Shown: one piece after another, positions 1 through 64,000 of the stretch | How positions within the stretch are numbered: the stretch's first letter is position 1 | How the letters are laid out: the number at the start of each line of letters is the position of its first letter | Assembly (NCBI GenBank): GCA_020632135.1 | Contig: JACKGC010000001.1 | Coordinates: 180,241 to 244,240, forward strand | Source: Candidatus Nomurabacteria bacterium | GTDB taxonomy: Bacteria > Patescibacteriota > Minisyncoccia > Phycocordibacterales > UBA918 | Direction: 5' to 3' | DNA length: 64,000 nt | Notes under the pieces: model-generated | What the model was told of the DNA's origin: nothing | The model's database searches: none | Seen by the model: only the letters and a program-made list of their open reading frames with translations | Program-made: the position numbers and the translations under genes

Positions 1-1
1 A

Positions 2-367
2 CGAAGTAGTGCGGGGTTAGGGTTGTTTGCCGCCGCGCCGTTTAAAAAGGGCGACCTGGTGATCGAGTACACGGGTAAGACCATCAGCGACGGTGAAGCG
101 CAGCGGCGCGGCGGCAAATACCTTTTCGAACTTAACGATGATTGGACCATTGACGGTACTGGCCGTGAAAATATCGCTCGCTACATCAACCACAGCTGCA
201 AGCCCAACTGCGAACCGGAGCTCAATGAAGATGAAACTCGAGTGTTCATCTATGCGAAAAAGAAAATTGCTCCCGGGGAGGAGCTGACATATAACTACGG
301 CACGGATTATTTTAAGCGGGTCATCAAGCCGCTCGGCTGTCGCTGTGAGAAGTGTGCTACGGCGTAG
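2..367 (+). CDS. SET-domain protein methyltransferase, 5' end probably outside the window
   Basis: Frame is open to position 2. Carries the SET signatures RYINHSCKPNC and GEELTYNYG and the post-SET motif CRCEKC. Confidence 0.8.
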   Translation, partial: RSSAGLGLFAAAPFKKGDLVIEYTGKTISDGEAQRRGGKYLFELNDDWTIDGTGRENIARYINHSCKPNCEPELNEDETRVFIYAKKKIAPGEELTYNYGTDYFKRVIKPLGCRCEKCATA

Positions 368-1064
368 CTTCTGAGCTGGGGGTGGTCTCAAGCGGCGCGT
401 CCTCTGGACGCGCCGCTTCTGCGTCAGTGTCGATCTCCTCACTCACCGCTTCTGTACTCGACGCGACCGCAGCAGTCGAGCTCGCAGTAGCATCAGTATT
501 TGACGCAGTCGTGGAACTCGCTGTTGTACTTGCCACTTCTACCGGCGGCTTTGGCGGTGTTTGAATACCAAGGCCGTGTAGACCGCCGTCTACCTTACGT
601 TCCTTGTTGGTATTTTGTACCGGCACCTCGATCTGTGTGATCATCAGGTCTTGCTCAGTCGCCTGGTTGTTTTTGATCCGGTCGTTACGTGCTTTGATGG
701 TTGCTTGCACATCGATCTGGCCCTGGTCGGTGAAGCCCACTGCCGCCGAGGAACCAAGCCCAACTACCAACAGCACACCAACCACCATAAGACGTTTGCG
801 CTTACGACGAACTATCGCCTTATTCCCCGCCAGTGATGTTGGCGCCTTTCGTTCCTCTGTGGTTTCTGGTGGCGGCGCGGGCTTTTTGACCTTCACTGGC
901 TTTTGCTCTACCTCATCCTGCTGCTTGCGCACTGGTTCAGCCGTACTCTCGCGAGTACTCCTGCGTGTGGCACGCTTGCGCACCGCACGTCTACGCGGTA
1001 CTTCTGGCTCATCAGATGAACGAGGCATATTGCCAGAATTGTACCATCTGGCCGAAAGAACCAC
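357..1064 (-). CDS. hypothetical single-pass membrane protein (basic N-terminus, Ser/Thr/Ala-rich C-terminus)
   Basis: 235-aa ORF with one hydrophobic helix (LMVVGVLLVVGLGSSAAVGF). Alternative start at 1028 (MPRSSDE). No family recognised. Confidence 0.5.
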   Translation of the reverse strand: MVLSARWYNSGNMPRSSDEPEVPRRRAVRKRATRRSTRESTAEPVRKQQDEVEQKPVKVKKPAPPPETTEERKAPTSLAGNKAIVRRKRKRLMVVGVLLVVGLGSSAAVGFTDQGQIDVQATIKARNDRIKNNQATEQDLMITQIEVPVQNTNKERKVDGGLHGLGIQTPPKPPVEVASTTASSTTASNTDATASSTAAVASSTEAVSEEIDTDAEAARPEDAPLETTPSSEATP

Positions 1065-1285
1065 TAACCCTGCTCACACGCGCGATCACTTTTTTCGCCA
1101 CTGACGTTTCTGGAGTGATTTTGAGCGAGCTATTTCAGCTACGTGGCAATGTAAGAAGCTTGAAGCAGTGCGATACCCTACCGGCTTCGAACGCTTACCG
1201 GATTTACCGGGGCGATGTTTCATTATTGGTAGTGTAGCAAAATGGCCGCGCGCCAAAGGCGCGCGGCCACTGCTATACTACATCC

Positions 1286-1897
1286 ATGAAACGCTTGCGG
1301 CTTTATATAGCACTCACTCTGGCGCTCGGCGTTGCTGGCTGGCTCTTCTGGCCCGAACCAGCCCCGCTCCTACCTACCACGGGTAGCACTATCGTGATAT
1401 TTGGCGACAGTTTAGCAGCCGGGGTCGGGGCGGCCGAGGGTGGCGATATCGCCTCCCGGCTCACCACCGCCCTCGGCCGCCCCATCTTGAACCTCGGAGT
1501 CCCCGGCGATACCACCGCTGATGGTCTCGCCCGAATTGAAGAACTCCTCGCCGCTGACCCGCAGGTTGTAATACTCCTTCTCGGCGGCAACGACGCTCTC
1601 AAGCAAGTCCCGGTCGAAGACATTTTCGCAAATCTTACGCGCATCATCACGCGCATCCAGGCAGTTGGCGCGGCAGTAATACTCGTGGGAGAACCAGGCG
1701 GCCTCTACGGCAACCGTTTCGAAAAGGAATACGAACGTCTCGCACGAACATATCGCACCTTCTATGTACCCAACATCCTCTCCGGACTCATTGGCCGCGC
1801 TGAATACATGAGCGATTACATTCACCCCAACGACGCCGGCTACCAAAAGGCCACCGAGCGCATTTTACCGGTGGTACAAGACGCGCTCGGTGTCTAA
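1286..1897 (+). CDS. SGNH/GDSL-family hydrolase with N-terminal signal/anchor
   Basis: Conserved blocks FGDSLAAG, LLLGGNDAL and IHPNDAGY. Hydrophobic N-terminus. Confidence 0.8.
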   Translation: MKRLRLYIALTLALGVAGWLFWPEPAPLLPTTGSTIVIFGDSLAAGVGAAEGGDIASRLTTALGRPILNLGVPGDTTADGLARIEELLAADPQVVILLLGGNDALKQVPVEDIFANLTRIITRIQAVGAAVILVGEPGGLYGNRFEKEYERLARTYRTFYVPNILSGLIGRAEYMSDYIHPNDAGYQKATERILPVVQDALGV

Positions 1898-2503
1898 TTA
1901 AGACTTCTTAGTGATCCGTAACCAAAAGTAAAGCGTGGTAGCAACCATGGCACCAAGCGTGTCCGCCAACATATCTTTCTGCGCATCCCAGATGTCTCCC
2001 TGGCTACCAAGATACGCAGCCCCCGCCTCCGGTGCAGCGCCTGCGGCGTAGATCCACTCAATGAGTTCGTACCCCATCGCGACCGTTGCGATCGCAAAGA
2101 TCGGGTACGTGTACAGCAAAAAACGATCAGTGACCAACCGCTTCACAGACAACCACTCAGCGATCGCAAACGCGTACAACCCGACACTAAAGTGTGCGAT
2201 CCGATCGAAGTGGTTGCGTTCAAACCCAAAGAAGTCAGTGACGTACTCAAACGGCACTTGTGCGAAGGTCCAGTGTCCACCGATCGTGTGCAGGTATATG
2301 AGCACAAACATGAGTACGTACGCTGTGCTAGAAAAGCGTACGCCTCTGGCATACAAGCCAACTATGGCAAGAACAATGATCCAGACCGTCAAATTTTCCA
2401 CAAACCACGTTGGTCGATCGACCGGATCAAAGGCGAGTACTGTAAATAGAACAATGTAGCCTGCCAGTAGCCACTGCAAGCAAGTATTTTGGATCAATCT
2501 CAT
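1898..2503 (-). CDS. DUF2238/YjdF-like polytopic membrane protein
   Basis: 201-aa ORF with about 6 hydrophobic helices. HTIGGHWTF and NHFDRIAHF segments resemble the YjdF family (from memory). Confidence 0.55.
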   Translation of the reverse strand: MRLIQNTCLQWLLAGYIVLFTVLAFDPVDRPTWFVENLTVWIIVLAIVGLYARGVRFSSTAYVLMFVLIYLHTIGGHWTFAQVPFEYVTDFFGFERNHFDRIAHFSVGLYAFAIAEWLSVKRLVTDRFLLYTYPIFAIATVAMGYELIEWIYAAGAAPEAGAAYLGSQGDIWDAQKDMLADTLGAMVATTLYFWLRITKKS

Positions 2504-2523
2504 ATGAAAAATTATACAGCACT

Positions 2524-2550
2524 AAAAAAGCGCGACCCGAAGGGTCGCGC
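2524..2550 (-). terminator. intrinsic terminator (GCGCGACCC-GAA-GGGTCGCGC, U-tract on minus strand)
   Basis: 9-bp GC stem. The A6 run on the plus strand gives a U6 tail on the minus strand, downstream of the regulator gene. Confidence 0.7.
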
Positions 2551-2599
2551 GCAACTCGCTACACAGCAGCCACACAAAGAACAACAGGATCAACGGCCA

Positions 2600-3289
2600 T
2601 CACACTTCCTGCATCGACTCATCGGTTGCAAGCATGTACCCAAAATCGCGACTGTACCTGATCAATCGCTTCCCTACCACCGGATCGATCTTTTTCAGGC
2701 GGCTACGAATGCGACACATATACGTCCGCATCACCCCCTCCGGATCAACACTGCTTGCATTAAAGAAGTGTCTGACACTGGCCTTTGACACCGACTTACC
2801 TTGATATTCGGCAAGCTTGGCCAAAATGGAAAACTCTTTAGGGGTGAACGACACTTTCTTTTGATACATTCTCGCCTCACGGCGTCTAAGATCAACTTCG
2901 AGCGGACCGGCGTATATGATACGCTGCAGCATTGCCTCACGGTGACGCGTTCGAGCTAAAAAGACCGCCGCGATCTCTTGCGGGTCAAGGCGGTCGGAGA
3001 CCGCGTCATCAAACCCATCTTCGATCCGAGCGATGCGACCAAAGTGAAAACTATGAGCAGGCACCACGGCGATCAACTGATGTTCCAACGCCACTTCACG
3101 AGCTCGCAAGACGAACTCCGTGTTCGCATACGGAAACAAGACCGCTCCCAACTGATGCTTGCCATATCGCGCATCGTCGTGGAGCATCTTGATCGCCGCT
3201 CGTTCGCCAAGACAGTGCATGATCGGTACACCATGCGTTCGAAGCAGTTGCCCAATTTCTTGAGACATATCAACTAAAAGTAATTTCAC
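2600..3289 (-). CDS. OmpR/PhoB-type winged-helix regulator with degenerate (pseudo) receiver domain
   Basis: GTG at 3289 lies 6 nt after GGGAGA. The C-terminus has an OmpR-like wHTH (FTPKEFSILAKLAEYQGKSVSK...RTYMCRIRSRLKK). The receiver-like N-terminus lacks the phospho-acceptor Asp. The longer 277-aa ORF would overlap the neighbouring gene. Confidence 0.7.
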   Translation of the reverse strand: MKLLLVDMSQEIGQLLRTHGVPIMHCLGERAAIKMLHDDARYGKHQLGAVLFPYANTEFVLRAREVALEHQLIAVVPAHSFHFGRIARIEDGFDDAVSDRLDPQEIAAVFLARTRHREAMLQRIIYAGPLEVDLRRREARMYQKKVSFTPKEFSILAKLAEYQGKSVSKASVRHFFNASSVDPEGVMRTYMCRIRSRLKKIDPVVGKRLIRYSRDFGYMLATDESMQEV

Positions 3290-3393
3290 GTGCGTCTCCC
3301 GTTTCTGCACAGAACAAACCGCCGCAATGCTACATAACAAGAGGCGGTGAGTCAACTGGTAGGCGGCGCGGAGCCCGAAGGGCTCCCCGCCGC

Positions 3394-3912
3394 CTACCGA
3401 CGCAATACGAATCGCAGCTCCTTCTCTGCCCACTCCTTCGCATATGCCACGCCAATGCGTGGCGTGCTCTCAATTTGCTCTGACGAAACCATCGTCTCCC
3501 CCTCTTCGACCCAGAGTCCGACTTTCTTCCCAACCGACTGACCATTGAGCGTGCGCGTAATACCAAGCGCCTTAGTGAGCTTGCCCGGCCCATTCCACTT
3601 CCCCACGCCGCGAATGAGTACGGCCGCCGGGTACCCAGCCTCACCGGTCACAATATTCAACATGTCGTACATGCCATACACCAAGTACATATAGATCGTA
3701 CCCGGCCGCCCAAACATAACTTCAGTGCGCGCTGTCCGCCCCTTACTAGCGTGACTTGCCAAGTCGTGTGGACCAACGTACGCTTCTGTTTCAGTGATGA
3801 TGTGTCGCTCAATTTTCTCCCCCACTCGTACACAGAGTACGCAGCCTAAAAGCTCCCGTGCCACCACCTCAGCTGGTCGGTCAAAAAATGGGTTCTGGAG
3901 CATGCGCGTCAT
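3394..3912 (-). CDS. mpg: DNA-3-methyladenine glycosylase (Mpg/AAG family)
   Basis: ARELLGC, ITETEAYVGPHDLASHA and GTIYMYLVYGMYDMLNIV motifs are typical of the family. Confidence 0.85.
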   Translation of the reverse strand: MTRMLQNPFFDRPAEVVARELLGCVLCVRVGEKIERHIITETEAYVGPHDLASHASKGRTARTEVMFGRPGTIYMYLVYGMYDMLNIVTGEAGYPAAVLIRGVGKWNGPGKLTKALGITRTLNGQSVGKKVGLWVEEGETMVSSEQIESTPRIGVAYAKEWAEKELRFVLRR

Positions 3913-3935
3913 GACCGTATCATAGCGAAAATGAA

Positions 3936-3955
3936 GCGGCCCCTAAAGGGGCCGC
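3936..3955 (-). terminator. GC hairpin GCGGCCCC-TAAA-GGGGCCGC after the nuclease gene
   Basis: 8-bp GC stem followed by a U-rich stretch on the minus strand. Confidence 0.55.
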
Positions 3956-3993
3956 TCCAACAATTCATCTAACATGCTCATATCAAACCGGCA

Positions 3994-5187
3994 CTAAGAG
4001 GGATCAACAATATCCACCTGCGTCCGATATTCTTTAAGCGCCACCTTATCTGCCACCTGACTGAGCGCAGCCTTGAGCGTCTTATCAGCTTTTCCTACTA
4101 CGATCATTCCTCGTACTTTTTTCCCGTCTGGCTCTGCGAGTTTTTCACTGACCCAGCCCATGTAGTTGAGCACCTGCCCCACCACCTTATAACCAGACTC
4201 TGCTCGCTTGAGCTCTATCACCACAAAATCATCGTCCTTATCAATGGCGAGAATATCAATAATTCCTACATCGGTCGTATACTGCTGCCCTTCTGAACCA
4301 CCCTCATCTATGTAGATCCGAAGCTCTTCACCAAAATTAATTCGATCCCAGTTTTTAATAATGTATTCCTCCAAGTGGTTTTCGTACGCAAAGAAACCCG
4401 TGTTCGTTTCCATGCCTTCACCTACTACATCCTCCTCATCAGTCCGAGCTGGTACCGCCTCAGCTGCTTCTGCTGCGCGTTTAGCGTACACGCGGGCGCC
4501 AACATAGATCACATTTTGTGTCATCCAGCGCGAAGCAGCATCATCGAAGGAAAGGTGTTGCGTTAAACGTTTCTTCAGCGCCTGCACTGCTTCATTCCCA
4601 TCAATATGCTCACGTAGTGCTTCGATGTACGGCTGATACACTTCATACTGCTCGCCAGCAGTCAGACGTATCGGCATCTTGAATGAGTCATCAATATACT
4701 TCGCGAACACGCGCCATTCACTTGGCTTTAGTGGATTGTACTTTTCTGGGTATCGAAGTCCTAGTAACAGGCTTAAAAACCGGAGATTGACGTAACTATG
4801 TGCCTCTTCACCAAGCGTCTTATTACGCATCGCCATCAGATCATCAAAAGCGCTTTCTGCTTCTGCCAACCGATCTTGCACTAACAATGATTCATCAAAC
4901 AACCGCTGCAAAATAGTTCGCACTTCAGCTTGATGCTCTTCGGCAAAAATAAGAAGCATCTTCTTCGGGAAATACATACTTCCTGCCACTAAATTAGTAT
5001 TCAAAATGGCCTCATCAAGCATATTCACCAAGTCATCCGCCTCAAGGTCAAAATGCTTTTGAAAATGTTCCACCGCCTCAAACTTATACCCTTCTTCATC
5101 CTGTACATGATACGCCTCTCCCACCTCAGCAACATGCTTGAGAAATAGCTGCACCCACGATCGAATTTTTTGTTGGTCTATTTGCAT
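3994..5187 (-). CDS. NucS/DUF91-like PD-(D/E)xK nuclease domain fused to a long helical N-terminal domain
   Basis: C-terminal IDILAIDKDDDFVVIELKR...VVGQVLNYMGW matches the D...ExK NucS-type core. The N-terminal roughly 270 aa resemble the helical lead domains seen on McrB-like restriction proteins (from memory). Confidence 0.6.
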   Translation of the reverse strand: MQIDQQKIRSWVQLFLKHVAEVGEAYHVQDEEGYKFEAVEHFQKHFDLEADDLVNMLDEAILNTNLVAGSMYFPKKMLLIFAEEHQAEVRTILQRLFDESLLVQDRLAEAESAFDDLMAMRNKTLGEEAHSYVNLRFLSLLLGLRYPEKYNPLKPSEWRVFAKYIDDSFKMPIRLTAGEQYEVYQPYIEALREHIDGNEAVQALKKRLTQHLSFDDAASRWMTQNVIYVGARVYAKRAAEAAEAVPARTDEEDVVGEGMETNTGFFAYENHLEEYIIKNWDRINFGEELRIYIDEGGSEGQQYTTDVGIIDILAIDKDDDFVVIELKRAESGYKVVGQVLNYMGWVSEKLAEPDGKKVRGMIVVGKADKTLKAALSQVADKVALKEYRTQVDIVDPS

Positions 5188-5594
5188 AACTCACTTATAT
5201 CAGATTTACGATGTTAACAAACTAGACTAGGTGTGGTTTTTCATGTACCGATCAATTCTTTCTTCTCTTCAGTACTTTTGTTTCCTGCAAAATATACCTC
5301 GATACACAGCACCTCCACTGCTGTGCCATCAAACCCACACACCACTCGAGACAGTGCACCTTTTGCCGCTCGGCACATCATGCGCGAGCGTGTAGCACAC
5401 ACGCACGCACATACCGCACGACTTTCAACCTGGCAATTTTTAGAATTTTATGTCCCTGTTCCAACTTCTCGGAAGCACGTTCGCCATGAATATCTTGTAT
5501 TGATCGTGACACGGCACGCCACACACCTTGAAACCATCCTGTTTCGTAGTAGTGTATGGCCAGAACAGTTGATCCACACAAAGGAGTGCTCTAC

Positions 5595-5936
5595 GTGACC
5601 ACCTATCGCTACTTTCTCGAACCGATCGGCCCCGAAGCCAATGAGGCACTGGCCGACCTCCTCAACCAAATGGGCGAATCTGCCTCGTCGTGTGAACGAC
5701 GAAACGTCATGACCCAAAGGGGATTGGTCGAATTCATGTACGAAGTACCGCGGCACGCGACGGTGACCATCGCTGGCCACTCGGTACACAAAGGACACTT
5801 CCGAGCCTATGTGCAAGAAGGTGCTGGCAAGATCCGTCAGCACTCCTTGTACAAGAACATCGGCAAGCGAGTGTCTCGAGCAAAGGGGGTGCAAAGGGTT
5901 AAACGAGAGCTCAAAGAAAAAGCCAAACGGCGCTAG
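5595..5936 (+). CDS. hypothetical basic protein
   Basis: GTG at 5595 lies 8 nt after AAGGAG, and the terminator at 5966-5995 follows. A longer form starting at ATG 5556 is possible. Confidence 0.45.
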   Translation: MTTYRYFLEPIGPEANEALADLLNQMGESASSCERRNVMTQRGLVEFMYEVPRHATVTIAGHSVHKGHFRAYVQEGAGKIRQHSLYKNIGKRVSRAKGVQRVKRELKEKAKRR

Positions 5937-5965
5937 TTCTTACCAAATGCACTGATCCACATCCT

Positions 5966-5995
5966 AAAAGCCGGGCGCTTCGCGCCCGGCTTTTT
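5966..5995. terminator. bidirectional terminator AAAA-GCCGGGCGC-TTC-GCGCCCGGC-TTTTT
   Basis: 9-bp GC stem with a cUUCGg-type loop, an A-run upstream and a T-run downstream. Confidence 0.8.
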
Positions 5996-6098
5996 CATTC
6001 CTCCGCAACACCCAACTCCTCCTGCACCCTTTCACTTCGGGCCAGCCAAAAGCAGTACGACCAGGTCGGTCATCTTGCTTTTGTTTTTTGGATCACTC

Positions 6099-6398
6099 TC
6101 AGCAATGAGCAGCGTGAGTGCGGTGAGTGCTGCCGGGGTCAGTCGCTTTGTGTCGAGCCTGCGCGCCTTCCTTTTGAACTTGTAAGGATTCCTTACAAGT
6201 TGCCTTTTCATTGAGTTCTTTGTCTTTGTAAATATGTCTCAAATGAATAGTGACGTTTTGCGGAGTAACTCCAAATACTTGAGCCATATCCGCCTGCGTT
6301 GCCCACAAGGTCTCATTGTGAAAATCACCGCGCAGCTTCACCTGCCCTTTCGCTCCTTTGAATATTACGAGTTCCTTCTCCGTCCTTTTCTTGATCAT
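6099..6398 (-). pseudogene. truncated RhuM-like N-terminal fragment
   Basis: VIFKGAKGQVKLRGDFHNETLWATQADMAQVFGVTPQNVTIHLRHIYKDKELNE matches the RhuM N-terminus. Similarity ends after about 65 aa, whereas full-length members are about 300 aa. Confidence 0.5.
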
Positions 6399-6421
6399 CC
6401 GGCAAGTATAGCGAAACTGAA

Positions 6422-6438
6422 AAAGCCGGGCGCTTCAC
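6422..6438. repeat. half copy (left arm plus loop only) of the 5966-5995 terminator
   Basis: AAAAAGCCGGGCGCTTC is identical to the left half of the full hairpin. The right arm is missing. Confidence 0.8.
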
Positions 6439-6517
6439 CACAGGAGTACTTCCATTTTTACAGTCGAAGTTTCCTCCTTAAAAATTAGGTCGCACATCCG
6501 ACATTTCTATAACAGCC

Positions 6518-6874
6518 TCAGTCTTTCCAATTGAATTGATCAAGACTCTCGAGATACCCCTCTATTCTCTTCCTGTCCTCGTTTTCTTTAACCCCTTTAA
6601 AGTACAGCTCAATGTACATAAACGTAATAGTGTTTTCATGGTACGCATACACCACCCGAAGCGACCGATTCTTCAAAGCATGGCAAGCCAACCGTGCCTT
6701 TACCACCTGCACACACTCGTCACTGTGTATGATTGTGAAATTCTTTCCAATACCAGTCGGCGCAACAAGTAAGATCTGCTCAAATGCTTTAAGGTCGGCT
6801 GGGATAGACCGGTATTTTTTCGCCAACTTTTTCTTCTCCTTATCAAATTCTGACAGTGAATCAAAGCGACTCAT
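6518..6874 (-). CDS. RelE/ParE-superfamily-like toxin (TA module 1)
   Basis: 118 aa starting at MSRFDS. FDKEKKKLAKKY, VVKARLACHALKNRSLRVVYAY and FMYIELYFKGVKEN fit the RelE/ParE fold pattern. Overlaps the upstream antitoxin gene by 14 nt. Confidence 0.55.
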   Translation of the reverse strand: MSRFDSLSEFDKEKKKLAKKYRSIPADLKAFEQILLVAPTGIGKNFTIIHSDECVQVVKARLACHALKNRSLRVVYAYHENTITFMYIELYFKGVKENEDRKRIEGYLESLDQFNWKD

Positions 6875-7598
6875 ATTCTCGCTGCGAAGTCTCCTCCGGT
6901 CGGTAAAAAACATGTTCGTAATTCAACACTTCCCGGTCGGCTGCCACTTTCCATGGTGTGTCGATATGAGAGAGTTCAGACAATTCCTTCGCGCTTAAGT
7001 GTGCAAGACGTTTCACCTCATCATCAATGTGTTTTAGTTCCCTGCCAGACAACGCAGAGACGTCAGGTTCAGTTGTCGGGATGTACTTGGTTTGATCATA
7101 GCCAAAATGTTTGCTCTTGACCTCAACGATCTGCCCCGCTCGCTCCATTTCTTTCACGATCTTCGCAAATGAAACCGGAGTCGGGCCGTAGGTATTCTTG
7201 ATGTACATTGCGCCGATAAGCTGCTCTTCATACTTTTCGTAATAGTCAAAATCAATGAAGTACAACAATTTATACAGTGCGGTCTGACCGATGTTTGGTT
7301 TGGCTCCTACTTTGTTCAAAATATAGAGCAAGGTCTGCTTGAACTTCTCGACATGCTCACATGGGATCTTTCTGGGCTCCACCTCAGGCACCGCCTGCAC
7401 TTTTGTGTCGGTATGCTTCTCGACCCGCTCTCGTGACACTCTAAAAAGCTGCGACAGTATCGCCTTCTGGCCTTCCGTTGGCTTGCGTCGGCCTTTCTCA
7501 AGCTGAATGTAGGTGGGACGAGATATGTCCAAGGCCTGCGCAACATCAGCCTGCGACAGACCAAGCGCTTTGCGCTTAGTGTGGATCCACGTAGTCAT
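6861..7598 (-). CDS. XRE-HTH + Panacea/DUF4065 (SocA/PanA-like) antitoxin (TA module 1)
   Basis: N-terminal HTH (LGLSQADVAQALDISRPTYIQLEKG). Central ALYKLLYFIDFDYY...YGPTPVSF matches the DUF4065 core. Start taken at MTTWIHTKRK. Confidence 0.7.
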   Translation of the reverse strand: MTTWIHTKRKALGLSQADVAQALDISRPTYIQLEKGRRKPTEGQKAILSQLFRVSRERVEKHTDTKVQAVPEVEPRKIPCEHVEKFKQTLLYILNKVGAKPNIGQTALYKLLYFIDFDYYEKYEEQLIGAMYIKNTYGPTPVSFAKIVKEMERAGQIVEVKSKHFGYDQTKYIPTTEPDVSALSGRELKHIDDEVKRLAHLSAKELSELSHIDTPWKVAADREVLNYEHVFYRPEETSQREYESL

Positions 7599-7676
7599 AG
7601 ACTGAGTATGACACAGACACAACCGTTTTTCAATATTTACTGTATATGTTGTAAAAATGTAAACACAGAAGAACGA

Positions 7677-7709
7677 GTAAAAGCGCCACCCTTCGGGTGG
7701 CGCTTTTAC
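7677..7709. terminator. bidirectional terminator AAAAGCGCCACCC-TTCG-GGTGGCGCTTTT
   Basis: Perfect 9-bp GC stem with a UUCG loop and A/T runs on both sides. Confidence 0.75.
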
Positions 7710-7892
7710 TCGTACCTGCCTTCAACTCATACACTACGAATCTGACTGATGGCCTACCAACCCGCCCTTATCACATCTCCAATTTGATTTTGGCTTGACC
7801 GCGGCCTAGAGAGCTTCTTGATTTACGTTGCGTACGGAGACACTTAATGACTTGCGTCCAGCAAGATAAACTACACCACAAGAAATTCAATT

Positions 7893-7918
7893 AAACCGTG
7901 ACTGTCACGGTTTTTTTT
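7893..7918. terminator. hairpin ACCGTGA-CTG-TCACGGT followed by T8
   Basis: 7-bp stem with T8 on the plus strand. Lies just downstream of toxin 2 on the minus strand. Confidence 0.55.
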
Positions 7919-7928
7919 CACGGTTTTT

Positions 7929-8324
7929 CTAAGACACAAGATGTCTGTACTCTGGGTAGTGTCCAGCAATTAGTCGTTTCCACTCAGTGGTTTCATTGCG
8001 ACCAGGCAGATCATTCTTGTTATACACCAGCAAGATCCTTACCACTTTCTCTTCAACCAAGCAGACTGCTATACACCGATTACCCGAAGTTTTTGCGGAC
8101 ACACCACTCCCTACAACCGCAAACTCTGACTTAATGATTTGCACACCGTCGGTTTCACAAATGACATTTGCTCGTTTCTTTTCCAGCAAGTTATCGACGC
8201 GTTCATACATGGCCCGTATCGCATCTTCTGTAAGATCCCAGTTTTGCTTGTACTTTTTACGAAACTTTTTGATAAAGTGTCGCTCCGCAAAATCTTCAAT
8301 AACGACCGTATACAACCCGTGCAT
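7929..8324 (-). CDS. RelE/ParE-superfamily-like toxin (TA module 2)
   Basis: 131 aa. FIKKFRKKYKQN, SGNRCIAVCLVEEKVVRILLVYNKND pattern. Lies 5 nt downstream of the second Panacea antitoxin. Confidence 0.5.
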   Translation of the reverse strand: MHGLYTVVIEDFAERHFIKKFRKKYKQNWDLTEDAIRAMYERVDNLLEKKRANVICETDGVQIIKSEFAVVGSGVSAKTSGNRCIAVCLVEEKVVRILLVYNKNDLPGRNETTEWKRLIAGHYPEYRHLVS

Positions 8325-8329
8325 GAGAC

Positions 8330-9022
8330 TTAGAAGATATTATCTGGATCCTCTTGTGTAATGAGAGAATAAGGGATGATTTCGTTTTCATGACAAATGG
8401 CCCAAGGTAGCTGGTTGTGGGTAAAATTCACCAACTCACTACCTCGCTTTCCTTTCCAGTGACTAGAGATCTTGTGAATCAACTCCTCTTCCTCATTTGA
8501 AATGGCAGAAAACTTCTGTGCCTTGTTACTTGTGGATTCGTGGTAGGTATATGAAACCTTATCACCGTCATCCATTGTAGTGACTGTTATCTTCCCCTCC
8601 TCTTCTAATTCTAGGAGGGCTCGGAAATACATGTCCGGAACCGGACCGTATGGGAGGCGTCGGTACAACATACCGCTCATGCTTTCTAGATGATAGTAAA
8701 ACCATGCAAAGTCAGCCAAATATACGAGCTTGGCAAGTTTTGTGCGTCTGATCCCAGCTTTCCCACTGTCTCGTAAATACAACAAGATCATCTGTTTGTA
8801 TTTTTCAAAATTAGCCACCATACCAAGCTCGAGCTCTTCCATAGAAACACCGAGCACTCCAGAAAGTACATCAAACTCACTGACTGTTAGTTCACGACTT
8901 CCCTTCTCTACGGCAATGTAGGTGGGGCGTGACATGCCAAGCTTCTTGGCCACTTCGTCTTGAGTCAGCCCTCGAGCTTCACGCACATTTTTAATTGTTT
9001 GGCTATACTTTGTCTTAGTCAT
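8330..9022 (-). CDS. XRE-HTH + Panacea/DUF4065 antitoxin (TA module 2)
   Basis: HTH (RGLTQDEVAKKLGMSRPTYIAVEKG) plus TKLAKLVYLADFAWFYY...YGPVPDMY. Start taken at MTKTKYSQ (9022). Confidence 0.7.
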   Translation of the reverse strand: MTKTKYSQTIKNVREARGLTQDEVAKKLGMSRPTYIAVEKGSRELTVSEFDVLSGVLGVSMEELELGMVANFEKYKQMILLYLRDSGKAGIRRTKLAKLVYLADFAWFYYHLESMSGMLYRRLPYGPVPDMYFRALLELEEEGKITVTTMDDGDKVSYTYHESTSNKAQKFSAISNEEEELIHKISSHWKGKRGSELVNFTHNQLPWAICHENEIIPYSLITQEDPDNIF

Positions 9023-9038
9023 AAGACAAAGTATAGCC
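9001..9038. promoter_or_regulatory. 38-bp perfect palindrome spanning the -10 box and start codon of antitoxin 2
   Basis: GGCTATACTTTGTCTTA-GTCA-TAAGACAAAGTATAGCC. On the minus strand, TTGACA-N16-TATACT lies 8 nt before the ATG. Confidence 0.6.
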
Positions 9039-9235
9039 AAAATGTAAAGAATGTCAACTTCACAAGTATGGATATTTGACATCAAATATCCTACTGGGGT
9101 AAAATACCAAAGAAGGCGGGGCGCCTACGCGCCCCGCCTTCCCAAACAAACAGACCTAAGATCTGTTGCTCCTACTATAGCTGGTAGTACAAACAACAGC
9201 AAGGGTCATTTATCCGATAGCCTTGTTACGACAGT

Positions 9236-9442
9236 ATGTTCTACTACGTAAACAAAAACGCCCAGCCAACTTCGTACGATCATGAGGTGCACACCAAGAC
9301 TTGCTCTTGGCTCCCTGCCCCAGAAAATCGAATCTTTCTCGGCGACTTCAGCAGCTGTGCCGCAGCTGTCCGTGAAGCAAAGAAGCACTACTCCGACACC
9401 AACGGATGCTACTACTGCTCGAATCCGTGCCACACCACTTAA
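9236..9442 (+). CDS. small Cys/His-rich hypothetical protein
   Basis: 68 aa with HEVHTKTC...NGCYYCSNPCHTT. Followed by the terminator at 9458-9491. Confidence 0.5.
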   Translation: MFYYVNKNAQPTSYDHEVHTKTCSWLPAPENRIFLGDFSSCAAAVREAKKHYSDTNGCYYCSNPCHTT

Positions 9443-9457
9443 CCGTGTGACCATAGA

Positions 9458-9491
9458 CCAAAAAGACTGACCTGAAGGTCAGTCTTTTTGG
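9458..9491. terminator. bidirectional terminator CCAAAAAGACTGACC-TGAA-GGTCAGTCTTTTTGG
   Basis: 15-bp perfect stem between convergent genes. Confidence 0.8.
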
Positions 9492-9630
9492 TCTATTTTG
9501 TTGAGATCTTTTTTGTTGCTCACAAACTAATTCGAGATTAGCCTTGATGACCAAAATACTCTCGCAAATCAGCCTGCGAAATACACTGACCCTACCCGAC
9601 CTTCACAACATGCAATATACCTCTCAATAT

Positions 9631-12024
9631 TCACTTCAAAAATCCCAACTCGAATACTTGCGGTCGGATTTTGTCACTGAGTGTTCTGTAGGCTGTTTCA
9701 AATTCAGTAAACGATACCGGTGGCACGTCACCAGCATCATTACGTCGTTTAAGCGTATTTCGGATTTGGTACCAACCGACATCAGGACGATTCAACTTCA
9801 ACTCCTCCCGAACTGTATACGGATCGGTGTGTTTGAAATATTCGCTCCAAAGTTCGCGTCCACGCGCGAGCACCTCGGTTGCTTCGAGCGACCACTCCTT
9901 CTCTGCCATGTACCGCACCATAAAGTCACTCTCGAAGCGCTCGGGCGCACCGACCTGCTGCTCAGTAAACGGAATAAAGTGATTGACAATACTCCACTTC
10001 TTTTCATTCCACTCTAAATCATTGGCGCTCGCGGTAAGATTGCTGCTATTGAACAACATCCAGACCAGACAATCATTTTTGAACTCCTCTGTCAGCTCAT
10101 CACTTGGCTGCAAGAACTGATCGCGGTCGTTTTGCCAAGTTGGCTTAATGATGCGGCGGACAGTAAACAGCACTGCAATTTCTTCAAGATTATGCGTATT
10201 TATGTAATATCCACCACTTGCACCATATGCGCGAGAGGAAAGAATCCAAGTTCCGTTTGCGTGCTGCACGTCATTACCTAGTGCGGTCAAGTATGCAACA
10301 GCACCATCTGACCATCTTTTCTTATCATGTTTTAAAGTTGGAGAAACCGCATTTGTCAAAGGAATGACTTCTGTTTTGTTTGATTTTGGTTTTTCAACCC
10401 ATGCGTTGAGCATGTGCTTATTAGGCACGTTGACAAATATCTTGTTACCAATTGGGCGAGCCTCAAAATCTAGTACGCTTGTTTTAATTTCTTTAATTTG
10501 ACTTAGGTAACCATCACCATGACTAGTCTGCCATACTAAAAAACCTATAGGAAAGGTACCTTTAATACCATCAAAGGATCTGGCTGGCACAATAAAACCT
10601 CCAATATATTCTGAATCCCACTTTTTCCTAAATGCTTCAAAAAAGGGCGCATTTACATATTTTAGAGTGCTAAACATGGCTAATGTTGCGTGTGGAATCT
10701 CCTTAGAAATTCGTACCACAAATTGTGTAAACAGCTCTCTAGTGGCGGAACCATAGCCATCCATCATAGTTTCAGCAACTCGTGTTTTTGCAACACCCTT
10801 CTTATTTTGTGCCCTTTCAGTACTTGAAATGTTATCTGCATTCATCGCTTCTGCATACGGCGGATTGATTAGTACTAAAATCTTCTTGCCACTTTTAATC
10901 GCGCGGCGAAGCGATTCGGGAATCTTATTGGTGAGACTATAGTCAATCTGCCCGTCGTCGGTAACATCATCATTGAGGTAATCATACTGGAATCGCTCCG
11001 CTGCAACACAAGTTTTGGTCGCTTTCATGACGTCAATATCAGCTTGATCAAGCGTGCTCATGTATATATTACGGTGATTACTATGCTTTATCTCCAAATT
11101 CCCTACACCACAACACATATCCCACACTAAATATTCGTCCTGCCACCCTTCACCCAGCGTTTCTGTTAGTTTGTCATAGGCTGCGTCCACCACATGTAGC
11201 GGTGTGTAGTATGCACCTTTAAAACTTCGCTCATCAAGTGGAATAAGGCTATCGCGACGTTCAAGCAAATAGTTTCGATATTCTTCTTTCGGTGGCTTGT
11301 GGTAAATAGCCCAGAAACGTCGATAACCTTCCTTGTTACCAAGCTCGTAGAGCTTTCCGCCAAGCGAGAACACTGGCGTTCCGTCTTTATGCAACAATTC
11401 CGCCGGCATATCCTTTACCGAGGACACTGTGCCGTCATGCATAATATCCGCGAAGAAAAGGAGCGCGTAGTCTTCTTCTGGCACATCAGCCAATTCACGA
11501 CCAATCATTTCTACCCAACGGTCGAAAACTTGCTTCAGGTTGCTTGGTGTAATCTGCGTGCGAATAATCTCACCCTGTTTAATGGCGTTTTTTACCGCAT
11601 CAATAAACTCTTGCTCGTGTGTCTTTATATTAAAGGACACCATATAGGTACCAATGTAGGCCGACACCGCAGCAAGCGCTTCTGGAGTAACATCACTCGC
11701 TGATTTTCCCCATTTAATATCCTTACGTTCCAAAATCGGCATCGCATCAATCGTTTTCATGATGGCCGCTTTTCCTACATCAATAACTGCCAAGAATGGT
11801 GGTAATTCTTCACCATGATCAAGCCACTCTTTTGCATAATGGAGTAACTGTGTGAACATCTCAAAACTGGTGTGAGTATGACCAGCTTTAGCCTCAAACC
11901 AAATTTCTTTAGTTTGAATGTCAATCAAACCTTTTTGATACTTCTTGAGGCCAAGTGCCTTTATGTAGAGATCCTTCACATCTTCCTCGCTCGAGGCAGT
12001 CTGTAGAGATTCATAGAGTGACAT
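9631..12024 (-). CDS. fused PD-ExK endonuclease / N6-adenine DNA methyltransferase (MmeI-like type IIG/IIL candidate)
   Basis: N-terminal LIDIQTKEIWFEAK (D-x8-ExK, as in MmeI). Methyltransferase motif I VWDMCCGVGNLE and motif IV LINPPYAEA. Long C-terminal region is a possible target-recognition domain. Start taken at MSLYESLQ (12024). Confidence 0.65.
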   Translation of the reverse strand: MSLYESLQTASSEEDVKDLYIKALGLKKYQKGLIDIQTKEIWFEAKAGHTHTSFEMFTQLLHYAKEWLDHGEELPPFLAVIDVGKAAIMKTIDAMPILERKDIKWGKSASDVTPEALAAVSAYIGTYMVSFNIKTHEQEFIDAVKNAIKQGEIIRTQITPSNLKQVFDRWVEMIGRELADVPEEDYALLFFADIMHDGTVSSVKDMPAELLHKDGTPVFSLGGKLYELGNKEGYRRFWAIYHKPPKEEYRNYLLERRDSLIPLDERSFKGAYYTPLHVVDAAYDKLTETLGEGWQDEYLVWDMCCGVGNLEIKHSNHRNIYMSTLDQADIDVMKATKTCVAAERFQYDYLNDDVTDDGQIDYSLTNKIPESLRRAIKSGKKILVLINPPYAEAMNADNISSTERAQNKKGVAKTRVAETMMDGYGSATRELFTQFVVRISKEIPHATLAMFSTLKYVNAPFFEAFRKKWDSEYIGGFIVPARSFDGIKGTFPIGFLVWQTSHGDGYLSQIKEIKTSVLDFEARPIGNKIFVNVPNKHMLNAWVEKPKSNKTEVIPLTNAVSPTLKHDKKRWSDGAVAYLTALGNDVQHANGTWILSSRAYGASGGYYINTHNLEEIAVLFTVRRIIKPTWQNDRDQFLQPSDELTEEFKNDCLVWMLFNSSNLTASANDLEWNEKKWSIVNHFIPFTEQQVGAPERFESDFMVRYMAEKEWSLEATEVLARGRELWSEYFKHTDPYTVREELKLNRPDVGWYQIRNTLKRRNDAGDVPPVSFTEFETAYRTLSDKIRPQVFELGFLK

Positions 12025-12035
12025 AGTGAAAAGAG

Positions 12036-12060
12036 TAGCACTTTCAAAGGTTTTATCAAT
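12036..12060 (-). promoter_or_regulatory. promoter/operator copy A (upstream of the RM fusion gene)
   Basis: Minus strand reads ATTGAT-AAAACCTTTGAAAGTGC-TACTCT then 7 nt to the ATG. 22 nt are identical to copy B. Confidence 0.55.
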
Positions 12061-12878
12061 CAATTTAGGTCTTTGGTGAAACGACACTGCAGGAAGGAGC
12101 TACATCCCCAAAATTTGCCTCGTTTTCCGTTTCGTACTACTAACTCATGTCCACAACGCGGACAAATTTCTGGCGCTTTTGTTTCATCGGCTTGAACAGG
12201 TTTTGTCATTGCTTCAAGGTCACTATCGAGCTTGTGTTCCAAATCATCGCCGTCCAACAAAATGACGTTGTTATCATTCGCAAATGTTTTGGCATCTTTG
12301 GTGAACCTACCTGTCGTAATCACAAAACCACCGACTGCACCTTCAGCCGCCATAACTCCATACAATTCCCGAACCACCTTTACTGACACCTTCCAAGTTT
12401 TATAGTGTTTACATTGGACCAAGTACAAACCCCCATCCTTGTGGAGCTTTATATCAAAACCACCATCTGCTCCCCCACCTCCAACCAGTTCAGTACCGTA
12501 CCCCTGCTTCTTAAACCACTCGGAAAGAAGAAACTCGAAATCCTGCCAACTGAGCTTATTTAGAGTTTCTCTAACTCCGTTCGAGGAGAGGCTCCGAAAC
12601 ATAAAGGCAGCCTTTCCTCGTTTGAAGAGATTTAAAATACCTCCTAGTAACATTGCAAGGGGTAAAAAATATTTCAAGAAAATACCAAAAAACATTTTAA
12701 AGATCAGCACTGGCAGACTTTCAACACTAAACGTTTCGTTCAAACTAAATGGGACCAGAAAAAATAAGAGCAGGGCCACGGTAATAGAAAGCCACCACGG
12801 TAATAAGGAACTTAAATCGACTAACTCGGAAAATAATTCTTCAGCAGGAGAGACTCTTGTGTTTCGGCGTCTAGACAT
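12060..12878 (-). CDS. membrane-anchored Mrr-cat restriction endonuclease with C-terminal topoisomerase-type zinc ribbon
   Basis: Three N-terminal TM helices. Mrr_cat core (FEFLLSEWFKKQGY...GGADGGFDIKL...LVQCKHY). C-terminal CPRCGHELVVRNGKRGKFWGCSSFLQCRFT. Confidence 0.7.
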   Translation of the reverse strand: MSRRRNTRVSPAEELFSELVDLSSLLPWWLSITVALLLFFLVPFSLNETFSVESLPVLIFKMFFGIFLKYFLPLAMLLGGILNLFKRGKAAFMFRSLSSNGVRETLNKLSWQDFEFLLSEWFKKQGYGTELVGGGGADGGFDIKLHKDGGLYLVQCKHYKTWKVSVKVVRELYGVMAAEGAVGGFVITTGRFTKDAKTFANDNNVILLDGDDLEHKLDSDLEAMTKPVQADETKAPEICPRCGHELVVRNGKRGKFWGCSSFLQCRFTKDLN

Positions 12879-12888
12879 CTGTGAAGGT

Positions 12889-12914
12889 TAGCACTTTCAA
12901 AGGTTTTATCCAAT
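12889..12914 (-). promoter_or_regulatory. promoter/operator copy B (upstream of the Mrr-like gene)
   Basis: Minus strand reads TTGGAT-AAAACCTTTGAAAGTGC-TAACCT then 6 nt to the ATG. Confidence 0.55.
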
Positions 12915-13045
12915 TGGCCACGAGCGGAGCGCAGGCGGAGACAAGCGGACATTGCTGTATTTTGCAAAATTATTTATACGTTCGGAGCTCTGGAGAAAGC
13001 CGATAAACGTTCCTTTGGTCTCATGGGAGTCCCTCCCCAACCGCA

Positions 13046-13082
13046 CACCGGATCGCGGTCCGTTCGCGTCCGGTGGTTTTTT
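13046..13082 (+). terminator. plus-strand terminator CACCGGA-(16 nt)-TCCGGTG followed by a T-run
   Basis: 7-bp stem followed by GTTTTTTATTTTTT. No plus-strand gene lies upstream. Confidence 0.5.
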
Positions 13083-13115
13083 ATTTTTTGTTATGTGGGG
13101 GTGAAGTGGGGATGT

Positions 13116-13147
13116 AAAGGCCGGCGTGAAGCGCCGGCCTTTTTTGT
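13116..13147. terminator. bidirectional terminator AAAGGCCGGCG-TGAA-GCGCCGGCCTTTTTT
   Basis: GC stem with A/T flanks, downstream of the 13169-14080 gene. Confidence 0.75.
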
Positions 13148-13168
13148 GTCTAATCCTCTACCAATTTG

Positions 13169-14080
13169 CTACAACTTCGCCTGCATTTTGGCGATACTCT
13201 CATTGAATGCAGCAGTGGTGAGACTAGCCGTACCTACCTTGCCAAGGGTCTCTACTTCGCTCAAGGTCTCGCCAACCAACAGCTCATTTACCGCCACAAC
13301 GAAGTCTGCGATCTTGCCTTGGTTATCGGGGTTAATGTCAGCACCAGCGATGTGCTGAATGACACCTGAGTCATCAACGGCGATCTTGAACTCAATGTTG
13401 TGCGTGCCGCCTGGGTATTCAAAGGTCACGACTTCAGTCAACATACGATACTCAGCGGCCACCTCCTCACTCGCAGCCTGAAGCGCTGCCTCACGAGCTT
13501 GCTCACCCTGAATAAGCTGAAATACGATCACTGCCACGGCCGCTAGAATGATGCCGAAGGAAAGGATGGTGGTACGAGTGTTGAGAATCCCCATCGCGCG
13601 CCAGAGGCGCAGCAGGTGGAAAAGTCCGGCGATCGCAAAAATAGCAATGACGTAGCCAACGAGGTAGGTAGTGAAGCTATACGGCAGCTGCCCAGCCAGG
13701 CCAAGTAGTGTCGCACCCCACCATGATGTGAAGGAGATGCTCGCGCCGAGCCAAAGTGGCACCAAACGCTTCTGGAGCGCGAAGGCATTGAGGAAGACCA
13801 TGAGAAACATGAGGTCTTTTATCCAGAGCTTTTCGTTGGTAAAAAGCACGTCGCTCCCCTGCGCTTCGAAATACCAAAACATACCCAAAACAGAGACCAG
13901 TACGATGGCCATCCCTGCCCGGATCATGCCGTAATTGACGTGCATGAGAGCACGCTCGTCCATACTCACACGCTTGTCTTTTAAAGCGCGTGCGATCTGT
14001 AGCTCAGCAACGGTAGCACCACCAGTACCTAGGATGGTACCAATGACGTGCAGCATCACGAGAAAGGTGTATATATCCAT
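13169..14080 (-). CDS. polytopic membrane protein with C-terminal FMN-binding-like extracytoplasmic domain (tentative)
   Basis: Start taken at MDIYTFLVML. About 6 TM helices. The C-terminal GGTHNIEFKIAVDDSGVIQHI...LGKVGTASLTTAAFNESI resembles FMN_bind. Confidence 0.55.
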   Translation of the reverse strand: MDIYTFLVMLHVIGTILGTGGATVAELQIARALKDKRVSMDERALMHVNYGMIRAGMAIVLVSVLGMFWYFEAQGSDVLFTNEKLWIKDLMFLMVFLNAFALQKRLVPLWLGASISFTSWWGATLLGLAGQLPYSFTTYLVGYVIAIFAIAGLFHLLRLWRAMGILNTRTTILSFGIILAAVAVIVFQLIQGEQAREAALQAASEEVAAEYRMLTEVVTFEYPGGTHNIEFKIAVDDSGVIQHIAGADINPDNQGKIADFVVAVNELLVGETLSEVETLGKVGTASLTTAAFNESIAKMQAKL

Positions 14081-14135
14081 ATGGATACAGTATATAGAAT
14101 ATGAAGAGGTGGTGCGGGGTGGTTGTGCACTGGTG

Positions 14136-14172
14136 GCAGACAGGCCGGGCGCTTTGCGCCCGGCCTGTCTGC
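14136..14172. repeat. 17-bp-stem GC hairpin of the CCGGGCGC-TTYG-GCGCCCGG family, no U-tract
   Basis: GCAGACAGGCCGGGCGC-TTT-GCGCCCGGCCTGTCTGC, located between clpS and the membrane gene. Confidence 0.7.
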
Positions 14173-14176
14173 CCAC

Positions 14177-14461
14177 CTACACCTCCTCAATTCGCACCCG
14201 CAGACCGGCCGCTACAAGCGGCTCGGCTACTTGCTCACATTCGCTGTGCGAGCCGGTAAAAATAGACACACACCCAAATTGCTCAGCCACCAACGCGTAC
14301 TGCATGGCTTGCTCCACGGTGCAGCCAATGGCTTTCTGGAGTGCCAACACCACATCATCATAGGTGTGGCAGTCACAGTTGAAGAGGAGAACGTGCCAAA
14401 GGGGCTCGTGCGCAATATCAAGATCGAGATCTTTGTTGGTGGCGGCTTTAGTGCGCGGCAT
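14177..14461 (-). CDS. clpS: ATP-dependent Clp protease adaptor ClpS
   Basis: WHVLLFNCDCHTYDDVVLALQKAIGCTVEQAMQYALVAEQFG aligns with the ClpS core. Confidence 0.75.
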   Translation of the reverse strand: MPRTKAATNKDLDLDIAHEPLWHVLLFNCDCHTYDDVVLALQKAIGCTVEQAMQYALVAEQFGCVSIFTGSHSECEQVAEPLVAAGLRVRIEEV

Positions 14462-14537
14462 GCCCTATCGTACTACACCGCCTGGCCGCCTTCTAGCACA
14501 CAGGGCACTCAAGAGTATTGACTGTACGTGGTAATGA

Positions 14538-15140
14538 TTGTATAGTCTTAATAGATATTCCTCACTGGAGACGCCCGTGAACATACTGCAACAGACTGCC
14601 CTTTGGTTACTCACTTCGCCCTACCTCAACACCTTCCTCCGGGGACCCGCCACTGAGTATCTGACGCGTGCCGTCGGACTTGACCTGGTGTCGGTATATA
14701 CTCGAGGTCAAACCATCGACGACATACTGCAGCAGGTCGCGCACAAGCTCGACGAAGAACGCTCGCTCTTGAGTCACGCTCGACTCCGGCTATGTCAGCA
14801 CTTGGTGGAGGATGGGGTGGTGCCAGCGCAAAACCTCGAGATCTTAGAAAGCTTGCTCGAGACACAACTCCTGTCACTACGGCTACAACGTGAATACCAG
14901 ATCAATCTCGCTGAGACCGTGGCCTGGGAACCAAGCTGGGCACCAGCCTTGAGCGGAAGCGGCGCTGCGCTCCTTGAGATCGAGAAGACCTACCGCCAAT
15001 CGCTCATTCCGTGGGAACATGATCCAACCTTCTTTGCGAAATTCCCACAGCACCAGGGTGAGCATCAGGCCCTCCAGCGTGAGGAGCGGGTGGTCGAATG
15101 GCACTGCGCACTGTGGTACGCCCTCCAGGGGGAGGAGTAA
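14538..15140 (+). CDS. hypothetical protein
   Basis: 200-aa ORF ending at a terminator. Alternative GTG start at 14577 after GGAG. Confidence 0.5.
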   Translation: MYSLNRYSSLETPVNILQQTALWLLTSPYLNTFLRGPATEYLTRAVGLDLVSVYTRGQTIDDILQQVAHKLDEERSLLSHARLRLCQHLVEDGVVPAQNLEILESLLETQLLSLRLQREYQINLAETVAWEPSWAPALSGSGAALLEIEKTYRQSLIPWEHDPTFFAKFPQHQGEHQALQREERVVEWHCALWYALQGEE

Positions 15141-15145
15141 AAAGT

Positions 15146-15175
15146 GGCCCGCGATCTTTGATCGCGGGCCTTTTT
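15146..15175. terminator. bidirectional terminator GGCCCGCGATC-TTTG-ATCGCGGGCC-TTTTT
   Basis: Shares the core CGCGATCTTTGATCGCG with the hairpin at 26790-26814. Confidence 0.75.
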
Positions 15176-15177
15176 CT

Positions 15178-15528
15178 TTATACCACCTCAATATACCCAG
15201 CTCGCGCTAAGTAAATTGAAAGCGCGACCGTATCGGAATCGGCCAAGATAAGTCCGAGGCTGGAAATATAGAAATGTGCTTCATCAATACTGAAACGGTG
15301 TAAGTGTACATGGATGTCACTCACCACCGGACGCTGGTAAAACGTTTTGCCACCTTCCGTCATACCTGAGAAACTACCATCCGCGGCTTGCGTGAAAGTC
15401 ACCGGTGCATCTTGCTCGCTCGTGAAGAAATTCTCATTAGTGTAGGTCGCAGGCACTGCAGCATAGAGTGGGAACGCCACGCCAAAAAGCGCTACAGATA
15501 AAACTAAGTTGAGTCCAAAACTTTTCAT
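15178..15528 (-). CDS. small secreted hypothetical protein
   Basis: Signal peptide MKSFGLNLVLSVALFGVAFPLYA. 116 aa. Confidence 0.55.
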   Translation of the reverse strand: MKSFGLNLVLSVALFGVAFPLYAAVPATYTNENFFTSEQDAPVTFTQAADGSFSGMTEGGKTFYQRPVVSDIHVHLHRFSIDEAHFYISSLGLILADSDTVALSIYLARAGYIEVV

Positions 15529-15562
15529 GCTCGAACTATAGTACTAGTTTTATTTTTGTCAA

Positions 15563-15599
15563 GAGAAAAGGCCGGCGCCGTAGGCGCCGGCCTTTTCTC
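15563..15599. terminator. bidirectional terminator GAGAAAAGGCCGGCGCC-GTAG-GCGCCGGCCTTTTCTC
   Basis: Long perfect stem with A/T runs. Confidence 0.8.
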
Positions 15600-15600
15600 C

Positions 15601-16020
15601 TTAATGCCAACCTCCCTGCCGAGAGCGAATAGTGCCGTAGATGAATCCGCCCGCCAGCATACCAACGATCGCAAATAAAAGTGGCCAATTGCCGGTACCA
15701 ACCGACGCCAGCGAGGTGGCCGGGCAAATACCTGAGATGCCCCACCCCACCCCAAAGATGATCGCTCCCACGACCGTGCGACGTGTCACCGGAAAGCCAT
15801 CGTGCCCGTCAAACTGCTTGCCAAATAGTGGTTTGCTCATCAGTCGCGCCACACCTTGAAATACGATGAGTGATACCAAAAGCGCAGTGCCGATCACCAA
15901 CCCCAGACCAAGATCGTCTAAATGCAAGAATGACAGCACAACCTCTGGCTTAGTCGCGCCCGCCAGCGCCAGACCAAAGCCAAATAATACCCCACCGATG
16001 TACATAGTTGCTTTTATCAT
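15601..16020 (-). CDS. YeeE/YedE-type sulfur-transport family membrane protein (second half-size paralogue)
   Basis: Start at MIKATMYIGG gives a 4-nt ATGA overlap with the upstream gene. GVGWGISGICP motif. Confidence 0.7.
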   Translation of the reverse strand: MIKATMYIGGVLFGFGLALAGATKPEVVLSFLHLDDLGLGLVIGTALLVSLIVFQGVARLMSKPLFGKQFDGHDGFPVTRRTVVGAIIFGVGWGISGICPATSLASVGTGNWPLLFAIVGMLAGGFIYGTIRSRQGGWH

Positions 16021-16496
16021 ACGAGTAGAACTGAAACGAGATGAGCCACCACAATGGCTGTGATCAGAAAGGTGATCGTAGCGACGAGCGATACTTTTTC
16101 GAGTGCTGCTAAGCCACAGATACCGTGCCCAGAGGTACACCCGCCTGACATGCGCGCGCCGATGCCCACCAGCACGCCTCCCACCAGAAGACGCCACCAC
16201 TCGACTCCAGTTGGTATCGCAACACCATTGAAAAAGGCATACAGCGTGCCACCACTCACGATGCCACCCACCAAAAACCAACGCCACCCACGCGAGATGC
16301 GGTACCACTCCGTTTGGAAAAAACTTTGGGTGCTGAAGTATGACCAAATGGACGTGAAGAAAGTTGACACGCCCGCCACCGTGCCAGTGAAAATAAAGGG
16401 AATCGCAATACCAAGGCCGATCAGCAAACCACCAAGCACATAGTGCTCAATACCAAGTGGAAATAATGCATCAAACATGGACACATTATATCGCAC
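16017..16496 (-). CDS. YeeE/YedE-type sulfur-transport family membrane protein
   Basis: GARMSGGCTSGHGICG motif and multiple TM helices. Alternative start at 16478. Confidence 0.7.
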   Translation of the reverse strand: MRYNVSMFDALFPLGIEHYVLGGLLIGLGIAIPFIFTGTVAGVSTFFTSIWSYFSTQSFFQTEWYRISRGWRWFLVGGIVSGGTLYAFFNGVAIPTGVEWWRLLVGGVLVGIGARMSGGCTSGHGICGLAALEKVSLVATITFLITAIVVAHLVSVLLV

Positions 16497-16581
16497 CCAG
16501 CCAGAAAGCAGTGCGCTGCTGTGAAAATACCTTGCAAACCAACACTAGTGTGATACATTTTGAGGAATCGCGGCCGCGGGT

Positions 16582-17319
16582 ATGGTTTGTATAACTCGTC
16601 GCCAACATTATCCATTAAGCCTATTTAATTTGCGAACACCACAACGACGATTCTCAGGAAAAGATACCCGTACTCGGATCAACCAGGCCATTCGTGCGTC
16701 TGAGCTCCGTGTCATTGGACCTGAAGGTGAGAATCTCGGCACCCTCTCCCTCGCAGATGCACTCAAGGCAGCAGAAAAATATAAGCTCGATCTAATTGAG
16801 ATCTCACCGAATGCAAAGCCGCCGGTAGCCAAGATCACCGACTTCGGACAATACCGCTACGACACCAAGCGCAAAGCCAGTGCAGCGAAAGCGAAGGCGC
16901 ATGTGACCGAAACCAAGAGTGCCCAGGTTAAAATCGGTACTGGTGAACATGATATGCAACTAAAAGCTAAGCGTATCGCTGAATGGCTACAAGAAGGCCA
17001 TCGTGTAAAGGTAGACCTCTTCCTCTGGGGTCGCTACAAATATATGGAACAAGAGTTTCTAAAGGAACGACTCGACCGCTTCCTCAAGATCATCCCGGCT
17101 GACTACAAGATCGCAGACCCGATCAAGAAAAGTCCGAAGGGCTTCACCGCCACCATCGAACGCGACGGCAAGGCCAAGAAGGCTTCCGACAGACCAAAGG
17201 TTCTCGAAGAGGAAAAGAAACCTGAAGAAAAGAAGAAAAAGGAAGAAAAGCTAGACCAACCAAAGGAGAAGTCTAAGAAGAAATCCCTTGACGATCTGCT
17301 GGAGATGGGGATGGTGTAG
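16582..17319 (+). CDS. infC: translation initiation factor IF-3 with Lys/Glu-rich C-terminal tail
   Basis: RINQAIRASELRVIGPEGENLG...DLIEISPNAKPPVAKITDFGQYRY is recognisably IF-3. The true start is uncertain because IF-3 often uses a non-ATG start. The tail reads KKPEEKKKKEEKLDQPKEKSKKK. Confidence 0.85.
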   Translation: MVCITRRQHYPLSLFNLRTPQRRFSGKDTRTRINQAIRASELRVIGPEGENLGTLSLADALKAAEKYKLDLIEISPNAKPPVAKITDFGQYRYDTKRKASAAKAKAHVTETKSAQVKIGTGEHDMQLKAKRIAEWLQEGHRVKVDLFLWGRYKYMEQEFLKERLDRFLKIIPADYKIADPIKKSPKGFTATIERDGKAKKASDRPKVLEEEKKPEEKKKKEEKLDQPKEKSKKKSLDDLLEMGMV

Positions 17320-17355
17320 AAAAAGCCGGCGGCCCCGAAGGGGCCGCCGGCTTTT
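17320..17355. terminator. bidirectional terminator AAAAAGCCGGCGGCCCC-GAA-GGGGCCGCCGGCTTTT
   Basis: GC stem of the GGCCCC/GGGGCC family. Confidence 0.8.
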
Positions 17356-17465
17356 CACTGGACTTTTAAGCTCTAATACGGTATATTTTGCCCACTTTGC
17401 CAGAGGCGAAACACCCCTTGTTTTTGCCTGACGGCTGAAGCCCGATCAAAAATTCGAATTTTATT

Positions 17466-17657
17466 ATGAAAACCAACAAGTCATTCACAAAGCGCATCAA
17501 AGTGACCAAGAACGGCAAGCTTATCGCACGCAAGCCGGGACAGAACCACTTTAATGCCCGCCAGACTGGGCAGCAGCGTCTCGCGCGCAAGCGCACGCAG
17601 GCTCTCACTATGAGCAAGCGCATTACTCGTCGTTTCTTGCCAAAAAGTGGCGCTTAA
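17466..17657 (+). CDS. rpmI: 50S ribosomal protein L35
   Basis: MKTNKSFTKRIKVTKNGKLIARKPGQNH is typical bL35. Sits between infC and rplT. Confidence 0.9.
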   Translation: MKTNKSFTKRIKVTKNGKLIARKPGQNHFNARQTGQQRLARKRTQALTMSKRITRRFLPKSGA

Positions 17658-17676
17658 TTAACAGTAAGATAGAACT

Positions 17677-18021
17677 ATGGCACGTGTAAAAGGAGGCCTC
17701 ATGGCCCAGAAGCGCCGACGCAATATCCTTGACGAAGTAAAGGGATACCGTCTCCAGCGCTCAAAGAAGAAGCGCGTCGCTCGCGAAGCGATCTACCACG
17801 CACAGCTTCATGCGTTTGCGCACCGCAAGGACAAGAAGAACGACTTCCGTCGTCTCTTCACTGTCCGCATCAACGCTGCACTAATGGCTCATGGCCTCAA
17901 GTACAGTCGCTTCATCAAGATGCTCAAAGACAAGCAGATCGAGCTCGACCGCAAGGTGCTCGCACAGCTCGCTGTTGAGAACCCAGACGCATTCGCGCGA
18001 CTCGTAGCTGAAGTTAAGTAG
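17677..18021 (+). CDS. rplT: 50S ribosomal protein L20
   Basis: MARVKGG...RRRNILDEVKGY...FRRLFTVRINAA is typical bL20. Confidence 0.95.
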   Translation: MARVKGGLMAQKRRRNILDEVKGYRLQRSKKKRVAREAIYHAQLHAFAHRKDKKNDFRRLFTVRINAALMAHGLKYSRFIKMLKDKQIELDRKVLAQLAVENPDAFARLVAEVK

Positions 18022-18046
18022 ACTACCGAGTCTTCAGCGATACACC

Positions 18047-18075
18047 TGCCGGCCCCAAAGGGGCCGGCCGGTTTT
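18047..18075 (+). terminator. terminator CCGGCCCC-AAA-GGGGCCGG followed by TTTT
   Basis: GC stem downstream of rplT. Confidence 0.7.
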
Positions 18076-18120
18076 GTTATACACTTCCCTTCCGCTCTGA
18101 TACACGTTAGACTCCCCCGC

Positions 18121-19638
18121 ATGAATACTGCAAAAACGACACCGGTAGCGCTTATCGTGCTTGATGGCTGGGGGCACCGCGAAGAACTGGAAGACAACGC
18201 CATTGGCACTGCTGCCACACCCTTTTACGATCACCTCATGGCCACCTACCCACACGCCCTACTGGACGCAAGCTCAGGCAGTGTCGGCTTGCCCGAAGGT
18301 CAGATGGGCAATAGCGAGGTCGGTCACATGACCATCGGCGCCGGCAAGATCATCGACACTGATCTGGTACGAATTTCCAAAGCTGCACAAAATAACGAAT
18401 TTGCCACCAACCCCGCCTTCGTGCAGCTCTTTGATCACGTGAAGCAGTACAACTCCACCCTGCACGTAAAAGGGCTCGTTTCGCCCGGGGGGATTCACAG
18501 TCACAGCCAACACCTCTTTGCGTTTCTCAAGGCCGCCAAAGAAGCTGGTATCACCAAGATCGCTATTCACGCCTTCACCGATGGTCGCGACACCGGCCCG
18601 AAGGAAGCGGCTGCATACCTGAAAGAACTCGAGGACATCATCGATGATCTGGGCATTGGCGTGATCGCCACCGCTTCAGGCCGACTCTATGCCATGGACC
18701 GCGACAACAACTGGGACCGGCTGGAGAAAGTTGAGAAGGCTGTCTTTGAGGGTGTGTGCGATCTTGAGTATACAAACTGCAAGCCCTCAGAAGTAGTGAA
18801 GGAACTCTATGCAGAAGGTGTGATCGACGAACTCATGGAGCCGGTCGTGTTCTTAAACGCGCTTGGCGAGCGATACACCGTACAAGCAAACGATGGCGTC
18901 TTCTTCTTTAACTTCCGTTCTGACCGCGCGCGCATGCTCTCCACCAAGATCAGTGAAAAAGCCCAGAATGAAAACCTTTGCTTCGTGACCATGACGCAGT
19001 ACGACAAGAACCTTCCCGCGCTCGTCGCCTTTCCACCGATCGATATTGATACGACACTCGCAAACGAGATCTCACTCGCCGGCCTGACCCAAGCGCACAT
19101 CGCCGAGACCGAAAAGTACCCGCACGCTACCTACTTTCTCAACTGTCTGCATGAGGGACAATACCCCGGTGAAGAGCACCTTCTCGTACCAAGTCAGAAG
19201 GTGAAGACACACGACCTTGCGCCAGAAATGCGTGCGAAAGAGATCGCTGATAAGGCAGTGGAACAGATTGAAAACGGGACTGACTTTCTCTTCATCAACT
19301 TTGCCAATGCCGACATGGTCGGTCACACCGGCAATGTTGAGGCGATCAAAGTGGCGGTGGAGACGGTTGACCGGGAACTGAAGCGCGTAGCCGAGGCGGT
19401 ACTCGCCAAGGGCGGTGTGCTTTTCATCACCGCCGATCACGGTAACGCCGAGCAAAACGTCGACCGCACCACCGGCGAAAAGCACACCGCCCACACCACC
19501 AACTTGGTGCCCGCGATCATCACGAAGGAAGGTATCACCGTGCAAAACGGCACCCTAGCCGACGTGGCTCCCACCACCCTCTCACTCCTTGGCCTCACGC
19601 CACCAGAGGCGATGACGGGAGAAAACTTGCTAGCGTAG
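18121..19638 (+). CDS. gpmI: 2,3-bisphosphoglycerate-independent phosphoglycerate mutase
   Basis: LIVLDGWG, MGNSEVGHMTIGAG, SPGGIHSH, FTDGRDT and ITADHGNAE motifs. Confidence 0.95.
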   Translation: MNTAKTTPVALIVLDGWGHREELEDNAIGTAATPFYDHLMATYPHALLDASSGSVGLPEGQMGNSEVGHMTIGAGKIIDTDLVRISKAAQNNEFATNPAFVQLFDHVKQYNSTLHVKGLVSPGGIHSHSQHLFAFLKAAKEAGITKIAIHAFTDGRDTGPKEAAAYLKELEDIIDDLGIGVIATASGRLYAMDRDNNWDRLEKVEKAVFEGVCDLEYTNCKPSEVVKELYAEGVIDELMEPVVFLNALGERYTVQANDGVFFFNFRSDRARMLSTKISEKAQNENLCFVTMTQYDKNLPALVAFPPIDIDTTLANEISLAGLTQAHIAETEKYPHATYFLNCLHEGQYPGEEHLLVPSQKVKTHDLAPEMRAKEIADKAVEQIENGTDFLFINFANADMVGHTGNVEAIKVAVETVDRELKRVAEAVLAKGGVLFITADHGNAEQNVDRTTGEKHTAHTTNLVPAIITKEGITVQNGTLADVAPTTLSLLGLTPPEAMTGENLLA

Positions 19639-19686
19639 CCTCGCCCCACCGATCTAAGTAGGCAACAATGCTAATTGTTATCTTCA

Positions 19687-19732
19687 GGCAAGCCAAAAAA
19701 CATATCATATATGATATGTTTTTTGGCTTGCC
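19687..19732. repeat. 46-bp perfect palindrome between gpmI and eno
   Basis: GGCAAGCCAAAAAACATATCAT-AT-ATGATATGTTTTTTGGCTTGCC. Confidence 0.85.
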
Positions 19733-19819
19733 AGCGAAAGCACAGATCATCAATATCATCTCCACCTACACCGTGCTATACTCCACTCCTATCAATCAGA
19801 TATTTCACTGAAAACGAAC

Positions 19820-21118
19820 ATGGCAAAGATCCAACAAGTTACCGGACGAGAGATACTCGATTCACGCGGCAATCCGACCGTCGCAGTCACTGTCACTCTT
19901 GAAGGCGGCATTTCTGCAGAGGCGATGGTGCCTTCAGGCGCTTCAACCGGCGCACATGAAGCGGTCGAGCTTCGGGATGGCGACAAAAACCGCTACCTCG
20001 GCAAGGGCGTACAGAAAGCAGTCGAGCATGTGAACACCGTCCTCGCTGAAGCAGTTGTTGGTCTCGATGCGGCTGATCAGCAGTCGATCGACAATGCCAT
20101 GATCGCCCTTGACGGCACACCAAATAAAGGCCGCCTCGGTGCCAACGCCATCCTTGGCGTGTCCCTCGCCGCAGCTCGCGCGGCTGCCCTTGAGCAAGGG
20201 GTACCCCTCTACGAGCACATCAATACCCTGCTGGGAACCAAGCAACCCGTTGCTCTCCCGGTGCCAATGTTCAATGTCCTCAATGGCGGCGTCCATAGTG
20301 ACTCTGGCCTCTCCTGCCAAGAATTCATGCTCGTGCCACACGGCATTGCAGAATACCCGGAGCAACTGCGCGCTGGTGCTGAGATCTTCCATACACTCAA
20401 GAAGCTCCTTGGCGATGCTGATCTCTCCACCAGCGTGGGTGACGAGGGCGGCTTTGCGCCACGCGTGAAAGACCATGACGAAGCATTTTCATTTTTGCTC
20501 AAGGCCATCGAAGCGGCTGGCTACGTACCCGGCAAGAACGTCTCGATCGCGCTTGATACCGCTGCCAGTGAATTCTTTAACAAAGAAACCGGCCTCTATG
20601 ACCTCAGCCCAGAGGGTGAATCACTGAAGGCGGAAGAATTGGTACAGCACTACCAAGCCTGGCAAGAGAAGTATCATGTGATCTCCATCGAAGACGGCCT
20701 CCATGAAGATGACTGGGCCGAGTGGAGCAAGATGGTGGAGGTTCTACCAAAAGCCAAGCAGTTCATTATTGCCTCTCACCCAGAAAAGATCGAGTCTGAC
20801 TTTATGCTCGTGGGCGACGACCTTCTTGTGACCAATCCAAAGCGCCTCGAGAAAGCCATTGCTGAAAAGGCCTGTACCGCCATTCTCATCAAGGTGAATC
20901 AGATCGGTACACTCTCAGAGACACTCGACTGTATCCGGATGGCGCAAGCGAACAACATTCGCGTCGTCGTCTCTCACCGCTCTGGTGAAACCACCGACGA
21001 CTTTATTGCCGACCTGGCGGTTGGTACCGGCGCCGAAGCGATCAAGACCGGTTCCCTTTCCCGTGGTGAACGGCTCGCTAAGTACAATCGACTGCTGGCG
21101 ATTGGGGAGGAACTATAG
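19820..21118 (+). CDS. eno: enolase
   Basis: [29 protein letters not shown] and SHRSGETTD motifs. Confidence 0.97.
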
Positions 21119-21149
21119 ATAAAATTAATTCTTATACACCAATAAAAAG

Positions 21150-21178
21150 CAGCCGTGATCCTCATAAGGTCACGGCTG
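21150..21178 (+). terminator. hairpin CAGCCGTGA-(11 nt)-TCACGGCTG after eno
   Basis: 9-bp stem with a weak T tail. Confidence 0.5.
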
Positions 21179-21224
21179 TTGCATTACGCTCCCTCGGGAG
21201 CTAAACAGAGAGAACGTGTTTGAA

Positions 21225-21351
21225 ATCTGGAAATTTAAATTGGACGAAGTTCGAGGAAGCCAAGGAAATTATTTTGAGTCGTACTTAGTGGTACGGTGAA
21301 AAATAATTTCCGCAGACTGACAAAGAAATTCGCCAATTTTATTTTCCAGAT
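21225..21351. repeat. 127-bp AT-rich nested inverted repeat (rod-like hairpin with central bubble)
   Basis: Outer arms 21225-21243 / 21333-21351, inner arms 21264-21275 / 21300-21311, apical CGTAC/GTACG stem. The inner arms resemble the 53.6-kb element. Confidence 0.7.
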
Positions 21352-22718
21352 CAGAAATCTATCTCCACCTCCGCATTCTCCTCCGGCGCAATTGCGTTCA
21401 CCCCGAGATAATCGCGCAAGCGCTGCGTGAGGAAGAGCGACGCACGCTCCTCACCCATGGTCACAAACACCTGCTTTGGCTGATAGTCTTGCGTACCGTT
21501 GTACACGAGGTCAATGAGCTGGTTGCGGTCAGCGTGGGCGGAGTAGCCACGAATGGTCGCCACCTGCGCCTTCACCCGCACCTGCATACCATCGATCCAC
21601 ACCTGCTTGGCGCCGTCTTGGAGCAAGCGACCAATACTTCCCACTGTTTGATACCCAACTAAAAGCAACGTGGTCTTGGTGTCACCAAGGAACTGCTTCT
21701 CGTGGTTGCGTATCCGGCCGCCATGGCTCATGCCCGAGCCGGCGATGATGATCTTTGGTCCACCGTAGCGAGCGATCATGCTCGACTCTTTCATGGTCTC
21801 GGTGAACGAAAGTCCTTCAAAGGTGAAGATATCATCGCCGGCTTTGATCTGCTCGGCCACTTCAGGCTTCATAAACTCAGTCGCATGACGGTAGACATCG
21901 GTCACCCGGATCGCGAGCGGTGAATCGAGGTAGGTCTTGATGGATGGCACTTCCCCTGACTCGATAAGGTTGTTGATCTCAAAGAGAATACCCTGGGTAC
22001 GCTCAAGTGAAAAGGCAGGAATGATGAGCGTACCCTCCTTGCGAATAGTCTCCTCTATGAAGTGTTTGAGCATGTCGGTACGCTCTTCCACTTCTTCATG
22101 CACACGATCGCCGTAGACACTTTCCATTACCATGTAGTCGTACTGCTCCGGCACTTCTGGGTGAGCCATGAGCGGCTGAGGCGCATTGCCGATATCACCC
22201 GTAAAGACCACCTTCTTGCCGAAGCGCGTGAACTGCACCATGGCTGAGCCAAGGATATGACCGGCATTGGTGAAGGTGGCTTCGACATCATCCTCAAGAG
22301 TAATGGGCTCGTGGTACGCGGCGGTCTCCCAGAGCGCAAGGGCACGATCGATGTCTTGTCGGCCATAGAGCGGCTGGCGTTCGTCGCGCTCTGCTTCGTA
22401 CTCCATAATATGCAGCGCATCATCAAACATGATCTGCGCGAGCGCTTTGGTCGGCTCGGTGGAGTAGATTACTCCGGCAAAGCCGTCTCGCACGAGCTTG
22501 GGAATCCGGCCAATATGATCAGCGTGCGCATGGGTCACAAACAACACATCGATGTGTGCCGGGTCGTATACAAATGGCTCAGCATTACGATCAGCCGCAA
22601 ATTTATCACCTTGCTCCAAACCACAATCGACCAGCACAGCCAACTTACCCGTGTCGAGCATAAAGTTTGCACCCGTCACCGAACCAACTCCTCCATAGAA
22701 TCCGATCGTTGCACTCAT
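21351..22718 (-). CDS. MBL-fold beta-CASP RNA-metabolising hydrolase
   Basis: HAHADHIG motif and 455 aa with beta-CASP style architecture. Confidence 0.8.
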   Translation of the reverse strand: MSATIGFYGGVGSVTGANFMLDTGKLAVLVDCGLEQGDKFAADRNAEPFVYDPAHIDVLFVTHAHADHIGRIPKLVRDGFAGVIYSTEPTKALAQIMFDDALHIMEYEAERDERQPLYGRQDIDRALALWETAAYHEPITLEDDVEATFTNAGHILGSAMVQFTRFGKKVVFTGDIGNAPQPLMAHPEVPEQYDYMVMESVYGDRVHEEVEERTDMLKHFIEETIRKEGTLIIPAFSLERTQGILFEINNLIESGEVPSIKTYLDSPLAIRVTDVYRHATEFMKPEVAEQIKAGDDIFTFEGLSFTETMKESSMIARYGGPKIIIAGSGMSHGGRIRNHEKQFLGDTKTTLLLVGYQTVGSIGRLLQDGAKQVWIDGMQVRVKAQVATIRGYSAHADRNQLIDLVYNGTQDYQPKQVFVTMGEERASLFLTQRLRDYLGVNAIAPEENAEVEIDF

Positions 22719-23092
22719 AGTTTGCTTATTGTATATCGTCGCAGCATTGCATACATCAGTAATCCCCCGCTAAAGCCAACTACCATGTCTTTTGCGGTGT
22801 CGACCAGGTACGTCTCTGGATCGTACAAGCCAACCAACCACTCAAAGACCTCCCAACACACGGTGACACACAGTAATACTCCCAGCATGAGCTTGAGAGT
22901 TGGGGTAAAGTGAAAGCGACTAAACGTTGCTAACGAGAACACTCCAAGTGCTAACAAAGTACCTCCCCAGAAATGCATCATGATATCAAACCACCAGTAG
23001 TACCAGTAGAGTGAGGCAAACACGGCAAAGGCGTGCACGGCAGCAAACGCGGTCGCGAGGAGCAGGAAAATGATGACGATGCCGTGAATCAT
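22715..23092 (-). CDS. hypothetical 4-TM membrane protein
   Basis: 125-aa hydrophobic ORF. Its stop overlaps the start of the downstream gene by 4 nt. Confidence 0.55.
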   Translation of the reverse strand: MIHGIVIIFLLLATAFAAVHAFAVFASLYWYYWWFDIMMHFWGGTLLALGVFSLATFSRFHFTPTLKLMLGVLLCVTVCWEVFEWLVGLYDPETYLVDTAKDMVVGFSGGLLMYAMLRRYTISKL

Positions 23093-23234
23093 GAGCCTTA
23101 TAGTAGCAAGGAATAGGCTGGCCGCGAAGCGGCCAGCCTAACTACAATTTCAAAAACGTCGACACTTTGCGGCGGACTGAAGCTGCAATGTACTGGCGTG
23201 TTTTCGATATAGTCGCTACGTCCATTATCTCAAA

Positions 23235-23416
23235 CAAAAAAGCTCCCTGGAGGGGGAGCCTTTTCCGTGGAACCACTCGTATGCTCCTGATGTAAGACAC
23301 CAGGTGGGCACCTGCTCTGACCGGATTATTCGAAATCTCTTGCGAGTTCTCGGCACCGCTCACGACTAGAGGCAGCCCGATACATATGTAATCAGAACAT
23401 ACGTATATGGTTCCAC
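23235..23416 (-). ncRNA. unclassified sRNA of about 180 nt (ends pair; own promoter and terminator)
   Basis: The 5' GUGGAACC pairs with the 3' GGUUCCAC. Further rod-like pairing comes from CGUAUG/CAUACG and CUGAU/AUCAG. Terminator is GCUCCC-CCUCCA-GGGAGC followed by U6. The 102-aa ORF on the track looks spurious. Confidence 0.5.
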
Positions 23417-23421
23417 TTATT

Positions 23422-23450
23422 ATGGTATGCCTAGACGATATTTTTGTCAA
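23422..23450 (-). promoter_or_regulatory. sigma70-like promoter TTGACA-N17-TACCAT for the sRNA
   Basis: Consensus -35 at 23445-23450 (minus strand) with a 17-nt spacer. Confidence 0.55.
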
Positions 23451-23453
23451 AGG

Positions 23454-23491
23454 AAAACCGGCCGGGCCCCTTCGGGGCCCGGCCGGTTTTT
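23454..23491. terminator. bidirectional terminator AAAACCGGCCGGGCCCC-TTCG-GGGCCCGGCCGGTTTTT
   Basis: 13-bp GC stem with a UUCG loop. A 37-nt stretch is identical to 35758-35794. Confidence 0.85.
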
Positions 23492-23500
23492 ACGATCATT

Positions 23501-24106
23501 CTACTCCCCCTTCCCATCGAGGTTCACGTCGTACATGATGCGCTCTTGAGCGGTGATATACTGCATGATCTCGGCGTCGCTAAACCAGATCTTGATCTCG
23601 CGTTCAGCTTCTTCTGGAGATTCTGATTGGTGCACCAGGTTGCGCACCGCGCGATCTTCGTACGTAGCGTGAGAGAATGAATCGAGCGTGTAATCACCAC
23701 GAATAGTTCCCACATCTGAGGTGGCTGGCTCTGTGGTACCCACGATCTTGGTCACCACTGCCGTTGCCTGATTACCTTCAAACACAAGCGCTACGATCGG
23801 GCTGGCCTGCATGTACTTCACCACGGTGCGGATGATGTCCTTGCCGTACTCGATCGGTTCCTTTTCGACTTCTCGCCCTTGCGCTTTCAAGTCTTCAACG
23901 ATTCCCTTACCCTTCTTTTCATACCAAGCATCATCCTTGTTGTAGTGATCAAGGAGCTGTGCTTCAGTCGCGTTCAACATCTTCATGGCGCTGATCTTTA
24001 GGCCCGTCTGCTCAAAGCGCTTGATAATTTCACCGACGAGACTACGCTGTACCGCGTCGGTCTTGAGGAGCACTAATGATCGTTCTTGATTTGGTCGTTT
24101 TGACAT
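23501..24106 (-). CDS. ndk: nucleoside diphosphate kinase (long form)
   Basis: ERSLVLLKTDAVQRSLVGEIIKRFE...VALVFEG...TIRGDY...NLVHQSES is an NDK core with insertions. Confidence 0.8.
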   Translation of the reverse strand: MSKRPNQERSLVLLKTDAVQRSLVGEIIKRFEQTGLKISAMKMLNATEAQLLDHYNKDDAWYEKKGKGIVEDLKAQGREVEKEPIEYGKDIIRTVVKYMQASPIVALVFEGNQATAVVTKIVGTTEPATSDVGTIRGDYTLDSFSHATYEDRAVRNLVHQSESPEEAEREIKIWFSDAEIMQYITAQERIMYDVNLDGKGE

Positions 24107-24272
24107 AATTGCGACTTATTTTTATGGCCGCAGTATAGCAAAAAGAACTAAAAAACCAAATGGTACACATAAAAGAACCCCGCTTGGAAAGCGGGGTAAA
24201 GGTTCCACCAAAGGGATTCATCTGCTTGGCTCGCAATACCAAGCGAGACTCACGCAATGTATATCTTTATCA

Positions 24273-25043
24273 CTATTTTGTCAAAATCAGTGGACCATTC
24301 TCAGTGATAGCCACCGTATGTTCAAAGTGCGCACTCATTGACTCATCAGCGGTGTAGACACTGTAGCCATCACCCTCATCATCAAAGTAGACATCTGGGC
24401 CACCCGCATTCACGATCGGCTCAATGGCGTACACGTGCCCCACCTCAATAAGCGGCCCAGTGCCTTTTGTGCCAAAGTTAGGAATAGTTGGCTCCTCATG
24501 CACAGCGTACCCGACACCGTGCCCGCAGAGCACCTCTACCACTGAAAAACCCTTCGATTCTACAAATTCCTGAATGGCTGCACTGATGTCACCAATGTGA
24601 TTGCCGGGCACTGCCTGTTTAATACCGATCGCGCGTGCCTCCTCGGTGACCGCGAGCAGTTTGCGATCCTCGGCTGAGATCTCACCACACGGGACAGTGA
24701 TACCAGAATCTACGATCATACCTTTATGTCCGATCGACATATCAATATTGACCGTGTCTCCTTCCTGGAGCACCACATCCTCTGAAGGAATGCCGTGCTG
24801 CACACAATTGTTCACCGACACACAGAGCGATGCCGGATAGGGTCGATCGGCAAACCCTGGATGATACCCCAAGAGCACCGGCTCGACTCCGAACTCTTCG
24901 GCCAACTCCATGGCCCGGTCATCAAGGTGCAGTGTGGTCACGCTCGGCTTGATCTCTTTGGCCACCTCTTTGAGAATACGCGCCAAAATAGACCCTGCTT
25001 CTTTGAGGATCTCGATCTCTTCTGGTGTCTTTTTGGTAATCAT
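24273..25043 (-). CDS. map: type I methionine aminopeptidase
   Basis: KTPEEIEILKEAG, DTVNIDMS, GHGVG and FEHTVAIT motifs. Confidence 0.95.
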   Translation of the reverse strand: MITKKTPEEIEILKEAGSILARILKEVAKEIKPSVTTLHLDDRAMELAEEFGVEPVLLGYHPGFADRPYPASLCVSVNNCVQHGIPSEDVVLQEGDTVNIDMSIGHKGMIVDSGITVPCGEISAEDRKLLAVTEEARAIGIKQAVPGNHIGDISAAIQEFVESKGFSVVEVLCGHGVGYAVHEEPTIPNFGTKGTGPLIEVGHVYAIEPIVNAGGPDVYFDDEGDGYSVYTADESMSAHFEHTVAITENGPLILTK

Positions 25044-25046
25044 ACG

Positions 25047-25643
25047 CTAGGCAAGCGCTAAGGCTTGAATGATCTGCTGGTGTACCCCATCAATGGTATC
25101 AGTCCCATCGAGGTCGTGCACGTGCGTGTCGGGTCGGACCCGGTAGTAATCGAGCACCGGTAGCGTATCTTCACGATACCATCGCAATCGCTCCTCGATC
25201 GACTCTTTAGTGTCATCAGCCCGTGCTCGTTCGTACATGCGCTGTCGCACTACCTCCTCTGGTGTGTCGAGATTTACCACATGCACCTCATCACGGTCGA
25301 AGAACTCAAGGGCATTTTCGAGTACTTCGGCCTGCGGGACCGTGCGCGGAAAGCCGTCGATAAGCAAGTGACTCTTTGGGTCGAGCTGGTCAAGCATAGC
25401 CTGGCCCCAGAGAATGTGGGTGAGGAAGTCTGGTTGCAGCACACCCGTATCAAGGGTGGCGTTGATCTTGCGCTCAGCGAAGGTTTCATGCTTCGCGGCG
25501 AGCGCCCGAAAACGACGGCCGGTTTGAATATCGACAACTCGCCTGGCTGGATCTTTCGCTGCAATTACTTTGTACAGTTGCTCAATCTGCGTACCCTTAC
25601 CGCTTCCCTGTGGACCAATAAAAATTACCGTGGTTGGTTTCAT
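25047..25643 (-). CDS. adk: adenylate kinase
   Basis: FIGPQGSGKGTQ P-loop and LIDGFPRT motif. Sits next to map. Confidence 0.9.
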   Translation of the reverse strand: MKPTTVIFIGPQGSGKGTQIEQLYKVIAAKDPARRVVDIQTGRRFRALAAKHETFAERKINATLDTGVLQPDFLTHILWGQAMLDQLDPKSHLLIDGFPRTVPQAEVLENALEFFDRDEVHVVNLDTPEEVVRQRMYERARADDTKESIEERLRWYREDTLPVLDYYRVRPDTHVHDLDGTDTIDGVHQQIIQALALA

Positions 25644-25647
25644 ATAC

Positions 25648-26250
25648 TTACTTACACTTCTTATAGGCTTCCTCTATTACTTGGTCAAACGCTGCTGTAG
25701 CAGCATTGATGTCGCCGGTATTGTCGATCACGATGTCAGCGATCGGCTTGGCCTGAACCTCAATTAAGTACCGCTCATGACGCGCAGCGAGCTCAGCTGC
25801 GCTCATTGGGGCGCGGGATTCAGCCCGCGCCCGTAACACCTCCCAACCACCCGCCTCAATATACACAATGGTGAGATGTTCGCGTGGCAACAGATCTAGG
25901 AGCTGTTCGACTCCCTGAAGCTCGATCTCAACAATGACCACATCGCACTCCAGTATCCGAGGCAATATCTCGCTCTTGAGTGTGCCATATTTATTGCCAG
26001 CGAACTCCGCCCACTCTAAGAATTCGCCAGCAGCGATCTTTTGTTCGAATTCTGCATTACTGAGAAAATGGTAGTGCTGCCCATCAACCTCACCCGGGCG
26101 CATGGCCCGTGAGGTGCCAGACACGGTCTGTCGGAGCTCTGGATACTTCGCGAGTGCATGTCGCACAATTGTGCCTTTACCACTACCCATCGGGGCCATC
26201 ACGACGATCACGTGCCCGCGTATTTCACCTAAGTCTGTATCCATGACCAA
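25648..26250 (-). CDS. gmk: guanylate kinase
   Basis: MAPMGSGKGT, TSRAMRPGEVDGQHYHF and FLEWAEFAGNKYGT motifs. Confidence 0.85.
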   Translation of the reverse strand: MVMDTDLGEIRGHVIVVMAPMGSGKGTIVRHALAKYPELRQTVSGTSRAMRPGEVDGQHYHFLSNAEFEQKIAAGEFLEWAEFAGNKYGTLKSEILPRILECDVVIVEIELQGVEQLLDLLPREHLTIVYIEAGGWEVLRARAESRAPMSAAELAARHERYLIEVQAKPIADIVIDNTGDINAATAAFDQVIEEAYKKCK

Positions 26251-26497
26251 CTGAGAGTAGCAACTTTTCTACCCCTCTGCAACACATTCGTAACTAAAAA
26301 GAAAAGGCGCTTCACCGGAGGTGGGAAGCGCTTTCCAAAAAGAACTGGACAATATCAAAGTGTGACTACATTCTTGCAAAAACCCCTGAAATGTCAAGGA
26401 CGTAATTCATTGACTCAAGTGCACAACTGTGTTTTTCTGTACCGGCCCGTGCAGTTCGGTACGGGCTCTTGCCCTAACATACCGGAGGTATATAACA

Positions 26498-26728
26498 ATG
26501 GGCGATAAAAATCAAAGTGTACTGACGCTCATACTAGTGACACCAATAATAGTCACAGGCTGCGCGTCAACTTCTGTCACACCGTCACCGGTCTTACCTG
26601 GAACCGCCGTCCCTTTGGAGCGGTCTGTACTACCAGGAGCTGGCCAACGGCAAGATGCACCGACGCTCTGCTCCAAGTGGCCTTGGAGTAGTTCTTGTCG
26701 ACAGTATGCTGCGCCTATGAGGGTGTAG
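26498..26728 (+). CDS. possible small lipoprotein
   Basis: GGAGGT lies 10 nt before the ATG. Lipobox IIVTGC. No convincing plus-strand terminator, and a minus-strand ORF overlaps. Confidence 0.35.
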   Translation: MGDKNQSVLTLILVTPIIVTGCASTSVTPSPVLPGTAVPLERSVLPGAGQRQDAPTLCSKWPWSSSCRQYAAPMRV

Positions 26729-26789
26729 CGCATCGTGGCGACCCTGCTACCGTTTTGGTAGTAGGGTTTTTGTATAGAGAATAAAGAAA

Positions 26790-26814
26790 AGCGCCGCGAT
26801 CTTTGATCGCGGCG
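26790..26814 (-). terminator. terminator GCGCCGCGATC-AAAG-ATCGCGGCGC followed by a U-tract (minus strand)
   Basis: Shares the core CGCGATCTTTGATCGCG with 15146-15170. Confidence 0.7.
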
Positions 26815-26836
26815 CAACTCGTGTGCATCCGACGCT

Positions 26837-27256
26837 TTAACCCGTCTCTGGGCTGCAGCGATGCTCTTTCCCCAGAAACGTCTTTTCAAGATACGTCCCT
26901 TTTTGACACCTGAATGAGGTGTTCTGGTAGAGCTTCGAGAAATGCTTCACCTCAATACATAGCACATCGTCGCTTGCCGTATCGATGCTTGCAGCACACT
27001 TCCACTGGTTCTCAGCACCACTGTCGGTCTTGATGAGACCACCGTAGGTTTTGAGTTCCTTCGTGGTGGCCTGTTTCCAGTTGGCCCGCTGTCGGAGCTT
27101 GACGCTCTGGACGGTGTAGGTTTCGGCTTCTTTGGCTTGCTTCTCATTGAACGCAGCCACAGCCATCACCGGCACCACCGCACAGCCCTGCAGTGCAATA
27201 ATCGCTACTGCCGCAAGCGACATGGGCACTACGATGTTGGGTTTCCTTACTATCAT
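26837..27256 (-). CDS. lipoprotein, function unknown
   Basis: Start at MIVRKPN lies 6 nt after GAGAGGTGA. Lipobox ALQGC. The 252-aa ORF on the track is an upstream extension. Confidence 0.6.
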   Translation of the reverse strand: MIVRKPNIVVPMSLAAVAIIALQGCAVVPVMAVAAFNEKQAKEAETYTVQSVKLRQRANWKQATTKELKTYGGLIKTDSGAENQWKCAASIDTASDDVLCIEVKHFSKLYQNTSFRCQKGTYLEKTFLGKEHRCSPETG

Positions 27257-27385
27257 TCCATCACCTCTCAAACTGTATAGAGCAAAAAATTTGTGGCCAT
27301 GCGGCCATCCGACTGCTAGTAAACACAATATACTCTCCGTAGTCAATGAATCATCCCTGGCACGAGTGTGATATGCTACACGCAC

Positions 27386-28018
27386 ATGAAGAAAAAACAC
27401 ATTATTACCATTTCTGGCAAGCCCGGTAGCGGGAAATCGTCGACCGCTGACAAGGTCGCCGAGCTGCTTGGCTACACCCGCCACTCCTCTGGCGATATGG
27501 TGCGACGTGTCCTCGCAAAGAACCACATGACGCTCGAAGAGTACAACGCAAAAGCACGAACTAACCACGATCTCGACGACCAAGTCGATGAGCAACTTCG
27601 CGCGCTCCGTGACAAGAAAGACATCGTCGTTGATTCCCGCCTCGGATTCTACTGGCTCCCTGAGTCTTTTAAGGTGTATCTGGACCTTGATCTTGAGATC
27701 GCCACAGCCCGCATCTTTAAAGACACGATCAGCAATAGTGCTCGCAGTGCGGTTGGTACCAGCAGCACCTCGCTGACCGATGTGTCACGACAAGTACGTG
27801 AGCGTATGCTGACTGAGCAATCACGTTTTCGAGAGCTTTACGGGGTTGACCCGTATGATAAGAGCCACTTCGACTTGATCATCGACACCTCACGCCAGAA
27901 CCCGCAATCAGTGGCCATCGCCGTTTTTGACACGTATCGTGAGTGGCTTGATGCCGAGGTCTGGGAACAGCAGCACAACCAGGTACCACTTGGGTATTCG
28001 TTTAAGAATCAGTACTGA
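27386..28018 (+). CDS. cytidylate-kinase-like P-loop NMP kinase
   Basis: ITISGKPGSGKSST P-loop and IVVDSRLGFYW. Start taken at MKKKHIITISG. Confidence 0.65.
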   Translation: MKKKHIITISGKPGSGKSSTADKVAELLGYTRHSSGDMVRRVLAKNHMTLEEYNAKARTNHDLDDQVDEQLRALRDKKDIVVDSRLGFYWLPESFKVYLDLDLEIATARIFKDTISNSARSAVGTSSTSLTDVSRQVRERMLTEQSRFRELYGVDPYDKSHFDLIIDTSRQNPQSVAIAVFDTYREWLDAEVWEQQHNQVPLGYSFKNQY

Positions 28019-28026
28019 GTGATCAG

Positions 28027-28060
28027 AAAACGGCCGGCCCCTTTGGGGCCGGCCGTTTTT
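28027..28060. terminator. bidirectional terminator AAAACGGCCGGCCCC-TTTG-GGGCCGGCCGTTTTT
   Basis: GC stem between convergent genes. Confidence 0.85.
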
Positions 28061-28079
28061 ATTTTTCTAAGCAAGAGAA

Positions 28080-29351
28080 TTAATATTCTCGCATCGAGAC
28101 CTGTGCGTCCAGTCGTCGGATGAGGTCCAATACCACCGATACCACAATGAGTACCGCAGTACCACCGATCGCAAGCGCGGTCATACCGGTTGCGATCTGC
28201 ATGCCCACTGGGAGCACCGCGATCACACCGAGGAAGAGCGCGCCTACAAGCGTCAGACGAGTTACCAAGCCACCAAGATACTCAGCAGTGTGGCCACCCG
28301 GGCGAATACCTGGGATGAAACCACCGCTGCGTTGCAGGTTCTTCGCCACTGAGTCTGGGTCGAAAGTCACTGCCGTGTAGAAGTAGGTGAAGAGGAATAC
28401 CAGCACGAAGTACACGCCACCATAGGCCCACTGATTGTTGAGGAAGTTGGTCACCACCTCATTGGCGGTCGCTACCCACGGCAGATTGAAAGCCGTAAGG
28501 ATATTGAGCACCATCTGCGGGAAAAGAATGATCGAGAGTGCGAAGATGATCGGAATCACCCCAGCCTGATTAAGGCGCATTGGGAGGTACGATTGGCTCT
28601 TGCCGTAAGTCGCACCACCGCGGCTCTGCTTGGCGTAGGTGATCGGTACTGGTCGCTCCGCTTCGGTCATCACCACTACCGCGTAGATGATACCAAGTGC
28701 CACAATGGCAAAGCCAAGATAGAGTGGCAACTGTGACGGATCATAACTGAAGTAGAGCTGGCTGATTGTCGATGGCAACGTGGCTACGATACCAGCAAAA
28801 ATGATGATAGAGACACCGTTTCCAATACCATACTCGGTTACTAACTCACCGATCCACATGAGGAGCACTGAGCCAGCGACCACCAAGATGACGTTGACTA
28901 CGAACTCAAACGTAGAGAGTCCGGCCAACACACCTTGGCTCTTGAGCAATGTCAGAAAGCCAAAGCCCTGCAAGATTGCCAGTGGCAACGTCAACATACG
29001 ACTGTACTGAGTAAAGCGTGCACGTCCGGCCTCGCCCTCTTCAGTATAGAGACTCTTAAGCTTTGGTGACATCACCGTCATCAGCTGCATGATGATCGAT
29101 GCTGTAATGAATGGCCCGACACCAAGCATCACAATCGAGAGATTGGCGAGACCACCGCCCGAGAAGATGTTGAGGAGTCCGAGGAACTGGTTGTTCGAGA
29201 AGAACTGTTCCAAGACACCCGCATCAACACCAGGGATCGGGATCGAAGCCAAAGCTCGAAAGATGATAAGTGCGCCCAGTACAAACAAGACGCGATTACG
29301 AATGGCAGGTTCAGTGAAGATGACTTTTAACTTGTGAAGTAGTGTTTGCAT
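28080..29351 (-). CDS. secY: preprotein translocase subunit SecY
   Basis: 423 aa, 10 TM helices, LGVGPFITASIIMQL and RPGxxTAEYL motifs. Confidence 0.95.
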   Translation of the reverse strand: MQTLLHKLKVIFTEPAIRNRVLFVLGALIIFRALASIPIPGVDAGVLEQFFSNNQFLGLLNIFSGGGLANLSIVMLGVGPFITASIIMQLMTVMSPKLKSLYTEEGEAGRARFTQYSRMLTLPLAILQGFGFLTLLKSQGVLAGLSTFEFVVNVILVVAGSVLLMWIGELVTEYGIGNGVSIIIFAGIVATLPSTISQLYFSYDPSQLPLYLGFAIVALGIIYAVVVMTEAERPVPITYAKQSRGGATYGKSQSYLPMRLNQAGVIPIIFALSIILFPQMVLNILTAFNLPWVATANEVVTNFLNNQWAYGGVYFVLVFLFTYFYTAVTFDPDSVAKNLQRSGGFIPGIRPGGHTAEYLGGLVTRLTLVGALFLGVIAVLPVGMQIATGMTALAIGGTAVLIVVSVVLDLIRRLDAQVSMREY

Positions 29352-29368
29352 AAGCCGTATGATACCGC

Positions 29369-29818
29369 TTACTTCACGCTTCCGCCAGCTGCCTCAATCT
29401 TCGTTTTCGCTGACTGCGAGACCTGACAATCTTCAACGACCAGTTTCTTCTTAAGCTCACCGTTACCAAGGATCTTCACCATTGGTGCACGCTTCGCTTT
29501 AGTAGCGATCACACCAGCACCAACAAGTGCCTTTGGGGTCACCGTCGCACCTGCTTCAAACGAAGCTTCAAGGGCTGAAACGTTGACCACCACCGGACGC
29601 TCCTTCTCAGCATTAACGGTACGTGCCCGATTGACACCATGACCACGAAGCTTTGGTAGCTTTTTGATGATATCGCGCATTTCTGGGCGGGTGCTGTTAC
29701 CTGCTCGTGCCTTCTGTCCCTTGTGCCCCTTTCCAGAGGTCTTGCCACGCTTACCACCACGACCGATACGCTTGGCGCTCTTACGTGGTGATGTCGGCTT
29801 TAGTTCATGTAGCTGCAT
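29369..29818 (-). CDS. rplO: 50S ribosomal protein L15
   Basis: LHELKP...KRIGRGGKRGKTSGKGHKGQKAR is uL15. Confidence 0.95.
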   Translation of the reverse strand: MQLHELKPTSPRKSAKRIGRGGKRGKTSGKGHKGQKARAGNSTRPEMRDIIKKLPKLRGHGVNRARTVNAEKERPVVVNVSALEASFEAGATVTPKALVGAGVIATKAKRAPMVKILGNGELKKKLVVEDCQVSQSAKTKIEAAGGSVK

Positions 29819-29821
29819 AGA

Positions 29822-30475
29822 CTAGCGAACATTAAGTTGCTTGAGCGCTTCGACAGCAGCGCGAGCATTGTTAAGTTTGTTCTTTGATCGCGAGAAGATC
29901 TTTGCGGTCACATCTTTAACTCCAGCAAGCTCAAGCACAGTACGTACTGAACTACCCGCCACAAGTCCACGACCTGGTGCTGGCATGATCATCACTTCTG
30001 ATGATGCATACTTCACATGCACGTCATGTGGAATGTGACTATCTTTGTTCATCGGGACGACGATCATGTGCTTCTTAGCATCACGCACCGCCTTTTCGAT
30101 TGCGAGCTGGGTGTCACCGGCCTTGCCGATACCGACACCGACCTTACCCTTCTTATCACCAATGACCATGGCCACTGAGAATGAGAAGCGGCGGCCACCA
30201 GCCATCACACGGGTGACCCGACGAATACTGATGATCTTCTGGTCAAACTCTGGGCGCACGCGCTCAGGACGTCCACCACGACGTGGGCGGCGTCCACCAC
30301 GACGGTCATTATTTCCCCCTCGACGTCCCCCTTGTCCACCTCGGCGGCGCGGTGTGCGCTCCGTGCCTTCGGCAGCTGGTGCATCGGTTGCAGTCTCCTT
30401 TGGAGCTGCTGCTGTAGCTTTTACAGCATCTGACTTCACGTCAGTTGTAGCTTCCTGCTGTTTTGTTTCAGACAT
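29822..30475 (-). CDS. rpsE: 30S ribosomal protein S5 with roughly 85-aa Arg/Gly-rich N-terminal extension
   Basis: Core IISIRRVTRVMAGGRRFSF...VGIGKAGDTQLAIEKA. Start taken at MSETKQQ. No rpmD lies between rpsE and rplO. Confidence 0.9.
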   Translation of the reverse strand: MSETKQQEATTDVKSDAVKATAAAPKETATDAPAAEGTERTPRRRGGQGGRRGGNNDRRGGRRPRRGGRPERVRPEFDQKIISIRRVTRVMAGGRRFSFSVAMVIGDKKGKVGVGIGKAGDTQLAIEKAVRDAKKHMIVVPMNKDSHIPHDVHVKYASSEVMIMPAPGRGLVAGSSVRTVLELAGVKDVTAKIFSRSKNKLNNARAAVEALKQLNVR

Positions 30476-30530
30476 TTTAATTTTCTGTAAGTAAGTAATA
30501 GTGCGGGTATTCATCCTTGAAAGTTCCGCG

Positions 30531-30610
30531 TTCTAAGAAAATATCCCTCGGACATTTTCTTAGAATTAAGTTCGCGCGACCGCATTTTTAAAACGAATGT
30601 TTTAAAAATG
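30531..30610. repeat. two perfect 12-bp-arm AT-rich hairpins in the rplR-rpsE spacer
   Basis: TTCTAAGAAAAT...ATTTTCTTAGAA (30531-30565) and CATTTTTAAAAC-GAAT-GTTTTAAAAATG (30583-30610). Confidence 0.8.
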
Positions 30611-30622
30611 TCTGGCGCTCAC

Positions 30623-30973
30623 TTAAAATGTAAGTCCACCCTCTCGAGCAGCGTCCGCGAGCGCAGCAATAGCTCCCATGTACTGGAAGCCGCCGCGATC
30701 GAAGACCACTTCGGTGACCTGTAGGTCGGCAGCTTTCTTTGCGACAGCAGTTCCAACTGCCTTTGCCGCTTCAAGCTGCGTACCCTTTTCCTTGCGAGAA
30801 TCCGCTGCCGCGAGCGTCTTGTGAGACACATCGTCGATGAGCTGTGCGTACACCGCAGTATTACTCTTGTAGACAGCCAGGCGTGGGCGAGCAGCCGTAC
30901 CAGACACCTTGTGTCGGAGACGGTTGTGTCGCTTCGCGCGTGCAGCCGTCTTTTGTGATGATTTGTTTGTCAT
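30623..30973 (-). CDS. rplR: 50S ribosomal protein L18
   Basis: RAKRHNRLRHKVSGTAARPRLAVYKSN is uL18. Confidence 0.95.
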   Translation of the reverse strand: MTNKSSQKTAARAKRHNRLRHKVSGTAARPRLAVYKSNTAVYAQLIDDVSHKTLAAADSRKEKGTQLEAAKAVGTAVAKKAADLQVTEVVFDRGGFQYMGAIAALADAAREGGLTF

Positions 30974-30991
30974 ACGAATTTACTTAGACGG

Positions 30992-31525
30992 CTAGACTGC
31001 CTTTTTACCTTGTTTTCTAATGATGTATTCTCCTTGGTACCGAATACCCTTACCTTTGTACGGCTCAGGTTTCTTTACCTTACGCACATTGGCAGCAAAC
31101 TGCCCAAGTGCGTCCTTATCAGTACCGGTGAGTTTGATCTCGTTTTTCACCACCTCAGCTGAGATCCCTTCTGGGATCGCGAGTGGCACAGAGTGCGAGA
31201 ATCCCACATTGAGTACGATCTCATTTCCCTTCACCTCAGCGCGGTAACCCACACCCTCGATCTGAAGGATCTTTTCGTACCCCTCAGTAACGCCGGTGAT
31301 CATGTTGCGCAAGTGGGCTGCGTAGGTGCCCCACATAGCTGGTGCTGCTTCTGTCTTGCCTGGCTCGAGTGCTACGGTGTTACCTTCGATCTTGAAGGTA
31401 ACATCAGTCTCACGAACGGGGCGTGAAAGGGTCGCTTTGGGACCTTTCACCGTCAGCACACCATCAGTCAGTGTTACTTCAACACCAGCTGGAATGGTGA
31501 CTGGTTGCTTTCCTAGACGACTCAT
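30992..31525 (-). CDS. rplF: 50S ribosomal protein L6
   Basis: MSRLGKQPVTIPAGVEV...KGPKG is uL6. Confidence 0.95.
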   Translation of the reverse strand: MSRLGKQPVTIPAGVEVTLTDGVLTVKGPKATLSRPVRETDVTFKIEGNTVALEPGKTEAAPAMWGTYAAHLRNMITGVTEGYEKILQIEGVGYRAEVKGNEIVLNVGFSHSVPLAIPEGISAEVVKNEIKLTGTDKDALGQFAANVRKVKKPEPYKGKGIRYQGEYIIRKQGKKAV

Positions 31526-31527
31526 AT

Positions 31528-31923
31528 TTACCAAATGATGAAAAGCTGCTCACCTCCCACCTTCTGCTCCTTGGCTTCATCATTCGTGAGAATGCCAGCT
31601 GGAGTCGAGAGGATCAGGTGTCCCTTTCCAAACTTAACCGGATGTAGATCCGAAACCTTCGTGTAGAGACGTCGACCTGGCTTTGAGATGCGCTTCACAC
31701 CGCTGATGCGAGGTGCGCCGTGCTCGTAGCTGAGTGTCACTTCGAGGGTCTTTTCTTGTACCTCCTTACCCTTTTCTACTACACCAGTGATGTAGCCAGC
31801 TTGGGTGAGCTTATCAAGTACTGCCTTGCGGAGTTTTGAATGGGGAACAGAAACTGTTGCCTTCTTCACTGCGCCGGCATTCTTGAGGCGAATGATGAGA
31901 TCGCCAATAGTATCGCCTACCAT
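31528..31923 (-). CDS. rpsH: 30S ribosomal protein S8
   Basis: Start at [16 protein letters not shown], uS8. The longer ORF on the track is an upstream extension. Confidence 0.93.
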
Positions 31924-32102
31924 GATGATTTCCTTACGCCTGGTATATGTCCTTCGTGTGCGAGTTCGCGGAAGCAAATTCGGCACATATCGAAGTCTCG
32001 CATGTAGCCATGTGGACGGCCGCACAATTTGCAGCGTCGGACCACACGCGACTTGAACTTAGGCGGACGAGCCGCCTTTATAATCATTGACTTTTTTGCC
32101 AC
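31917..32102 (-). CDS. rpsN: 30S ribosomal protein S14, zinc-binding type Z
   Basis: GTG start gives (M)[15 protein letters not shown]...[24 protein letters not shown], 61 aa. Confidence 0.9.
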
Positions 32103-32327
32103 GTGATTTTCTCTTATTCGTTTGTTGAAGCAGTATTGTGAAGACGTCACAACTTACTTCCTGATAATCCAGCCTCAAAACTGAAGCCTTCAACGCCCGA
32201 CCCACCCAAAATGTTGAGAAAAGGAATCGTTCGTCTTGCGCAGTACAATACCAAAACATACAGAAAAGGCAAGGTTTGCAGTGATTGGCGCGGGGCCTTC
32301 GGCCCCGCGCCGCACTCAAACAAACTA

Positions 32328-32355
32328 TTGACATTTTCCTGAAACATGCTATTGT
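32328..32355 (+). promoter_or_regulatory. promoter TTGACA-N16-(TGc)TATTGT for the inserted cassette
   Basis: Consensus -35 and an extended -10. The 16-nt palindrome GCTATTTCGAAATAGC at 32404-32419 lies in the leader. Confidence 0.55.
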
Positions 32356-32453
32356 TTCGCGCAGCTTTGAGTACCTTTGGTCTTTACATATTTTAGGACT
32401 CAAGCTATTTCGAAATAGCAAACTCATACACCGCAACTTACGGAGAAAAATCC

Positions 32454-33461
32454 ATGCGGAAAACCATGATCGGACTGACCGTCGCTACCATCCTTGCTTC
32501 ATCGCAGGCGTACACCAATGTCTTCGCCGGGCAGGAGCGCATCGGATTCAAGCTGGATATCTACCAGCCGTCGCTCTTTGACGAGCAGAAACATGACAAC
32601 TTCAAGGGTAACGTCGACGACAACAGCGGGACAACAAGCCTGGAGGTCTCGTGCTCTGCCGGCAAAAGCATCGCCTGGGGAATGGGCCGGGTCGACGAGA
32701 CGTGCTCGGTCACCGGACACGGCCTCATCAAGAACCCGAACAACCCGTCTCAGACAGCAGAACGTGTCGGCTATCAAGGAGGCTTCAAGATCCAGGCCAA
32801 AGATGACGGCTACACCGACGCCAGCACCATCAAGGCGAACTACGTTCGTGTTGGTGGCGCTGCTGCCGAAAGCAGCTCGTTTTCCGGCCATGCGATGATG
32901 ATGCCCGAAGACCCCTCGCCGACCGCCAAGGCGCTTGGAGCGGCACTGGTACGCAAACTCCACGAGCAAGCTTCCGGAGCAGAAGCAGTACAGTTCGACG
33001 AACAGATCGACTCGATCCGTTTCGAAAACTTTACCGTACCGCACGTTGGACTCGGCAACACCGAATCCTGCAGCTGGACTGGCGACTTCATCTACGCCTA
33101 CGCCAACGACAGCTGGCAGGGCGCATTCGACATCACCTGCGGCAAGCAGAAATATCGTCTCGAAGGCAACATGCCGCTTCGCCCCGTCGACGGCAGCAGT
33201 CAGCAGCAGACCTACAGCGTCAACCTGATCGTTCCCGGCGCTGGTAACGGCGATCCCTTTGCGGCGGCCGATCCGTTCGCCACCGTCGACGGCATCGTGG
33301 GCACGCTCCATCTGGAGAACAGTGGCCGCAAGACCGAGGACGATACATACGAACGTGTAAAGGTCACCGGTGACCTCGTCGGCACCAACCTGCCTCTCGA
33401 GGTCGTCCGCGGCTATGGGCAGATCATGCTCGTCTTCGCACGCACCTTCTTCGGCGCGTAA
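32454..33461 (+). CDS. secreted protein of unknown family (P1), GC3-rich
   Basis: GGAG lies 9 nt before the ATG. Signal peptide MRKTMIGLTVATILASSQAYTNVFA. 335 aa with no recognisable motif. Strong G/C bias at third codon positions. Confidence 0.75.
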   Translation: MRKTMIGLTVATILASSQAYTNVFAGQERIGFKLDIYQPSLFDEQKHDNFKGNVDDNSGTTSLEVSCSAGKSIAWGMGRVDETCSVTGHGLIKNPNNPSQTAERVGYQGGFKIQAKDDGYTDASTIKANYVRVGGAAAESSSFSGHAMMMPEDPSPTAKALGAALVRKLHEQASGAEAVQFDEQIDSIRFENFTVPHVGLGNTESCSWTGDFIYAYANDSWQGAFDITCGKQKYRLEGNMPLRPVDGSSQQQTYSVNLIVPGAGNGDPFAAADPFATVDGIVGTLHLENSGRKTEDDTYERVKVTGDLVGTNLPLEVVRGYGQIMLVFARTFFGA

Positions 33462-33615
33462 TGAGTCCCTGGTGAGGCGCAATGCCTCACCTTCCCCAAG
33501 CCCCGTTCGGTACTAGCCGGCGGGGCTTTTCTTTGTCTGAGTGAATTTAAATATAAAAACCCCGACAAAGTCGGGGTTTGGTTGCAACAACCACTAAACG
33601 TGGTTGCGAGAAAGA

Positions 33616-34176
33616 TCAGCCATCGATGCCGAAGTCGTCGCCGCTAGTGTCACCTACCGCCATACCACGTTGTGCAGTACGACCATTGATGAGGTTCATA
33701 GTCGGAATGGCCATCCAGTTGAAAATGAGCAGCAACAGAAATTGTGTGTTGCTGAACACCTCACTCAGCCAATCAAACAAACCAAAGGCGAGTCCTTCCG
33801 CGAGCATGCCGGCACCAGTCAGGAAGTTGAGCATGACACCGATCGCGAACATGGCGGTAACAATACCTGCTACTACATACATTCGACTAACCTCGACGCT
33901 GTTGTTCTTACCAGGCCAGGAGACTCTGCCCGCTTCAGTCAACAATGCTGCAACGATCATGATCGTGAAGACATCTGACAGTGAAACGGAGTAGTTGCCC
34001 CAGGTTACGGCGCTGTACCACGTGAGTCCACCGATGGCGGTCGTGAAGGCCGACGTGAGCAGGTAGAACATCAGCACATAACCGAAGGCCGGTGCACGTC
34101 TGGCGAAACTTTGAAATTTGCTCGGCCGAACGACATCGGCTGCCACTGCTGCCCCACCATAACGAGACGGATCCAT
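33616..34176 (-). CDS. 4-5 TM membrane protein of unknown family (P2)
   Basis: AAGGAG lies 6 nt before the ATG. 186 aa, hydrophobic. Confidence 0.75.
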   Translation of the reverse strand: MDPSRYGGAAVAADVVRPSKFQSFARRAPAFGYVLMFYLLTSAFTTAIGGLTWYSAVTWGNYSVSLSDVFTIMIVAALLTEAGRVSWPGKNNSVEVSRMYVVAGIVTAMFAIGVMLNFLTGAGMLAEGLAFGLFDWLSEVFSNTQFLLLLIFNWMAIPTMNLINGRTAQRGMAVGDTSGDDFGIDG

Positions 34177-34339
34177 GAGCTTCTCCTTTCTATATCTATG
34201 TAAGTACTAAAAGAACTTCCAAATGGAAGCCTGGTGGTAAATTACACGAAATTGTATTTTGTCAATATTAAAATTGCTTTTTTCTAAAAATATGTTATAG
34301 TCACCATCTAGTTCTTCAACAACATCTTTAGGAGGGAAC

Positions 34340-35152
34340 ATGTTGAGAATACTCACTTCCCTTCTCGAGGGAATAGTACTCTGGCTACTGCGGCCTCGTA
34401 TTCTACTTTTACTCGCTCTGTTCTTAGTGATCGCTGGATTGACCTGGGCGTACATTGATCTCCCTGTACTGGGGTTGGCACTTAAGAAATTTGTGCTCAA
34501 TACGCTGCCCAAATGGTACCAAACGTCTGCAAAATTTCTGGTCAAACTCTGGCCAAAGGTCACCCAGGCACTCATGAATAGCGCAGTGAAAAAGTACCTG
34601 CGTGCATTCGTCGTCTTTATCAGCCTGCACCTACTCACCAAGAAGCGACGTCTGCAGTTACGGGCCTATAAGGGTCGCACGATCTCCTTTCTGCATCGTA
34701 CTGCCATCGAACGTCCCAAAGCCTGGTGGTCTGGCCTGAGCAGGAGTGGCCGCATCATGGCTGTGGCACTGCTCATCACCACGATAGTTTCAGTGCCAAG
34801 CCTGCATGTGTTGGGCCTGCTACTGATCCCGCTCGCACTCGTAAAACAAGCAGTAACGTTTGTTGCTCGCTCAGTTGTTACAAAGTTGGGAGCTGGTGCT
34901 GTGGTGGAGCGAATTCAACGAAGCCTTTTGACTCTCGTCACTCGCCTCATCCCGAAGCATATGTTAGTCCGATATAAATGGAACTACCTCCGCGGAATGG
35001 TCCTGCGCCGAAGACGCATTCGAGCGAGAGCAACTGCACTGAAGTTGAAGACAGCAGAGACGCTCAGAGAGAAGAAACGACTACGAGCAGAACTCTGCCA
35101 ACGGAAGGCCGCGGTCAAACAAGCCAAAGGCGCTGTCGAAAAGACAGAGTAA
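34340..35152 (+). CDS. 4-TM membrane protein with Arg/Lys-rich coiled C-terminus (P3)
   Basis: AGGAGG lies 5 nt before the ATG. 270 aa. Confidence 0.75.
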   Translation: MLRILTSLLEGIVLWLLRPRILLLLALFLVIAGLTWAYIDLPVLGLALKKFVLNTLPKWYQTSAKFLVKLWPKVTQALMNSAVKKYLRAFVVFISLHLLTKKRRLQLRAYKGRTISFLHRTAIERPKAWWSGLSRSGRIMAVALLITTIVSVPSLHVLGLLLIPLALVKQAVTFVARSVVTKLGAGAVVERIQRSLLTLVTRLIPKHMLVRYKWNYLRGMVLRRRRIRARATALKLKTAETLREKKRLRAELCQRKAAVKQAKGAVEKTE

Positions 35153-35239
35153 TACCCGAGCAACACGCTCGGGTATATTTTTGACTTTTTTGTATATTAT
35201 TGTATTATCATAAAAGACGTATCAGAAGAGGAAACGCCC

Positions 35240-35698
35240 ATGGGCAAAAATGATGCTGCGACCAGCAAGCCGTATCGGAAGAACACACGTAACATTCTCG
35301 TTACCCTTTTCTTAGTGACACTCGTAGCAGTCGGAGTGCAATACCGTTTGGAACATCCACCAGCAGACACCACTCACTTATACGATGGCATTCTCACAGA
35401 CGTTCGACTCAAACACGAGATCCTGTTGCAGAATGTGCTGCCGGGTGAGATCATTCGGATCTCGCTTCAAGGGAAGCCACAGCTCTACATGGCCGTAGTC
35501 GAAAACACAAGACGAACACTAAAAGGTCGCTTGTACGGCGAAAGGACTGTTCCGAAGGATAAGCTTGCAGCAGTGCCGTATGATTGGCTGCTCAAAAATC
35601 CCTACCTTGCTGCAGACATCAACAACATTGAGCAAGAAGACTCACAATCTCTGTTCAACAGTATCGTATTGCACGCTAAGGGTCAGCCCGATCAATAG
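35240..35698 (+). CDS. N-terminally anchored protein of unknown family (P4)
   Basis: GAGGAA lies 8 nt before the ATG. One TM helix (ILVTLFLVTLVAVGV). 152 aa. Confidence 0.7.
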   Translation: MGKNDAATSKPYRKNTRNILVTLFLVTLVAVGVQYRLEHPPADTTHLYDGILTDVRLKHEILLQNVLPGEIIRISLQGKPQLYMAVVENTRRTLKGRLYGERTVPKDKLAAVPYDWLLKNPYLAADINNIEQEDSQSLFNSIVLHAKGQPDQ

Positions 35699-35719
35699 TC
35701 GACTTCTTTTTTCTGGAAG

Positions 35720-35752
35720 CCCTGGTAGCTAGTTTGTACCAGGGTTATTTTT
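35720..35752 (+). terminator. terminator CCCTGGTA-(9 nt)-TACCAGGG followed by TTATTTTT
   Basis: Lies directly after P4. Confidence 0.7.
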
Positions 35753-35757
35753 ATAAG

Positions 35758-35794
35758 AAACCGGCCGGGCCCCTTCGGGGCCCGGCCGGTTTTT
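35758..35794. terminator. bidirectional terminator, 37 nt identical to 23455-23491
   Basis: AAACCGGCCGGGCCCCTTCGGGGCCCGGCCGGTTTTT. Confidence 0.85.
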
Positions 35795-35840
35795 CGTTTC
35801 ACTGCTCACTTAGGAGGTCCGTCCTCCTAAGCATAACCAA

Positions 35841-36389
35841 CTATTCAGTTGGTTTCTGCAGCGGCATGCCAACATGACGCAACAAAGCCTCAGCTTCCGG
35901 CTTTGTCTTGGCTGTAGTCACGATCGTGATCGACATACCAAAGACATCCTTAATGTCTTCGTCATGAGTCTCAGGGAAAATAGTGTGTTCCTTGATACCG
36001 AGGGTATAGTTACCCATTTCATCGATCGATGAGGTCTTGAGACCACGGAAGTCACGTGTCTGTGGGAGCGCGATGTGAATGAGCTTGTTGAGAAAATCAT
36101 TCATGCGCGCACCACGCAGTGTTACTTGATAGCCAACAATATCACCTTCACGCAACTTAAATGATGCGATCGACTGACGAGCAGCACGAGGAGCGGCTTT
36201 CTGACCGGTAATTTGTGCCAACCGATCCTGAATGAGCGCGATTCGCGTTTTATCATCTACTCGGCCAGTTCCTACAGACACCACCACCTTTTCGATTTTG
36301 GGCGCCTGATTTACGTTCGTGTATCCGAAATCTCCTTTAAGAGAATCAAATACGGTCTTTAGTTGAGTCTGTACTGTTTCCATACTCAT
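35841..36389 (-). CDS. rplE: 50S ribosomal protein L5
   Basis: KIEKVVVSVGTG...FRGL...GNYTLGIKEHTIFPE is uL5. Confidence 0.95.
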   Translation of the reverse strand: MSMETVQTQLKTVFDSLKGDFGYTNVNQAPKIEKVVVSVGTGRVDDKTRIALIQDRLAQITGQKAAPRAARQSIASFKLREGDIVGYQVTLRGARMNDFLNKLIHIALPQTRDFRGLKTSSIDEMGNYTLGIKEHTIFPETHDEDIKDVFGMSITIVTTAKTKPEAEALLRHVGMPLQKPTE

Positions 36390-36564
36390 TTAGGGAGCAG
36401 TCTGTCGGTCAATTTCTTTGTCGCGTCAGCTGTAGCTTCGGTCACCGTACAAGACGTACGCTTCTCTCGTCTACAGCCGCCGCTTCGCAAAATTAACTCA
36501 GCATCCAAGCTCCAAATTATTTTCTTGATTCCTGGGCGGCGGCTTCGCCGCCGCCCCTACTAAA

Positions 36565-36876
36565 TTAGATCTTCTTACCGCTTGGACGTGCGGTGCGAAT
36601 CTTTTTTCGCTTCTCACCCTCACCCTCAATGGTATACCCAGCACGTACCACCTTATCACCCTCCATGAGTGACACGTTAGACACGTGGATCGGCATACTC
36701 TTCTCGATGATCTGTCCTTGTGAACGAGTGCGGCGATTCTTCTGGTGTCGCTTCACTTCATTGATACCTTCGATCACTACCTGCTCAGTCTCCTTGAGAG
36801 TCATGAGGACAGTACCTGTCTTTCCTTTGTCCTTACCCGCAATCACTTTCACAGTATCTCCTTTTCGAATTTTCAT
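36565..36876 (-). CDS. rplX: 50S ribosomal protein L24
   Basis: MKIRKGDTVKVIAGKDKGKTG is uL24. Confidence 0.95.
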   Translation of the reverse strand: MKIRKGDTVKVIAGKDKGKTGTVLMTLKETEQVVIEGINEVKRHQKNRRTRSQGQIIEKSMPIHVSNVSLMEGDKVVRAGYTIEGEGEKRKKIRTARPSGKKI

Positions 36877-36890
36877 ACTACTCAGTTTGA

Positions 36891-37262
36891 TTACACGACC
36901 TCTGGCGCGAGACTGACAATCTTTTGGTATCCCGCTTCGGAAAGCTCACGTGGGATCGGACCAAAGACACGGTTTGCCTTAGGTTCCTTCTTCTCTTTAT
37001 CGACAAGCACTACTGCGTTGTCGTCGAAGCTCACGTATGAGCCGTCTTTACGGCGGAACGGCTTGCGCTGACGCACAACCACTCCGTATACCACATCCTT
37101 CTTCTTCACTGGCTTGCGCGGTTCAGCATTTTGGACTGCGAGCACAACCATTTCACCTAGCTCGGCATATCGCTTCTTTGAACCACCGAGCACCTTAAAT
37201 ACGCGACCCATCTTACCACCTGAGTTGTCGGTGATCTTCACGAGTGTTTGTGGCTGAATCAT
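36891..37262 (-). CDS. rplN: 50S ribosomal protein L14
   Basis: MIQPQTLVKITDNSGGK is uL14. Confidence 0.97.
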   Translation of the reverse strand: MIQPQTLVKITDNSGGKMGRVFKVLGGSKKRYAELGEMVVLAVQNAEPRKPVKKKDVVYGVVVRQRKPFRRKDGSYVSFDDNAVVLVDKEKKEPKANRVFGPIPRELSEAGYQKIVSLAPEVV

Positions 37263-37263
37263 A

Positions 37264-37518
37264 CTACTTTGCGGTTACGAGCTTAAAGCACTTACGCTTT
37301 GAGATCGGACGGGTTTCGATAATCTCGACCTTATCGCCCACCTGGGCGGTGTTACCTGCATCATGCACCAAGTACTTCTTCGTGCGACGCATGAACTTCT
37401 TGTACTTTGGATGCTTCACGTATCGCTCTACCGCAACAGTACAGGTGTCAGTCATCTTGCTGGCCACCACGGTACCACGGAGTACACGACCGTTGCTTGT
37501 CTTTTGTTCAGTACTCAT
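37264..37518 (-). CDS. rpsQ: 30S ribosomal protein S17
   Basis: LRGTVVASKMTDTCTVAVERYVKHPKYKK is uS17. Confidence 0.95.
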   Translation of the reverse strand: MSTEQKTSNGRVLRGTVVASKMTDTCTVAVERYVKHPKYKKFMRRTKKYLVHDAGNTAQVGDKVEIIETRPISKRKCFKLVTAK

Positions 37519-37521
37519 ACG

Positions 37522-37728
37522 CTATTTTGTGTCTGGGTTACGTCGTCGAGCAGTGAGCTCAGTAAGCGCGCGCGCAGTGTCAGTCTTGGCTTTGCGAATG
37601 GTGCTTGCCTTGCGACTAAACTTATCCTTAAAGCGCTCTTCGCGAATGGTCTTGCGGCCTTCCTCAACCATACTGGTGAGTTCAGCTTCTGACTTCTTGC
37701 GGACATCTTCCATGTTTGTCATATACAA
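37522..37728 (-). CDS. rpmC: 50S ribosomal protein L29
   Basis: Operon position and a uL29-like helical sequence. The start could be an internal Met. Confidence 0.85.
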   Translation of the reverse strand: MYMTNMEDVRKKSEAELTSMVEEGRKTIREERFKDKFSRKASTIRKAKTDTARALTELTARRRNPDTK

Positions 37729-37737
37729 TTTGAAAGA

Positions 37738-38172
37738 TTACACGCGCGTGTCCTCACGACGCACGAACTTGCCTTGTAATGGGAGCTTCGCACAAGCCTT
37801 TCGGAAGGCTTCGCGAGCAATGTCTTCAGGGACGCCATCGACTTCAAAGAGGATGCGTCCTGGCTTTACCTCAAATACGAAGTGATCGGGATCACCCTTA
37901 CCCTTACCCATCGGGACCTCAGCGGCCTTCTTGGTAATTGGTCGGTCAGGGAAGATACGGATCCACGCCTTACCGGTTTTACCCATGGTGCGAGAGATCA
38001 CTCGACGAGCTGCTTCGATCTGATTTGACTTCACGCGTGAGGCGGAAGTGGCCTTGAGGCCGTACTCACCGTATGAAACGGTGACACCACGGGTGTCAGG
38101 ACGACTTCGCTTTTCTTCACTCTTGCGATTAGTCTGCCACTTGCGGTGCTTAACTTTCTTTGGGAATAACAT
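37738..38172 (-). CDS. rplP: 50S ribosomal protein L16
   Basis: [11 protein letters not shown]...[11 protein letters not shown] is uL16. Confidence 0.95.
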
Positions 38173-38182
38173 ACTCGTCTAA

Positions 38183-38890
38183 TTATCGGTTACGAGGCGT
38201 GCGCGCTTCCTGCTCTTGCTGGCCAGCTTTGCGGTCGGCAAACACCTCTCCGCGGTAGATCCATACCTTGATACCGATCACACCATAGGGGAGATTTGCT
38301 TCGACACGTGCAAAGTCGATGTCAGCCCGGAGGGTCTGCAGTGGAACACGACCCTTCTTGAGCTCTTCACGACGAGCCATATCGGCACCACCGAGTCGAC
38401 CGGCGAGAATGATACGAACACCCTCAACGTCACGGTTAGCCATTACCTTCTCAATGGTTTGCTTCATCACACGACGGAACGTCATGCGCTTTTCAAGTCC
38501 CTCAGCAATCATCTGGCCCACAATGCGGGCTGACGATTCAGGTGAACGGATCTCTTCAATATCGATCTTGAGTTCCGGCTTATCAGTAGTCTTTTGCTTG
38601 CGCAAAAAGAGATCGATCTCCTTCTTGAGGTTGTTAATACCCTCACCGCTGCGGCCAATGATGAGACCGGGACGAGCAGTCTTGATGATGATACGAATAT
38701 CCTTCTGACTGCGCTCGATCTCAACCGTGTCAACTGACATGCCCTTGAGGCGTGTCTTGAGAAGCTTGCGGAGCGCTGCGTCAACACGCAAGTACTCACG
38801 AAACTTGGCTGGGTCGGTAGTGAACCAACGACTCTTCCAGTCTCGATTGACGCCGATGCGCTGAATGTATGGATGTGCTACGTGTGTCAT
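38183..38890 (-). CDS. rpsC: 30S ribosomal protein S3
   Basis: HPYIQRIGVNRDWKSRWF...GRLGGADMAR is uS3. Confidence 0.95.
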   Translation of the reverse strand: MTHVAHPYIQRIGVNRDWKSRWFTTDPAKFREYLRVDAALRKLLKTRLKGMSVDTVEIERSQKDIRIIIKTARPGLIIGRSGEGINNLKKEIDLFLRKQKTTDKPELKIDIEEIRSPESSARIVGQMIAEGLEKRMTFRRVMKQTIEKVMANRDVEGVRIILAGRLGGADMARREELKKGRVPLQTLRADIDFARVEANLPYGVIGIKVWIYRGEVFADRKAGQQEQEARTPRNR

Positions 38891-38894
38891 ATCC

Positions 38895-39221
38895 TTATTT
38901 CTTTACGCCCAGCTCGACTGAGATGTGGCTGTTACGCTTATTAATTCGTGAGGCAGAACCTCGAGCTCGCGGCATGGAGCGCTTGAAGGTAGGAGCCTTA
39001 TTGACCTGTACAGCCTTGATAAAGAGCTCCTCTTCCTTTGCCCCCTGCTGCTTGGCATTTGCGACTGCAGAAGAAATAACCTTTGCAAATGGCTGTGCGG
39101 CACGCTTGTCAACAAAGTTGAGCGTCGCGAGAGCATCAGCTGCTTTCTTGCCACGCACGAGGTCAGCGATAAGGCGAACCTTGCGCGGTGACTGACGATA
39201 GTTTTTGAGAATTGCTTTCAT
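38895..39221 (-). CDS. rplV: 50S ribosomal protein L22
   Basis: YRQSPRKVRLIADLVRGKKA is uL22. Confidence 0.95.
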   Translation of the reverse strand: MKAILKNYRQSPRKVRLIADLVRGKKAADALATLNFVDKRAAQPFAKVISSAVANAKQQGAKEEELFIKAVQVNKAPTFKRSMPRARGSASRINKRNSHISVELGVKK

Positions 39222-39235
39222 AGATATCGTACAGA

Positions 39236-39562
39236 TTATGCAGCCTTAGCAGCCTTAGCAGCTGCAATTTCTGCCTCTTTCTTCTTCTGATCAAGTTCCT
39301 TCTGCATCTTACCTCCGTGGCGCCAGAACTTCTTGGTTGGTGAGAATTCACCGAACTTGTGGCCCACCATTTCTTCTGCGACCAGTACTTCAATATGATC
39401 GCGGCCGTTGTGTACACCAAAGGTGAACCCTACCATTTCTGGAGAGATCACTGAGCCTCGAGCCCAGGTCTTGATGACACCACCCTCTCCGGGTTTCTTT
39501 CCGACAATCTTTTTGAGGAGACGTTCGTCTACGTACGGTCCCTTGTATAGTGATCGTGACAT
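39236..39562 (-). CDS. rpsS: 30S ribosomal protein S19 with Lys/Ala-rich C-terminal tail
   Basis: [12 protein letters not shown]...[10 protein letters not shown]...[10 protein letters not shown] is uS19. The tail reads [16 protein letters not shown]. Confidence 0.95.
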
Positions 39563-40111
39563 TTAAGTGAAACAAGGAGAGCAACGACTATGTTGAACTT
39601 ACGTCCCAATTTCGGTCTTTCTTCTTACAGAAGCTGTTCAGGTTGTCGTTGCTTACGCAACAGACAACCTCTTGCGAAGTGGCATCAAGCCACTTCTCAC
39701 CCGCCCGAAATTGCTGGACGCCGTCGCAGAGTCGCTACTCTCTCTATTTAATTGTTAGTAAATACCGCTTGTAGTTAGCAGTTTTGCGCAGGCTAAAGCC
39801 TTGGGTGCAAAACCACCGTCAGTGGCGGCTTGTGATATTCCCGAGCAGTCCGGTAACGGCCTGACTACTCTTGTGGTCACCTACTTCGTTCTTATTTCAT
39901 GCGCTTCCTGCCAGGGAAACGACTTGAGGTTGGAACCCGCATAGAGTACCAAAAAGTACTGGAAAGTCAATGAATACATTTTTAGGGTGACAACTAAATA
40001 CGTGCCCAACGCACCACATATTTTATGTGACTATTGTAATTACGTTACGACAGAGGTAGATTTGTAGCAGCTAAATAGCTCTTCCGTTCATCACAAAGAG
40101 GTACTGTCCCA

Positions 40112-41545
40112 ATGGGCATTAAAGCTCGTAAAGATAAAAAACTGTTCGTCCTTGATACCAACGTGCTGATGCACGACCCGACCGCGCTGTTCCGCTTTGC
40201 GGAGCATGACGTCTTCCTCCCGATGGTCGTCCTTGAGGAACTGGACCGCGCAAAGAAAGGCACCTCTGAAGTCGCACGCAACTCACGCCAGGTTAGCCGC
40301 TTTCTCGACGAACTGATGCAAAAGAGAAACGGGAACTCTATGGACAATGGACTACCACTCTCTTCCTGCATCGAAGGTAACGGGCATTTGAGCAATGATG
40401 CTCCGGCCCTCGACTGCGGTCATCTGTTCTTTCAGACCCAGCTGCAACCAAAAAACCTCCCTGTCCAACTAACCGGGAATGGGAACTCGCCCGACAACAA
40501 TATCCTTGGCACTGCACTGGCACTCGCTGAGATGGCGCCTGACCGTAAAATTACGTTGGTCTCCAAAGACATCAACTTGCGTATCAAGGCCGCTGTCGTC
40601 GGCATCCACACGGAGGACTACCACAACGACCAGGTACTGGACGACGTCAACTTGCTCTACAGCGGCCAGTCGGCGCTGCCAACGGATTTCTGGGAGACAC
40701 ACAGCAAGGAGATCGACTCATGGCAAGAGGGCGGCCACACCTTCTACAAAGCATCCGGCCCAGATACCGCCGAGTGGTATGTCGGCCAGTGTTTGTACAT
40801 GGCAGGCGATCAGCCGTTCGAGGCGATCGTGCGACGCAAGGAAGGCGATGGTGCGATCATCGAGTTGGTCAACAACTACCGTTCTGAAAAGCATGCGGTG
40901 TGGGGCATCAACGCTCGTAACCGCGAGCAAAACTTCGCTCTCAACCTGCTGATGGACCCCGAGATCGACTTCGTTTCATTGCTCGGCACCGCCGGTACCG
41001 GCAAGACGCTCCTTGCTCTTGCCGCTGGCTTGGCTCAGGTACTGGATAAAAATATCTACCGCGAGATCATCATGACGCGCGTCACGGTGCCCGTCGGCGA
41101 AGATATAGGCTTCCTGCCGGGCACTGAAGAGGAAAAGATGACACCTTGGATGGGCGCACTCATGGACAATCTCGAAGTGCTCACGAAGACCGAGGGAGGA
41201 GACTGGGGCCGTGCCGCCACCGACGATCTGCTGCGTTCACGCATCAAGATCCATTCACTCAACTTTATGCGTGGTCGCACCTTCCTTAAGAAGTACCTCA
41301 TCCTTGACGAGGCACAAAACCTCACCCCGAAGCAGATGAAGACACTCGTCACTCGTGCCGGCCCCGGCACCAAGATCGTCTGCCTCGGCAACGTCGCACA
41401 GATTGACACGCCGTACCTGACCGAAACCACCTCTGGTCTCACCTACGTGGTCGACCGGTTCAAGGACTGGCCGCATGGAGGCCACATCACGCTGCTGCGT
41501 GGGGAACGTTCACGGCTGGCGGACTTTGCGTCTGATCAGTTGTGA
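40112..41545 (+). CDS. PIN-domain + PhoH-like ATPase (YlaK family), GC3-rich
   Basis: N-terminal PIN (FVLDTNVLMHDP...VVLEELD). Walker A LLGTAGTGKT, then ILDEAQNLTP and GNVAQID. Third codon positions are strongly G/C. Confidence 0.85.
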   Translation: MGIKARKDKKLFVLDTNVLMHDPTALFRFAEHDVFLPMVVLEELDRAKKGTSEVARNSRQVSRFLDELMQKRNGNSMDNGLPLSSCIEGNGHLSNDAPALDCGHLFFQTQLQPKNLPVQLTGNGNSPDNNILGTALALAEMAPDRKITLVSKDINLRIKAAVVGIHTEDYHNDQVLDDVNLLYSGQSALPTDFWETHSKEIDSWQEGGHTFYKASGPDTAEWYVGQCLYMAGDQPFEAIVRRKEGDGAIIELVNNYRSEKHAVWGINARNREQNFALNLLMDPEIDFVSLLGTAGTGKTLLALAAGLAQVLDKNIYREIIMTRVTVPVGEDIGFLPGTEEEKMTPWMGALMDNLEVLTKTEGGDWGRAATDDLLRSRIKIHSLNFMRGRTFLKKYLILDEAQNLTPKQMKTLVTRAGPGTKIVCLGNVAQIDTPYLTETTSGLTYVVDRFKDWPHGGHITLLRGERSRLADFASDQL

Positions 41546-41690
41546 GCAACACCAGTTCCTATTCATTGTGAAAATGCAACCCTCTCCACCTTACCTTGCA
41601 ATGAGGTGAGTTCGAAAGAGTATTTTGTCACATCATTGGCCGGAAGCGCTCGCGCTTCCGGCCTTTTCTTTTTGTGTTACCCTACCCCAT

Positions 41691-42008
41691 ATGCCCAGAA
41701 ACCGCGGACGCGAACATTCCACCCTCACCGAAACAGCCGATTTGGTCGTGCGTGAGCTAGAAAAAATACCTGGAATAAAAATGATCGCGCCAGGCGAGAT
41801 CCGCACCAATGCCCGCAGCGCGAGCGGGCGGTTTGTGACGTGTGTGTACACGACCGCTGGCTTTGAGCTCATCATCAGTGGTCAGAGCGCGCAGAAAGTC
41901 GCGGTACACACTACTTCTAATGCACGCGCCGTTTTCGCAGCGCTCAAAGCCAGCAAAAAATTACGCGAGTTTGTGTTTAAGGAACGGGAGCGCAAGCCGG
42001 GAGAATAA
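41691..42008 (+). CDS. hypothetical 105-aa protein
   Basis: Start taken at MPRNRGREH. Followed by the terminator at 42013-42051. No SD. Confidence 0.45.
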   Translation: MPRNRGREHSTLTETADLVVRELEKIPGIKMIAPGEIRTNARSASGRFVTCVYTTAGFELIISGQSAQKVAVHTTSNARAVFAALKASKKLREFVFKERERKPGE

Positions 42009-42012
42009 GAGG

Positions 42013-42051
42013 CAAGCGCTGGCCGGGCGCTTCGCGCCCGGCCAGCGCTTG
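42013..42051 (+). terminator. 18-bp-stem hairpin CAAGCGCTGGCCGGGCGC-TTC-GCGCCCGGCCAGCGCTTG
   Basis: Member of the CCGGGCGC family. A U-rich stretch follows. Confidence 0.7.
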
Positions 42052-42084
42052 TCGTTGTTACCGAAGAGAGTATCATAGATACAT

Positions 42085-42528
42085 ATGTGGAAACGGACAC
42101 AACCAAAGATCTTTATGGTAGAGGATGATCGCAATAATCACCCCCTGTTCCGCAAGGTCTTTGAAGCTGCCGGATTTGCGGTCACCATTCGCCGCACCGC
42201 GGACGGTGATTTTATTGAAGATGTAGTCAAGTCTGGACCAGACATCATCTCAATGGATATCATGATCGGGAAATCGGGGGCTGATGTAGAACGTGACGGC
42301 CTTGAAGCAGGAAGGCTGCTAAAGGCTGATGAACGCACAGCACAAATTCCGATCATGATCTTGACCAACTTCTTTGTGGACGAAAAGGTGCAACAAGCTA
42401 AAGCTTTCGGTGCGGTGGACTTCATTAGCCTGCAAGGTCACGCCATCGCTACAATTCCAGAGATCTTCAAGCGCTACCTTGATGCCCCGAGAAAATTCAT
42501 ACCCACCCATCCGCTATTGCAGCAATGA
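42085..42528 (+). CDS. stand-alone CheY-like response-regulator receiver
   Basis: IFMVEDD...DIISMDIMIG...IMILTN...AVDFISL fits the receiver fold with acidic pocket and acceptor Asp. No output domain. Confidence 0.75.
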   Translation: MWKRTQPKIFMVEDDRNNHPLFRKVFEAAGFAVTIRRTADGDFIEDVVKSGPDIISMDIMIGKSGADVERDGLEAGRLLKADERTAQIPIMILTNFFVDEKVQQAKAFGAVDFISLQGHAIATIPEIFKRYLDAPRKFIPTHPLLQQ

Positions 42529-42559
42529 AAAGGCCGGCCCCAAAGGGGCCGGCCTTTTC
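42527..42559. terminator. bidirectional terminator GAAAAGGCCGGCCCC-AAA-GGGGCCGGCCTTTTC
   Basis: Lies between convergent genes. Confidence 0.85.
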
Positions 42560-42568
42560 ATCTTCATC

Positions 42569-44083
42569 CTACAACTCCGCCATCGCCTCATCAATGAGAT
42601 CTTCGATCTCTTCGACGAGATCCAATACCTCATCCCAATCTTCGTCTTCAAAAGCATCTTCCGCGTCATTCAAGAGGTCATCTGCCTCATCCAAAATACC
42701 TTCCGCTTTCTTGGTACTCTTACCCGCGTCGTCGGCATCATACACTTCGTCCCAGGCCTCATCAAGCGCTTTGTCGATATCCTCAAGCGCTTCGTCTGCC
42801 TCGTCTTCATCTTCATCAGAAGAACCCCCGATCGCGTCGATCGCTTCGTCGATCAAGTCCTCTGCCTCTTCTGCCTGGTCGATCGCTTCCTCATAATCTT
42901 CTTCGTCGATAGCGATGTCAGCCCGCTTCAGGGCTCGCTCCGCGTCATCTAGCAGATCTTGGGCGTCCTCGACATCCTCGCCGTCCTCATCAGCTTCGTC
43001 GATCTCCTCCTCAGCTGCATCAAAGTCATCCCACACATCTTCAACGTACTTTTCTGCGTCTTTGTCTGAAATAAAGTCGATCTCATCGAGCGCGTCTTCA
43101 AGCAACTCTTCCGCATCGAGCGCGTCGCTCTTGGCTTGACGGTACACTCGCTCCTCAAATGCGTCCTTTGCATCATCAAGGAGATCTTCTGCCTCCCCGA
43201 TCAGCTCTTCGGCGTCACCAGTATCTTCGTCCTTGTCTTCAGCCTCATCAAAGAGATCCTGTACTTCCTCGAGCAGATCATCAACATCATCAATAATGTC
43301 TTCTGCTTCACTTGCCTCAGATTCACCGCCAGCGTCCTCGTACGCATCTGTCGCATCATCCAGAGCGGTCACTGCTGTTTCCTCAGCTTCAGCGAAGTCT
43401 CCATCGAAATAGCTCTCCAGAGCCTCAAACAGAGACTCAATGACATCACGAACATCTTCATCGATGTCCAACGCCTCATCTGGGTCATCGTCACGTAGGT
43501 CGTCAAGCTCATCATACGTGTTGAGAATAAGGTCCATTGCATCGCTAATGAGTTGCTCCGCGTCCGTTTGCGTCTTGCTCTTGGCCGAGGTTGAGATGCC
43601 CGCCACTTGCGGCGCTGGTGTCGTGACCGTAGCCGGAAGCGTTGGCTGTGGCGTGGCAGCATTGAGCTGTGACTGTAGATCATCAACTAAGCTGAGAAGT
43701 CGCTCAGCTTCAGTCTGTGCCACTGCAGAACCCGCTCCGACCACTTCCTGATACTTCGCCTGCGAAACTGAACCAAAGATACCGATGGCCGGAGAAACAT
43801 CATGATCTGCTTGCCACTTGGCTACGGCTTCACGAGTGAGTGAACCGTATTTGTCGGTCTCATTACCGGGTGACCCTGGCCCTTCGGCGGTGAGCTCGTA
43901 GCCATTAGCATTAAGGTACTCCTGCAGACAGCGCACGCTCTCGTCGATCACACCAACCTCAAGCGTTTGCGAAAACGTACAAGTGTTGGCCTGCGCATAA
44001 AATACAAATGGTGCGCTAAAAAGTAACGCAACGGCTAGACAAATAAATGAGACACGCGATCGAATGGAAACGGACAGGTTCAT
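42569..44083 (-). CDS. secreted peptidoglycan-binding-domain protein with roughly 320-aa hyper-acidic repeat region
   Basis: Signal peptide. PG_binding_1-like segment (VRCLQEYLNANGY...LTREAVAKWQADHDV). Then Asp/Glu-dominated repeats such as AEDLLDDAKDAFEE and AQDLLDDAERAL. Confidence 0.8.
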   Translation of the reverse strand: MNLSVSIRSRVSFICLAVALLFSAPFVFYAQANTCTFSQTLEVGVIDESVRCLQEYLNANGYELTAEGPGSPGNETDKYGSLTREAVAKWQADHDVSPAIGIFGSVSQAKYQEVVGAGSAVAQTEAERLLSLVDDLQSQLNAATPQPTLPATVTTPAPQVAGISTSAKSKTQTDAEQLISDAMDLILNTYDELDDLRDDDPDEALDIDEDVRDVIESLFEALESYFDGDFAEAEETAVTALDDATDAYEDAGGESEASEAEDIIDDVDDLLEEVQDLFDEAEDKDEDTGDAEELIGEAEDLLDDAKDAFEERVYRQAKSDALDAEELLEDALDEIDFISDKDAEKYVEDVWDDFDAAEEEIDEADEDGEDVEDAQDLLDDAERALKRADIAIDEEDYEEAIDQAEEAEDLIDEAIDAIGGSSDEDEDEADEALEDIDKALDEAWDEVYDADDAGKSTKKAEGILDEADDLLNDAEDAFEDEDWDEVLDLVEEIEDLIDEAMAEL

Positions 44084-44153
44084 ATCAATACTAAATATTA
44101 TGAGTAGTTGCTTTCATTGTATCAGATTTCTTCCCATTGCTACCGCACAGACA

Positions 44154-44342
44154 TCACTGCTCGCAGAGCAGCTGGTAGGGATGGGACTTACCAATATGGT
44201 GCTGAGCAACAGCAGTCGCAGCAACGGAACTCACGCACTGATAACGGCCAGCTTCGTGGGCCAGCACACCATTAGCAACCTTCATTACTCCGATCACGAG
44301 GACAAAACCAATAATCAAAAAAACATTGCGAGCTGATCTCAT
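44154..44342 (-). CDS. possible 62-aa small membrane protein
   Basis: MRSARNVFLIIGFVLVIGVMKV... has one TM helix. No SD. Weak call. Confidence 0.25.
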   Translation of the reverse strand: MRSARNVFLIIGFVLVIGVMKVANGVLAHEAGRYQCVSSVAATAVAQHHIGKSHPYQLLCEQ

Positions 44343-44488
44343 TGAGATAGAACATGACTTACGTGGGACCGCTTGTTTGTAAGAGTGGGAGTAATAGCCT
44401 ACCAAGCAGACACGAAAACTGTAATGGCAGTGACGTTGATAACCAGCTCGTCTGAGCACTTTCACCATGAAGCAGCGATACGTCAAAC

Positions 44489-44525
44489 AAGATCGGCCGG
44501 GCCCCGAAAGGGCCCGGCCGATCTT
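44489..44525. terminator. hairpin AAGATCGGCCGGGCCC-CGAAA-GGGCCCGGCCGATCTT after rplB
   Basis: 16-bp stem of the GGCCGGGCCC family. Confidence 0.65.
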
Positions 44526-44546
44526 ACTTTTACGACACCAACACCA

Positions 44547-45407
44547 CTACTTGCTACCTCGCATCAAGCGACCTGGCTTGCGACGAGAAACAATGAGTTT
44601 GTTGCTGTACTTCTTCGGTGAACGAGTCTTCTGCCCCTTTCCGGTTGGTCGACCCTGCTTGGTGCGCTGGCGTCGGTGTCCTCGTGGAGAACGTCCTTCA
44701 CCACCACCATGTGGGTGATCCACGGCGTTACGAGCGCTACCACGGTTCTTCGGACGAAGTCCCATGTGACGCGCGCGCCCCGCCTTACCAATACTCACGA
44801 GTCGATACTCCTCGTTCGACACCTCACCAACTGAAGCCCAGGCGGTGTTTTGCACCTTACGGATCTCAGTTGATGGCATCTTGAGCGTTGTATGCTTGCT
44901 GTCTTGGGCAACGACTTCAATCGCGTTACCAGCCGAACGACCAAGCTTTGCTCCTGCTCCTGGGTTGATCTCGACGTTATACACGAAAGTACCAACTGGA
45001 ATAGCAGCAAGTGGTAAACGGTTACCCGTCTTGATCTTCGCCTTCTCTGAAACGATGATCTCATCCCCCGCCTCAAGCTTCTGCGGCGCAAGGATGTAGC
45101 GACGCTCACCATCGGCGTAACACACGAGCGCAATGAAACCAGAGCGGTTTGGATCATACTCAATGGTCTCTACCTTAGCTGGTACATCCTTCTTTTCGAA
45201 CTTGAAGTCGATCTCGCGGAAGGTACGCTTGTTACCAGCGCCACGATAGTGGGTAGTAATACGACCCGCACTGTTGCGACCACCGGTACTCTTCTTACCC
45301 TTGGTAAGCTTCTTCAGCGGCTTGCTTGCCGTACTGGTGAGCTTCTTCTTGTACTCGATCACCGAGCCGTCACGACGACCCGCTGATGTTGGTTTATACT
45401 TTTTCAT
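44547..45407 (-). CDS. rplB: 50S ribosomal protein L2
   Basis: MKKYKPTSAGRR...GGRNSAGRITTHYRGAG...HPHGGGEG is uL2. Confidence 0.97.
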   Translation of the reverse strand: MKKYKPTSAGRRDGSVIEYKKKLTSTASKPLKKLTKGKKSTGGRNSAGRITTHYRGAGNKRTFREIDFKFEKKDVPAKVETIEYDPNRSGFIALVCYADGERRYILAPQKLEAGDEIIVSEKAKIKTGNRLPLAAIPVGTFVYNVEINPGAGAKLGRSAGNAIEVVAQDSKHTTLKMPSTEIRKVQNTAWASVGEVSNEEYRLVSIGKAGRARHMGLRPKNRGSARNAVDHPHGGGEGRSPRGHRRQRTKQGRPTGKGQKTRSPKKYSNKLIVSRRKPGRLMRGSK

Positions 45408-45460
45408 AACTGAATGGTTAGAAAATAGTGAGAAAAATCTCTTATCTTCCTAACGGATAA

Positions 45461-45838
45461 TTAGACAAGGTTGATCGTATCGCCTTTCTTAAGATAGACG
45501 TATGCCTTCTTCATACCTTTCACGTGCTTTGCGCGATTGCGACTTCCCACCATACGCTTAGCTGGTGCCTTGTTGACGATGTTCACCTTCACCGGCGTCA
45601 CTTTGTAGAGTGCTTTCACCGCATCACGGACCTCATACTTGGTTGCATCACGCTTCACCGTAAAGGTGTAGACGTTCTGCTCACCGAGCTGCACTGATTT
45701 CTCAGTGATGCGAGGGCCAACGATGATTGCGTCGAGGTTGTGGTCTGTGCTGAGCGCTTTTGGCGCAGTACTCACTGCCTTCACCACCTCTGTTGCACTC
45801 TCCTTTTTTGCATCTTTCTTTTTTCCAAAGAGAGCCAT
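45461..45838 (-). CDS. rplW: 50S ribosomal protein L23 with N-terminal extension
   Basis: Start at MALFGKKK. Core ITEKSVQLGEQNVYTFTV...KVNIVN is uL23. Confidence 0.9.
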   Translation of the reverse strand: MALFGKKKDAKKESATEVVKAVSTAPKALSTDHNLDAIIVGPRITEKSVQLGEQNVYTFTVKRDATKYEVRDAVKALYKVTPVKVNIVNKAPAKRMVGSRNRAKHVKGMKKAYVYLKKGDTINLV

Positions 45839-45839
45839 A

Positions 45840-46520
45840 CTACTTTGACTTAGCAGCTGGTGCGATGCGTCCAGCCAAAACTTCAACTGAAGCTGTCGCG
45901 TCTGCCACCACTACGTACTTATAAGTGAGGAGGTCAACCGGGTTGACGTCCTTTGCCTGAATAACTTCGATGTTACCGAAGTTGCGGAAGCTCTTCTCAG
46001 TAGCGAGATCGCGTTCTGCGAGCACGACTACGGCAGCGTTCTTGCGCTTTTTGGCCATTGCTTCATTACCTGAACCATTCGCAATTGCAGTAAAGACTGC
46101 CTTTGCATCCTTGGTCTTTGGTGCATCCAGCTTGAGGGAATCAACGAAGATCACTTCTGCATCTGCCAACTTCTTGGTCAGCACAGACGCGAGCGCCTTG
46201 GCCTTTACCTTCTTGTTGATCTTGACTGAGTAATCCTTTTCGCTGCGTGGTCCGAAAGTCACACCACCACCAGTCCAGATCGGAGACCGACGTGAACCGT
46301 GACGAGCGCGACCAGTACCCTTCTGACGCCATGGCTTCTTACCACCACCGCGTACTTCAGAGCGATCCTTAGTATGTGCGTTGCCTTCGCGAGCATTTGC
46401 CTGCATACCGACCACCACTTCGTGGACAAGGTCTGCGTTCCAAGCAACTCCGAACACCGACTCTGGAAGGGTTACCTTGCCAGTTTCTTTTCCGTCTTTA
46501 GAAAATACTTTTGCATCCAT
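45840..46520 (-). CDS. rplD: 50S ribosomal protein L4
   Basis: GGGKKPWRQKGTGRARHGSRRSPIWTGGGVTFGP is uL4. Confidence 0.97.
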   Translation of the reverse strand: MDAKVFSKDGKETGKVTLPESVFGVAWNADLVHEVVVGMQANAREGNAHTKDRSEVRGGGKKPWRQKGTGRARHGSRRSPIWTGGGVTFGPRSEKDYSVKINKKVKAKALASVLTKKLADAEVIFVDSLKLDAPKTKDAKAVFTAIANGSGNEAMAKKRKNAAVVVLAERDLATEKSFRNFGNIEVIQAKDVNPVDLLTYKYVVVADATASVEVLAGRIAPAAKSK

Positions 46521-46534
46521 ATTCTATTTGTTAC

Positions 46535-47152
46535 TTAGGCCCCGTAGACCTCTACTAATGTTCCCTTTCGACCTGGTACTGCACCTGATACTACGAGAGT
46601 ATTTTCAGCAGCATTTACTTGAAGGACCTTAAGTCCCTTTACAGTGACGGTGTCGCCACCCATGCGTCCGGCCATGCGAGTACCCTTAAGTACGCGATTG
46701 TTACCGGTCGCACCGATTGAACCTGGCTCACGCTCAGAATGCTTCTGACCGTGCGAGCGCCGTCCACCGGCAAAGCCATGGCGCTTCACCACACCCTGGA
46801 ATCCCTTACCTTTTGAAATAGCGGAGACCGTGATGTCATCACCTGGCTCAAACACAGACACGTCGATAGTGGCACCCTTTTCTACGTCGCCAATAGTCTC
46901 TCCCTTGAATTCACTTGGGCGAAACTCGCGCGCGGCAGCAGCGGTCCCAAAATGACCCTTCTGTGCTTTGCTGACACGATGCTCTTTCTGCTCACCAAAC
47001 GCGAGCTGCACCGCTGCGTAGCCGTCCTTTTCTGCGGTCTTCACCTGAGCGATAGTCGCTGGTGTGACCGTGAGCACGGTAGCTGCGCGACACACTCCTT
47101 CGGTATCGAAGACCTGTGTCATGCCAGTCTTAGTTCCTACGATAAATTTCAT
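46535..47152 (-). CDS. rplC: 50S ribosomal protein L3
   Basis: GTKTGMTQVF...KGKGFQGVVKRHGF...SHGQKHSEREPGSIG is uL3. Confidence 0.97.
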   Translation of the reverse strand: MKFIVGTKTGMTQVFDTEGVCRAATVLTVTPATIAQVKTAEKDGYAAVQLAFGEQKEHRVSKAQKGHFGTAAAAREFRPSEFKGETIGDVEKGATIDVSVFEPGDDITVSAISKGKGFQGVVKRHGFAGGRRSHGQKHSEREPGSIGATGNNRVLKGTRMAGRMGGDTVTVKGLKVLQVNAAENTLVVSGAVPGRKGTLVEVYGA

Positions 47153-47210
47153 TATTTATGTATGAATCTTGTAAATCGCTTTTATCATCAAATGATGTAG
47201 ACCCATACAA

Positions 47211-47267
47211 CAAATCGCGCGGATTTTCCGCGAGCACAGCTCGTCGTCAGAAAATCCGCGCGATTTG
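47211..47267. repeat. perfect 18-bp-arm hairpin just upstream of rplC
   Basis: CAAATCGCGCGGATTTTC-(21 nt with inner CGAGC/GCTCG stem)-GAAAATCCGCGCGATTTG. Confidence 0.85.
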
Positions 47268-47508
47268 TGCCCATTGGTCCGGGGCGCTCGCTTCGCTCGC
47301 GCCACGTACGTAGGTCTTTAAAAGCTGGGGGTAGTATACGCATACTGATGAAAAATGCAACTAGTACAGCTCTCCGACGTCAGATCTCCTTTGCGGAGAA
47401 GAAATTGGATCTGACGAAGATCCAAGATGAATTCGAAATAGTCGGCTTCGCTTATTTACATAAAAAAGCCGAGCGAAGCTCGACTTTTATTAACTGATAA
47501 CGTTTGAT

Positions 47509-47631
47509 CTATCCGATCACGGGAGCGATATGGAAGTACGCAAGTACTGCAATCGTCGCCAGACTGAGGCACTGGACCATCCAGCTATCTTCAGACTGAA
47601 ACGTCATCTCCTTCTTTTCTAAGTTTTCCAT
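47509..47631 (-). CDS. possible 40-codon ORF with C-terminal TM helix
   Basis: MENLEKKEMTFQSEDSWMVQCLSLATIAVLAYFHIAPVIG. Too short for the ORF track and has no good SD. Lies directly 3' of the structured domain on the minus strand. Confidence 0.25.
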   Translation of the reverse strand: MENLEKKEMTFQSEDSWMVQCLSLATIAVLAYFHIAPVIG

Positions 47632-47667
47632 ATAATTTGGAGTTAAAACTTATCCTCTAAAGAACTG

Positions 47668-47971
47668 TAGAAGTTGTCTAAGCTCTCACCATAGATACTA
47701 CGTTGTACATAATGACTCTGGTGTTTACTTTGTTTAATCTCACCGAGTATAGAATTTACGATGAGAATTTAGACAACTTCTATCGGAAGCCATCTGAGTT
47801 CTCAACACAAGCATGTTGTTACTAACTCTTGTTTCGGGTCGTCGTGACCAATGATCTGGCTGCAAAACTGCGCTTCGTTATCGCTGAACGAAAGTTCAAC
47901 TCAAACTTCAGCTTGTTTTTCGCTCAGATCATTGGTCACTTCGGACCTCGATGAGAACTCAGATGACTTCC
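47668..47971 (-). other. two adjacent nested-hairpin domains (candidate structured RNA or MITE-like element)
   Basis: Helix 47668-47681 / 47769-47782 is 14 bp and perfect. Helix 47785-47804 / 47952-47971 is 20 bp with one mismatch, which becomes a G-U pair only on the minus strand. Nested helix 47844-47858 / 47925-47939 is 15 bp and perfect. Flanked by the 10-bp direct repeat CTAAAGAACT (47657-47666 and 47971-47980). Confidence 0.45.
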
Positions 47972-48021
47972 TAAAGAACTATTTCTAATGCCTGCTGTAT
48001 TCCCGAGGGAGTGGAGCGGGC

Positions 48022-48088
48022 ACAGGAGGCGAATCGCGTCGACGATAACGACGAGAAAGGCGAATCGCTTGCGCGATTCGCCTCCTGT
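48022..48088 (-). promoter_or_regulatory. three-copy GGCGAATCGC element able to form mutually exclusive hairpins
   Basis: Copy A 48022-38, copy B 48059-68, inverted copy C 48072-88. B/C forms a 10-bp stem with a GCAA loop plus UUUCUCGUCGUU on the minus strand. A/C forms a 17-bp stem. Confidence 0.4.
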
Positions 48089-48155
48089 TGATTACAGTAT
48101 GAACCTTCGCGAAAAGAGTGCAAGTAGCATCTGTGGATAACTTGAGTGGTGTCAA

Positions 48156-48183
48156 TTTGAAATCATTTTAGCGGTGGTATACT
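48156..48183 (+). promoter_or_regulatory. promoter TTTGAA-N16-(TGg)TATACT for the 48-codon gene
   Basis: Extended -10 and a plausible -35. Confidence 0.5.
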
Positions 48184-48221
48184 GCTCGCGGAAATCAATT
48201 GCCAACACTGGAGGACAAAAA

Positions 48222-48368
48222 ATGATGATCAAGCAAGTCATTATCATCTACAGCCTGTTTGGATTTGAAATGTGTTACAACCCCTGCCCTTGGCAACAGA
48301 TTGGTATTTGTAAGACCCACCACAGATCGAGGTATGGACCACACTTTACTCGATCAGTGAGGAGGTAA
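48222..48368 (+). CDS. 48-aa hydrophobic/basic Cys-containing peptide (type I toxin-like)
   Basis: GGAGG lies 7 nt before the ATG. MMIKQVIIIYSLFGFEMCYNPCPWQQIGICKTHHRSRYGPHFTRSVRR. Own promoter and terminator. Confidence 0.5.
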   Translation: MMIKQVIIIYSLFGFEMCYNPCPWQQIGICKTHHRSRYGPHFTRSVRR

Positions 48369-48376
48369 CAATCAAG

Positions 48377-48405
48377 AAAGCCGGCCCCAAAGGGGTCGGC
48401 TTTTC
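48377..48405 (+). terminator. terminator GAAAGCCGGCCCC-AAA-GGGGTCGGCTTTTC
   Basis: The stem contains a G-U pair only when read on the plus strand. T-run follows. Confidence 0.7.
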
Positions 48406-48497
48406 CTAGGCTACTATCGATATTCAGACGTCATGGGTTTGCGTAGCACTGTTTTAAACATACAACCACGACTTCCATCAGAGACCAGGTGGTCAGC

Positions 48498-48534
48498 CTC
48501 CAAAAAACGCCCTATGAATGGGCGTTTTTTGGAG
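48498..48534. terminator. bidirectional terminator CTCCAAAAAACGCCC-(7 nt)-GGGCGTTTTTTGGAG after rpsJ
   Basis: 15-bp perfect stem that includes A6/T6. Confidence 0.8.
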
Positions 48535-48570
48535 AACTCAAAATATGGTCGTTACACTCCCTATTTTGAG

Positions 48571-48909
48571 CTACATCATCTTCACATCAATGTTCACACC
48601 TGACGGCAGTGAGAGGTTCGTGAGAGCTTCCACTACCTTTGGACCCGGATTGAGGATGTCGATCACACGCTTGTGCGTTCGCATCTCGAATTGTTCTCGC
48701 GCGTCCTTGTGTACGAACGTTGAGCGGTTAACCGTGTACTTCTTGATCTCCGTTGGCAATGGGATCGGACCAACCACCTTGGCGTCGAAACGCATGGCAG
48801 TGTCGATGATCTGCTTGACCGAAGTATCGAGGATCTTGTGTTCGTAGGCACGCACTCGAATACGGAGTTTGTTGATCGCACCGGCAGTTTTTTCGGTTGT
48901 TTCAGCCAT
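48571..48909 (-). CDS. rpsJ: 30S ribosomal protein S10
   Basis: LRIRVRAYEHKILD...GPIPLPTEIKKYTVNRSTFVHKDAREQFEMRTHKR is uS10. Confidence 0.97.
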   Translation of the reverse strand: MAETTEKTAGAINKLRIRVRAYEHKILDTSVKQIIDTAMRFDAKVVGPIPLPTEIKKYTVNRSTFVHKDAREQFEMRTHKRVIDILNPGPKVVEALTNLSLPSGVNIDVKMM

Positions 48910-49083
48910 GGTAATACGTTAGATGTTTCTACTCACACTACCTTACTCTCAATTGCAAGCGATTGCTTGAAATTGCTCGAGATACGAGGAAGGGCAAGGC
49001 TTGGGAGGAAGCCGTACTTGGCGGTACGGTGACCGACCAAGCCGACGCCCTGACAAAGTAGATTGAGTAATTTCATCAATCGC

Positions 49084-50271
49084 TTAGGCGATGATTTTGG
49101 TTACTACGCCTGCACCTACTGTCTTACCACCCTCACGGATAGCAAAGTTCTGTTGCTCCTCAAGCGCTACTGGAGTTACCAGCTTCACTTTGAAGGTTGC
49201 AGTGTCTCCTGGCATAACCATCTCAGTACCTTCTGCGAGGGTTACATCACCAGTTACGTCAGTAGTACGTACGTAGAACTGTGGCTTGTAACCTGAGAAG
49301 AATGGTGTGTGACGACCACCCTCATCCTTTGAAAGGACGTATACTTCAGCCTCGAACTCAGCGTGCGGGGTTACAGAACCCTTCGCTGCGAGCACCTGAC
49401 CACGGTGTACATCTTCCTTTTTGGTACCGCGCAGGAGGATACCAGCATTGTCGCCTGCCTGAGCAGCATCAAGCTGCTTATTGAACATTTCAACTCCGGT
49501 CACTGTTGTGACTGAAGTATCCTTGATGCCAACGATCTCTACTTCTTCACCGACCTTTACCTTACCGCGCTCTACACGACCAGTTACTACTGTGCCGCGT
49601 CCTTCAATTGAGAAAATGTCCTCAATTGGCATCAGGAATGGCTTGTCGAGTTCACGTTCAGGGGTTGGGAAGTACTCATCCATCTTATCCATCAGTTCAA
49701 CGATCTTTGCCTGGTAGTCTGCGTCGCCTTCGAGCGCCTTAAGTGCAGAACCATGAATGATCGGTGCATTTTCACCATCGTATCCAGCCTTGGTAAGATC
49801 TTCGCGAAGCTCTTCCTCCACGAGCATGAGCATTTCTTCATCATCTACCATGTCACACTTGTTAAGGAACACAAGCATCTTTGGTACACCTACCTGCTTT
49901 GCAAGAAGGATGTGCTCCTTTGTTTGTGGCATAGCACCATCAGTAGCTGCCACTACGAGGATAGCACCGTCCATCTGTGCCGCACCGGTGATCATGTTCT
50001 TGATGTAGTCAGCGTGACCTGGCGCATCAATGTGGGCGTAGTGACGATTTGGAGTCTCGTACTCAGAGTGAGAAAGAGAAATAGTAATACCACGAGCCTT
50101 TTCTTCTGGGGCTTTGTCAATTTCGCTAACATCCTTTACGTTAGCTGCATACCCATCACCTTTTGCATTGAGGGTAGTAAGAATAGCAGCAGTCAAGGTG
50201 GTTTTACCGTGGTCGACGTGACCAATGGTACCGACGTTGATGTGCGGCTTTGAACGATCAAAATCTGCCAT
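49084..50271 (-). CDS. tuf: elongation factor Tu
   Basis: [21 protein letters not shown] and NKCD motifs. 395 aa. Confidence 0.98.
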
Positions 50272-50332
50272 ATTAGTAGATTAGATTAGTTTTAATTAAA
50301 TAAGGTTCACCGCACACACTTGCGTACGTTAG

Positions 50333-50490
50333 AAAAAGCCTGTGCCACTTTCGTGGCGACAGGCTCTTTCGCGCGCTTGATTCTCCGTGTGCAAGCGAAA
50401 CGGCGCGAGAACGCCGCGCTTCACTTGTACGCGAATGCGTGTGAAAGAGCACTGTATATCCCCCCTTCCACAGACGAATCTGTGAGCGGT
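50333..50490 (-). ncRNA. structured RNA of about 155 nt (leader/attenuator or sRNA) between fusA and tuf
   Basis: On the minus strand: CACAGA-UUCG-UCUGUG, an 8-bp GCUCUUUC/GAAAGAGC helix, and inner helices. Ends in GCCUGUcGCCAC-GAAA-GUGGCACAGGC followed by U5, 62 nt before the tuf ATG. Confidence 0.45.
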
Positions 50491-50496
50491 GCGAGA

Positions 50497-50524
50497 ATAG
50501 TACCAAAGACGGGATATTTTGCAA
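50497..50524 (-). promoter_or_regulatory. promoter TTGCAA-N16-TACTAT (minus strand)
   Basis: Good -35 and -10 immediately after the fusA terminator. Confidence 0.5.
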
Positions 50525-50565
50525 GGAAAACGGCCGGCCCCGAAGGGGCCGGCCGTTTTCCTTGC
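50521..50565 (-). terminator. fusA terminator GCAAGGAAAACGGCCGGCCCC-GAA-GGGGCCGGCCGTTTTCCTTGC
   Basis: 21-bp stem. Confidence 0.85.
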
Positions 50566-50583
50566 TGTGTAAGATCTTACAGA

Positions 50584-52761
50584 TTACTCAGCCACGCCAC
50601 GCGCTTTCTTGATCTCCATCGCTACGTTTGGTGGTACCACCTCGTAGTGATCGAATTCCATAGTCATGGATGCGCGACCCTGGGTCATTGAGCGGAGGGT
50701 GTTGGTGTACCCAAACATCTCAGCCAATGGGATCTTTGCGTTTACGATGGTCTTACCGCCCAGTTCTGAGGTACCTTCAAGCTGTCCGCGCTTTGAAGAA
50801 ATGTTTCCTTGAATATCACCCATGTATTCTTCTGGCGTACGGACCTCAACCTTCATGATCGGTTCCAGGATCACCGCACCAGCCTTGGCTGCTGCTTCCT
50901 TAAACGCATTGATACCAGCGAGTTTGAAGGCGATCTCAGACGAGTCGACATCGTGGTAACTACCATCGAACAGCTCAACGGACACATCCTCCATCTTGTA
51001 CCCAGCAACGAAACCGCGTCCCATTGCTTCCTTCGCTCCCTTCATCACGGCTGGGATGTACTCACCAGGCACAACACCACCCTTGATGTTATTAATGAAT
51101 TCAAAGTGCTCATCACGAGTGATATTCTTAGCCACCTTTACTGGCTCGCCCGTTTCCGGGTCGATCGCAAGTGGCGGAAGCGGCTTAATGCGGATCTTCA
51201 CGTGACCGTACTGACCACGTCCACCAGACTGCTTGATGTACTTGTATTCAGCTTCGGCTTCACGCTGGATCGTTTCGCGGTACGCCACCTGTGGAGCGCC
51301 GATGTTGGCCTCCACGCCGAACTCACGCTTCATACGATCAACGATAATATCGAGGTGAAGCTCACCCATACCAGCGATGATCGTCTCGAGTGTTTCTTCG
51401 TCAGTTGACACCTTAAAGGTTGGATCTTCGTCAGCGAGACGCTTCAGTGCCACACCCATCTTCTCCTGGTCGTTCTTGGTCTTTGGTTCGACACGTACTG
51501 CCACCACTGGCTCTGGGAAAGTAATGGTCTCAAGCTCGATCTGTGCATTTTCGTCACAGAGTGTGTCTGAAGTCTTTACTTCCTTAAGACCTACTACTGC
51601 AGCAATTTCTCCTGCGTACACTTCTTCAATTTCTGCTCGCTTGTCAGCTTGGAGTCGTACAATACGACCGACACGTTCTTTGTTGCCTTGTGAGGAGTTG
51701 TAGATGTAGGTACCAGCCTTCACCTTTCCTGAGTACACCCGGAAGAAAGCCAGCTGCCCCACGAACTTGTCGTCCTGTAGCTTGAATACGAGCGCTGAAA
51801 ATGGCTCATCGTCAGATGGCTTTCGGGTGAGCACAGTCTCTTCATCTTTCGGGTCAACACCTTCCACTGGTGGCAAGTCGAGCGGTGATGGGAGGTAATC
51901 TACCACCGCGTCGAGCACGAGCTGCACGCCGATATTCTTAAGGGCTGTACCAGTCATCACTGGGAAGATCTCGTTGGCGATCACTGCCTTGCGCAGGGTC
52001 TTTTTGAGATCATCGACTGATGGTTCTTCACCACCAAGATATGCTTCCATGAGCACATCGTCATGAGCCACCACCTGTTCGATCAGCTCAGCGCGCCACT
52101 TTTGCGCTTCCTCAAGCATGTCAGCTGGGATCTCCTCTTCGGTCACGGTCATGCCCATTTCACCACCAAAGCGGTATGCCTTCATGGTGATGAGGTCAAC
52201 GACACCACTCATAGTATCTTCAGCACCGATCGGGAGCTGGATACGCACTGCCTTGGTTGAAAGGCGGTCATGAATTGACTTCACTGATGCGTCAAAGTCA
52301 GCACCGAGCTTGTCCATCTTATTTATGAAACAAATACGTGGCACATTGGCCTCGTCAGCATACCCCCAGTTGGTTTCGGTCTGTGGTTCAACACCTGCTG
52401 AACCGTCGAATACCACAACCGCACCGTCGAGCACACGCATTGACCGCTTTACCTCAGCGGTAAAGTCGATGTGACCTGGCGTGTCGATGATGTTAAAGGT
52501 GTGTTTCAGCTCCTTGGTGGTTCGGTCAGCCTCCATTGTCTTGGTCCAGTTACAAGAGATCGCTGCAGCGGTAATAGTGATACCGCGTTCGCGCTCTTGC
52601 TCCATCCAGTCAGTGACTGTTGCGCCATCGTGCACCTCACCGATCTTGTGAGACATACCGGTGTAAAAGAGGATACGTTCAGACGTGGTGGTCTTACCGG
52701 CGTCTACGTGCGCTACGATACCGAAGTTTCGTAGTTTCTCGAGTGGAAATTCTCGTGCCAT
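50584..52761 (-). CDS. fusA: elongation factor G
   Basis: [20 protein letters not shown] and NKMD motifs. 725 aa. Confidence 0.98.
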
Positions 52762-53007
52762 AAATAATTATGTATAAATGAAAGTTAATAATTGTTTACC
52801 TCCCTAGTGCGCGTGGGGCGCGAAAAGCTTTGCTTTTCGCGCCCGTCAACTCCCGCAATAGAAAATTGACCCGAAGGCCAGACGCGCACACTATACTCCA
52901 TCTGCCCTAAAACAGCAATGTCTTTGAAAGAAACCCGAGTCGTGTTCGTATGTAAAGTAGACTTAACAATTTGCTATACTATATTATGACCGTGACGTCA
53001 CCAACCC

Positions 53008-53220
53008 ATGAAACAAAGTCCACTGCAAAACAATATACACTCATTTCGCACCACCGCGGGCCTCACGCAAGCCAGCTTAGCAGAGGCGGTCGGCGTGACC
53101 CGGCAAACCATCATCTCGATAGAGAAAGGCAACTATGAGCCTTCGGTGCGTCTGGCACTGCGCCTCTCTAACACACTAGGAGTCACTGTCGAGGAACTAT
53201 TTTATGAAACAATAAACTAA
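53008..53220 (+). CDS. small XRE/YozG-type HTH transcriptional regulator
   Basis: GLTQASLAEAVGVTRQTIISIEKGNYEPS. 70 aa. Confidence 0.8.
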   Translation: MKQSPLQNNIHSFRTTAGLTQASLAEAVGVTRQTIISIEKGNYEPSVRLALRLSNTLGVTVEELFYETIN

Positions 53221-53225
53221 CTTGT

Positions 53226-53585
53226 ATGTCGAAACTTCACTTGCTCCTCCCCTTCGTCGTTGCTGCATTAGCGTTAGCGTTTCTCGACCCATTCAATTTC
53301 CTCATGCTCGGCATGACAGCTGAATTCACACTTGGTGTACTGGCTCTCATCACCATTGGCTATGGAGCGTTACTCTTTAAAGAGCAGGTGCGCGATGAAC
53401 GCGATGTTGGAATACGCGCGTTTGCGCACCGCGCTTCATACATTGTGAGTGTCGGCGGACTCGTCGCGATCATCGCGCACCAGATCTTGACCATGGGGAT
53501 GGTGTACCCGGAGATCGTCTACTTACTCGTATTGGTCGTCGCTACCAAGACCTTGTGTCATTGGTTCGGAGATAAGAATTTTTAG
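53226..53585 (+). CDS. 4-TM membrane protein paired with the HTH regulator
   Basis: Starts 5 nt after the regulator gene. Hydrophobic, 119 aa. Confidence 0.6.
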   Translation: MSKLHLLLPFVVAALALAFLDPFNFLMLGMTAEFTLGVLALITIGYGALLFKEQVRDERDVGIRAFAHRASYIVSVGGLVAIIAHQILTMGMVYPEIVYLLVLVVATKTLCHWFGDKNF

Positions 53586-53596
53586 ATAGTGGCGAA

Positions 53597-53693
53597 GTGG
53601 CTGGCGGAATTATTTTTGAGCGTCCGCGGGGACTGAGTACTCAAGCTGATCTGTGAACATCGGAGCGTGTGAAAAAATAATCCCGTCAGCCAC
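53597..53693. repeat. 97-nt hairpin element with 21-bp imperfect stem, related to the 21.2-kb element
   Basis: GTGGCTGGCGGAATTATTTTT...AAAAAATAATCCCGTCAGCCAC. The GGAATTATTTTTGAG / GTGAAAAAATAATCC termini resemble 21264-21311. Confidence 0.7.
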
Positions 53694-53715
53694 TAACCGC
53701 GTAATCATTTACATT

Positions 53716-54090
53716 ATGAACACCAAACTAAAAGAAATACTAAAAATCAGTAGCCTTCCCGTCGTACTCGCATCGATGTGTTGCCTTTCACCGGTCATTC
53801 TCGTGTTACTTGGTGTGTCGACTGTCAGCTTTGCTTCGTCTCTCGCTGACACTCTCTATGGCGAATACAAATGGGTCTTCCGCGGTGTTGGTCTCTTGGC
53901 CCTTTTAGGCTCACTTTGGTACTACCTCAATCGCAAGAAAGGCATCTGCACCATCGACGAAGCCGTTAAGCGCCGCAACGAGATCATCAACTATGTCGCG
54001 ATGGTGATCGTCGCTGGCGTGCTCGGGTACACTTTTTTCTTGTACGTAGTCGTACACTACATTGGGGTATGGCTAGACCTCTGGGCGTAA
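53716..54090 (+). CDS. MerT-like 3-TM membrane protein (tentative)
   Basis: Start at MNTKLKE. Cys pair in TM1 (SMCCLSPVILVLLG) as in MerT. Similar topology. Confidence 0.4.
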   Translation: MNTKLKEILKISSLPVVLASMCCLSPVILVLLGVSTVSFASSLADTLYGEYKWVFRGVGLLALLGSLWYYLNRKKGICTIDEAVKRRNEIINYVAMVIVAGVLGYTFFLYVVVHYIGVWLDLWA

Positions 54091-54093
54091 ACT

Positions 54094-54134
54094 GAAAAGC
54101 AGCCGGGCTCACGAAGTGAGCCCGGCTGCTTTTC
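54094..54134. terminator. bidirectional terminator GAAAAGCAGCCGGGCTCAC-GAA-GTGAGCCCGGCTGCTTTTC
   Basis: Perfect long stem between convergent genes. Confidence 0.85.
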
Positions 54135-54146
54135 ATCTTTCACTCT

Positions 54147-55265
54147 CTAGTCGATCTCGAGATCAAGCTCTGACTCAAGCTCAGCAGAGGTAAGTCCCGT
54201 ACGCAATGCCACTTCTGCAATCAGCGCTGCTTTAGTGGTGTACACCGTGTTGTACTCCAGCTTCTTACTTCCGTACTCAACGCGCACCTCCGCTTTTAGC
54301 CCTTCAACCCGTACTTCAAACTTTTTGATACTACCATTCCACTCAGTATCGTCGTCAGAATCATCTTCGTCATGGTCTCGGCCTCGGTGGTCGTCGTCAT
54401 CGTCTTCCCACTCTTCTTCGTCTTCAAACTCCCATTCATCTTCGTCCTCATACTCCTCTTCCCACTTGTCTTCGTAGTCGTCATCATGGTCACCGAAGTT
54501 TGTAGATACCGACTCTTCTGCCTGCACGCCGGCCTTTGACCCCTGAGCGTCTTGCTCTCTAACTTGTACACGTACGTCACCGTCATCATCAATTCGTAAC
54601 CTGAAGCCGTCGTCACGCACCTCGATCCGATCATCTTTGATCTCTACTCGAGTATTGTCTTCAGTTTGTACATTTGTGGTCGTTTCACTTCGGCCAGCGA
54701 TCTTTACTTTATCGATGTCTGCCTGCAGTTCAGTCAGGATCTGGACCCGGATATCACGGTCATCGAAATCTTCTAGTGAGTCCAATACGGCAGTGACGGC
54801 CTTGGCGATGCGCTCCTCGCCGCTTTCGCGCACAGTAACTGAAGCTGAAGTTGATGCACTTGAAGATGCGGCCACTTCAGCTTCGGTCGACTCCGTTTCT
54901 TCACTAATGATCTCACGCAGCTCAGCCAGGCGTTCAGCGGAGAACTGCGCGCGAAGCTCCGCTTCGCGCGCCTCGCCGGCAAAGGCAAGTTGTACGCGTT
55001 CAGCCGCTCGCTCGATCGGGAACAAGAGGTCTCCTGGCTTAGCGTCGTTTGACGCTGCAACGGTGCCAGTGGTGCCAACTATTACTACTAAGGCTACAAG
55101 TACTCCGGTCATGGTTTTAGTTCGTGAATGAATGAAGGCAGCGTATGGTGACGGAGTTGGTGCGGCCACCTTGGCTTCGATCACCCGCAACACCGCAGCC
55201 TTCTCTTCCGCAGAGAGTGTCGGTCGTTCTTTTTCTATTCGGTTGTCTAGATCATCATTCGACAT
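54147..55265 (-). CDS. putative membrane-anchored anti-sigma factor with poly-acidic Trp-punctuated tract
   Basis: Starts 7 nt after the ECF sigma gene. One TM helix (TGVLVALVVIVGTTGTVAA). Tract DHDDDYEDKWEEEYEDEDEWEFEDEEEWEDDDDD. Confidence 0.6.
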   Translation of the reverse strand: MSNDDLDNRIEKERPTLSAEEKAAVLRVIEAKVAAPTPSPYAAFIHSRTKTMTGVLVALVVIVGTTGTVAASNDAKPGDLLFPIERAAERVQLAFAGEAREAELRAQFSAERLAELREIISEETESTEAEVAASSSASTSASVTVRESGEERIAKAVTAVLDSLEDFDDRDIRVQILTELQADIDKVKIAGRSETTTNVQTEDNTRVEIKDDRIEVRDDGFRLRIDDDGDVRVQVREQDAQGSKAGVQAEESVSTNFGDHDDDYEDKWEEEYEDEDEWEFEDEEEWEDDDDDHRGRDHDEDDSDDDTEWNGSIKKFEVRVEGLKAEVRVEYGSKKLEYNTVYTTKAALIAEVALRTGLTSAELESELDLEID

Positions 55266-55272
55266 GGCGATG

Positions 55273-55806
55273 TTATGCGTTAAGGATCGAAGCCAGTGCC
55301 GCGCGAGCGCGATGATGGCGCACCCGTACCGCAGACTCCTTCATATTAATAATGGTTCCTATTTCAGCAAACGTGAACCTCGACCAGTGGTGCAGTACCA
55401 CGATCTCGCGCGAAACGTCGTCGAGTGTTTCGAGTGCCTGAGTGACTGAACAGTTCTGTTCTACAGCTGACTCTGCGCTACCATGCCACTCTTCCTGCAA
55501 CTCGGCCGTTTCGTGCTTCTTGGTCTTGGCGTAGTATGCAGCTAACTGGCGGCGTACGATCGTAAAGAGAAACGAGTAGAACGCTGCGTCAGACTGATAG
55601 GTAAACCGGGGCAGGGACTTGTAGAGCTCTATGAACACATCCTGGGTAACCTCTCTCGCGTCCTCATGAGAATTGGTGCGAAACGCAACAAACGAAAAGA
55701 CGCGATCGACAGTGTGTTCATAGAGCGCAGCAAATCCCTGACTGGTATCAGCCACTGCGTGATTCACTAATGCTTTTATTTCGATTGACTCCATGGTGTC
55801 ATTCAC
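55273..55806 (-). CDS. ECF-type RNA polymerase sigma-70 factor
   Basis: Region 2 (AREVTQDVFIELYKSL) and region 4 (FAEIGTIINMKESAVRVRHHRA). Confidence 0.85.
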   Translation of the reverse strand: MNDTMESIEIKALVNHAVADTSQGFAALYEHTVDRVFSFVAFRTNSHEDAREVTQDVFIELYKSLPRFTYQSDAAFYSFLFTIVRRQLAAYYAKTKKHETAELQEEWHGSAESAVEQNCSVTQALETLDDVSREIVVLHHWSRFTFAEIGTIINMKESAVRVRHHRARAALASILNA

Positions 55807-55886
55807 TTATACAATGTGGCAGGTTTTGGGAAACGTTACAAGTGCACAAGAAAAGAGGGCGAGGCCTTCGGCCCCGCCCTCTCTTT

Positions 55887-56195
55887 CTACCTCCTAACCC
55901 TGATCTGAAACCGCACCTGCTCCCCCGCTTCCAACCCTTCGTTCTTCCGCACCACCGCCTTCACCGGAAGTATATATGAGCCTGAAGTTTTCTCTGGAAA
56001 GATCGATGTCCTCCAAGAAGTCTTACCAATAGTGACTTCAACCGGCAGTGACCCAAACCCTCTCGCATGCTTTCCGTATGTCTCTTTTATCTCCATCCCA
56101 ACCTGCTTGGTTACCGGAAGGAAATGCCACGCGCCACCTTCAGTCGACCAGAGAAACATCTTTTCACGCATGATGTAGGTGGCTGGCTTGCTCAT
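55887..56195 (-). CDS. DUF1905-like small protein
   Basis: GGAWHFLPV...LPVEVTIGKTSWRTSIFP pattern (from memory). Confidence 0.55.
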   Translation of the reverse strand: MSKPATYIMREKMFLWSTEGGAWHFLPVTKQVGMEIKETYGKHARGFGSLPVEVTIGKTSWRTSIFPEKTSGSYILPVKAVVRKNEGLEAGEQVRFQIRVRR

Positions 56196-56201
56196 AGCGC
56201 C

Positions 56202-56717
56202 TTAATTCACCTCTACACACTCTCCCGCTTCATAGCTACGCACCCGATCATTGGCACAGGCATAACAACTGTTGCTGAATGTCTCTGGTACCGGATTGCA
56301 CGGTGTCGTAATGCATTCCACTTGCACGAAACCACACACCGGTTCATATAAGTCGATACACGCAACGTGTGCGTCAGTCTCGCGCGGTTCACAATAGTGC
56401 ACTGTGGGTGAAGGGACAGCTTCGACCGCTTCAGGACAAGGTGAAAATTCACAGTTCGGGCCAGTGCGCCCGACAAACGAACCGTCTGGACACATCTTGG
56501 CGTCCATCGTACACGCTACTAGTTCGCCTGGGGCTGATTGAGCTGGCACCTCATCGAGGGTCGTGTCTTCCGGTTCTGTTTCAAGCTCAAGCGATGAGGG
56601 GTCAATCTGGGTCTGCTGTGGCGCCAATGCTGGTGGTGCCGTAAGGAGCAATCCCAACACCACGAGCATAAGCACCAATATGGTGACTCCTGCGACAGTT
56701 TCAAATGTACGTTTCAT
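56202..56717 (-). CDS. anchored/secreted Cys-rich protein with Kazal-like domain
   Basis: N-terminal TM/signal. C-terminal CIDLYEPVCG...TFSNSCYACAN fits the Kazal pattern C-x-YxPVCG...N-x-C. Confidence 0.6.
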   Translation of the reverse strand: MKRTFETVAGVTILVLMLVVLGLLLTAPPALAPQQTQIDPSSLELETEPEDTTLDEVPAQSAPGELVACTMDAKMCPDGSFVGRTGPNCEFSPCPEAVEAVPSPTVHYCEPRETDAHVACIDLYEPVCGFVQVECITTPCNPVPETFSNSCYACANDRVRSYEAGECVEVN

Positions 56718-56789
56718 AATAGATATATGATGGCAGCTTCTGACAAGCGGCGCAAGCCGCTTGCCTGCATTTTGCTATACTCAAAAGAT

Positions 56790-57221
56790 ATGACAAAAAC
56801 TCAGAACAAAACTCAACCCACCAAGCTCACACCTGCCGCGTTCATCAACACAATCAGCGATGAAAAACAACGCACTGAAGCAAAAATACTACTCAGTATT
56901 TTTGATGATGTGACCAAGACCAAAGGGGTCATGTGGGGCAACATCTTTGGCTTTGGGTCGTATCACTATACATACCCTTCTGGGCGCGAGGGTGACTTTC
57001 TGGCGACTGGCTTCGCGATCCGCAAAAGTGGTCCTACCATTTACATCATGCCTGGTTATCAGGACTACAGCGAATTACTACAAAAGATCGGCCCACACAA
57101 ACTAGGTAAATCGTGCCTCTACCTCAAGAACCTCGATGAACTACACGTGCCGACATTAAAAAAACTGATCAGAGCGGGCTTGCGAGATCTGAGAAAGACC
57201 TCTCCCGTTTCACTGAAGTAG
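56790..57221 (+). CDS. DUF1801/YdhG-like protein
   Basis: Start at MTKTQNK. WGNIFGFGSYHYTYPSGREG pattern. Confidence 0.55.
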   Translation: MTKTQNKTQPTKLTPAAFINTISDEKQRTEAKILLSIFDDVTKTKGVMWGNIFGFGSYHYTYPSGREGDFLATGFAIRKSGPTIYIMPGYQDYSELLQKIGPHKLGKSCLYLKNLDELHVPTLKKLIRAGLRDLRKTSPVSLK

Positions 57222-57482
57222 CGCTTCTTTTTCTTTCCGAGTGAGCTGCTTGATGGCAGCTTCGCGTTGCATGGCTGCACTACGCGACGAGAATGACTCA
57301 CTATAAACCAGCATGACCGGGCGGGGGGGGGCGGCCCCCCCCCCCCCCCCCCCCCCCCCCGCCCGCGCAGTCCTCGTCGCCCCTTCTCCATTATGCTCGG
57401 ATACTCGCTTTTCTAGGTCGGTCGTATAACCGGTGTACAACGAACCGTCGGCACACTCAAGCATGTACACATAGTGCGTCAT
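57210..57482 (-). CDS. GIY-YIG (UPF0213/YhbQ-like) nuclease carrying an in-frame poly-Gly insertion
   Basis: HYVYMLECADGSLYTGYTTDLEKRVSEHN...RPVMLVYSE is the GIY-YIG core. The roughly 12-aa insert AGGGGGGGGAAPP is encoded by the homopolymer tract. Confidence 0.8.
   Translation of the reverse strand: MTHYVYMLECADGSLYTGYTTDLEKRVSEHNGEGATRTARAGGGGGGGGAAPPRPVMLVYSESFSSRSAAMQREAAIKQLTRKEKEALLQ
57323..57360. repeat. G9-C-GG-C26 homopolymer tract (self-complementary)
   Basis: Direct reading gives 9 G, then CGG, then 26 C, flanked by GGGC...GCCC. Confidence 0.95.
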
Positions 57483-57784
57483 TGATCAGAGTGATGCTTA
57501 GCACCCCACTGCCACTTTGGGGGCTCACCAGTGCGCCAAGACACGACGATGAGTAACAGAGTAGCTGCTACTAATGCAGCGACGAATTTAAACGGACTCG
57601 CTTCCACTCCGCCGGTATACTCAGCGTAGAGCACCATCCCTAAGACAAAGAGAAGATAGAGACCAACGACCGCCCAACCCGCAGGCTTGGCTGGTGTCCA
57701 ACCATAACCGTAGAGTTTGCGCTTGAACCAGTATCCCTCAGGATTATCCTTAATATATGCTGTGTATTCCTCCCAAAACTTCAT
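57479..57784 (-). CDS. small 2-TM membrane protein
   Basis: Start at MKFWEEY. YGYGWTPAKPAGW followed by two hydrophobic helices. Confidence 0.55.
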   Translation of the reverse strand: MKFWEEYTAYIKDNPEGYWFKRKLYGYGWTPAKPAGWAVVGLYLLFVLGMVLYAEYTGGVEASPFKFVAALVAATLLLIVVSWRTGEPPKWQWGAKHHSDQ

Positions 57785-57832
57785 AAAAATAGTATGTACC
57801 TGCTGAGAAGGGTTGTAAAGTGAGAAAAGCAC

Positions 57833-57861
57833 AGCGCGGGGTCCCTTCGGGACCCCGCGCT
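57833..57861. terminator. hairpin AGCGCGGGGTCCC-TTCG-GGACCCCGCGCT
   Basis: 13-bp GC stem with a UUCG loop, lying between the ABC-F gene and the membrane gene. Confidence 0.65.
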
Positions 57862-57865
57862 CCAG

Positions 57866-59356
57866 TTACTTCTTCTTTGGCTTGAGTTTACTCAAGTCCA
57901 GCACCTGGTCAATGTGAATCTGTTCGACAAAATCTGGGACATGCGACACCAAGATCATTGCGCCTTTGAAATCGTGCAGCGCCTTGGCAATCACCGGAAT
58001 GTGGCGAAAGTTGATGTGGTTGGTTGGCTCGTCGAGAATAAGGAGTCCTGGCTCTTCCATCTTGAGCTTCGCAAACGCGACTAAGCCCTTCTGCCCTTCT
58101 GAAAGATCCCCGACTTTACTCCGCATCACGTCACCGTACAGCAAGAAGCCGGCAGCGATACTGCGCATCTCTTCTTCGAGCTTACGCTTCATGCTAGCCA
58201 TGAGCGTTTCAAAGACCGTCTTATCAAAATCGAGATTTGAGAAGTCTTGGCGATAGTAGCCGATCTGCACTCCTGCCGTGACATGCTCGCCCGTAGCGTG
58301 ACCGCCCGCAAGACTCTCAAGAAGCGTCGTCTTCCCGATACCATTTGGACCAACGATCTGCAGGTGCTCGCCACGCTTGAGAACAATGTCACACTCCGCT
58401 TGCTTTGGCTCATGGTTCTTTATCACCGTCACCTCGGTGAGCTTCAATACCTCAAGTGGAATATCCCCATGGGGATCGATCGTAAACTCACGAATGGTCT
58501 TGTCTTCCTTGCGGACATCGACTTTATTCTCTTCCGCTTCTTCAATATCAGCGCGCATCTTCTTAGCGACAAGCCGCATCTTGCCGCCCTTGGCCGCGAA
58601 GTAGTTGATCTTGTCTTTATCAGCCTGGATCTGTTTGGCCATCTGCGCGTTCTGACGCTTTTCTTTTTCGATGCGCGCGGCTATCTCGTGGAGCACTTTA
58701 TGATAGTTGCCTTGGTACTGTTCTACCTGACGATTCTGCGTATTCAAATACAACACCCCTTCGGTGAAGGAATTCAAGAAGTCAGCATCGTGGGAAATAA
58801 CGATCACCGTCTTGCGGTACTCCTTAAGAAACGCAGTAAGATGCTCAATGCCAGCAGTGTCGAGATTGTTGGTTGGCTCATCCAGCAAGAGTACGTCAGG
58901 ATTTTGGATGAGCGCAGAAGCAAGCAGGAGGCGCGCCTGCTGCCCACCCGAGAAACTCCCCACGATTCGCTCCTTAAAGGTGTCTTTCATCTTGTCGGTT
59001 GGCGTGAGATTGACTACCTCGAGTACTTCGTCGATACGCGGATCAATGTTGTACACCTTCTCAGTAAAACACTTCTCAAAGAAGGCTCGTACAGTGAGCT
59101 CAAGCTCAGCACGGGGAATGATCTGGCGAGAAACGGCGATCGTCGTACGGGGCTGCAAGTTGATATCACCCTCGTCGGGGCGAAGCTGACCGCTGATAAG
59201 ACCGAAGATGGTTGACTTACCAGCACCATTTTGCCCCATCAGCGTCAGCTTCGCCCCACGCCGTACGACAAAGCTCGCCTCTTTTAGAATTGGCTTCGTC
59301 GCGTCGTGCTCAAACGACACCTCTTTGAAAACTATAAGTCCATCATTTCGTGACAT
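57866..59356 (-). CDS. ABC-F family ATPase (two ABC domains, no TM domain)
   Basis: Walker A GQNGAGKST and GPNGIGKTT, signatures LSGGQ and LSEGQ, charged linker. Confidence 0.9.
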   Translation of the reverse strand: MSRNDGLIVFKEVSFEHDATKPILKEASFVVRRGAKLTLMGQNGAGKSTIFGLISGQLRPDEGDINLQPRTTIAVSRQIIPRAELELTVRAFFEKCFTEKVYNIDPRIDEVLEVVNLTPTDKMKDTFKERIVGSFSGGQQARLLLASALIQNPDVLLLDEPTNNLDTAGIEHLTAFLKEYRKTVIVISHDADFLNSFTEGVLYLNTQNRQVEQYQGNYHKVLHEIAARIEKEKRQNAQMAKQIQADKDKINYFAAKGGKMRLVAKKMRADIEEAEENKVDVRKEDKTIREFTIDPHGDIPLEVLKLTEVTVIKNHEPKQAECDIVLKRGEHLQIVGPNGIGKTTLLESLAGGHATGEHVTAGVQIGYYRQDFSNLDFDKTVFETLMASMKRKLEEEMRSIAAGFLLYGDVMRSKVGDLSEGQKGLVAFAKLKMEEPGLLILDEPTNHINFRHIPVIAKALHDFKGAMILVSHVPDFVEQIHIDQVLDLSKLKPKKK

Positions 59357-59442
59357 GGGCTATACCATACACGAGAGTAGCAAGAGCGACAAATACCAAC
59401 CACATAAAAAGACCGAGGTGGACACACCTCGGTCTTGCTTTC

Positions 59443-60765
59443 CTACTTCAATTTGTGATCCTTAGTCACAACCCGAACAATACTGGCGGGGTCTCGCTGA
59501 CGAAATGATCCAGACCGCCACTCCTCTTTGGAGACGCCAAGTAAAATACCATTGACCAGGTCTTCATCGAGATCAAACCCGATACGAGCATGCGCGGGAA
59601 TAGCAACACCTGATTCGACGATCGTCCAGCGCAGCTGCACGCGTGCCCCAAGATGAACACGATCAAAACAGACAACCTTGTGCAGGTCTGCTCGGTGCTC
59701 TGCAACGACCTGTCGACCCATAATCACCTGATCCATCCGGGCAGGCGAGTCAAAGATGCAGCCACCACTGGCGATACGATTCATGGAACACCCGCCCATC
59801 GTAATGTCGTCAGCCCATTCCGCGTGCGGTGGGAACACATCCTTGGCCGGCGGCAAGAAGTCAGGAGCAGAACGGAGCGGCCAGCGCATGTTGTACAGAT
59901 TGAGCAATGGTTTTGGACTCACGAGATCCATCTGCGCGTCCATGTACGACTCAAGTGTACCTACATCACGCCAGTACGCCGGTGCATCATCGTCTTCTCC
60001 TGGCACTCGCGAGTGTGCAAATTGCCAACAATAGACACTCCCCTTTTCAGCCAACACCATCGGGATGATGTTCTTGCCAAAGTCGTGCCCCGATCCAGCA
60101 TCTTCGTTGTCTCGCTCGAGTACGTCAAGCAAGTAGCGCTTGTTAACCAAGTACACTCCCATTGAGGCCAGCGAATTGCCCGGCTCGCCTGGGATCATGG
60201 GCGGGTCGGTGGGCTTCTCGACAAAGTTCAACACTCGACCGGCCTCATCCACCTGCATAACCCCAAAGCGTTTTGCCTCCGCCTGATCTACCGTAAAGCC
60301 GGCGATGGTGAAGTCGCTTCCAGACTGCCGGTGAAACTCAAGCATCTGCGACAGGTCTATCTTGTAGATATGATCTGCCGCCAAGATTGCTACCACATCG
60401 GCAGTGTCAGTTTCGAGGTACCGCTTGTTCTGGTGAACGGCATTGGCGGTTCCAAGGTACCAACCATGTCCCTGATGCTGTTGCGGCGGTAACGCTCGCA
60501 CGAAGATATCGTGCATCGGTGCATCAAAACCAAATCGGTGCAAATGCCGTGCAATCGCCTCGCCGTAGTACTGGGTCAGAACGTAGGTGTGCTTGACCCC
60601 AGAGTTGATGATTGAGTTCAATACAAAATCAATGATGCGATACTTCCCTCCGAACGGTACGGCAGGTTTTGGCCGCTCTGACTGTTCAGTCAATGCAGCC
60701 AACCGACTCCCGACACCTCCGCCGAGAATGATCGCCATCACGTTTCCCATTCCTGCCTGTGACAC
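59443..60765 (-). CDS. glgC: glucose-1-phosphate adenylyltransferase
   Basis: AIILGGGVGSRL...PAVPFGGKYRIIDFVLNS plus a left-handed beta-helix C-terminus. Confidence 0.9.
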   Translation of the reverse strand: MSQAGMGNVMAIILGGGVGSRLAALTEQSERPKPAVPFGGKYRIIDFVLNSIINSGVKHTYVLTQYYGEAIARHLHRFGFDAPMHDIFVRALPPQQHQGHGWYLGTANAVHQNKRYLETDTADVVAILAADHIYKIDLSQMLEFHRQSGSDFTIAGFTVDQAEAKRFGVMQVDEAGRVLNFVEKPTDPPMIPGEPGNSLASMGVYLVNKRYLLDVLERDNEDAGSGHDFGKNIIPMVLAEKGSVYCWQFAHSRVPGEDDDAPAYWRDVGTLESYMDAQMDLVSPKPLLNLYNMRWPLRSAPDFLPPAKDVFPPHAEWADDITMGGCSMNRIASGGCIFDSPARMDQVIMGRQVVAEHRADLHKVVCFDRVHLGARVQLRWTIVESGVAIPAHARIGFDLDEDLVNGILLGVSKEEWRSGSFRQRDPASIVRVVTKDHKLK

Positions 60766-60923
60766 AACTACCTCCCCTCAAACGTAACTACAAATTGTTC
60801 TTTGTGAAGAACAGCCGGCCTGCAGAGTAGTACAACATTTAGGTGGTGTCAACAAGCGTGATCGTGAGGCCAGACGGCGGCCGGGGTGCTTCGCACCCCG
60901 GCCGCTGTTTCTTCCACCCTGCC

Positions 60924-61004
60924 CTAGCTTGTAAGCATGCTCACAATCGCTGCCACAACCGCTAGACCGAGAAAGACATAGAAAGCAATATTCAAGTATT
61001 TCAT
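60924..61004 (-). CDS. possible leaderless 26-aa TM peptide
   Basis: MKYLNIAFYVFLGLAVVAAIVSMLTS. TATACT lies 7 nt before the ATG. Too short for the ORF track. Confidence 0.25.
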   Translation of the reverse strand: MKYLNIAFYVFLGLAVVAAIVSMLTS

Positions 61005-61096
61005 GTCTCAAGTATAGCAATTTCTACGGCAGAATTGAAAACTATAGACAGCTCACCAGAGCGGATTATAATGGACCCATTAGTACGTTAAGCTCA

Positions 61097-61828
61097 TTGC
61101 CTATGCCAAAGATCACCACCACAAAAAGCCATCTCGATGCCTGGCTACTTGGCCACGCTCAGGCGCTGATCGAGTACTCCGAGCACGACCCACTGCTCGC
61201 TGAATCACTCGCGTACCATGTGCAAGCGCGGCGCTGGCAAGCACATACTACTCCGGCCGAGACAATTGCGAGTCCGCACACAGTTCCTACCAATGACATT
61301 GCTGCACTCACCCAAGCTCGCTGGCTCCTCGCGACCCTCGATGAACATCGACACGCCACCCACACCCGCGGTGCTTTGGCTACCTGGGCCAGTGAGTACC
61401 AGTCGCCGGAAGATATCATTATAGGGATCGTCGGCATCGCCATCATGGGGCCGACCCTCGGCATCCTGGAGAGGAAAAAGAAGACCAAGTCGTACTTGCA
61501 GGTAGTACTCGACGCCACCTGGGCTAAAGGACGCACTGCTGCAGCACTAACCGAGCAAGTACAACGCCTCAGTCAGCAAGTGATTGCCCGCGAGCTGCGC
61601 TTGGCTGGTGGCAACGCCTACCGCATGCACCCAGACACTGCTGCCTGGTGCCTGGAGGAACCACTCACCAAAGTACACCTCGCTAGTGGCCTGGAGCTCG
61701 CTGCGCTCACGGAAGCTGCAACAGCGGAAGGCCTGTCGTGTGCCATCAAGCCAGGTGTTGGCGTTGCTCTTTCACCGACAGTCAAGGAAACGTTTGTAGG
61801 GGAATTCAACGTCTCGGCATTGGAGTAG
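61097..61828 (+). CDS. hypothetical protein
   Basis: 243-aa ORF ending before a degenerate CCGGGCGC-family hairpin (61841-61866). Confidence 0.5.
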   Translation: MPMPKITTTKSHLDAWLLGHAQALIEYSEHDPLLAESLAYHVQARRWQAHTTPAETIASPHTVPTNDIAALTQARWLLATLDEHRHATHTRGALATWASEYQSPEDIIIGIVGIAIMGPTLGILERKKKTKSYLQVVLDATWAKGRTAAALTEQVQRLSQQVIARELRLAGGNAYRMHPDTAAWCLEEPLTKVHLASGLELAALTEAATAEGLSCAIKPGVGVALSPTVKETFVGEFNVSALE

Positions 61829-61883
61829 CAGATAGAAAGCCAGCCGGGCGCTTCGCGCCTGGCCGTCTTTTTATTTCTCTATC

Positions 61884-62942
61884 CTATTTTGACTCTAACC
61901 CCTTCACCTTCTGCAGCGCCACCACGTACATACTCTCGGCCCAGCCGAGCGGAGTGTTATCGTTGGGCTTATCGGTGTGTGAGTAGTAGAGCTCAGGCAC
62001 CTCTCCCTCGGGCGTCACTGCGCCCTTGGCCCTGCGCAGCCAGTAGTACGCTTTCTCCTTTTCGCCGCGCTCAGCATAGATGATTGCGAGCCAGGAAAGC
62101 CCGAAGCACCACTCTGCTTCTTCACTCCAGTTATCGAGGTTGTTGTTGTAGTAACGATCGGTCTTGTAACGTATCACTCCCTTGTCTTTCACGAGATGGT
62201 ATTCGACGTTTTTTAAGATCTCTAGCGTCTCTTCCTCCGTTGTAACGTTGAATGGGTAGATGAGTGTGAGGAGCGCGAGATCGCAGAACTTCGTGACCGA
62301 CTCCCGCGGCAAGAGAGCGCGCAACGCGTGCTCACCTCGCTCGATAGCATGATCTGGCACCGAGAGCCACTCCACTTCATTGGCTTTCTTCAGCGCCGCC
62401 ACACACGAACCGATCGATGAGGCGTGTACTTCCATGTTTTCTTCCCAGATACCATTATCATCATCCTGCCAGTATTCCAAATTCACCAAGTAGTCAATGA
62501 TCTTCTGCACCATCTCACGCTCTTCGTCGGTCTCAACGACACCAGCACCGAGCTGCTCGAGTGTCACGATGAGATTCAGTACTTCACCGACGGCGTCATT
62601 TTGGCTATTCCCCCACTCCTCCCAATACTCCTCAAAGGTCTCGGGATGAAAACGCGCGTGAATGTATTGCCAGGCGTAGTGCGGCTTGTTCTCGATCGCC
62701 CAGTTGATCTTGTCCTGGTGCTTCACGAAGACCGTCAGGAGTGCCTTAGCAGCCTTTTGAACTGGCTCAAGCTCGCCGGTTTCGAGAAAGGAGAGCACGA
62801 TGAAATAGATATCACGCAACCAGGCCTTATCGTAGCCAGTGTCAACATCAAAAGCAGATGCCGTGAACACTCCGGATGGCTTCTGGAGCGAGCGGATCAC
62901 ATCGAGATGCTGTTTTATTTCATTGTCAAAATCAAAGGTCAT
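61884..62942 (-). CDS. glycoside hydrolase family 15-like (glucoamylase-related)
   Basis: YDKAWLRD motif and alpha/alpha-toroid-like repeats. Adjacent to glgC. Confidence 0.7.
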   Translation of the reverse strand: MTFDFDNEIKQHLDVIRSLQKPSGVFTASAFDVDTGYDKAWLRDIYFIVLSFLETGELEPVQKAAKALLTVFVKHQDKINWAIENKPHYAWQYIHARFHPETFEEYWEEWGNSQNDAVGEVLNLIVTLEQLGAGVVETDEEREMVQKIIDYLVNLEYWQDDDNGIWEENMEVHASSIGSCVAALKKANEVEWLSVPDHAIERGEHALRALLPRESVTKFCDLALLTLIYPFNVTTEEETLEILKNVEYHLVKDKGVIRYKTDRYYNNNLDNWSEEAEWCFGLSWLAIIYAERGEKEKAYYWLRRAKGAVTPEGEVPELYYSHTDKPNDNTPLGWAESMYVVALQKVKGLESK

Positions 62943-62975
62943 AAGGAACGAAAGAGCTACGGCTACTAAAGAGGT

Positions 62976-63320
62976 CTACGCAGCTTGCAGCAGTTGTTCT
63001 GCAGCAAGGATGCTCGAACGGTAGGTGTATTGGTAAATGGTGAAATCTCGGTGCGGCATGTTACCGAGCACTTCTTGTATCTCCGTCTCAAGCACTCGCG
63101 CGACATGGCGGAACTCGTTGCCAGTCTCTTCGTTATCAAGCCGGTATCGCAATATCTCTAATTTTGCTACCTCATGAAATTGCTCGGGTACAGATTCTGG
63201 CACAGTGATATCTACCAGCATCTGATCAAGGGTTTTGTATGCCTCCTTTTCAACTGCTTCTTTGTCGTACGTACCAATAGTTGGATCGCTTTCGACAGGG
63301 TTCTTGAATGCTTCCTCCAT
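62976..63320 (-). CDS. hypothetical acidic protein
   Basis: 114-aa ORF, no family recognised. Confidence 0.45.
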   Translation of the reverse strand: MEEAFKNPVESDPTIGTYDKEAVEKEAYKTLDQMLVDITVPESVPEQFHEVAKLEILRYRLDNEETGNEFRHVARVLETEIQEVLGNMPHRDFTIYQYTYRSSILAAEQLLQAA

Positions 63321-63369
63321 AGCGCGTTCTTAGGAAATAATACGGATTGTACCATGCTAAGATTGAGAT

Positions 63370-64000
63370 ATGAAAAAGATCCTGGTTGGTGGAACCGTCG
63401 GGCTGCTCCTCTTCAGCATCGTGTTTCACCGTGCCCTGATCACCACTTATGATTTTTATAATTTTCAAGCGAAATACCCGGAAGTGATCGATCGCGGGAC
63501 CGTCAACTGGCAAACGGTGCGCTTTAGCAGTGATACACAAACCCATGACAGCAGTCACTCACTCACACTTGACCGACTCACCATAACTCTCCCCTTCTCA
63601 GCACAATTTGAACGTGCCGAAACATATGTACACGCATACCACGATGCCCAAGCAGTCACCCTCTTTGCTGCAGTAACCCCAGATTTCTTTGCCGAGCACG
63701 CGGATGATTTCACTGATCACGAACAAGCCGGAATTTGTGCTCTCCTCAGTCGCACCGCTACCGTTGACGCCTGTCATAATGAGCAAACGCTTTGGGACGC
63801 CTACCTGAGACTGAAGCCAGATGATGTTGGTTTCTTCTCAAGCAGCGTTGAAAAGGGCCTGTTCCTGAAACTCATGATCCTGAAGAAAACCGAGCTGCTC
63901 TCGAATCGTATTGCACATTTTGAGACCAGCAACAGCACCGGCTATCTCTATTACCTAGGTGGCGACAATTTTGCGGCACATGTATTTGTAGATCCGGGGA
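63370..64000 (+). CDS. hypothetical N-terminally anchored protein, 3' end outside the window
   Basis: ATG at 63370. Frame is open to the window edge (checked codon by codon). MKKILVGGTVGLLLFSIVF anchor. Absent from the ORF track because it has no stop codon. Confidence 0.6.
   Translation, partial: MKKILVGGTVGLLLFSIVFHRALITTYDFYNFQAKYPEVIDRGTVNWQTVRFSSDTQTHDSSHSLTLDRLTITLPFSAQFERAETYVHAYHDAQAVTLFAAVTPDFFAEHADDFTDHEQAGICALLSRTATVDACHNEQTLWDAYLRLKPDDVGFFSSSVEKGLFLKLMILKKTELLSNRIAHFETSNSTGYLYYLGGDNFAAHVFVDPG

What the first reader, a model, noticed from the sequence alone, without database searches (positions are those of the whole stretch)
57319..57367. In-frame G9/C26 homopolymer hairpin inserted into a GIY-YIG nuclease gene
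- The plus strand reads GGGCGGGGGGGGGCGG-C26-GCCCGC.
- On the coding (minus) strand this adds about 12 residues (AGGGGGGGGAAPP) between the conserved ...TARA and RPVMLVYSE segments of an otherwise typical UPF0213/YhbQ-type protein.
- The tract is self-complementary (G9 pairs with C9, GGGC with GCCC). The G26 run on the coding strand could form a G-quadruplex.
- A 26-nt homopolymer should be highly prone to slippage, so it could act as a phase-variation switch. Any length change of plus or minus 1 nt would frameshift the gene.
- Equally, poly-G/poly-C runs are a known artefact of some sequencing chemistries and assemblers.
Basis: partly seen in the sequence, partly recalled or inferred. Interest (0 to 1): 0.6.

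Follow-up and report, generated by a model that had tools for sequence, protein, structure and literature searches.

The report
Assembly artefact over a coding palindrome
The G9/C26 run is almost certainly an assembly error, made where sequencing failed on a very stable GC-rich palindrome inside a small nuclease gene, so it is not a phase-variation switch.

Summary
The letters are in the window exactly as reported, and they are a clear outlier: a 52-nt stretch of only G and C, where no other G or C run exceeds 6 nt. The tract is not a clean insertion. It overwrites the nearly invariant G-A-K/R-Y-T-R motif of a UPF0213/GIY-YIG protein. The window comes from MAG HK-STAS-PATE-21, a Unicycler hybrid assembly run with --no_correct. 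Independent short-read contigs of the same strain are 100% identical to the window over kilobases. All of them stop in the tract. They differ from the window at only two mirror-image positions (57325 and 57358). Their version restores the family consensus (..TARAAG / PRRPV..) and gives two perfectly complementary 11-nt arms. Three orthologues carry a perfect 14-18 bp palindrome with a TAC loop at this same spot. The best reading is that a real GC/GGC-rich coding palindrome of about 39 nt defeated Illumina sequencing from both directions, and the hybrid assembler bridged the resulting dead ends with spurious G and C runs. Phase variation is not supported. Raw reads were not available, so the true central ~24 nt remain unknown. 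The only item of modest interest is the palindrome itself, which is conserved through compensatory changes.

The parts
57210..57482 (-). UPF0213/YhbQ-type GIY-YIG nuclease gene (90 aa as assembled). It is identical to NCBI protein P0001 from 'Candidatus Nomurabacteria bacterium'.
   Evidence: ORF. Pfam PF01541 at E=3e-17. Exact protein found once, on a 651,216-bp contig. The orthologue matches PDB 1YWL and 1ZG2.
57319..57367 (.). The reported tract GGGCGGGGGGGGGCGG-C26-GCCCGC. It codes (minus strand) for R-A-G8-A-A-P-P-R in place of the conserved R-x-A-G-A-K/R-Y-T-R-x-R-R.
57323..57331 (+). G9 run. Position 57325 is contradicted by independent contig L003, which has C on the + strand there. 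57326-57330 is supported by L003.
57335..57360 (+). C26 run. Position 57358 is contradicted by independent contig L002, which has G on the + strand there. 57355-57357 and 57359-57360 are supported.
57331..57354 (.). 24 nt with no independent support. This is the presumed spurious bridge or fill. The true sequence is unknown. By homology, about 15 nt completing the palindrome and coding ..A-R-Y-T-R.. would be expected.
   Evidence: L003 starts at 57330 and L002 ends at 57355. No contig crosses the tract in the JGI or GTDB collections. The expectation comes from orthologues and is an inference.
57318..57328 (+). Outer part of the left arm of the real palindrome, CGGGCGGCGGG in the independent contigs. 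The window has G instead of C at 57325.
   Evidence: L003 and L004 sequences. It is complementary to 57355-57365 by direct reading.
57355..57365 (+). Outer part of the right arm of the real palindrome, CCCGCCGCCCG in the independent contigs. The window has C instead of G at 57358.
   Evidence: L002 and L001 sequences.
57479..57832 (-). Upstream co-oriented gene for a 117-aa (or 101-aa) small membrane protein. Its stop overlaps the GIY-YIG start (ATGA), so the two are probably one operon. The synteny is conserved in orthologues.
56727..57221 (+). Convergent DUF1801 gene that overlaps the 3' end of the GIY-YIG gene by 12 nt. It served as the anchor for finding contigs on the right side of the tract.
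57833..57861 (.). Intergenic perfect 13-bp GC-rich hairpin with a 3-nt loop. It is not part of the artefact. It works as an internal control, because independent short-read contigs cross it at 100% identity.

Best explanation
The G9/C26 tract is an assembly artefact sitting on top of a real, very stable, GC- and GGC-rich perfect palindrome. By homology this palindrome has 18-bp arms and a 3-nt TAC loop, about 39 nt in all, and it encodes the conserved R-x-A-G-A-R-Y-T-R-x-R-R-P segment of a UPF0213/GIY-YIG nuclease.

Proposed mechanism:
(1) Single-stranded template folds into the hairpin. Illumina synthesis entering from either side reads the first 7 nt of the arm (CGGGCGG) correctly. It then miscalls the next C as the preceding G and degenerates into G calls. 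On the + strand this appears as a G run from one side and a C run from the other.
(2) Correct and erroneous reads coexist, so de Bruijn graphs branch and dead-end at exactly those positions.
(3) Unicycler was run without read correction. It joined the two dead ends using Nanopore long-read evidence and then short-read polishing. That left error-tail G and C runs, plus a 24-nt unsupported fill, in place of the palindrome centre.
(4) G/C-only sequence cannot contain a stop codon, and the length happened to be +9 nt. The ORF therefore stayed open and was annotated as a 90-aa protein.

What is shown: the tract itself, the replacement of the motif, the mirror-image disagreements, the contig dead ends, the palindromes in orthologues, and the provenance and pipeline. 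What is inferred: read-level stalling and miscalling, how the exact letters arose, and the true central sequence.
For: 1. Motif replaced. The window protein is the only one of 21 aligned homologues that lacks the nearly invariant G-A-x-Y-T. The motif is present in the solved UPF0213 structures and in 77 of the 80 loci scanned (79 GTDB relatives plus L019).

2. Unique to one assembly. The exact protein occurs in 1 contig out of 5.8 billion clusters, and the next-best hit is only 68% identical.

3. Same strain, different tract. Logan contigs L001-L004 and L009 are 100% identical to the window over 1.4-6.6 kb. L002 (3,813 nt) and L003 (5,487 nt) each have a single mismatch, at 57358 and 57325, both inside the tract edges.

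4. The independent version makes biological sense. ..GCGGGCGGCGGG translates to TARAAG and CCCCCGCCGCCCGGTC to PRRPV, which matches the homologue consensus TARxAG...xRRPV. The two 11-nt arms are exact reverse complements.

5. Dead ends at the tract. All five distinct contigs that carry a flank end inside the tract. L001 ends at 57359 and L004 starts at 57324, each exactly one base before a discordant position, which marks a graph branch point. L009 shows a third version, C22 followed by GCCCGGTC. No crossing contig exists in the JGI or GTDB collections.

6. Orthologues have a palindrome here. The syntenic orthologue L019 has a perfect 18-bp palindrome with a TAC loop at this spot (-30.9 kcal/mol, z = -6.1). 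L104 has 16 bp and L181 has 14 bp.

7. Provenance. The 651,216-bp contig matches HK-STAS-PATE-21 of Liu et al. 2021, which was assembled with Unicycler v0.4.8-beta using '--no_correct' from Illumina plus PromethION reads.

8. Known failure modes. Inverted repeats inhibit Illumina elongation in both directions, GGC motifs trigger runs of miscalls, and miscalled bases mostly equal the preceding base (PMC3141275). At graph dead ends Unicycler uses the long-read consensus directly as the bridge ('more likely to contain errors') and then polishes with Pilon (PMC5481147).
Against: 1. No raw reads were examined, so stalling and miscalling are inferred from contig ends.

2. The same pipeline (HK-STAS-PATE-29 = L019) and a Logan short-read contig (L020) crossed the orthologue's equally stable palindrome correctly. 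Coverage was not limiting. Something more than hairpin stability must be at work in this strain, such as the extra GGC motif, the G5/C5 runs, or a longer true centre.

3. Pure homopolymer tails, such as the C22 in L009 (a contig seen in two samples), are more typical of two-colour dark cycles. The paper reports 'HiSeq', which is four-colour chemistry.

4. The window is 9 nt longer than the canonical palindrome. If the Nanopore reads set that length, the true centre may differ from the orthologues.

5. The ORF stays open, although this has a 1-in-3 chance and G/C-only sequence cannot encode a stop.
Confidence: 0.85

Rival explanations
1. The tract is a real lineage-specific allele. The palindrome centre was really remodelled into G/C homopolymers in part of the HK-STAS-PATE-21 population, for example by palindrome-induced breakage and faulty repair, or by template switching. 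This inactivated or altered the nuclease. The L002/L003 version is a co-existing intact allele.
For: At least three versions of the right edge exist in different read sets: the window, L003, and L009 with C22. The L009 contig recurs in two samples. The ORF remains open. Perfect palindromes are known to be unstable in bacteria (general knowledge). The orthologue's palindrome was assembled without trouble, which hints that this strain's locus really is different.
Against: The versions differ by mirror-image substitutions that begin at the same depth (the 8th base) in each arm. Read-direction artefacts produce that pattern automatically. Real mutation would need two coordinated changes plus expansions, in genomes that otherwise show 0 mismatches over more than 20 kb. 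The allele removes a nearly invariant motif. No assembly other than the error-prone hybrid bridge contains it. No known mechanism creates a G(n)C(m) run.
Confidence: 0.08
2. This is the first reader's reading: a real in-frame poly-G/poly-C contingency tract that switches the GIY-YIG gene on and off by slipped-strand +/-1 changes, possibly helped by G-quadruplex or hairpin formation.
For: A 26-nt homopolymer would be extremely slippage-prone if it were real. The tract is in frame. Assemblies disagree at the locus.
Against: The 'ON' frame lacks the conserved G-A-K/R-Y-T-R motif, so there is no functional ON state to switch. Neither the orthologues nor the roughly 150 relatives in which the motif could be scored carry a homopolymer or poly-Gly loop here. 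The observed differences are substitutions in palindrome arms, not length variants. The independent contigs show non-homopolymeric GGC-type sequence. A real 26-nt run is shorter than k=31 and would not by itself break those assemblies at the exact discordant bases.
Confidence: 0.03
3. The tract is a chimeric join or misassembly. Two unrelated contig ends carrying poly-G/poly-C tails were joined, so the two halves of the gene do not belong together.
For: G-run followed by C-run is the classic look of two poly-G read tails meeting head to head.
Against: The two flanks are the N- and C-terminal halves of one GIY-YIG gene, in frame and in the right order. The flanking gene order (ABC-F, membrane protein, GIY-YIG..., DUF1905, sigma-70, DUF5667) matches the orthologous loci L019/L020 and L182. 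Only the central few dozen bases are wrong, so the join itself is correct.
Confidence: 0.02

Closest known systems
Illumina sequence-specific errors at inverted repeats and GGC motifs (Nakamura et al. 2011, NAR 39:e90, PMC3141275)
   Same: The site combines both published triggers: a long GC-rich inverted repeat and repeated GGC. Errors start at a fixed position in each read direction. The first miscall (C read as G) equals the preceding base. Coverage and assembly break down locally.
   Different: That paper describes fluctuating miscalls from dephasing, not clean homopolymer tails of 20 nt or more. No read-level data were available here. The instrument model could not be checked.
Unicycler long-read bridging of dead ends in the short-read graph (Wick et al. 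2017, PMC5481147)
   Same: The source MAG was built with Unicycler (--no_correct). Short-read graphs dead-end at exactly this locus. The paper states that such bridges use the long-read consensus directly and are error-prone.
   Different: A Nanopore consensus normally shortens homopolymers rather than creating a G26. The letters may instead come from uncorrected SPAdes tips or from Pilon local reassembly. This could not be resolved.
Poly-G read tails from two-colour Illumina chemistry (NextSeq/NovaSeq 'dark' cycles); from my own knowledge, not a paper read here
   Same: A G run on one strand meeting a C run on the other is the expected footprint of reads that go dark from both directions. L009's pure C22 tip fits this.
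   Different: The source paper reports a 'HiSeq' instrument, which uses four-colour chemistry. Dark-cycle tails usually arise at fragment ends, not at a fixed genomic position, unless synthesis stalls there.
Homopolymeric contingency loci (poly-G/C phase variation in Campylobacter, Neisseria, Haemophilus, Helicobacter); general knowledge
   Same: A G/C homopolymer inside a coding region, in frame.
   Different: Real tracts are typically about 8-13 nt, vary in length between reads and strains, sit where the ON frame gives a functional protein, and recur in related strains. None of this holds here.
Quasipalindrome-associated template-switch mutation (e.g. Klaric, Perr & Lovett 2020, PMC7202029)
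   Same: It offers a mechanism by which an inverted repeat is kept or made perfect through paired changes in both arms. That pattern is seen between L019, L104 and the window strain.
   Different: It applies to the underlying real palindrome, not to the G/C tract. It was not tested here. Selection on a DNA or RNA hairpin would give the same pattern.

Membership tests
UPF0213 / YhbQ-type GIY-YIG nuclease (Pfam PF01541) | Significant match to the GIY-YIG domain model across the whole domain | tested here: met
   PF01541 at E=3.2e-17, 63 bits (cut-off 22.6), profile positions 2-76 of 78. The orthologue matches PDB 1YWL and 1ZG2 'UPF0213 protein' at E about 1e-19.
UPF0213 / YhbQ-type GIY-YIG nuclease (Pfam PF01541) | N-terminal Y-x-Y ('GIY') and Y-T-G ('YIG') motifs, the conserved Arg, and the R-E-x-A-I-K Glu | tested here: met
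   YVY, LYTGY, KR and QREAAIK are present. Invariant columns Y19, T20, G21, Y22, R29, R73, E74, I77 and K78 are kept in the window protein.
UPF0213 / YhbQ-type GIY-YIG nuclease (Pfam PF01541) | Nearly invariant G-A-K/R-Y-T-R motif before R-P-V | tested here: not met
   The motif is absent from the window protein as assembled, where G8-AAPP takes its place. The independent contig edges restore ..AAG and PRRPV.., which suggests the real gene has it. A hypothetical repaired protein scores 68.3 bits against 63 bits.
Phase-variable homopolymeric contingency locus | Homopolymer tract reproducibly present at the locus in independent data from the same strain | tested here: not met
   The independent contigs show GGGCGGCGGG / CCCCCGCCGCCC at the edges instead of homopolymer, and none contains the tract.
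Phase-variable homopolymeric contingency locus | Length polymorphism (+/-1 unit) of the tract between reads or strains | not testable with these tools
   This needs raw reads. What can be seen between assemblies are substitutions and ragged ends, not a length series.
Phase-variable homopolymeric contingency locus | The in-frame (ON) state encodes a functional protein | tested here: not met
   The in-frame product lacks the conserved G-A-K/R-Y-T-R motif.
Phase-variable homopolymeric contingency locus | Tract, or an equivalent repeat, present in orthologues or related strains | tested here: not met
   There is no homopolymer or poly-Gly loop in P0002-P0017, nor in the roughly 150 relatives in which the motif could be scored.
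Sequencing/assembly artefact at a structured GC-rich site | A known error trigger at the site (long inverted repeat plus GGC motifs) | tested here: met
   11-nt perfectly complementary all-G:C arms with GGC repeats are seen in the independent contigs. Orthologues have 14-18 bp perfect palindromes at the same codons. The triggers are as described in PMC3141275.
Sequencing/assembly artefact at a structured GC-rich site | Independent assemblies of the same strain break or disagree there and nowhere else | tested here: met
   Five contigs end in the tract. There are 0 mismatches elsewhere over 1.4-6.6 kb each. The only two mismatches are at 57325 and 57358.
Sequencing/assembly artefact at a structured GC-rich site | An assembly pipeline able to fill short-read dead ends with lower-accuracy sequence | tested here: met
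   HK-STAS-PATE-21 was built with Unicycler v0.4.8-beta --no_correct from Illumina and ONT reads. Dead-end bridges use the long-read consensus.
Sequencing/assembly artefact at a structured GC-rich site | Read-level signature: strand-specific miscalls, quality collapse, no read spanning the whole tract | not testable with these tools
Functional or maintained coding palindrome (the underlying real feature) | Pairing conserved across orthologues with two-sided compensatory changes | tested here: inconclusive
   93.8% of cells are paired against 28-51% in the slid controls. 2 of 18 pairs have changes on both sides. There are only 4 sequences, and 32 of 500 shuffles reach the observed score.

The most novel reading that the evidence does not exclude
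The locus could be a truly unstable perfect palindrome. It is kept perfect by compensatory change across OLB19 Paceibacteria, at the codons for the core motif of a structure-specific-nuclease-like UPF0213 protein. In this reading the centre really is being remodelled into G/C homopolymers in part of the natural population. That would be a palindrome-driven on/off or hypervariable switch of a nuclease gene in an ultra-small CPR bacterium. A milder form is that the tract is an artefact but the palindrome itself is a selected DNA or mRNA hairpin, for example an autoregulatory substrate of the encoded nuclease.
Probability: 0.05. Interest if true: 0.6.

Novelty: not a real feature. Interest (0 to 1): 0.12.

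Why it matters
The finding matters mainly as quality control. A deposited, PGAP-annotated protein (P0001, 'GIY-YIG nuclease family protein') in a near-complete Patescibacteria MAG very probably carries a fabricated poly-Gly segment. That error has already spread into protein databases. It also shows a general failure mode. Hybrid assemblers can silently bridge short-read dead ends at GC-rich palindromes, and the result can be an open reading frame that looks like a spectacular contingency locus. Scans for phase-variable tracts or G-quadruplexes in MAGs should screen out G-run/C-run junctions of this kind. The biological remainder is modest: a perfect 14-18 bp coding palindrome, conserved with compensatory changes, centred on the Tyr codon of the G-A-R-Y-T-R motif in one sub-clade. 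It may be worth a look by people who study palindrome maintenance or UPF0213 function.

Tried and rejected
- Exact-protein look-up of the 90-aa product in public assemblies found nothing. The source was reached through the neighbouring genes instead.
- I scanned the JGI metagenome contigs and the GTDB genome contigs for any contig that crosses the tract, using the pattern GACTGCGCGGGCGG-N15-45-GCCCGGTCATGCTGG. There were 0 hits in each, so the true centre could not be recovered.
- I tested whether the palindrome is a family-wide property of UPF0213 genes. It is not. Among 76 GTDB and 74 metagenome relatives scored, perfect stems at the motif are 3-8 bp, except in L104 (and L019, which was scored alongside). 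Members that encode A-K-Y lack the palindrome.
- I considered that the 8-residue loop specific to the CPR subfamily arose as an inverted duplication of the downstream T-R-x-R-R-P codons. Only 3 of its residues lie in the palindrome arm, so I dropped the idea.
- I considered that low coverage explains why PATE-21 failed where PATE-29 succeeded. Their abundances are 0.108% and 0.277% of more than 500 Gb, so coverage was ample. Rejected.
- I looked for a known structured RNA at the site. Rfam gave only sub-threshold noise.
- G-quadruplex potential of the G26 run is trivially true for the assembled letters. It becomes irrelevant if the run is not real, so I did not pursue it.
- Ordinary GC hairpins are not a general cause of assembly breaks here. 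The 13-bp perfect hairpin at 57833-57861 is crossed cleanly by the same contigs.

Full report
1. The observation

The + strand at 57319-57367 reads GGGCGGGGGGGGGCGG-C26-GCCCGC, with G9 at 57323-57331 and C26 at 57335-57360. It is not a chance feature. The stretch of only G and C at 57317-57368 is 52 nt long, and the next longest in the 64-kb window (51% GC) is 15 nt. No other G or C homopolymer exceeds 6 nt. The tract lies in frame in a 90-aa ORF on the minus strand (57210-57482) that matches Pfam GIY-YIG at E=3e-17. The closest orthologue matches the solved 'UPF0213' structures 1YWL and 1ZG2.

2. It is a replacement, not an insertion

The nearest homologues read EHNGEGxTxxARxAGAKYTRGRRPVxLVY. 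The window protein reads EHNGEGATRTAR-AGGGGGGGGAAPP-RPVMLVY. In a 21-sequence alignment it is the only member without the nearly invariant G46, A47, Y49 and T50, and its net length difference is +3 residues. The motif is also present in both solved structures and in nearly all relatives scanned. So the tract does not sit between intact conserved segments. It overwrites about 10 conserved residues.

3. Independent assemblies of the same strain

The exact 90-aa protein exists in only one contig of the 5.8-billion-cluster collection. That contig is 651,216 bp long and labelled 'Candidatus Nomurabacteria bacterium'. The next-best relative is only 68% identical. I retrieved independent short-read contigs of the same organism through the neighbouring genes. 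They are 100% identical to the window over 1.4-6.6 kb each.

All five distinct contigs that carry a flank stop inside the tract:
- L001 ends at 57359.
- L002 ends at 57355.
- L003 starts at 57330.
- L004 starts at 57324.
- L009 runs into a C22 tip that does not match the window.

L002 and L003 each have one mismatch to the window in their entire length, at 57358 and 57325. These are mirror-image positions in the two tract edges. L001 and L004 terminate exactly one base before those positions. A de Bruijn unitig does this at a branch, so both base calls must co-occur in those read sets.

On the coding strand the independent version reads ...GCG CGG GCG GCG GG (TARAAG) and C CCC CGC CGC CCG GTC (PRRPV). 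This restores the family consensus on both sides. The two 11-nt edges, CGGGCGGCGGG and CCCGCCGCCCG, are exact reverse complements. No contig in the JGI metagenome set or the GTDB genome set crosses the tract.

4. What is really there

The syntenic orthologue is P0002 (L019, and identically L020). At the same codons it has CGGACGGCGGGCGCGCGT-TAC-ACGCGCGCCCGCCGTCCG. This is a perfect 18-bp inverted repeat with a 3-nt loop formed by the Tyr codon of G-A-R-Y-T-R (DNA fold -30.9 kcal/mol, z = -6.1). Two further relatives have the same architecture: L104 with 16 bp and L181 with 14 bp.

The independent edges of the window strain fit this palindrome with an A:T to G:C change on both arms. L104 differs from L019 by a G:C to C:G swap on both arms. 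Across the four sequences, 93.8% of cells are paired against 28-51% when the partners are slid, and 2 of 18 pairs show two-sided changes. With only four sequences this is suggestive and not conclusive.

The palindrome is specific to this sub-clade. Members that encode A-K-Y, and about 150 other relatives, have stems of 8 bp or less.

I infer, but cannot show, that the true sequence of the window strain is close to GCG CGG GCG GCG GGG GCG CGT TAC ACG CGC CCC CGC CGC CCG (fold -31.4 kcal/mol). A protein repaired in this way scores slightly better against Pfam than the assembled one (68.3 against 63 bits).

5. Provenance and mechanism

Supplementary Table S3 of Liu et al. 2021 (Microbiome 9:205, PMC8518188) lists HK-STAS-PATE-21 with these properties: 3 contigs, largest 651,216 bp, GC 0.505, genus OLB19 (Paceibacteria), 0.108% relative abundance, not circular.

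These MAGs were made from Illumina 2x150 and PromethION reads. The workflow was metaFlye, then binning, then two rounds of Unicycler v0.4.8-beta with '--no_correct'.

[quoted passage not shown] Pilon polishing follows (PMC5481147).

Nakamura et al. 2011 showed several relevant things about Illumina errors (PMC3141275):
- Long inverted repeats inhibit Illumina elongation in both directions.
- GGC motifs trigger runs of consecutive miscalls.
- Miscalled bases mostly equal the preceding base.

The window deviates from the independent contigs in just this way. In each read direction, CGGGCGG is followed by G instead of C, and then by more G.

The most economical account has three steps:
- Reads fail on the hairpin from both sides.
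- The short-read graph dead-ends there.
- The hybrid assembler joins the ends, leaving a G run (from one read direction), a C run (from the other) and 24 nt of unsupported fill at 57331-57354.

G/C-only sequence cannot encode a stop codon, and the length is +9 nt, so the ORF survived and was annotated.

6. Weak points

- I had no raw reads.
- The same study and pipeline assembled the orthologue's palindrome correctly (HK-STAS-PATE-29), and so did a Logan contig (L020). Coverage was not limiting. Something beyond stem stability must make this strain's site refractory. Candidates are the extra GGC motif, the G5/C5 runs, or a centre longer than the canonical one (the window is +9 nt).
- Clean homopolymer tails such as L009's C22 look more like two-colour dark cycles than four-colour dephasing, yet the paper says 'HiSeq'.
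- The exact origin of the letters is unresolved. They could come from the Nanopore bridge, from Pilon local reassembly or from uncorrected SPAdes tips.
- These gaps leave about 10% for a real variant allele. Very little is left for classical phase variation, because the 'ON' frame lacks an essential motif, no orthologue has a tract, and the inter-assembly differences are mirror-image substitutions, not length changes.

7. Comparison with known things, and verdict

The gene is an ordinary UPF0213/YhbQ-type GIY-YIG gene. It lies in a conserved arrangement (ABC-F, small membrane protein, GIY-YIG) with an ATGA start/stop overlap. The tract behaves like a sequence-specific sequencing error combined with a hybrid-assembly bridge error. 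It fails every testable criterion of a contingency locus. No Rfam family matches the site.

The reported feature is best classed as not real, and I score its interest as low. The remaining curiosity is the perfect coding palindrome, conserved with compensatory changes. Quasipalindrome template-switch correction (PMC7202029) or selection on a hairpin could explain it. This was not tested further.

Noticed in passing
L019:3127-3165 (orthologue HK-STAS-PATE-29). The same codons in L104 and L181. Arms at window 57318-57328 and 57355-57365.: A perfect GC-rich coding palindrome (18, 16 and 14 bp arms with a 3-nt TAC loop) centred on the Tyr codon of the conserved G-A-R-Y-T-R motif. It is restricted to one sub-clade of CPR UPF0213 genes, and two base pairs change on both sides between orthologues. 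It could be maintained by quasipalindrome template switching or by selection on a DNA or mRNA hairpin.
   Followed up: partly
window 57833-57861: A perfect 13-bp GC-rich hairpin with a 3-nt loop (-18.6 kcal/mol, z = -6.5) lies in the 33-nt spacer between the ABC-F gene and the membrane-protein gene. It has no T-run after it. Independent short-read contigs cross it at 100% identity. Its function is unknown (possibly an mRNA processing or stability element).
   Followed up: partly
window 57479-57482, and loci L019, L182: The small membrane-protein gene and the GIY-YIG gene overlap by ATGA (stop and start), and the order ABC-F, membrane protein, GIY-YIG is conserved in related Paceibacteria. This suggests a co-translated pair of unknown joint function.
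   Followed up: no
Alignment A1 and PDB 1YWL/1ZG2: The Patescibacteria-type UPF0213 proteins carry 8 extra residues (GEGxTxxARxA) just before G-A-K-Y-T, compared with the solved bacterial structures and the haloarchaeal homologues. This is a lineage-specific loop next to the conserved motif.
   Followed up: no
window 1-64000: GC skew is negative on the + strand throughout the window (C 17,716 against G 14,887; cumulative skew -2.8 with no turning point). There is also a lower-GC stretch at about 4-14 kb (0.43-0.48 against 0.51 overall), which could be a foreign island.
   Followed up: no
L008 (GCA_020428785.1, JAGQMD010000023.1), aligned to window 54167-57159: A second deposited MAG of the same species (99.8% identical) has a contig that ends about 160 nt before the tract. 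This is consistent with the region being a recurrent assembly break point in short-read MAGs.
   Followed up: no
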